Source of the DNA: a virus | Strand: one strand, 5' to 3' | Virus genome (UHGV): UHGV-1694526 | Length of the DNA: 10,932 nucleotides | Shown here: piece after piece, positions 1-10,932 of the stretch | Position numbering within the stretch: the stretch's first letter is position 1 | How the letters are laid out: every line of letters starts with the position of its first letter | Position numbers and translations under genes: made by a program | Notes under the pieces: model-generated | What the model was told of the DNA's origin: nothing | Database searches by the model: none | The model's input: only the letters and a program-made list of their open reading frames with translations

Positions 1-1128
1 CTGTTAAGCGAGTCTATTTCAACCCTTCCGCTGAAAATATACGTTCGACAGCCTGACGGTTCGCGTAAAGCGGCAACCGACCACCCGGCTTATTCTGTAC
101 TGTGTCGCCGTCCCAATTCAGAAATGACTCCATCACGCTTTATGCTGATGGTGGTTGCCAGTATTTGCCTGCGCGGGAACGCCTTCATTGAGAAGAAATT
201 CATCGCAAATCGCCTGGTTTCGCTGGTGCCTTTGCTGCCGCAGAACATGGTGGTTAAACGTCTTACTACCGGGGCGCTGGAATACAAATACACTGAAAAC
301 AGTAACGAGCGCGTCATTCCCGTCAAAAACATCATGCACATTCGCGGGTTCGGCCTGGATGGCGTTTGCGGCATGATGCCGATGAAGACTGGCCGGGATG
401 TGATCGGTGCCGCGATGGCTGTTGAAGAATCTGCGGCAAAGATTTTTGAACAGGGGCTTCAGAGTTCAGGTTTTCTCTCCGCTGAAAATGCTCTCAGTGA
501 TGAACAACGTGAAAGGCTTCGCGGCTACATGGCTGCATTTACCGGCTCTAAAAATGCCGGAAAGATTATGGTACTTGAAGGCGGGTTAAAGTATCAGGGC
601 GTCACCATGAACCCTGAAGATGCCCAGATGCTGGAAAGCCGTTCTTTCAGTATTGAGGAAATTTGTCGCTGGTTTCGCGTGCCTCCTTTCATGGTCGGTC
701 ATACCACGAAACAAAGCAGCTGGGCATCCAGTCTTGAGGGGATGAACCTGCAGTTCCTGACGCATACCCTTCGACCGCTGCTGGTAAATATTGAGCAGGA
801 AATTGACCGGTGCTTACTCGACAGCGATGATGACGTGTTTGCAGAGTTCTCCGTTGAAGGTCTACTGCGAGCCGATAGTGCCGGTCGCGCGGCATACTAT
901 ACCAGCGCGCTTCAAAATGGCTGGATGTCCCGTAATGACGTTCGTCGTCTTGAGAACATGCCGCCAATTGAAGGGGGCGATATTTACACCGTTCAGCTCA
1001 ACCTGACGCAACTGAAAAATCTCGAAAGCAGCAATCCTGCTGTTCAGGCTCTGGCCCTGAGAGAACTGCATAACCACGTATTCCCCGATATTTCCTTTGA
1101 ACAATCTCCGCTGAAACAGGCCGCTTAG
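1..1128 (+). CDS. Phage portal protein (HK97-like family), 5'-partial; the frame is open from window position 1 and the ATG at 124 is internal
   Basis: Seen: frame-1 reading frame has no stop from nt 1 to TAA 1126-1128 (>375 codons). Synteny: directly upstream of a ClpP-like prohead protease and a capsid gene, the canonical portal-protease-capsid order. Family call is by recollection of portal C-terminal regions, not a search. Confidence 0.8.
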   Translation: MLSESISTLPLKIYVRQPDGSRKAATDHPAYSVLCRRPNSEMTPSRFMLMVVASICLRGNAFIEKKFIANRLVSLVPLLPQNMVVKRLTTGALEYKYTENSNERVIPVKNIMHIRGFGLDGVCGMMPMKTGRDVIGAAMAVEESAAKIFEQGLQSSGFLSAENALSDEQRERLRGYMAAFTGSKNAGKIMVLEGGLKYQGVTMNPEDAQMLESRSFSIEEICRWFRVPPFMVGHTTKQSSWASSLEGMNLQFLTHTLRPLLVNIEQEIDRCLLDSDDDVFAEFSVEGLLRADSAGRAAYYTSALQNGWMSRNDVRRLENMPPIEGGDIYTVQLNLTQLKNLESSNPAVQALALRELHNHVFPDISFEQSPLKQAA

Positions 1129-1141
1129 GAGCACTTTCCTG

Positions 1142-1996
1142 ATGAGCAAAAAAAAACTTCCGGTAGCACCGGCGGGTCGCCCATGCGCGCGCGTTACCTG
1201 TGAAACATTACCGTCCGCACTGGACCGCTGGGACGGCGGGATCAAAGCGGCGGCCACCGACGATAACAGTATTTCTGTTTTTGATGTTATCGGGCAGGAC
1301 TACTGGGGCGAAGGGGTAACAGCTAAACGTATTGCTGGTGCGCTTCGGGCTATGAACGGCGCCGACGTCACGGTGAATATCAACTCACCTGGCGGCGACA
1401 TGTTCGAAGGTCTGGCTATTTATAACCTGCTCCGCGAATACGAAGGCCGTGTCACGGTGAAGGTGCTGGGCATTGCCGCCAGCGCCGCCTCGATAATTGC
1501 GATGGCCGGGGATGATATTCAGATTGGCCGCGGTGCCTTCCTGATGATCCACAACTGCTGGGTATATGCGATGGGAAACCGCCATGATTTTGCAGAACTG
1601 GCACAGTCACTGGAACCCTTCGATACCGCTATGGCTGACATCTACGCGGCGCGCTCCGGCCTTGATATGGTAGCCGTTCAGAAACTGATGGACGCCGAGA
1701 GTTATATCGGTGGCAGTGACGCTGTGGCGAAGGGACTGGCAGACAGCCTGCTTTCTGCTGATGCAGTCAGTGATGGCGATGAATCACCTGCGGCCGCGAT
1801 TCGCAAACTTGATGCGCTGCTGGCTAAAACCAACACCCCGCGCTCTGAGCGCAGAAAACTCATTAAAGCCTTATCCGGGAGCAAGCCAGGCGCTGCTTCT
1901 GACCAAAAAGGCACGCCGAGCGCTGCCACCATCGAAAACGAAACCATTGACCGACTGGAAGCCGCACTCAGCGGCCTGAAAGCGGCTGCCCAGTAA
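1142..1996 (+). CDS. Prohead (head maturation) serine protease, ClpP/S14-like, with an Ala/Lys/Ser-rich C-terminal extension
   Basis: Seen: 284-aa ORF with ClpP-like motifs NSPGGD, GIAASAAS (Ser nucleophile context) and MIHN (His). Synteny: sits between portal and capsid genes. SD AGGAG lies upstream of ATG 1142. Confidence 0.8.
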   Translation: MSKKKLPVAPAGRPCARVTCETLPSALDRWDGGIKAAATDDNSISVFDVIGQDYWGEGVTAKRIAGALRAMNGADVTVNINSPGGDMFEGLAIYNLLREYEGRVTVKVLGIAASAASIIAMAGDDIQIGRGAFLMIHNCWVYAMGNRHDFAELAQSLEPFDTAMADIYAARSGLDMVAVQKLMDAESYIGGSDAVAKGLADSLLSADAVSDGDESPAAAIRKLDALLAKTNTPRSERRKLIKALSGSKPGAASDQKGTPSAATIENETIDRLEAALSGLKAAAQ

Positions 1997-2008
1997 AACG
2001 GAGATATT

Positions 2009-3229
2009 ATGTCTGATGTAAATGAGATCCTGAAAAAAGTCAGCGCCAGCATTGAAGAGGCGACCGGAAAATTCAACGCGAAAGCAGAAGACGCACTCAA
2101 AGAGGCGCAGAAGTCAGGCAGGCTGTCAGAAGAAACAAAAGCTGCCGTTGATAAAATGGCTTCTGAGTTCAATGCGCTGCGTGAAGCTGAAAAAACCCTG
2201 AAGGCCGCAATGGGCGAACTGGAGCAACATGTTGCCCAGATGCCGCTGGCCAACGCTGCAAAGGTGATCGAGACCGTTGGCCAGACCGTCATCAGCAGCG
2301 AAGCACTGAAAGCATTCGCGGCAAGCGTGGAAGGCGGTAAGCGCGTCAGCGTACCGGTGAACGCCGCGCTTATTTCCACGGATGTCGTCACCGGCGTGGT
2401 TGAACCGCAGCGTCTGCCGGGTATCGACACCGCACCGAAACAGCGCCTTTTCATCCGCGATCTGATCGCGCCTGGCCGCACCTCAGCACCGGCCATCTTC
2501 TGGGTGCAGCAAACCGGCTTCACCAATGCGGCGAAAGTTGTGCCGGAAGGCACCGCCAAGCCGTACAGCGATATCCAGTTCGCCACGCAGATCACGCCGG
2601 TCACCACCATCGCGCACATGTTCAAGGCGTCCAAACAGATTCTGGATGACTTCGCGCAGCTGCAGTCCACTATCGACGCCGAGATGCGTTACGGACTGAA
2701 GTATGTGGAAGAACAGGAAATTCTCTTTGGCGACGGTACCGGTGCGCACCTGAAAGGCATCGTTCCGCAGGCCTCGGCATACGATGCTGCGTTCGCCGTA
2801 GAACAACAGAACGGCATCGACGATCTGCGCCTCGCAATGCTGCAGGCTCAGCTGGCACGCTTCCCGGCTTCCGGCCACGTCCTGCACTTCATCGACTGGG
2901 CGAAGATTGAACTCACCAAAGACACGCTGGGCCGCTATATCCTGGCGAACCCAGCGACCCTGACTGGCCCTACCCTTTGGGGCCTGCCGGTGGTAGCAAC
3001 CGAAGCCGCAGCATTCCAGGGCAAGTTCCTGACCGGTGCATTCAACGCTGCGGCACAGCTGTTTGACCGTGAAGACGCCAACGTGGTGATCTCCACTGAG
3101 AACGCCGACGACTTTGAGAAAAACATGATCTCGATTCGCTGCGAAGAGCGTCTGGCCCTGGCGGTGAAACGCCCTGAAGCGTTCATCTACGGCTCCTTCA
3201 CTGCGCCTGCAGCAGGTGGCGGCGCGTAA
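2009..3229 (+). CDS. Major capsid protein, HK97 fold, with an N-terminal coiled-coil delta (scaffolding-like) domain
   Basis: Seen: 406-aa ORF with GGAG SD; the first ~100 aa are K/E/A-rich and helical. Position immediately after the prohead protease and size/composition are typical of HK97-family capsid proteins. No separate scaffold gene is present. Confidence 0.8.
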   Translation: MSDVNEILKKVSASIEEATGKFNAKAEDALKEAQKSGRLSEETKAAVDKMASEFNALREAEKTLKAAMGELEQHVAQMPLANAAKVIETVGQTVISSEALKAFAASVEGGKRVSVPVNAALISTDVVTGVVEPQRLPGIDTAPKQRLFIRDLIAPGRTSAPAIFWVQQTGFTNAAKVVPEGTAKPYSDIQFATQITPVTTIAHMFKASKQILDDFAQLQSTIDAEMRYGLKYVEEQEILFGDGTGAHLKGIVPQASAYDAAFAVEQQNGIDDLRLAMLQAQLARFPASGHVLHFIDWAKIELTKDTLGRYILANPATLTGPTLWGLPVVATEAAAFQGKFLTGAFNAAAQLFDREDANVVISTENADDFEKNMISIRCEERLALAVKRPEAFIYGSFTAPAAGGGA

Positions 3230-3238
3230 TCCTTAACG

Positions 3239-3254
3239 GCGGCCTGCGGGCCGC
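3239..3254 (+). promoter_or_regulatory. GC stem-loop (GCGGCC-TGCG-GGCCGC) followed by TTT, 10 nt downstream of the capsid stop
   Basis: Seen: perfect 6-bp inverted repeat with a 4-nt loop and a short T run. Could be an attenuator or mRNA-stabilising hairpin after the highly expressed capsid gene. Confidence 0.3.
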
Positions 3255-3270
3255 TTTCACAGGTGGGAAA

Positions 3271-3483
3271 ATGAAACTGATCGCACTCAAACCGATTTAT
3301 TTCGGCGGTACCGTCGTTACTGAAGGGCTTCCGCTGGAAACTCTGGAACAGCACGGGCGCGAGCTCATCAAGAAAGGTTATGCGAAGCTCGAAGAATCAG
3401 AAAATCCTGCAAAGCAGGAACAGCAGCAGGAACAGCAGCAGGAACAGCCGGAATTAAAAGCGGAAAAGAAGGCGAAAAAATAA
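3271..3483 (+). CDS. Hypothetical small protein (70 aa) with a QEQQ repeat and Lys-rich C-terminus
   Basis: Seen: ORF with a GGTGGG SD-like sequence upstream; its stop overlaps the next start (TAATG at 3481-3485), consistent with translational coupling into the connector gene. Function unknown. Confidence 0.45.
   Translation: MKLIALKPIYFGGTVVTEGLPLETLEQHGRELIKKGYAKLEESENPAKQEQQQEQQQEQPELKAEKKAKK
3415..3447 (+). repeat. In-frame 12-nt tandem repeat (CAGCAGCAGGAA x2 perfect, with partial flanking copies) encoding QEQQQEQQQEQ
   Basis: Seen directly in the sequence at 3415-3450. Confidence 0.7.
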
Positions 3484-3809
3484 TGGTCGATCTTGATGTG
3501 GTGAAACAGCACTGCCGCATTGATACCGATTTTTCCGGAGACGATGCCCTGCTGACTTTATACACCGGTGCGGCGGAGCGTTACGTCCAGACATGGACAA
3601 GGCGAACGCTCTATGAAAACCAAAGCTCCCCTGGCTACGCAGACGACCAGGACCCGATTCTACTGAATGATGATGTTAAAGCGGCCATGTTATTGCTGAT
3701 AGGTCACTGGTATGCCAACAGAGAATCAGTTGCCGTCGGTCAGACCGTTGCAGAGGTCCCGTTTGCAGTTGAAGCGTTGCTGCAGCCGTATCGAATTTAC
3801 GGGGTGTAA
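3483..3809 (+). CDS. Head-tail connector (gp6-like) protein
   Basis: Seen: 108-aa ORF. N-terminal pattern (VKQHCRIDTDFSGDDALLTLYTGAAERYV) matches the gp6-like head-tail connector family as I recall it; position after the capsid gene fits. Confidence 0.7.
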   Translation: MVDLDVVKQHCRIDTDFSGDDALLTLYTGAAERYVQTWTRRTLYENQSSPGYADDQDPILLNDDVKAAMLLLIGHWYANRESVAVGQTVAEVPFAVEALLQPYRIYGV

Positions 3810-3872
3810 TTATGTCTTGTTCTGGATGCGCGCAACGGCGCGAGTGGATAAAAAAGTGGGCAAAAATAGCTT

Positions 3873-4070
3873 ATGAACGAGCAACTGGTAAACGAACTGA
3901 TAGCAGTGATACGGGAACAAATCACAGCGCAGAGGGAGCAGACGGAAGCGATAAGCCGTCTGGCTGAATCAAATATGGCGCTTTGCGATATCATTATCCA
4001 GTCGCTGGCTGGTGAACTAGATGAAACTGCAGAGCAACAAACCTATCTGAGCGGTAAACCCAGGGGGTAA
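3873..4070 (+). CDS. Hypothetical small helical protein (65 aa)
   Basis: Seen: ORF whose stop is 1 nt before the next ATG (4072), with AGGGGG as SD for the downstream gene. Its own SD is weak or distant. It overlaps a 51-codon ORF (3812-3967) in another frame that has the better SD. Confidence 0.4.
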   Translation: MNEQLVNELIAVIREQITAQREQTEAISRLAESNMALCDIIIQSLAGELDETAEQQTYLSGKPRG

Positions 4071-4071
4071 C

Positions 4072-4404
4072 ATGCAGGCCGGGAAATTGTGCCACAGGAT
4101 TACTCTGCAGGAGCCAGTAAAAGTGCAGAACCCGACAACGGGAGCCGTAATTAATGCCTGGCGAGATGTTGCGACTGTCTGGGCCGAAGTTTCACCATTG
4201 TCAGCACGTGAATTTATTGCTGCGCAGGCTTCTCAGGGTGAAATAACCACCCGTATTGTTATTCGCTACCGTGCCGGAGTTACCAGAAAACATCGCATCT
4301 TGTTTCGTGGTGCTGTGTATAACATCCATGGTGTTCTGCCCGATCCAAAAAGCGGACGTGAATACCTGACGCTTCCCTGTTCTGAGGGTGTTAATGATGG
4401 CTGA
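4072..4404 (+). CDS. Head closure / head-tail joining protein
   Basis: Seen: 110-aa ORF. Motif layout (HRITLQ...W..V..VWAEV.PLS.RE...AQ......ITTRIVIRYR) matches phage head-tail joining proteins as I recall them; synteny supports it. Confidence 0.7.
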   Translation: MQAGKLCHRITLQEPVKVQNPTTGAVINAWRDVATVWAEVSPLSAREFIAAQASQGEITTRIVIRYRAGVTRKHRILFRGAVYNIHGVLPDPKSGREYLTLPCSEGVNDG

Positions 4405-4931
4405 TAGTGTTGAGGTAAGTCTTACCGGGCTTGAATCACTTCTTGGGAAAATGGAGGCCGTATCAGAAGTCACCCGTAATAAAGCCGGTCGGTTTGCATT
4501 GCGTAAGGCGGCAAACATTAGAAGGGATCGGGCCAGACGCGTCACGCGTTGATGATCCTCTGACTAAAGAAGCAATCCACAAAAATATCGTCGCCAGCTT
4601 CAGCAGCAAGCAATTCCGCAGGACAGGTGATCTGGCATTCCGTGTCGGGGTAATGGGCGGTGCCAGGCAGTATGCAAATACAAAGGCAAACGTCAGAAAA
4701 GGCAGAGCGGGTAAAACATACAAAACCTCAGGAGATAAAGGCAATCCAGGAGGAGATACCTGGTACTGGCGTTTTCTTGAGTTTGGTACTGAGCACACAT
4801 CAGCGCGGCCTATCCTCCGACCTGCAATGAACGGCGTAGATAATGACGTGATTAATGTTTTTTCTACGGAAATGGGAAAGGCTATTGATCGCGCTATCAG
4901 GCTGGCCACGAAGAAAGGAACCACTGCATGA
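4394..4931 (+). pseudogene. HK97 gp10-like tail component gene, apparently split by a frameshift (N-terminus in one frame to TGA 4550-4552, C-terminus in another to TGA 4929-4931)
   Basis: Seen: ATG 4394/4397 with a GAGG SD opens a frame reading MADSVEVSLTGLESLLGKMEAVSEVTRNKAGRFALRKAANIRRDRARRVTR*. A second frame, open from 4398, becomes protein-like only from about 4540 (ASRVDDPLTKEAIHK...YWRFLEFGTEHTSARPILRPA...) and has no credible start of its own. The ORF-track start at 4431 is a TTG with a nonsense-looking N-terminus. Confidence 0.5.
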
Positions 4932-5293
4932 TTGCCCCTATTTTTTCTGTTTGCGCGTCGAGTCATGAAGTCACTGACTTACTCGGAAGCAATCCGGTAA
5001 GAATTTATCCTTTCGGAATTCAGGACGACAACGTGGTCTATCCCTATGTGGTCTGGCAGAACATCACCGGTTCTCCAGAGAACTACATTGCCCAGCGCCC
5101 TGACGCAGACTTTTTCACGCTGCAGGTGGATGCATATGCCGACACCGTGGATGAAGTGATTGCCGTGGCTACTGCGCTGCGGGATGCCATTGAGCCGCAC
5201 GCGCATATCACGCGCTGGGGCGGACAGGAAAGAGACCCCGAAACAAAGCGCTATCGCTACTCATTCGATGTTGACTGGATAGTCACTCGATAA
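4928..5293 (+). CDS. Putative tail completion / tail terminator-like protein (DUF3168-like)
   Basis: Seen: 121-aa ORF starting in an ATGA overlap with the upstream stop. The RIYP...VYPYVVW pattern and position just upstream of the major tail gene support the call. Family assignment is from memory. Confidence 0.55.
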   Translation: MIAPIFSVCASSHEVTDLLGSNPVRIYPFGIQDDNVVYPYVVWQNITGSPENYIAQRPDADFFTLQVDAYADTVDEVIAVATALRDAIEPHAHITRWGGQERDPETKRYRYSFDVDWIVTR

Positions 5294-5308
5294 ACGTATT
5301 ATTCAACC

Positions 5309-5331
5309 ACCGGCCTTGAGCCGGTTTTTTT
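5309..5331 (+). terminator. Intrinsic-terminator-like hairpin (ACCGGC-CTTGA-GCCGGT) followed by T7
   Basis: Seen: GC stem 5310-5314 / 5320-5324 with a 5-nt loop, then seven T (5325-5331), in the 54-nt gap between the tail-completion and major-tail genes. Confidence 0.5.
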
Positions 5332-5347
5332 ATGACCGGAGATAACA

Positions 5348-5848
5348 ATGTCTGTATTGACGCAAGGTACGCAGCTCTTTGTGCTCGTAAAAGGCGAGGT
5401 GAGCGAAGTTGAATGTATCACTGCATTTTCACCCGGCAGCAATCCGGCTGACCAGATTGAAGACACCTGTCTTTCTGAACGCTTTGATCGCAGCTATAAG
5501 CGTGGTCTTCGAACGCCTGGCACAGCATCACTGACGCTTAACGCTGATCCTAAAAATACCAGCCACATCATGCTCTACAACCTGTCCATTTCGGACGACG
5601 AAGAGGATCAGGACCTGACCTTCGCGATTGGATGGTCAGACGGAACCGCATCGCCAACTGCGGCTGAAAATGGTGCATCCGGTGCAGTCGATGGCCTGGT
5701 GCTACCTGATAGCCGCACATGGTTCGTATTCAAAGGCTATGTGTCCGACTTCCCGTTTGATTTTGCAGCAAACACGGTTGTTTCTACTTCTGCATCTATC
5801 CAGCGCTCCGGCTCTGCTGTATGGGTGCCAAAAGTCGTGACCCCATAA
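5348..5848 (+). CDS. Major tail (tube) protein
   Basis: Seen: 166-aa ORF with GGAG SD 6 nt upstream. Called mainly by synteny (immediately upstream of the G/GT chaperone pair and tape measure) and by a size typical of siphovirus tube proteins. Confidence 0.6.
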
Positions 5849-5852
5849 AATC

Positions 5853-5868
5853 AGGGCGGCAACGCCCT
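5853..5868 (+). promoter_or_regulatory. Stem-loop AGGGCG-GCAA-CGCCCT just after the major tail gene stop
   Basis: Seen: perfect 6-bp inverted repeat with a GNRA-type loop, followed by an AT-rich stretch and the SD of the next gene. Confidence 0.3.
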
Positions 5869-5886
5869 TATTAATCAGGATTAATA

Positions 5887-6372
5887 ATGAAATTAACACT
5901 TGATGCACTCAAGGAGTCCGGCGCGTTTACCGGTCGCCCGGTTGAGAAAGAAATCACCTGGACGCAAGGCGATAAAAAAATCACCGCGACCGTGTATGTT
6001 CGCCCGATGGGTTATCACACAGCAACGTCCGATGTGCTGGCTTTTGGTGGTAAGGTCGATGGTGTGGCAGGGCGTATCGCCGCATCCATCTGCGATGAAC
6101 ATGGTAAACCCATCTTCACCCCGGCTGACATTACTGGTGAGGCAGATCCTGAACGTGGTGCACTGGATGGCGGCCTGACGGTAGCACTGCTTCTGGCCAT
6201 TCAGGAAGTTAACGATCTGGGAAAGACTTCGAGCTCAGCGCCGAAGACGAATTCTGGTGCGAGCTCGTCCTCAACGGAATCGGAGGCAGAACAATCGCCG
6301 AAGCGCGGGAAGTCCTCTCATTCAAAGAGTCCCAACTCTGGGCAAAGTACCGGGAACGATACGGGAGTCTGA
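5887..6372 (+). CDS. G: Tail assembly chaperone, gpG-like (zero-frame product)
   Basis: Seen: 161-aa ORF directly upstream of the tape measure, containing the heptamer GGGAAAG (6219-6225) with zero-frame codons GGA AAG. The C-terminal zero-frame tail is Ser-rich and low complexity. Confidence 0.8.
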   Translation: MKLTLDALKESGAFTGRPVEKEITWTQGDKKITATVYVRPMGYHTATSDVLAFGGKVDGVAGRIAASICDEHGKPIFTPADITGEADPERGALDGGLTVALLLAIQEVNDLGKTSSSAPKTNSGASSSSTESEAEQSPKRGKSSHSKSPNSGQSTGNDTGV

Positions 6373-6548
6373 ACCCTATGTTGCGGGTTGAGTGGGGTGC
6401 CGGGCTGGTGAGCAGCATGATAGCCAACGTTAACAGAGACCCCAAGCGCCCACCATTCAACCCGACCGATTTCACACTTCACTTTACCAAAGTCAAAGCT
6501 GCTGATGGACCAATCTCATTAGAGGAAGCCAGAGCCAGCTGGACATAA
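5887..6548 (+). CDS. Tail assembly chaperone frameshift fusion, gpGT-like (-1 ribosomal frameshift at 6219-6225; about 220 aa)
   Basis: Seen: the -1 frame is open from the slippery site to TAA 6546-6548 and encodes a protein-like domain (DFELSAEDEFWCELVLNGIGGRTIAEAREV...) with no start codon of its own, ending 20 nt before the tape measure ATG. Established: this G/GT arrangement is conserved in long-tailed phages. Confidence 0.7.
6219..6225 (+). promoter_or_regulatory. -1 programmed ribosomal frameshift slippery heptamer G GGA AAG
   Basis: Seen: exact X XXY YYZ heptamer in the correct phase within the gpG-like ORF; identical to the heptamer known from lambda G/GT. Confidence 0.75.
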
Positions 6549-6567
6549 TGCCGCCAACGGAGAGTTT

Positions 6568-8988
6568 ATGGCTTCCAAATCACTGGGCACGCTGACGATC
6601 GACCTGATTGCCAAAGTGGGCGGTTTTGTCTCAGGCCTCTCGCAGGCTGAGCGAGCTTCACAAAAATGGCGTAAGCAGGTAAAGGAGGATGCCGCTGCCG
6701 CTGCAGCTGCCATGACCGGATTCGCAACAGCAGTCGGGGCTGCAGCCATCGGAGCCGGAGTGGCGGGGTATAACCTGCTCAAAACCACTTCACGTCAGAT
6801 TACCGAATCAGACCGCTGGGCAAAGTCACTTAACATGTCCACGCAGTCCCTGTTAGCCTGGCAATATGCTGCAGAAAAAGCAGGTGTTTCCGGCGATCAG
6901 ATGGCCGATATCTTTAAAGATGTCGGAGACAAAATCGGTGATGCCGTTCTTAATAAATCTGGTGAGGCGGTCGGTGCGCTGGACGCTCTGGGTTTGTCGG
7001 CTAAGAAACTGGCCGGAGAATCTCCCGACAAGCAACTCCTGGCTATCAGCGACGCACTGGAGAAAGTTAAGTCCAACGCCGAGAAGACTACCATCCTGGA
7101 GAGTCTGGGTAATGACCTGTCAAAGATGCTGCCGCTCCTGGACAATGGCAGTGAAAAGCTGCGTCAGTATATGGATGCCGCGAAGAAGTTTGGTGTGGCG
7201 CCCGATGACGCAGATATTGAAAAGCTGGTCAGAGTCAACGCCCTGTTTGAGGATATGGAGACGCAGGTCAACGGCGTCAAAATTGAACTTGCTGCAGGGC
7301 TCGCCAGCGTAGATTTGAGTGGGCTCCAGAAGTCTATTGGAGATATGGGGGATGTATTTAAAGACCCGGCTGTTATTCAGGGTCTGACTGATCTGGTTGG
7401 TGGGGTAGTGGACCTTGCCACCTGGCTGGTAAGGGTAGGAGCCGAGGCCGGAAAGCTGATAGACCAGTACAAAGGTGGGAGTTCGGTCGGCCTGAATGCC
7501 TCCATTCCAGAAATTGAACGGCGCATCAAGAACCTGAATGCAGATCTCGATGATAAAGGCATACTGGCGAGTTTCAACAGAATAGGTATGGACGTATCCG
7601 GTAAGGAGGCCGAAAGGGCTGAGCTCCAGAGGCGACTGGCCTTTTTGAGAAACTCCCAATCTACTCTACCGGAAATAAAACTGCCCGAGCCAGTCAAAAC
7701 AAACTATACCCTTGGCGCCGGGGAAACAAACGGTAAGCCGCAAAAAAATACCTCTGGTCAGAAACTGGATTCAGCGTTTAAAAGCGCTGAGCGCAGTTAC
7801 ATGCGTCAGATTGAGCTGATCGATACCACCGGCAAAAAAACTGCTGTGGTGACCGAGCAGCAAAAACTGCAGTTCGATATAGCTGACGGCAAGTTGCAGG
7901 GGCTTAACGAAACCCAGAAGAAACGACTTGCGTCTCTGGCTCAGGAAGTTGATCGCCTTAATGCCGTCAAAAAAGCTAATGAAGAAAACGCGAAGGTAGC
8001 GGCGTTCGTGGCAAATCTGCAGGAGCAGAACGAGAATGCACGTGCAGATTTGGGCGTGGATATTCAGGGGGCCGGACTCGGTGACAAGCAGCGTGAAAGG
8101 CTGAGGGAAAGGCTGAGTATAGAGCGCAGTTATCTCGATCAGCAGCGCGATCTGCAAAAGCAGTATCAGTCAGGAGATATCAGCCAGACAGTTTATGACC
8201 GCGAAACCCAGGCATTAAAGGATGCGCAAGCTGAGAGGCTGGGCATCCAGGAGGATTATTACAGTCAAATTGATGCGCTGCAGTCTGACTGGGTGACTGG
8301 CGCCAGAGACGGTCTCGCTGACTGGGTAGATGATTCAACTAACTATGCGACGCTGGCGGCGGACGCTATGAAAAGCGCGCTTTCCGGTATCAGCAGCAAT
8401 ATCGTCGACATGCTCAACGGCAATAAAGCGAGCTGGAAAGACTGGGGTGTCAGTGTTCTGAAAATCATCGAACAGGTGATGGTTAACATGATGATCGCCA
8501 ATGCAGCCAGCTCGATAGGCTCATTGTTCGGTGGTGCCGCATCGTCTTCCGCCAGCAGCGGTACTGCGATTCAGTCCTACGGGGCGAGCCTGCAATTCAA
8601 CGCCAAAGGCGGCGTTTACTCTTCTGCCGATCTCAGTCAGTACAGTAACTCTGTCGTCAGCTCTCCAACACTGTTTGCCTTTGCCAAAGGGGCCGGATTG
8701 ATGGGGGAGGCTGGGCCGGAGGCTATTATGCCACTGACCCGCGCCGCTGACGGATCGCTGGGCGTGCGTGCTATGGGAATCTCAGGCTTAACACCGGGTG
8801 GTAGTAGTGCTCCTCAGGTCAGTATTCAGATTGATGGCAATGGGAATACCCAGACTCAGGCTAGCGGTGGATATGAGCAATTCGGGCGGGAGGTAGGTAG
8901 TTTTGTTGATCGGCGATACCGCGAGTTGATAGGCCGTGACCTTTCACCCGGTGGCGCGGTCTGGAATCTGGCAAAAGGAGGGCGGTGA
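6568..8988 (+). CDS. H: Tail tape measure protein (806 aa)
   Basis: Seen: very long ORF with GGAG SD, directly after the G/GT pair, with a helical K/E/Q-rich middle and a hydrophobic Gly/Ala/Ser-rich C-terminal region (LFAFAKGAGLMGEAGPEAIMPL...) resembling the lambda gpH C-terminus as I recall it. Confidence 0.9.
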   Translation: MASKSLGTLTIDLIAKVGGFVSGLSQAERASQKWRKQVKEDAAAAAAAMTGFATAVGAAAIGAGVAGYNLLKTTSRQITESDRWAKSLNMSTQSLLAWQYAAEKAGVSGDQMADIFKDVGDKIGDAVLNKSGEAVGALDALGLSAKKLAGESPDKQLLAISDALEKVKSNAEKTTILESLGNDLSKMLPLLDNGSEKLRQYMDAAKKFGVAPDDADIEKLVRVNALFEDMETQVNGVKIELAAGLASVDLSGLQKSIGDMGDVFKDPAVIQGLTDLVGGVVDLATWLVRVGAEAGKLIDQYKGGSSVGLNASIPEIERRIKNLNADLDDKGILASFNRIGMDVSGKEAERAELQRRLAFLRNSQSTLPEIKLPEPVKTNYTLGAGETNGKPQKNTSGQKLDSAFKSAERSYMRQIELIDTTGKKTAVVTEQQKLQFDIADGKLQGLNETQKKRLASLAQEVDRLNAVKKANEENAKVAAFVANLQEQNENARADLGVDIQGAGLGDKQRERLRERLSIERSYLDQQRDLQKQYQSGDISQTVYDRETQALKDAQAERLGIQEDYYSQIDALQSDWVTGARDGLADWVDDSTNYATLAADAMKSALSGISSNIVDMLNGNKASWKDWGVSVLKIIEQVMVNMMIANAASSIGSLFGGAASSSASSGTAIQSYGASLQFNAKGGVYSSADLSQYSNSVVSSPTLFAFAKGAGLMGEAGPEAIMPLTRAADGSLGVRAMGISGLTPGGSSAPQVSIQIDGNGNTQTQASGGYEQFGREVGSFVDRRYRELIGRDLSPGGAVWNLAKGGR

Positions 8989-9326
8989 TGGCTATAGAAA
9001 CATTCAGCTGGTGTCCGCGCCCGAACGCGGAGCAGGAAGTGACATTCCGACGGCGCACCGCGCAGTTCGGTGACGGATATCAGCAGGTTTCCGGCGACGG
9101 GATTAATCCCCGCTCGCAGAAATGGACTCTCCAGTTTACCGGTACCGAAACGTATATCGGGGCGATTAAAGACTTTCTCGATCGCCATGCGGGCGTGACG
9201 GCGTTTCAGTGGCGCCCGCCGCTTGAGCCTCTCGGGCTTTACCGCTGCGACACCTACACACCAACGCCACTTGGTGCCGGGTTATTTAATCTTTCTGCAA
9301 CTTTTGAACAGGCCTACAAACCATGA
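8988..9326 (+). CDS. M: Minor tail protein M (lambda gpM-like)
   Basis: Seen: 112-aa ORF from ATG 8988 with AAAGGAGGG SD, overlapping the tape measure stop (TGATG). Contains the FGDGYQQ and FQWRPP motifs and a FEQ C-terminus, matching lambda gpM as recalled. The ORF track begins at GTG 8985; ATG 8988 is preferred. Confidence 0.85.
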   Translation: MAIETFSWCPRPNAEQEVTFRRRTAQFGDGYQQVSGDGINPRSQKWTLQFTGTETYIGAIKDFLDRHAGVTAFQWRPPLEPLGLYRCDTYTPTPLGAGLFNLSATFEQAYKP

Positions 9327-10078
9327 GTCTTAACGCAGATTTTCAGAAGCTCGAACCTGGCGATGTGGTCAGGCTTTTCGAAGTGGATGGCACGGCATTT
9401 GGTACAGGTGATGTGCTGCGATTTCACAGCTACAGTCTTGCGCACTCTGAAGCCGAAATTATCGCTGCTGGCGGTGATGAAAATAAACTGCCAGCAAAAT
9501 CTATCTGGTGGCAGGGTGAGGAGTATAAAGCGTGGCCATGCCAGATTGAGGGGATCGAAGCTTCAACCTCGGGAAGTAGTGCCCAGCCAAAACTTTCGGT
9601 TGCTAACCTCGACAGTTCGATCACCGCGCTTTGCCTGGCTTACGACGATATGCTGCAGGCGAAGGTGACGATACATGACACCCTTGGTAAGTATCTCGAT
9701 GCGAGAAACTTCACCGGAGGCAATCCGACAGCCGATCCGACCCAGGAGAAGCTGAAGGTTTTCTACATCGATGCAAAGAGCAGTGAAACCAATGAAGTTG
9801 TTGAGTTCACACTATCCAGCCCTATGGATCTGCAGGGGCTGATGATACCTACCCGCCAGCTTCATTCCCTGTGTACCTGGTGCATCCGGAATAAATATCG
9901 TACCGGCGACGGATGCGACTATGCCGGCACCCGCTATTTCGATAAAAACAACAACCCGGTAAGCGATCCGTCGCTGGATGAATGCAATGGCACGCTGACG
10001 GCCTGCAAACTCCGATTCGGCGAAAATAACGAACTCTCGTTTGGTGGCTTCCCGGGCACGTCTTTGATCAGGAGTTGA
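9323..10078 (+). CDS. L: Minor tail protein L (lambda gpL-like) with a C-terminal cysteine cluster
   Basis: Seen: 251-aa ORF starting in an ATGA overlap with the M stop. C-terminal Cys pattern CTWC...GCDY...DECNG...TACK. Synteny M-L-K. Confidence 0.85.
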   Translation: MSLNADFQKLEPGDVVRLFEVDGTAFGTGDVLRFHSYSLAHSEAEIIAAGGDENKLPAKSIWWQGEEYKAWPCQIEGIEASTSGSSAQPKLSVANLDSSITALCLAYDDMLQAKVTIHDTLGKYLDARNFTGGNPTADPTQEKLKVFYIDAKSSETNEVVEFTLSSPMDLQGLMIPTRQLHSLCTWCIRNKYRTGDGCDYAGTRYFDKNNNPVSDPSLDECNGTLTACKLRFGENNELSFGGFPGTSLIRS

Positions 10079-10079
10079 T

Positions 10080-10790
10080 ATGCGTCAGAAAACCATCGAT
10101 GCGATTATGGCGCATGCTGCAGCTGAATATCCTCGTGAGTGTTGCGGCGTGGTGGCGCAAAAGAGCCGGGTAGAGAAATATTTTCCATGTAGTAACCTCG
10201 CTACCGAGCCGACAGAACATTTTCACCTGTCGCCAGAAGACTATGCAGCTGCTGAGGACTGGGGTACGGTGATCGCCATCGTTCACAGTCACCCTGACGC
10301 CACTACGCAGCCGAGCGAACTGGATAAAGCGCAATGCGACGCAACGCTTTTACCCTGGCATATTGTGAGCTGGCCGGAGGGGGATTTACGCACCATCCAG
10401 CCGCGCGGAGAACTGCCGCTGCTGGAGCGTCCGTTTGTGCTTGGACACTTCGACTGCTGGGGGCTGGTAATGAGCTATTTCCGGCAAACGCATGGTATCG
10501 AGCTCCACGATTACCGGGTGGATTATCCCTGGTGGGAAAACGACTATCCGGACAACTTCTATCAGGATTGCTGGTATGAGTGCGGATTCCGTGAATTCGA
10601 CGGGCCACCGAAACCCGGCGATATGGTGATCATGCAGGTCCAGGCTGATAAGTGGAATCACGCGGGAATCCTGCTGGAGGGCAATATGCTGCTGCACCAC
10701 CTGTATGGACATCTGAGCCAGCGTGTGCCGTATGGTGGCTACTGGCAGGAAAGGACGATGAAGGTTCTACGTTACAAATCTCTGTGCTAA
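10080..10790 (+). CDS. K: Tail assembly protein K (lambda gpK-like): N-terminal MPN/JAMM domain plus C-terminal NlpC/P60 domain
   Basis: Seen: 236-aa ORF with GGAG SD. JAMM motif H-S-H-x7-S-x2-D (HSHPDATTQPSELD) with upstream Glu (EYPRECCGVV); NlpC/P60-type Cys (HFDCWGLV) and His (WNHAGILL). Confidence 0.85.
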   Translation: MRQKTIDAIMAHAAAEYPRECCGVVAQKSRVEKYFPCSNLATEPTEHFHLSPEDYAAAEDWGTVIAIVHSHPDATTQPSELDKAQCDATLLPWHIVSWPEGDLRTIQPRGELPLLERPFVLGHFDCWGLVMSYFRQTHGIELHDYRVDYPWWENDYPDNFYQDCWYECGFREFDGPPKPGDMVIMQVQADKWNHAGILLEGNMLLHHLYGHLSQRVPYGGYWQERTMKVLRYKSLC

Positions 10791-10819
10791 CCTTTTGTAA
10801 AACCAAAGGGGATAGGGAT

Positions 10820-10932
10820 ATGAAAAGAATTTTAGTTTTTACCTCCATCTTAATGGTTGCCGGTTGTGCAACTAAGCCGGTGACAAATGAACAAGCACAG
10901 GATGTTCCTGCAAAACAGGTTATCAGCAATAC
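10820..10932 (+). CDS. Putative lipoprotein, 3'-partial (runs off the window end); likely accessory cargo gene (moron)
   Basis: Seen: ATG 10820 preceded by AAGGGG; N-terminus MKRILVFTSILMVAGCATKP has a basic n-region, hydrophobic h-region and lipobox V-A-G-C with Ala at +2. By hand count about 40% GC over 113 nt, visibly lower than the flanking structural genes. Confidence 0.5.
   Translation, partial: MKRILVFTSILMVAGCATKPVTNEQAQDVPAKQVISN

Follow-up and report, generated by a model that had tools for sequence, protein, structure and literature searches.

An apparently unprogrammed frame disruption in the HK97 gp10-like tail completion gene of a lambdoid siphophage contig

The sequence analyzed here (the window) was one entire contig of 10,932 nt (ENA ERZ508014, NODE_2142_length_10932_cov_6.324643), a metaSPAdes-style contig from a low-coverage metagenome assembly with a k-mer coverage of 6.324643 (approximately 6.3). 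Its genes make up the head-to-tail structural module of a lambdoid siphophage. The left part carries the genes for the portal (cut by the contig end), a ClpP-type protease, the major capsid protein, and DUF7210; the middle part carries the genes for a head-tail connector, a 65-aa ORF, the head closure protein, and a broken tail completion gene; and the right part carries the genes for the tail terminator, the tube protein, a G/T chaperone pair, the tape measure, and M-, L-, and K-like proteins. The contig begins in the portal gene, ends shortly after the K-like gene, and includes no flanking host DNA; its status as a prophage is therefore unproven. The coordinates of the tail completion gene, of its neighbors, and of the changes within it are shown in Table 1.

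The broken gene (4394-4931) was located directly upstream of the terminator gene and two genes upstream of the tube gene, the position expected for its family; the order of tail completion protein, terminator, and tube protein is typical of siphophage tail modules (PMC11099176, Table 1). The head closure gene ends in a stop codon that overlaps the tail completion start (ATGATGGCTGA), and the start codon of the terminator gene overlaps its stop (ATGA, 4928-4931), with AGGA 8 nt before the terminator ATG. The 65-aa ORF (3873-4070; HK022 gp8 equivalent) between the connector and head closure genes was conserved in all close relatives and matched no Pfam family. Two opposite-strand ORFs (4201-4545 and 4463-4966) also matched no Pfam family and were treated as shadow ORFs. 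The tail assembly chaperone pair was formed by a G-like ORF (5887-6372; Phage_TAC_13), followed in the -1 frame by a T-like ORF (6378-6548) that scored 24.7 bits against Pfam Phage_tail_T, slightly under the cut-off of 25.9. According to the HK022 annotation, the T part is made through frameshifting; no obvious X XXY YYZ heptamer was seen by eye in 6280-6372.

Table 1. Features at the tail completion locus (positions in the window)
Feature	Position	Strand	Description
Head closure / head completion protein (HK022 gp9 equivalent)	4072..4404	+	Intact; Pfam Phage_HCP, E 6.9e-33; annotated relatives
N-terminal fragment, tail completion protein (HK97-gp10-like)	4394..4552	+	52 aa; residues 1-48 homologous
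Substitution T>G	4521	+	Private; ancestral frame ATA -> AGA (Ile43Arg)
5-nt deletion junction	4536..4537	+	Ancestral AAGCA lost; 1-nt microhomology (A); frame break
C-terminal ~130 residues of tail completion protein	4539..4931	+	+1 frame, ASRVDDPLTKEAIHK...KKGTTA*; no start codon in usable position
Substitution A>C	4547	+	Private; synonymous in ancestral frame (CGA -> CGC)
Tail terminator / tail-to-head joining protein	4928..5293	+	Intact; Pfam Tail_completion_gp17, E 1.3e-14
Major tail tube protein	5348..5848	+	Pfam Phage_TTP_11, E 8.4e-66

The translation of the first ORF ends ...AANIRRDRARRVTR*, and its last residues (RVTR, followed by TGA at 4550-4552) are an out-of-frame read-through past the deletion. 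In the +1 frame, an open stretch from 4431 to 4931 encodes ...GPDASRVDDPLTKEAIHK... and continues to the C-terminus. Only two start codons were found in this frame, TTG 4431 and ATG 4653. The TTG lies inside the N-terminal coding part and is followed by 36 unrelated residues, and the ATG, the first in the downstream frame, would yield only a 92-aa stub. Because neither codon is usable, the claim of an earlier note on this DNA, that the C-terminal part has no start codon of its own, held in substance. The gene caller annotated the 52-aa ORF only and left 4553-4927 uncalled.

In the protein alignment, residues 1-48 of the first ORF and the second frame from 4539 were collinear with the single 179/180-aa gp10 of HK022 and mEp235, the second frame matching from ...ASRVDD to the C-terminus. 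Against phrog_5 (tail completion or Neck1 protein), the N-terminal fragment matched at profile positions 86-132 (E = 1.3e-4), and the C-terminal fragment matched at positions 137-218 (E = 1.5e-12). Because these two matches are collinear, the fragments represent one gene and not a chance arrangement. Against PF04883 (HK97-gp10_like; cut-off, 21.4 bits), the intact HK022 orthologue scored 33.7 bits (profile positions 3-78) and the conceptual join of both fragments scored 21.4 bits, exactly the cut-off; taken alone, the C-terminal fragment scored 14.3 bits, which is below the cut-off, and the N-terminal fragment had no Pfam match. The two ORFs are thus confirmed as parts of one gene, and the collinear alignments to gp10 of HK022 and mEp235 and to phrog_5 bear out the earlier proposal of a single gp10-like gene in two frames. 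Members of the family are single uninterrupted ORFs of about 112-255 aa. Here, the gene is split at 4536/4537, and it is a disrupted copy of a gp10-family member, not a functional member as written.

When the DNA was aligned to HK022 and mEp235, AAGCA (5 nt) was missing between 4536 and 4537, with a placement ambiguous by one A. The earlier note had placed the switch of frame around 4535-4545, in agreement with this break, and had taken it as consistent with a 1-nt insertion or a 2-nt deletion; the phase of that proposal was correct, but the size was not, the alignment showing a 5-nt deletion. T was present at 4521 in 13/13 motif-bearing relatives and in 12/12 full-length relatives. The substitution at 4547 turns ACGCGT-C-ACGAGT into a perfect ACGCGT-C-ACGCGT, and it may be a repeat-templated or quasi-palindrome-templated change. 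In the region 3821-10768, the 5-nt deletion was the sole indel relative to 12 relatives, and the only private changes across this 6.9-kb alignment were the 4521/4536/4547 trio and four substitutions at 9868-9913. We estimated the chance of two private substitutions at ≤16 nt from the deletion to be approximately 3e-5. The T>G substitution, the deletion, and the A>C substitution are one linked event, spanning 27 nt.

Four possible origins of this event were considered; three were rejected, and the fourth found no support. Slipped-strand loss of a tandem pentamer was rejected because AAGCA is not tandemly repeated in the ancestor. As to a mutation templated from elsewhere in the window, the 11-mer at the junction (GGGCCAGACGC) has a second copy at 3148-3158 (minus strand), but the similarity stops at these 11 nt, and approximately 0.17 such matches are expected by chance. 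The transfer of a patch from a diverged gp10 homologue was rejected because two 80%-identical IMG/VR sequences (L003 and L008) carry the ancestral T...AAGCA...A. Finally, the 27-nt span is close to the size of a protospacer, as would be expected of a CRISPR-escape footprint; when an 88-nt ancestral query was searched against 5,426 complete E. coli genomes (E ≤ 10; E. coli complete genomes only), no 32-nt spacer-like match was found, and only gp10-family genes were recovered.

The intact version of the gene was found in approximately 17 near-identical sequences (4 phages, 6 other IMG/VR contigs, 1 gut metagenome contig, and 6 E. coli prophages). A pattern search in which 0-5 bases were permitted at the gap, and either base at 4547, matched 10 IMG/VR contigs and 1 gut-metagenome contig, all of which had the 5-base version with T and A; the same search of GTDB representative genomes gave no match. 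The combination T...AAGCA...A was present in 13/13 other motif-carrying sequences, and the 543-nt intact version was found in seven complete E. coli genomes (prophages). All matches of the 88-nt ancestral probe, in 26 E. coli genomes, were inside annotated gp10-family genes and were ungapped over the site; 20 of the 26 were homologues at just 73-76% identity. Nine HK97-type tail-module loci sharing the DUF7210 protein had a single 149-aa HK97-gp10_like gene in the slot. By these comparisons, the split state is derived and private. In a large assembly collection, an exact copy of the 52-aa product was found on one contig only. Exact copies of the window's protease and major capsid protein were likewise confined to this contig, so that finding the 52-aa product in no other assembly is uninformative either way.

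The remaining 13 genes of the contig were full length, and no indel broke the frame of any of them. Codon identity with the E. coli QL57EC prophage was complete in the tape-measure gene (807 codons) and in the G gene, approximately 2.9 kb of the contig was identical to a finished genome, and the differences in diverged genes were mainly synonymous. The closest full-length relatives were phage mEp235 and the QL57EC prophage (approximately 96.6-96.7% identity), and the only upstream indels relative to these two were an intergenic gap at 3255 and an in-frame insertion at 3413, each of 12 nt. From 3821 rightwards, the contig showed 98.5-99.5% identity to HK022, HK140, mEpX2, and several E. coli prophages. 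Apart from the lesion cluster, the contig is accurate. The gene shares with the pseudogenes of decaying prophages a frame disruption relative to intact orthologues, but no further decay (frameshifts, truncations, or insertion sequences) was found in its neighbors. Because the remaining 13 genes are undamaged, the lesion, if real, is very recent.

The comparison with relatives also showed the mosaic structure of the contig. In the portal region (1-1000), approximately 19% of bases differed from mEp235 and QL57EC, and in the capsid gene <1% differed, with a mosaic boundary within 1-1500. HK022, HK140, and mEpX2 matched at ≥98.5% only from 3821 rightwards, with a mosaic boundary at approximately 3810-3821. 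Similarity fell after approximately 10768, and the ends of the contig lie in or near mosaic junctions. The gap at 3255 is in a T-rich intergenic stretch, and the insertion at 3413 (AGCAGGAACAGC) is inside the DUF7210 gene (3271-3483); the exact 70-aa DUF7210 protein was widespread (141 blocks of the collection), where it was joined to HK97-type tail modules. The tape-measure gene (6568-8988) was identical codon for codon to that of the prophage of E. coli QL57EC (swine, China), in which the head genes differ, and this identity suggests that the tail module was shared between the two very recently. The four private substitutions at 9868-9913 fell within a 46-nt stretch inside the L-like minor tail gene, all at third codon positions, and this patch looks like a short recombination tract from a lineage outside the comparison set.

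The split of the tail completion gene is almost certainly an unprogrammed lesion of some kind, either a mutation or an artefact, and everything besides these two readings is improbable. All tests supported the view of the earlier note that the frameshift reflects an error or an inactivating mutation, a programmed shift being much less likely. On balance, we favor a real, recent, complex loss-of-function mutation. Unless a k-mer is repeated, a 5-nt deletion can enter a de Bruijn assembly only when reads support it, and no repeat >11 nt was found across the junction when the window was searched. This reading is favored because the assembler needs reads, because the junction has no such repeat, and because the contig is otherwise clean; we infer that the lesion is present in biological DNA and not just in the reads or the assembly. 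It is disfavored by the finding of the allele on exactly one contig, with a k-mer coverage of 6.3, and by the occurrence of three changes in 27 nt, which is unusual for spontaneous mutation. In addition, if free phage particles were the source of the DNA, one would not expect the majority allele to have lost an essential virion gene.

An artefact of the sequencing, the library, or the assembly, with an intact gene in the real phage, is somewhat less probable. One erroneous or chimeric read, or one family of PCR duplicates, at a dip in coverage could have become the only path in the assembly graph. The allele comes from just one metagenome contig of low coverage (cov 6.32), the three changes were unique among all public relatives scanned and are as tightly clustered as errors in one bad stretch of a read, and an essential gene is destroyed while all its neighbors are perfect. 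The two substitutions, T>G and A>C, belong to the A:T>C:G class that is typical of Illumina errors. However, multi-base deletions outside repeats are rare in Illumina reads, and no repeat ≥12 nt that could provide a shortcut in the graph was found. The closing of a gap on a 5-nt-shifted overlap by the assembler was rejected: when the ancestral sequence was compared by hand with itself shifted by 5 nt, no overlap was found, and an overlap of tips shifted in this way failed to reproduce the sequence. Also against an artefact, the rest of the contig showed no random errors, approximately 2.9 kb matching a finished genome exactly and third codon positions accounting for every other private substitution.

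Programmed frameshifting is very unlikely because no conserved two-frame layout, slippery motif, stimulatory structure, or usable restart codon was found. The two-frame layout was present in 0 of approximately 17 near-identical sequences and in 0/20 diverged E. coli homologues, and the nine HK97-type loci were single-ORF. Neither an X XXY YYZ motif nor a site of the CUU UGA / CCC UGA type was found in 4520-4552. The predicted RNA fold of 4535-4640 did not differ from shuffled sequences as a downstream stimulatory structure would (z = -0.25), and no Rfam match was found in the window. The AAGGG at 4522-4526, a candidate Shine-Dalgarno-like element, is also present in the intact relatives.

A leaky form of recoding is similarly hard to credit. 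Under this scenario, with UGA (4550-4552) in the A site, the peptidyl-tRNA-Arg would slip by -2 from CGU (4547-4549) to CGC (4545-4547), the next codon would be GUU (4548-4550) in the downstream frame, and full-length protein would be made at a low level. Frame 0 does read ...ACG CGT TGA, and the hypothetical product would be RDRARRVTR-VDDPL, compared with RDRARSNASRVDDPL in the wild type. The CGC of the -2 register is cognate for the same tRNA-Arg as CGU (ICG anticodon). It is equally doubtful that the A>C substitution at 4547, which makes this CGC, acts as a second-site partial suppressor of the deletion, although this would account for its travelling with the deletion. The scenario leaves T>G at 4521 unexplained, the arrangement was present in no relative, and neither a downstream stimulatory structure (z = -0.25) nor an Rfam element was found. 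Moreover, -2 slippage is rare and inefficient in bacteria, and CGC-GU beside a stop codon easily arises by chance. If the scenario were true, the phage would remain viable even though an essential gene has lost 5 nt; very little protein is needed per virion, the 80alpha tail holding a single monomer (PMC11661146).

The least credible reading takes the two ORFs as distinct conserved genes or as a naturally occurring split-gene variant. The alignments refuted it, and the test that the earlier note had set against its own proposal, separate conserved genes, failed. Apart from the annotation of just the 52-aa ORF by the gene caller, nothing supports this reading, and against it both parts are covered collinearly by a single profile (phrog_5; PF04883), a lone ORF (149-180 aa) was seen in every relative examined, the exact 52-aa product was on no other contig in the collection (as was true of the capsid and protease), and the downstream part has no start codon.

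Under the favored reading of an unprogrammed lesion, the 5-nt deletion would shift the frame by two bases beyond codon 48, and translation would stop at TGA 4550-4552, giving a 52-aa peptide, and the remaining ~130 residues would not be made. This product is probably little more than an N-terminal helix, and the gene as written is presumably a null allele. The early stop at 4552 could also reduce expression of the terminator, owing to the ATGA overlap. From its sequence, the gene is assigned to the tail completion protein of an HK022/mEp235-type lambdoid siphophage, in the class of HK97 gp10, SPP1 gp16.1, and lambda gpZ. Known tail completion mutants are not viable. Approximately 96% of SPP1 particles without gp16.1 were non-infectious, and lambda particles without gpZ had an infectivity approximately 500-fold lower (PMC11099176; PMC11661146). 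In 80alpha, the protein is a monomer inside the neck (PMC11661146). By analogy with the SPP1 and lambda mutants, particles would be assembled but would be mostly non-infectious unless the protein were supplied in trans. If the lesion is real, the contig would represent a freshly disabled phage, dependent on a helper for the protein in trans.

Frameshifts in phage genes are common, as are indel errors in contigs, and this is an ordinary case either way, a mutation or an error, with no new mechanism. The significance is small. Annotations of the locus should call it a frameshifted pseudogene or flag a possible sequence error; neither a pair of genes nor a recoding site is an appropriate label. 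Such cases may be recognized by a private indel with adjoining private substitutions in an otherwise perfectly conserved module.

The locus is not a new system but a disrupted copy of a well-known phage protein that is intact in HK022, mEp235, and many prophages. The closest known proteins were gp10 of HK022 (NP_037671.1) and gp10 of mEp235 (YP_007111586.1); the coding DNA was otherwise identical to mEp235, and position 4913 also differed from HK022. The E. coli prophage proteins WP_016063022.1 and WP_015980107.1 ('HK97-gp10 family putative phage morphogenesis protein') were close relatives, too. The locus shares with HK022 and mEp235 its neighbors (head closure on one side; terminator and tube on the other), the overlaps of start and stop codons, and, outside the lesion, the protein sequence. 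It differs from them in the loss of AAGCA after 4536, in T>G at 4521, and in A>C at 4547, the 179/180-aa ORF being replaced by a 52-aa ORF and a start-less remainder. HK97 gp10 (the reference protein of PF04883), SPP1 gp16.1, lambda gpZ, and 80alpha gp51 occupy the same genomic slot, whereas their sequences are only distantly related and the gene here is disrupted; a sequence search of solved structures with the intact orthologue gave nothing meaningful. The -1 frameshift of the lambda G/GT type, the -2 frameshift of Mu tail genes, and the +1 shift of prfB resemble the locus in having a gene in two frames (a tail-module gene in the phage cases), and a genuine G/T-type pair lies approximately 1 kb downstream in the same window. 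In contrast to these programmed frameshifts, the layout described here is unconserved and has no motif or stimulatory element, and a private deletion explains the shift fully.

Follow-up and report, generated by a model that had tools for sequence, protein, structure and literature searches.

Organization of the chaperone locus

The DNA analysed here is a stretch of 10,932 nucleotides from the virus genome UHGV-1694526, referred to below as the window, and the locus under study occupies positions 5887-6548 on its plus strand. A G-like tail assembly chaperone ORF of 161 amino acids, the equivalent of gp13 of phage HK022 (AF069308.1), extends in the zero frame from the ATG at 5887-5889 to the stop codon at 6370-6372 (5887..6372), as given by the list of open reading frames and its translation. 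Inside this ORF lies the slippery heptamer GGGAAAG (6219..6225). Codon 111 ends at base 6219 and the zero frame reads CTG GGA AAG, so that the heptamer is phased as G_GGA_AAG, with Gly as codon 112 and Lys as codon 113. The −1 frame is closed by a TAA at 6210-6212 and is open from 6213 up to the TAA at 6546-6548. Counted from GGG it comprises 109 codons (6219..6548, stop included), that is, Gly-Lys followed by a T-like part of 107 residues beginning DFELSAEDEF. The fusion predicted from a −1 shift at this site, join(5887..6225, 6225..6548), has 220 amino acids and the junction ...NDLGK/DFELSAEDEF; the predicted peptide spanning the G-like/T junction is NDLGKDFELSAEDEF, and the tryptic junction peptide, after ...NDLGK, is DFELSAEDEFWCELVLNGIGGR. 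Beyond the heptamer the zero frame continues for 48 codons, 16 of them Ser, and a stop (6226..6372), overlapping the T frame. The −1 stop is separated by a gap of 19 nt from the ATG at 6568 that starts the tape-measure gene.

An initial annotation of this DNA, made from the letters alone, had placed a slip in the correct phase at about codon 112 of 161, followed by 107 open codons of −1 frame ending just before the tape-measure gene and leaving a long Ser-rich tail on the G-like product, and each of these points was borne out. It had also described the −1 frame as lacking any start codon. This is accurate for the first 51 codons after Gly-Lys and not for the remainder, in which ATG 6378, TTG 6381, GTG 6408 and ATG 6417 are found. 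Because of ATG 6378, a 56 amino acid ORF (6378..6548) is listed in the six-frame set, and the earlier remark that no T-like ORF appeared there was mistaken.

The order of genes around the locus is tail completion (PF11367), tail tube, G/T, tape measure, and gpM-, gpL- and gpK-like genes. The upstream neighbour (5348..5848, +) encodes the major tail tube protein, matched by PF16460 (Phage_TTP_11) at 220.9 bits and corresponding to the HK022 gp12 major tail subunit. The downstream neighbour (6568..8988, +) encodes the tail length tape-measure protein, matched by TIGR01541 at 446.8 bits and by PF09718, and corresponds to HK022 gp16. Between the tail completion and tail tube genes, a terminator-like hairpin followed by a T run is present at 5309-5325 (+), and is annotated as a rho-independent terminator in phage mEp235. 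A terminator within the late operon, just before the gene for the most abundant tail protein, is odd.

Residues 6-109 of the G-like part match the whole of the Pfam model PF16459 (Phage_TAC_13, positions 1-98 of 98) with 117.9 bits against a threshold of 28.8, and this part also matches PHROG 1749. A search of the −1 product against the tail assembly protein T family, proposed in the initial annotation as a check, came out positive: the −1 part matches PF06223 (Phage_tail_T) with 30.7 bits against a gathering threshold of 25.9, and with 35.2 bits within the fusion. The match covers residues 32-102 of the T part, approximately positions 6318-6530. The −1 part also matches PHROGs 337 and 5297. 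In the comparative set described below, 67 of 69 homologous −1 products match PF06223 (best E = 1.2e-13), and the T protein of lambda scores 54.1 bits. The G-like part gave no match at E <= 1 to PF06894 (Phage_TAC_2), the family of lambda gpG, for which lambda G itself scores 206.9 bits, and BLASTP of the G-like part against lambda G revealed no pairwise similarity (E = 49). No NCBIfam model was matched by the G-like or the fusion product, and no relatives in the PDB were found by sequence for the fusion or for a profile of 69 T sequences.

Relation to HK022 and treatment of the locus in existing records

The region 5348-6800 is 99.8% identical to phage HK022, and also to HK140, mEpX2 and mEp235. 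Within 5887-6548 a single difference from HK022 was found, a synonymous one at position 6518, and the 220-residue fusion is 100% identical to those encoded by HK022, HK140, mEpX2 and mEp235. The HK022 genome record (AF069308.1) annotates the gp13 tail assembly chaperone as a CDS at 7797..8282 and gp14 as a two-piece join at 7797..8458, the latter described as 'tail assembly chaperone ... presumed to be expressed as the downstream part of a translational frameshift product'. Since this GenBank entry joins gp13 and gp14 at the same nucleotide as the site considered here, the frameshift site was already known and is on record, and with respect to the frameshift feature itself HK022 and the window do not differ at all.

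Other records of the same DNA treat the long form differently. In the RefSeq version of HK022 (NC_002166.1), gp14 is a 5′-partial CDS at 8129..8458, in which 8129 corresponds to window position 6219, the first base of the heptamer. In mEp235 (JQ182731.1, 8769..8939) a 'gpT analog' of 56 amino acids is annotated from an ATG and equals window positions 6378-6548. In E. coli prophages annotated by PGAP (H92-H98) only the short chaperone is given, in some cases together with a 'hypothetical protein'.

The rest of the window does differ from HK022. The window is a mosaic: the head genes at 1-3820 resemble those of mEp235, and HK022, HK140 and mEpX2 match only from position 3821 (3821-10826, 98.5-98.8%). 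The best full-length match is mEp235, with 96.6% identity over 98% of the window. The chaperone module is rare in E. coli, being present in 7 of 5426 complete genomes, six times at an identity of at least 99.7% and once at 86.9%. A gene of the HK97-gp10 family at 4394-4931 carries a 5-nt deletion (AAGCA) after about position 4536, together with two nearby substitutions, relative to mEp235 and HK022. As a result of the deletion this homologue falls into two pieces, 4394..4552 and another frame that ends at 4931. All six complete E. coli genomes that carry the gene are free of the deletion; the copy in the window may be defective, or the change may stem from sequencing error or from engineering.

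Conservation of the shift site in homologous loci

The comparative set consisted of eight diverged phage loci and 61 prophage loci taken from contigs with one genome per species, making 70 loci with the window, and the T parts of these relatives are 30-94% identical to that of the window. The loci belong to phages and prophages of enterobacteria, Pseudomonas, Halomonas, Vibrio, Synechococcus and others. An in-phase, shift-prone heptamer was present in 69 of the 70, located 9-13 codons (20 in one case) before the invariant Trp of the T part. GGGAAAG was the most frequent form (n = 54), followed by AAAAAAC (n = 4), GGGAAAA, AAAAAAA and CCCAAAG (n = 3 each), and AAAAAAG and CCCAAAA (n = 1 each); in loci L023 and L044 the heptamers, GGGAAAA and GGGAAAG respectively, were assigned by inspection. 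G_GGA_AAG, C_CCA_AAG and A_AAA_AAG are reported to be highly shift-prone in E. coli (PMC5009743).

The only locus without a canonical heptamer is L021 (1833-1839), a prophage of Candidatus Pantoea communis, which has GGGGAAG. This form results from one A to G change that is silent in the zero frame, and the two-frame layout is otherwise intact. Slippage of a single tRNA on GGGG may operate in this locus, or the prophage may be decaying.

The slip site is conserved in its nucleotides. Its Gly codon is GGA, which the G-like ORFs use less often than any other codon for Gly (45 of 685). The codon preceding the heptamer varies in its amino acid (Leu, Met, Ala, Ser, Pro, Val or Gln), and the base that the heptamer requires is kept.

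In the T part, the conserved motif EFWCELVLNGIGGRT lies upstream of every start codon in the −1 frame. The invariant residues (W, E-L-V, G, G-G and T, in the arrangement W-ELV-GIGG-T) all precede the first of these start codons, ATG 6378, and independent initiation therefore cannot make that region.

The Ser-rich zero-frame tail

Relatives have zero-frame tails of 0 to 48 codons (median 13). The 48-codon tail stays open, with the same stop, in the six closest of them, while its sequence drifts. Most substitutions that separate these six from the window in the overlap hit third positions of −1-frame codons (with counts over the three codon positions of, for instance, 2/2/11, 6/5/19 and 3/3/16), and it follows that the −1 frame is the frame under selection. 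The overlap is 84-96% identical in the T frame and 52-73% identical in the tail. The composition of the tail is that of an off-frame reading of the acidic and Leu-rich T sequence; the T-frame codons GAA GAC GAA TTC TGG TGC GAG CTC, for instance, are read in the tail as K T N S G A S S. Because of this composition and the substitution pattern, the Ser-rich tail is most likely a by-product, an unselected shadow of the −1 frame. A slip 48 codons ahead of the stop is atypical in comparison with lambda, but it is common to the closest relatives.

Candidate stimulatory elements

A hairpin predicted by folding at 6230..6267 (+), starting 4 nt after the heptamer, is a candidate frameshift stimulator. 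The pairs are formed by 6230-6236 with 6261-6267, 6238-6242 with 6256-6260, and 6243-6245 with 6252-6254, and the lower stem (CGAGCUC/GAGCUCG) derives from two Glu-Leu dipeptides. The minimum free energy of the 60 nt after the heptamer (6226-6285) is −24.1 kcal/mol and is dominated by this hairpin; the stability corresponds to z = −2.28 against dinucleotide shuffles and z = −2.83 against recodings synonymous in the T frame. At the same position in 68 distinct relatives, which are not independent samples, the mean z was −1.44 and 29% were below −2, compared with a mean z of −0.03 to −0.46 and 3-9% below −2 in seven control windows from the same genes. In an ungapped alignment of 43 sequences, pairing at S1 (6230-6267) and S2 (6246-6269) was 61.1% and 81.1%, equal to that of column-shuffled controls, and no excess of compensatory changes over these controls was found at either. 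With pairing at the level of the shuffled controls, no one structure can be put forward as conserved; what this position shows is an overall surplus of stability, and the hairpin of the window is weakened in relatives at about 80% identity. A stimulatory effect of the hairpin on the slip rate is plausible.

A subgroup of the relatives with A_AAA_AAC (L010 1145-1210, Pseudomonas phage PAJU2, and L064, L070 and L071) has the zero-frame stop directly after the heptamer. Downstream by 5-6 nt is a predicted hairpin of 13-15 bp with z of −2.9 to −4.8 against synonymous recodings, which we consider the clearest candidate for a stimulatory structure in the family.

A weak Shine-Dalgarno-like sequence, AGGAAG (6203..6208, +), is located 10 nt upstream of the heptamer. 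Its predicted interaction with the anti-Shine-Dalgarno sequence (−4.9 kcal/mol) is equalled by 25% of control positions. GAGGT or AGGAGGT is found 8-10 nt ahead of the heptamer in many relatives, with a mean of −7.7 kcal/mol against −2.8 at control sites. As a stimulator this upstream element was rejected: the excess in the family vanishes after synonymous recoding (mean z = −0.45) and is due to conserved Glu-Val codons. AGGAAG is thus probably not a functional element in the window.

The −1 frameshift site of E. coli dnaX, A_AAA_AAG, is preceded by a Shine-Dalgarno-like element and followed by a hairpin. The locus studied here resembles it in a tandem slip site ending on the Lys codon AAG and in a predicted hairpin shortly downstream, and in several relatives the heptamer is preceded, at a distance of 10 nt, by a perfect AGGAGGT. 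In the window, however, this motif has the degraded form AGGAAG, which is no better than chance, and the hairpin is without covariation. Furthermore, the dnaX shift meets a stop almost at once, whereas here a domain of 107 codons is opened.

The tail and the hairpin may also be read together, the early slip being a true branch point and not a read-through. The 48-residue Ser/Thr/Lys-rich disordered tail would then have a role of its own, for example in tuning the binding of the chaperone to the tape measure or in the stability of the short form, and a stimulator peculiar to this lineage, in the form of the 6230-6267 hairpin, would give a rate unlike that of lambda. Retention of the tail in the six closest relatives and a hairpin stabler than 97-99% of recodings stand behind this proposal, which we nevertheless regard as unlikely; the tail as an unselected shadow remains the preferred reading.

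Comparison with lambda

In lambda, G and GT are produced by a −1 frameshift (Levin, Hendrix and Casjens 1993; Xu, Hendrix and Duda 2004, 2013, 2014, as cited in PMC5009743). At the lambda GGGAAAG about 96% of ribosomes stay in frame (PMC3296357), the slip rate being about 4% (PMC3296357; PMC5009743), and G and GT are both required for tail assembly and are absent from virions (PMC5009743).

The heptamer of the window is the same as in lambda, as the initial annotation had claimed, and so is its phase; in lambda GGGAAAG is found at 10109-10115 of J02459, at codon 134 of 140 of gene G. The order of tube, G/T and tape-measure genes is also shared, and the T part belongs to PF06223 in both phages. 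The differences concern the G-like domain (PF16459 here, PF06894 in lambda), the length of the T part (107 residues against 144), the distance from the slip to the zero-frame stop (48 codons against 5) and the T sequences themselves, which are only about 22% identical in pairwise comparison.

Proposed expression of the locus and alternative explanations

We consider it very probable that the locus is the lambda-type G/GT module of an HK022-like lambdoid phage, in which a fixed minority of ribosomes slips by −1 on G_GGA_AAG and makes a G-like/T fusion. Most ribosomes starting at ATG 5887 would read to the stop at 6372 and release the 161-residue G-like chaperone. The minority would slip back one base on 6219-6225, with tRNA-Gly exchanging its GGA for GGG and tRNA-Lys its AAG for AAA, and would continue in the −1 frame to 6548, yielding the 220-residue product in which the G-like domain is joined to a T domain of the lambda gpT family. 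The hairpin at 6230-6267, 4 nt downstream, may increase the slip rate. On the model of lambda, the short and the long product would both coat the tape-measure protein, the product of the next gene, through their G-like domain, and the tail tube protein, the product of the preceding gene, would be recruited by the rare T domain. The slip rate would set the ratio of short and long products. The claim that this is the conserved programmed frameshift of a G/GT-type chaperone pair is in good agreement with the Pfam domains, the gene order, the 69 of 70 loci and the annotation of HK022.

The T-like region might instead be made on its own from ATG 6378, by initiation or by reinitiation after the stop at 6372, giving a free protein of 56 residues. 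This ATG is in the −1 frame, 6 nt past the zero-frame stop and 10 nt downstream of a Shine-Dalgarno-like GGGAG (6363-6367); exactly this ORF (6378-6548) is annotated as the gpT analogue in mEp235, and PHROG 5297 covers only the C-terminal part of the −1 product. The most conserved region of T, with the invariant W, E, L, V, G, G and T, is however upstream of 6378 and without a start codon, and the PF06223 match begins 20 residues before the Met in question. In relatives this Met is replaced by I, G, L, S or Q, and the position of the zero-frame stop varies widely, so that the juxtaposition of stop and ATG is not conserved. A free T fragment would also be without the G-like domain, which in the lambda model tethers T to the tape measure. 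Separate expression from ATG 6378 is for these reasons very unlikely.

Still less probable is a change of frame at the RNA level, in which RNA polymerase would slip on a short run of A and introduce an extra base into some of the mRNAs. Some relatives do have runs of six or seven A at the site (AAAAAAA, AAAAAAC), in principle enough for transcriptional slippage. The window has three A only (GGGAAAG), and the runs known to provoke slippage of the polymerase are far longer (reviewed in PMC5009743). The phase-specific X_XXY_YYZ pattern, with a conserved base before the run, is the signature of tandem slippage on the ribosome.

The heptamer carries little weight when taken alone. The window contains three copies of GGGAAAG where 1.7 would be expected, and three or more copies turned up in 40 of 200 shuffled sequences. 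Long open −1 frames are likewise not rare: 2.7% of in-phase positions in the window have one, in most cases as a result of overlap between adjacent phage genes. The genes of the window contain 8-9 in-phase XXXYYYZ heptamers, and of these only the one at 6219-6225 opens a −1 frame of more than 40 codons. A second in-phase GGGAAAG at 4874-4880, inside the gp10 homologue, is followed by a −1 frame that shuts after 4 codons, and serves as an internal control showing that a heptamer by itself means little. The weight of evidence for recoding lies in context and comparison and not in the heptamer alone. The least probable explanation, that no recoding takes place and that a single gene has decayed or been mis-sequenced or the −1 frame is open by chance, could draw on the frequency of such frames and on the one apparent frame-disrupting 5-nt deletion elsewhere in the window, but it is effectively refuted by a two-frame layout and heptamer that recur in 69 of the 70 loci, even where identity is only about 30%, and by a −1 frame that has a coding-type substitution pattern and matches a curated protein family.

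Significance

The locus adds no new biology beyond the G/GT paradigm. To what the HK022 record already contained, the present analysis adds the matches to PF16459 and PF06223, the conservation in 69 of 70 loci and the presence of the rare GGA codon at the site. The value is mainly one of annotation: several records of this DNA omit or shorten the long form of the chaperone, which in lambda is required to build the tail. The nucleotide signature obtained from the 70 loci, a heptamer maintained against codon preference together with a variable zero-frame tail, could serve for automatic annotation of the family.

Follow-up and report, generated by a model that had tools for sequence, protein, structure and literature searches.

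In phage lambda, gene I directly follows the tail-tip gene K. The stretch of phage DNA analyzed here (10,932 nucleotides, hereafter the window) ends a short distance past K, within an open reading frame (ORF) that was originally predicted, from the letters alone, to encode a low-GC lipoprotein inserted where lambda-type synteny expects gene I, with Cor, Llp and Bor as candidate models for its role. The locus raises two questions: is this gene a part of the tail or a passenger of the tail module, and what would an outer-membrane lipoprotein encoded at this position do? With regard to identity and anatomy, we are close to certain that the ORF at 10820 represents the beginning of an accessory (“moron”-type) gene of 137 codons that belongs to the PHROG 890 family. 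An exclusion function is the role that we favor for its product, with a probability that we put somewhat below one half, and the best overall explanation, in which identity and exclusion are blended, is held here at about even strength.

The window comprises a head-tail module that encodes the portal, protease, capsid, connectors, tube, G/T chaperones, tape measure, M, L and K. Positions 1-10768 are 96.6% identical to coliphage mEp235, and the part from 3821 on is 98-99% identical to HK022, HK140 and mEpX2; on the strength of these identities, the window can be assigned to an HK022-type lambdoid phage (Hendrixvirinae).

The reading frame downstream of gene K

The stop codon of K (TAA, 10788-10790) is separated by 29 nt from the ATG at 10820, and the frame that begins there remains open up to the end of the window at 10932 (Table 1). 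The original prediction had the gene start at 10791; positions 10791-10819 are spacer, and the ORF occupies 10820-10932, the translation of which (MKRILVFTSILMVAGCATKPVTNEQAQDVPAKQVISN) comprises the 37 codons that had been counted and 2 additional nucleotides. In relatives, K is annotated as “minor tail protein K” or “C40 family peptidase”, and its Klebsiella orthologue contains the Pfam domains Prok-JAB and NLPC_P60.

Table 1. Features around the 3′ end of K and the beginning of the lipoprotein gene (window positions)
Feature	Position	Strand	Basis and remarks
Tail-tip gene K, JAB/MPN and NlpC/P60 C40 peptidase	10080..10790	+	ORF list; upstream boundary of the cargo slot
K-to-cargo spacer, 29 nt, ACCTTTTGTAAAACCAAAGGGGATAGGGAT	10791..10819	+	purine-rich, plausible Shine-Dalgarno sequence AAAGGGGATAGGGAT
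5′ edge of the mobile cassette, 18 nt, ACCAAAGGGGATAGGGAT	10802..10819	+	start of megablast match; junction alignment
Signal peptide, codons 1-15, and Cys16	10820..10867	+	translation; Cys16 codon at 10865-10867
Lipobox V13-A14-G15-C16	10856-10867	+	translation
Mature protein, first 21 codons and 2 nt	10868..10932	+	conserved segment ATKPVxNxxAxxVPxxQ, predicted to pack on the beta-sandwich (AlphaFold2)

The N-terminus consists of the n-region MKR, the 10-residue hydrophobic core ILVFTSILMV and a lipobox, V-A-G-C16, that agrees with the pattern [LVI][ASTVI][GAS]C and is followed by Ala at +2. All elements of a bacterial lipoprotein signal (charged n-region, hydrophobic h-region and lipobox) are present, and the original reading of an ORF with such a signal behind K is borne out, Shine-Dalgarno sequence included; the Pfam model LPAM_1 scores 15.2 bits on residues 1-17, under its cut-off of 20. 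The composition is as distinct as had been claimed from an estimate of about 40% GC: the value for 10820-10932 is 0.402, compared to 0.534 for the remainder of the window and 0.547 for K, and the lowest value among the 112-nt windows of 1-10790 is 0.420. The full-length gene of the relatives has a GC content of 0.44 and a GC3 of 0.41, the latter compared to 0.61 for K.

On the opposite strand, a 99-aa ORF with a TTG start (window 10630-10929, minus strand) overlaps the 3′ end of K and the 5′ end of the lipoprotein gene; there is no evidence to support it, and it was rejected as spurious. A search of the window against Rfam found no RNA family. A scan for consensus sigma-70 promoters across 10400-10932, which covers the 3′ end of K and the spacer, returned 0 sites, a result that weak promoters would escape; the best candidate by eye, GTTACA (10771-10776) combined with TGTAAA or TAAAAC, is too weak a match to be called a promoter.

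Because the promoter scan was empty and the gene lies 29 nt behind K in a late operon, on the same strand as the tail genes, it has to be considered that the lipoprotein is a helper of the lytic cycle. Expressed from the late operon only, it would either mask envelope sites so that progeny is not lost to debris, or modulate the outer membrane at lysis. The conserved upstream edge of the cassette, just 18 nt long, and the recurrence of the family in late tail operons fit this picture, and the gene may be transcribed only within the late tail operon. Evidence to the contrary comes from the anatomy of the junction and from the distribution of the family (see below), and also from the position of the gene, which is neither in nor near the lysis cassette; on balance, a purely lytic role appears unlikely.

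The complete gene is available from close relatives. Positions 10802-10932 of the window (131 nt) are 100% identical to a gene of an E. coli prophage (NZ_LR536431.1), the product of which, WP_024262609.1, is a 137-aa “hypothetical protein”. An exact-pattern scan of IMG/VR retrieved ten viral contigs, which are 98-100% identical at the nucleotide level over the visible part and in all of which the 137-aa ORF is uninterrupted. Given the identity to an annotated prophage gene and ten contigs with a complete ORF, the frame at 10820 does not exist by chance; a stop codon shortly past the window, for which the original prediction had allowed, is found in none of the 11 relatives.

The direct junction of K and the lipoprotein gene that is seen in the window recurs in four of the contigs (L023, L025, L028 and L030), all four with the full ORF; the contig closest to the window is L030, with 98.8% identity over 7.9 kb. 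The other six contigs and the E. coli copy have a gene for a KilA-N domain protein between K and the lipoprotein gene. The exact upstream match is 18 nt long in 7 of the 11 related loci (six IMG/VR contigs and the E. coli locus, L003) and, since these 18 nt stay with the gene even when KilA-N rather than K is upstream, they mark the 5′ edge of the cassette. Past the lipoprotein stop, nine of the ten contigs and the E. coli prophage copy contain AACCTCGC-TCAG-GCGGGGTT and a T-run, and gene I (196 aa) follows, with its ribosome-binding site (RBS), 58 nt past that stop.

Several of these records show peculiarities of their own. L030 (IMGVR_UViG_3300045988_078236) deviates in the last codon of the lipoprotein, with PTAL where the other relatives have PTAF, and its sequence stops 51 nt past the gene, a stretch that contains neither the hairpin nor gene I; an artefact of the contig end or a rearrangement may account for this divergence. 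The RefSeq coding sequence of the mEp390 lipoprotein (L010 1465-1911, NC_019721.1) starts 36 nt 5′ of the conserved ATG, overlapping the K stop, and is probably mis-called. Also annotated in NC_019721.1 is a sigma-70-like promoter that is directed at gene I and lies within the lipoprotein gene, at its 3′ end. The KilA-N gene, found in most relatives (L003 5421-5930, also L022, L024, L027, L031 and L041), has a terminator-like hairpin of its own on its 5′ side, after K; the window is without this insertion.

The K-I junction of HK022-type phages

The expectation that gene I should stand directly behind K is valid for lambda and fails for the HK022 lineage: the K-I junction is filled in every relative of this lineage that was examined, with gene I next in each case. 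In HK022 and mEp235 the slot is taken by gp20 (74 aa, with a single transmembrane helix at the N-terminus), which is annotated as “moron gene product” in HK022 and followed by an annotated terminator in the mEp235 record. HK140 and the QL57EC prophage encode a 113-aa lipoprotein of PHROG 914 at the same place, and CharmingMan, mEp390 and Fostie a 136-aa lipoprotein of PHROG 890; the mEpX2 record has a “hypothetical protein” after K. The relatives carry three unrelated envelope cargoes at this junction and, given that KilA-N and the lipoprotein can both reside between K and I, the slot can hold two cargo genes.

This arrangement bears on the possibility that the ORF serves tail structure or assembly, be it as an atypical gpI or as some other part of the tail tip, or that it is spurious, a reading in favor of which only the position inside the tail-tip gene block can be adduced. 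The lipoprotein signal exports the product from the cytoplasm, where tails assemble, and for that reason is incompatible with a cytoplasmic assembly role; the protein has no Pfam match to Lambda_tail_I, and a normal 196-aa gene I is present 58 nt downstream in the relatives, which disposes of gpI. Moreover, sister phages whose tail genes, K included, are 92-99% identical have unrelated genes at K-I, and the family of the window lipoprotein is conserved in 108 clusters at 90% identity. A structural or spurious nature can be given practically no chance; the lipoprotein is cargo, not a tail component. The original prediction had said as much, denying any resemblance to the gpI N-terminus, and the full-length ORF, non-structural and placed in a slot with interchangeable content, agrees with it.

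The window, HK140, QL57EC, CharmingMan and mEp390 are near-identical across the K end and the spacer, up to and including ATGAAAA, and split just past the start codon (junction alignment). The last ~20 nt of K and the spacer are common to HK140, mEp390, CharmingMan and the QL57EC prophage, so that the spacer is identical in phages with a different lipoprotein. Each type of cargo at K-I is followed by its own GC-rich hairpin and T-run and then by the gene I ribosome-binding site, and the GC content of all the cargo genes is low (0.39-0.44). The terminator-like hairpin after each cargo suggests transcription by a polymerase without antitermination modification, which speaks against expression confined to the lytic cycle.

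The definition of a moron by Juhala et al. (2000), as summarised in PMC3594210, includes an own promoter. The anatomy of the K-I slot matches the moron as it is presented in that summary: there is extra DNA at a conserved gene junction by comparison with related genomes, its GC content is unlike that of the flanking genes (0.40 for the visible part and 0.44 for the full gene vs 0.54 for K), and there is an own terminator in the relatives, the hairpin site being located beyond the end of the window. The classical moron has its own promoter, whereas the scan of the window cassette showed none. The likeness to HK022 gp20 and the morons of HK97 and HK022 extends to the K-I junction, the lineage, the low GC content, the own hairpin with T-run and the envelope-targeted product; the difference is that gp20 is an unrelated 74-aa protein with a single transmembrane segment and the window gene encodes a lipoprotein.

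A comparison of the non-homologous lipoproteins of HK140 (PHROG 914) and CharmingMan (PHROG 890) locates the joint between cassettes. Among the first 51 coding nucleotides (L001 3741-3791 and L002 3741-3791, corresponding to window 10820-10870), which encode the signal peptide through the Cys codon, 47 match, compared to 25 of the following 69; hence the recombination joint is at the lipobox. The common DNA of the K end, the RBS and the signal peptide may be a homology arm for cassette swapping.

Gene I itself, beyond the window end, has a GC content of 0.47-0.49 and a GC3 of 0.37-0.44, compared to 0.54 and 0.61, respectively, for K (L003 6491-7081, L028 7954-8544), so the compositional break at the K stop runs on through I. 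The 196-aa type of gene I goes with the PHROG 890 cargo and the 202-aa type with gp20 or PHROG 914, the two types being 65-72% identical; cargo and gene I may be inherited together.

The PHROG 890 family and its distribution

The window copy covers residues 1-37 only, and both the length of 137 aa and the family match come from the relatives: the full-length protein that is identical over the visible bases matches the PHROG 890 “lipoprotein” HMM with an E-value of 2.1e-51 (residues 1-137 on profile positions 1-136 of 136). Members such as HK639 gp16 (YP_004934046.1), mEp390 gp17 (YP_007112434.1) and WP_024262609.1 share its size, lipobox, two conserved cysteines and C-terminal PTAF, with no difference at the sequence level; they differ in placement, directly after K for the window copy, behind KilA-N for the E. 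coli RefSeq copy, and between H and M for the HK639 copy. The 108 clusters of homologues at 90% identity are named “hypothetical protein” or “lipoprotein”, and a profile search (E≤1e-3) collects 1561 clusters at 50% identity, nearly all of 130-150 aa and single-domain. Cys16 is invariant in 52 aligned homologues, and the invariant or near-invariant positions comprise, besides the lipobox Cys, K52-R53-D54-x-G56, C62, C101, G103, E107, R121-x-G-Y-G and the C-terminal P-T-A-F; C62 and C101 likely form a disulfide.

Searches of the protein against Pfam and NCBIfam gave only sub-threshold lipobox or signal-peptide matches (LPAM_1 alone for Pfam at E≤1), PADLOC returned nothing for it, and a sequence-profile search of the PDB yielded 0 matches at E≤10. 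The Pfam family DUF2846 (PF11008), which likewise consists of small, lipoprotein-type proteins with a predicted beta-sandwich, is matched by 25 of 119 distant family members (E≤0.01, best 1.3e-7), whereas the protein itself and its close relatives have no match to it even at E≤1. The connection would be a remote superfamily relation only and, DUF2846 being without known function, adds no mechanism. An AlphaFold2 model of an 88% identical member (P0003), built on a 50-sequence alignment (pLDDT 90.4, pTM 0.83), is an 8-stranded, transthyretin-like beta-sandwich; with a pLDDT of ~95 across residues 21-50, the segment after the Cys is packed in the model and leaves little tether. The predicted fold is generic and points to no function, and a literature search on the PHROG 890/DUF2846 lipoprotein family found no functional study.

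The family occupies a variety of niches. At the K-I junction, PHROG 890 is present in E. coli, in Klebsiella prophages, with a Klebsiella pneumoniae prophage variant (P0029) listed in 1326 index blocks, and in one Pseudomonas phage, the tail tip of which is of the lambda type. The homologue in this phage, vB_Pae_CF127a (MK510973.1; L019 3501-3905), was detected at 28% identity (tblastn E-value 2e-6); the deposited record has no coding sequence in the K-I interval that holds it. In HK639 and Enterobacter prophages the gene is located between the tape measure and M, and in a Yersinia prophage (L016) it separates T from the tape measure, at the junction that houses the gp15 exclusion moron in HK97; in the window, this junction (6548-6568) is only ~20 nt long and empty.

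Outside of tail modules, PHROG 890 genes are stand-alone in SSU5-like Klebsiella phage-plasmids, are carried by small Vibrio integrative elements, and lie beside an Mrr-type nuclease in a satellite-like Prim-Pol/DUF3987 element. In the H20-like phages of Vibrio anguillarum, the gene is 15 nt downstream of a cI-like repressor gene, on the same strand, and is followed by a canonical terminator, a position analogous to that of lambda rexAB. In Vibrio phage Her (L020 3314-4450), the cI-like repressor gene, the 15-nt gap with an RBS, the lipoprotein gene and the terminator apparently make up a single operon, the strongest contextual hint of expression of the family in lysogens; in at least one phage group, the family appears to be wired for lysogen expression. 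Both this cI-lipoprotein-terminator operon and the carriage of the family by phage-plasmids and integrative elements, at a distance from late genes, are at odds with a helper expressed only from the late operon.

A species-level genome scan traced the family from Enterobacterales to Nitrosospira, Geomonas, Gallionella and Jiella. Housekeeping genes adjoin some of the distant members, which counts against the exclusion reading. A census of 72 flanking proteins from 12 non-tail loci revealed no recurring partner. Given the many types of elements and the lack of a recurring neighbor, the family can be regarded as self-sufficient mobile cargo.

Candidate functions of the lipoprotein

Under the established rules, the product would be exported by the Sec pathway, lipidated at Cys16 (Lgt/Lsp) and sorted to the outer membrane by the Lol system; by the +2 rule of E. 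coli, a residue other than Asp at this position, here Ala, directs a lipoprotein to the outer membrane. The mature protein of ~120 residues would be a compact 8-stranded transthyretin/DUF2846-like beta-sandwich, probably with a periplasmic Cys62-Cys101 disulfide; as there is almost no flexible tether, the predicted domain would sit against the membrane. Its gene forms a low-GC cassette at the K-I junction that consists of the RBS, the ORF and an intrinsic-terminator-like hairpin. Judging by the genomic context, the lipoprotein would be made from the prophage and would act alone at the envelope as a factor of lysogenic conversion, most likely one that excludes incoming phages at a step that is independent of the receptor-binding domain of the carrier phage.

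This last qualification separates the favored reading from the model first suggested for the protein, namely a receptor-matched blocker that, like Cor (FhuA) and T5 Llp, inactivates the outer-membrane receptor of the phage's own J protein, thereby excluding related phages and sparing the progeny from debris. There is an obvious resemblance to Cor (of HK022, phi80 and N15) and to T5 Llp, all small phage-encoded outer-membrane lipoproteins, which makes some exclusion role of the window protein plausible. The protein is encoded inside a tail module, and the short tether would put the predicted domain at the membrane face. In the mEpimmI coliphages, furthermore, lipoproteins of the structural clusters have been shown experimentally to exclude phages that use the same receptor (PMC11893012); for an exclusion role of the window lipoprotein, this is a precedent by analogy rather than by homology.

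Several observations argue against receptor matching. In six prophages with at least 98% identical lipoproteins, the first 800 residues of J are 92-100% identical and the last 200 only 19-76%, that is, nearly the same lipoprotein goes with at least three classes of J C-termini. In addition, homologues of Cor that are 56-58% identical to HK022 Cor are encoded in two carriers of the K-I lipoprotein (L022 8667-8897 and L029 3467-3631, raw orientation); the one in L022 is located just downstream of J and two small ORFs of the tail-fibre region, which is the usual place of cor. Whether Cor follows J type could be traced only in part, since several loci break off shortly past J. In small siphoviruses, the genes of receptor-matched exclusion factors are as a rule located at the receptor-binding locus (PMC11990801). 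A member of the Cor family would be expected past J and the tail-fibre genes, in linkage with the receptor-binding module, and HK022 has its Cor at this post-J site; a member of the T5 Llp family should likewise adjoin the gene for the receptor-binding protein. The window gene, by contrast, lies upstream of I and of the J N-terminus, away from the receptor-binding end of J.

The product, moreover, is about twice the size of Cor, and the mature domain lacks homology to it: in hhalign, the family profile aligns with HK022 Cor over 18 signal-peptide columns only (probability 45%). The invariant residues are kept from Vibrio and Pseudomonas to Geomonas, unlike those of fast-evolving receptor binders. 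The variety of J C-termini and the coexistence with Cor argue against a receptor-matched blocker, which we consider improbable; a general, envelope-level form of exclusion is plausible all the same. What is left of the originally proposed receptor-blocking role, as far as comparative data can tell, would be a broader superinfection exclusion.

Other comparisons also break down at the signal peptide. Bor and Iss resemble the window protein in being prophage outer-membrane lipoproteins, and also in the signal peptide and in a short tether at the N-terminus; the hhalign alignment with lambda Bor, however, is limited to 39 N-terminal columns that correspond to the signal peptide and the short tether, the protein has no match to Pfam Lambda_Bor, and bor adjoins the lysis genes whereas the window gene is in the tail module. 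With the PHROG 914 lipoprotein of HK140, the signal peptide alone aligns in a profile comparison. A PHROG scan at E≤0.1 retrieved only phrog_890 and one match confined to the signal peptide. A match to the spanin family phrog_812 (E-value 0.036) was obtained for the CharmingMan homologue only and covers residues 1-52, essentially the signal peptide and tether, which further weakens a role at lysis. An o-spanin (Rz1-like) was ruled out by the length of 137 aa, the predicted beta-sandwich and the location in the tail module. At the level of sequence, the protein is not homologous to Cor, Bor or gpI, and the analogies with Cor and Bor drawn at the outset do not extend to family membership.

A benefit to the host that is unrelated to phages, of the kind provided by Bor/Iss or TraT (serum resistance, tolerance of envelope stress, adhesion), would be compatible with a prophage-borne outer-membrane lipoprotein that is very common in Klebsiella pneumoniae prophages and, in Vibrio phage Her, has an operon position of the lysogen type. 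The conserved charged residues suggest a conserved ligand, and such highly conserved residues could equally serve a role in host physiology. Yet the homology to Bor stops at the signal peptide and tether, the carriers include free-living environmental bacteria (Nitrosospira, Geomonas, Gallionella) for which serum resistance is meaningless, and both the recurrence in tail modules and the satellite-like element beside an Mrr nuclease suit phage-phage conflict better. A host-fitness or virulence lipoprotein is, in our assessment, an explanation of low probability, and exclusion of incoming phages is the reading that we prefer.

A more far-reaching proposal, which we regard as rather doubtful at present, is that the PHROG 890/DUF2846-like lipoproteins constitute a widespread single-gene, receptor-independent envelope defence of phages, satellites and phage-plasmids across Proteobacteria, which might, for example, keep the tail tip from penetrating, or DNA from passing, at the inner face of the outer membrane via the invariant K-R-D/E/R surface. 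If this is the case, the K-I, T-H and H-M tail junctions would be hotspots of exchangeable exclusion genes, with the exchange occurring by recombination within the common RBS and signal-peptide DNA. The gene in the window is an already known, ordinary feature: the sequence can be found in RefSeq and IMG/VR, PHROGs includes the family, and the slot was described along with HK022 in 2000. What value it retains lies in drawing attention to a very common, mobile and functionally uncharacterised family that encompasses ~1,560 clusters at 50% identity. Should receptor-independent exclusion prove true, these lipoproteins would represent a new class of envelope defence, with consequences for predicting the host range of therapeutic phages against Klebsiella and E. 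coli lysogens.
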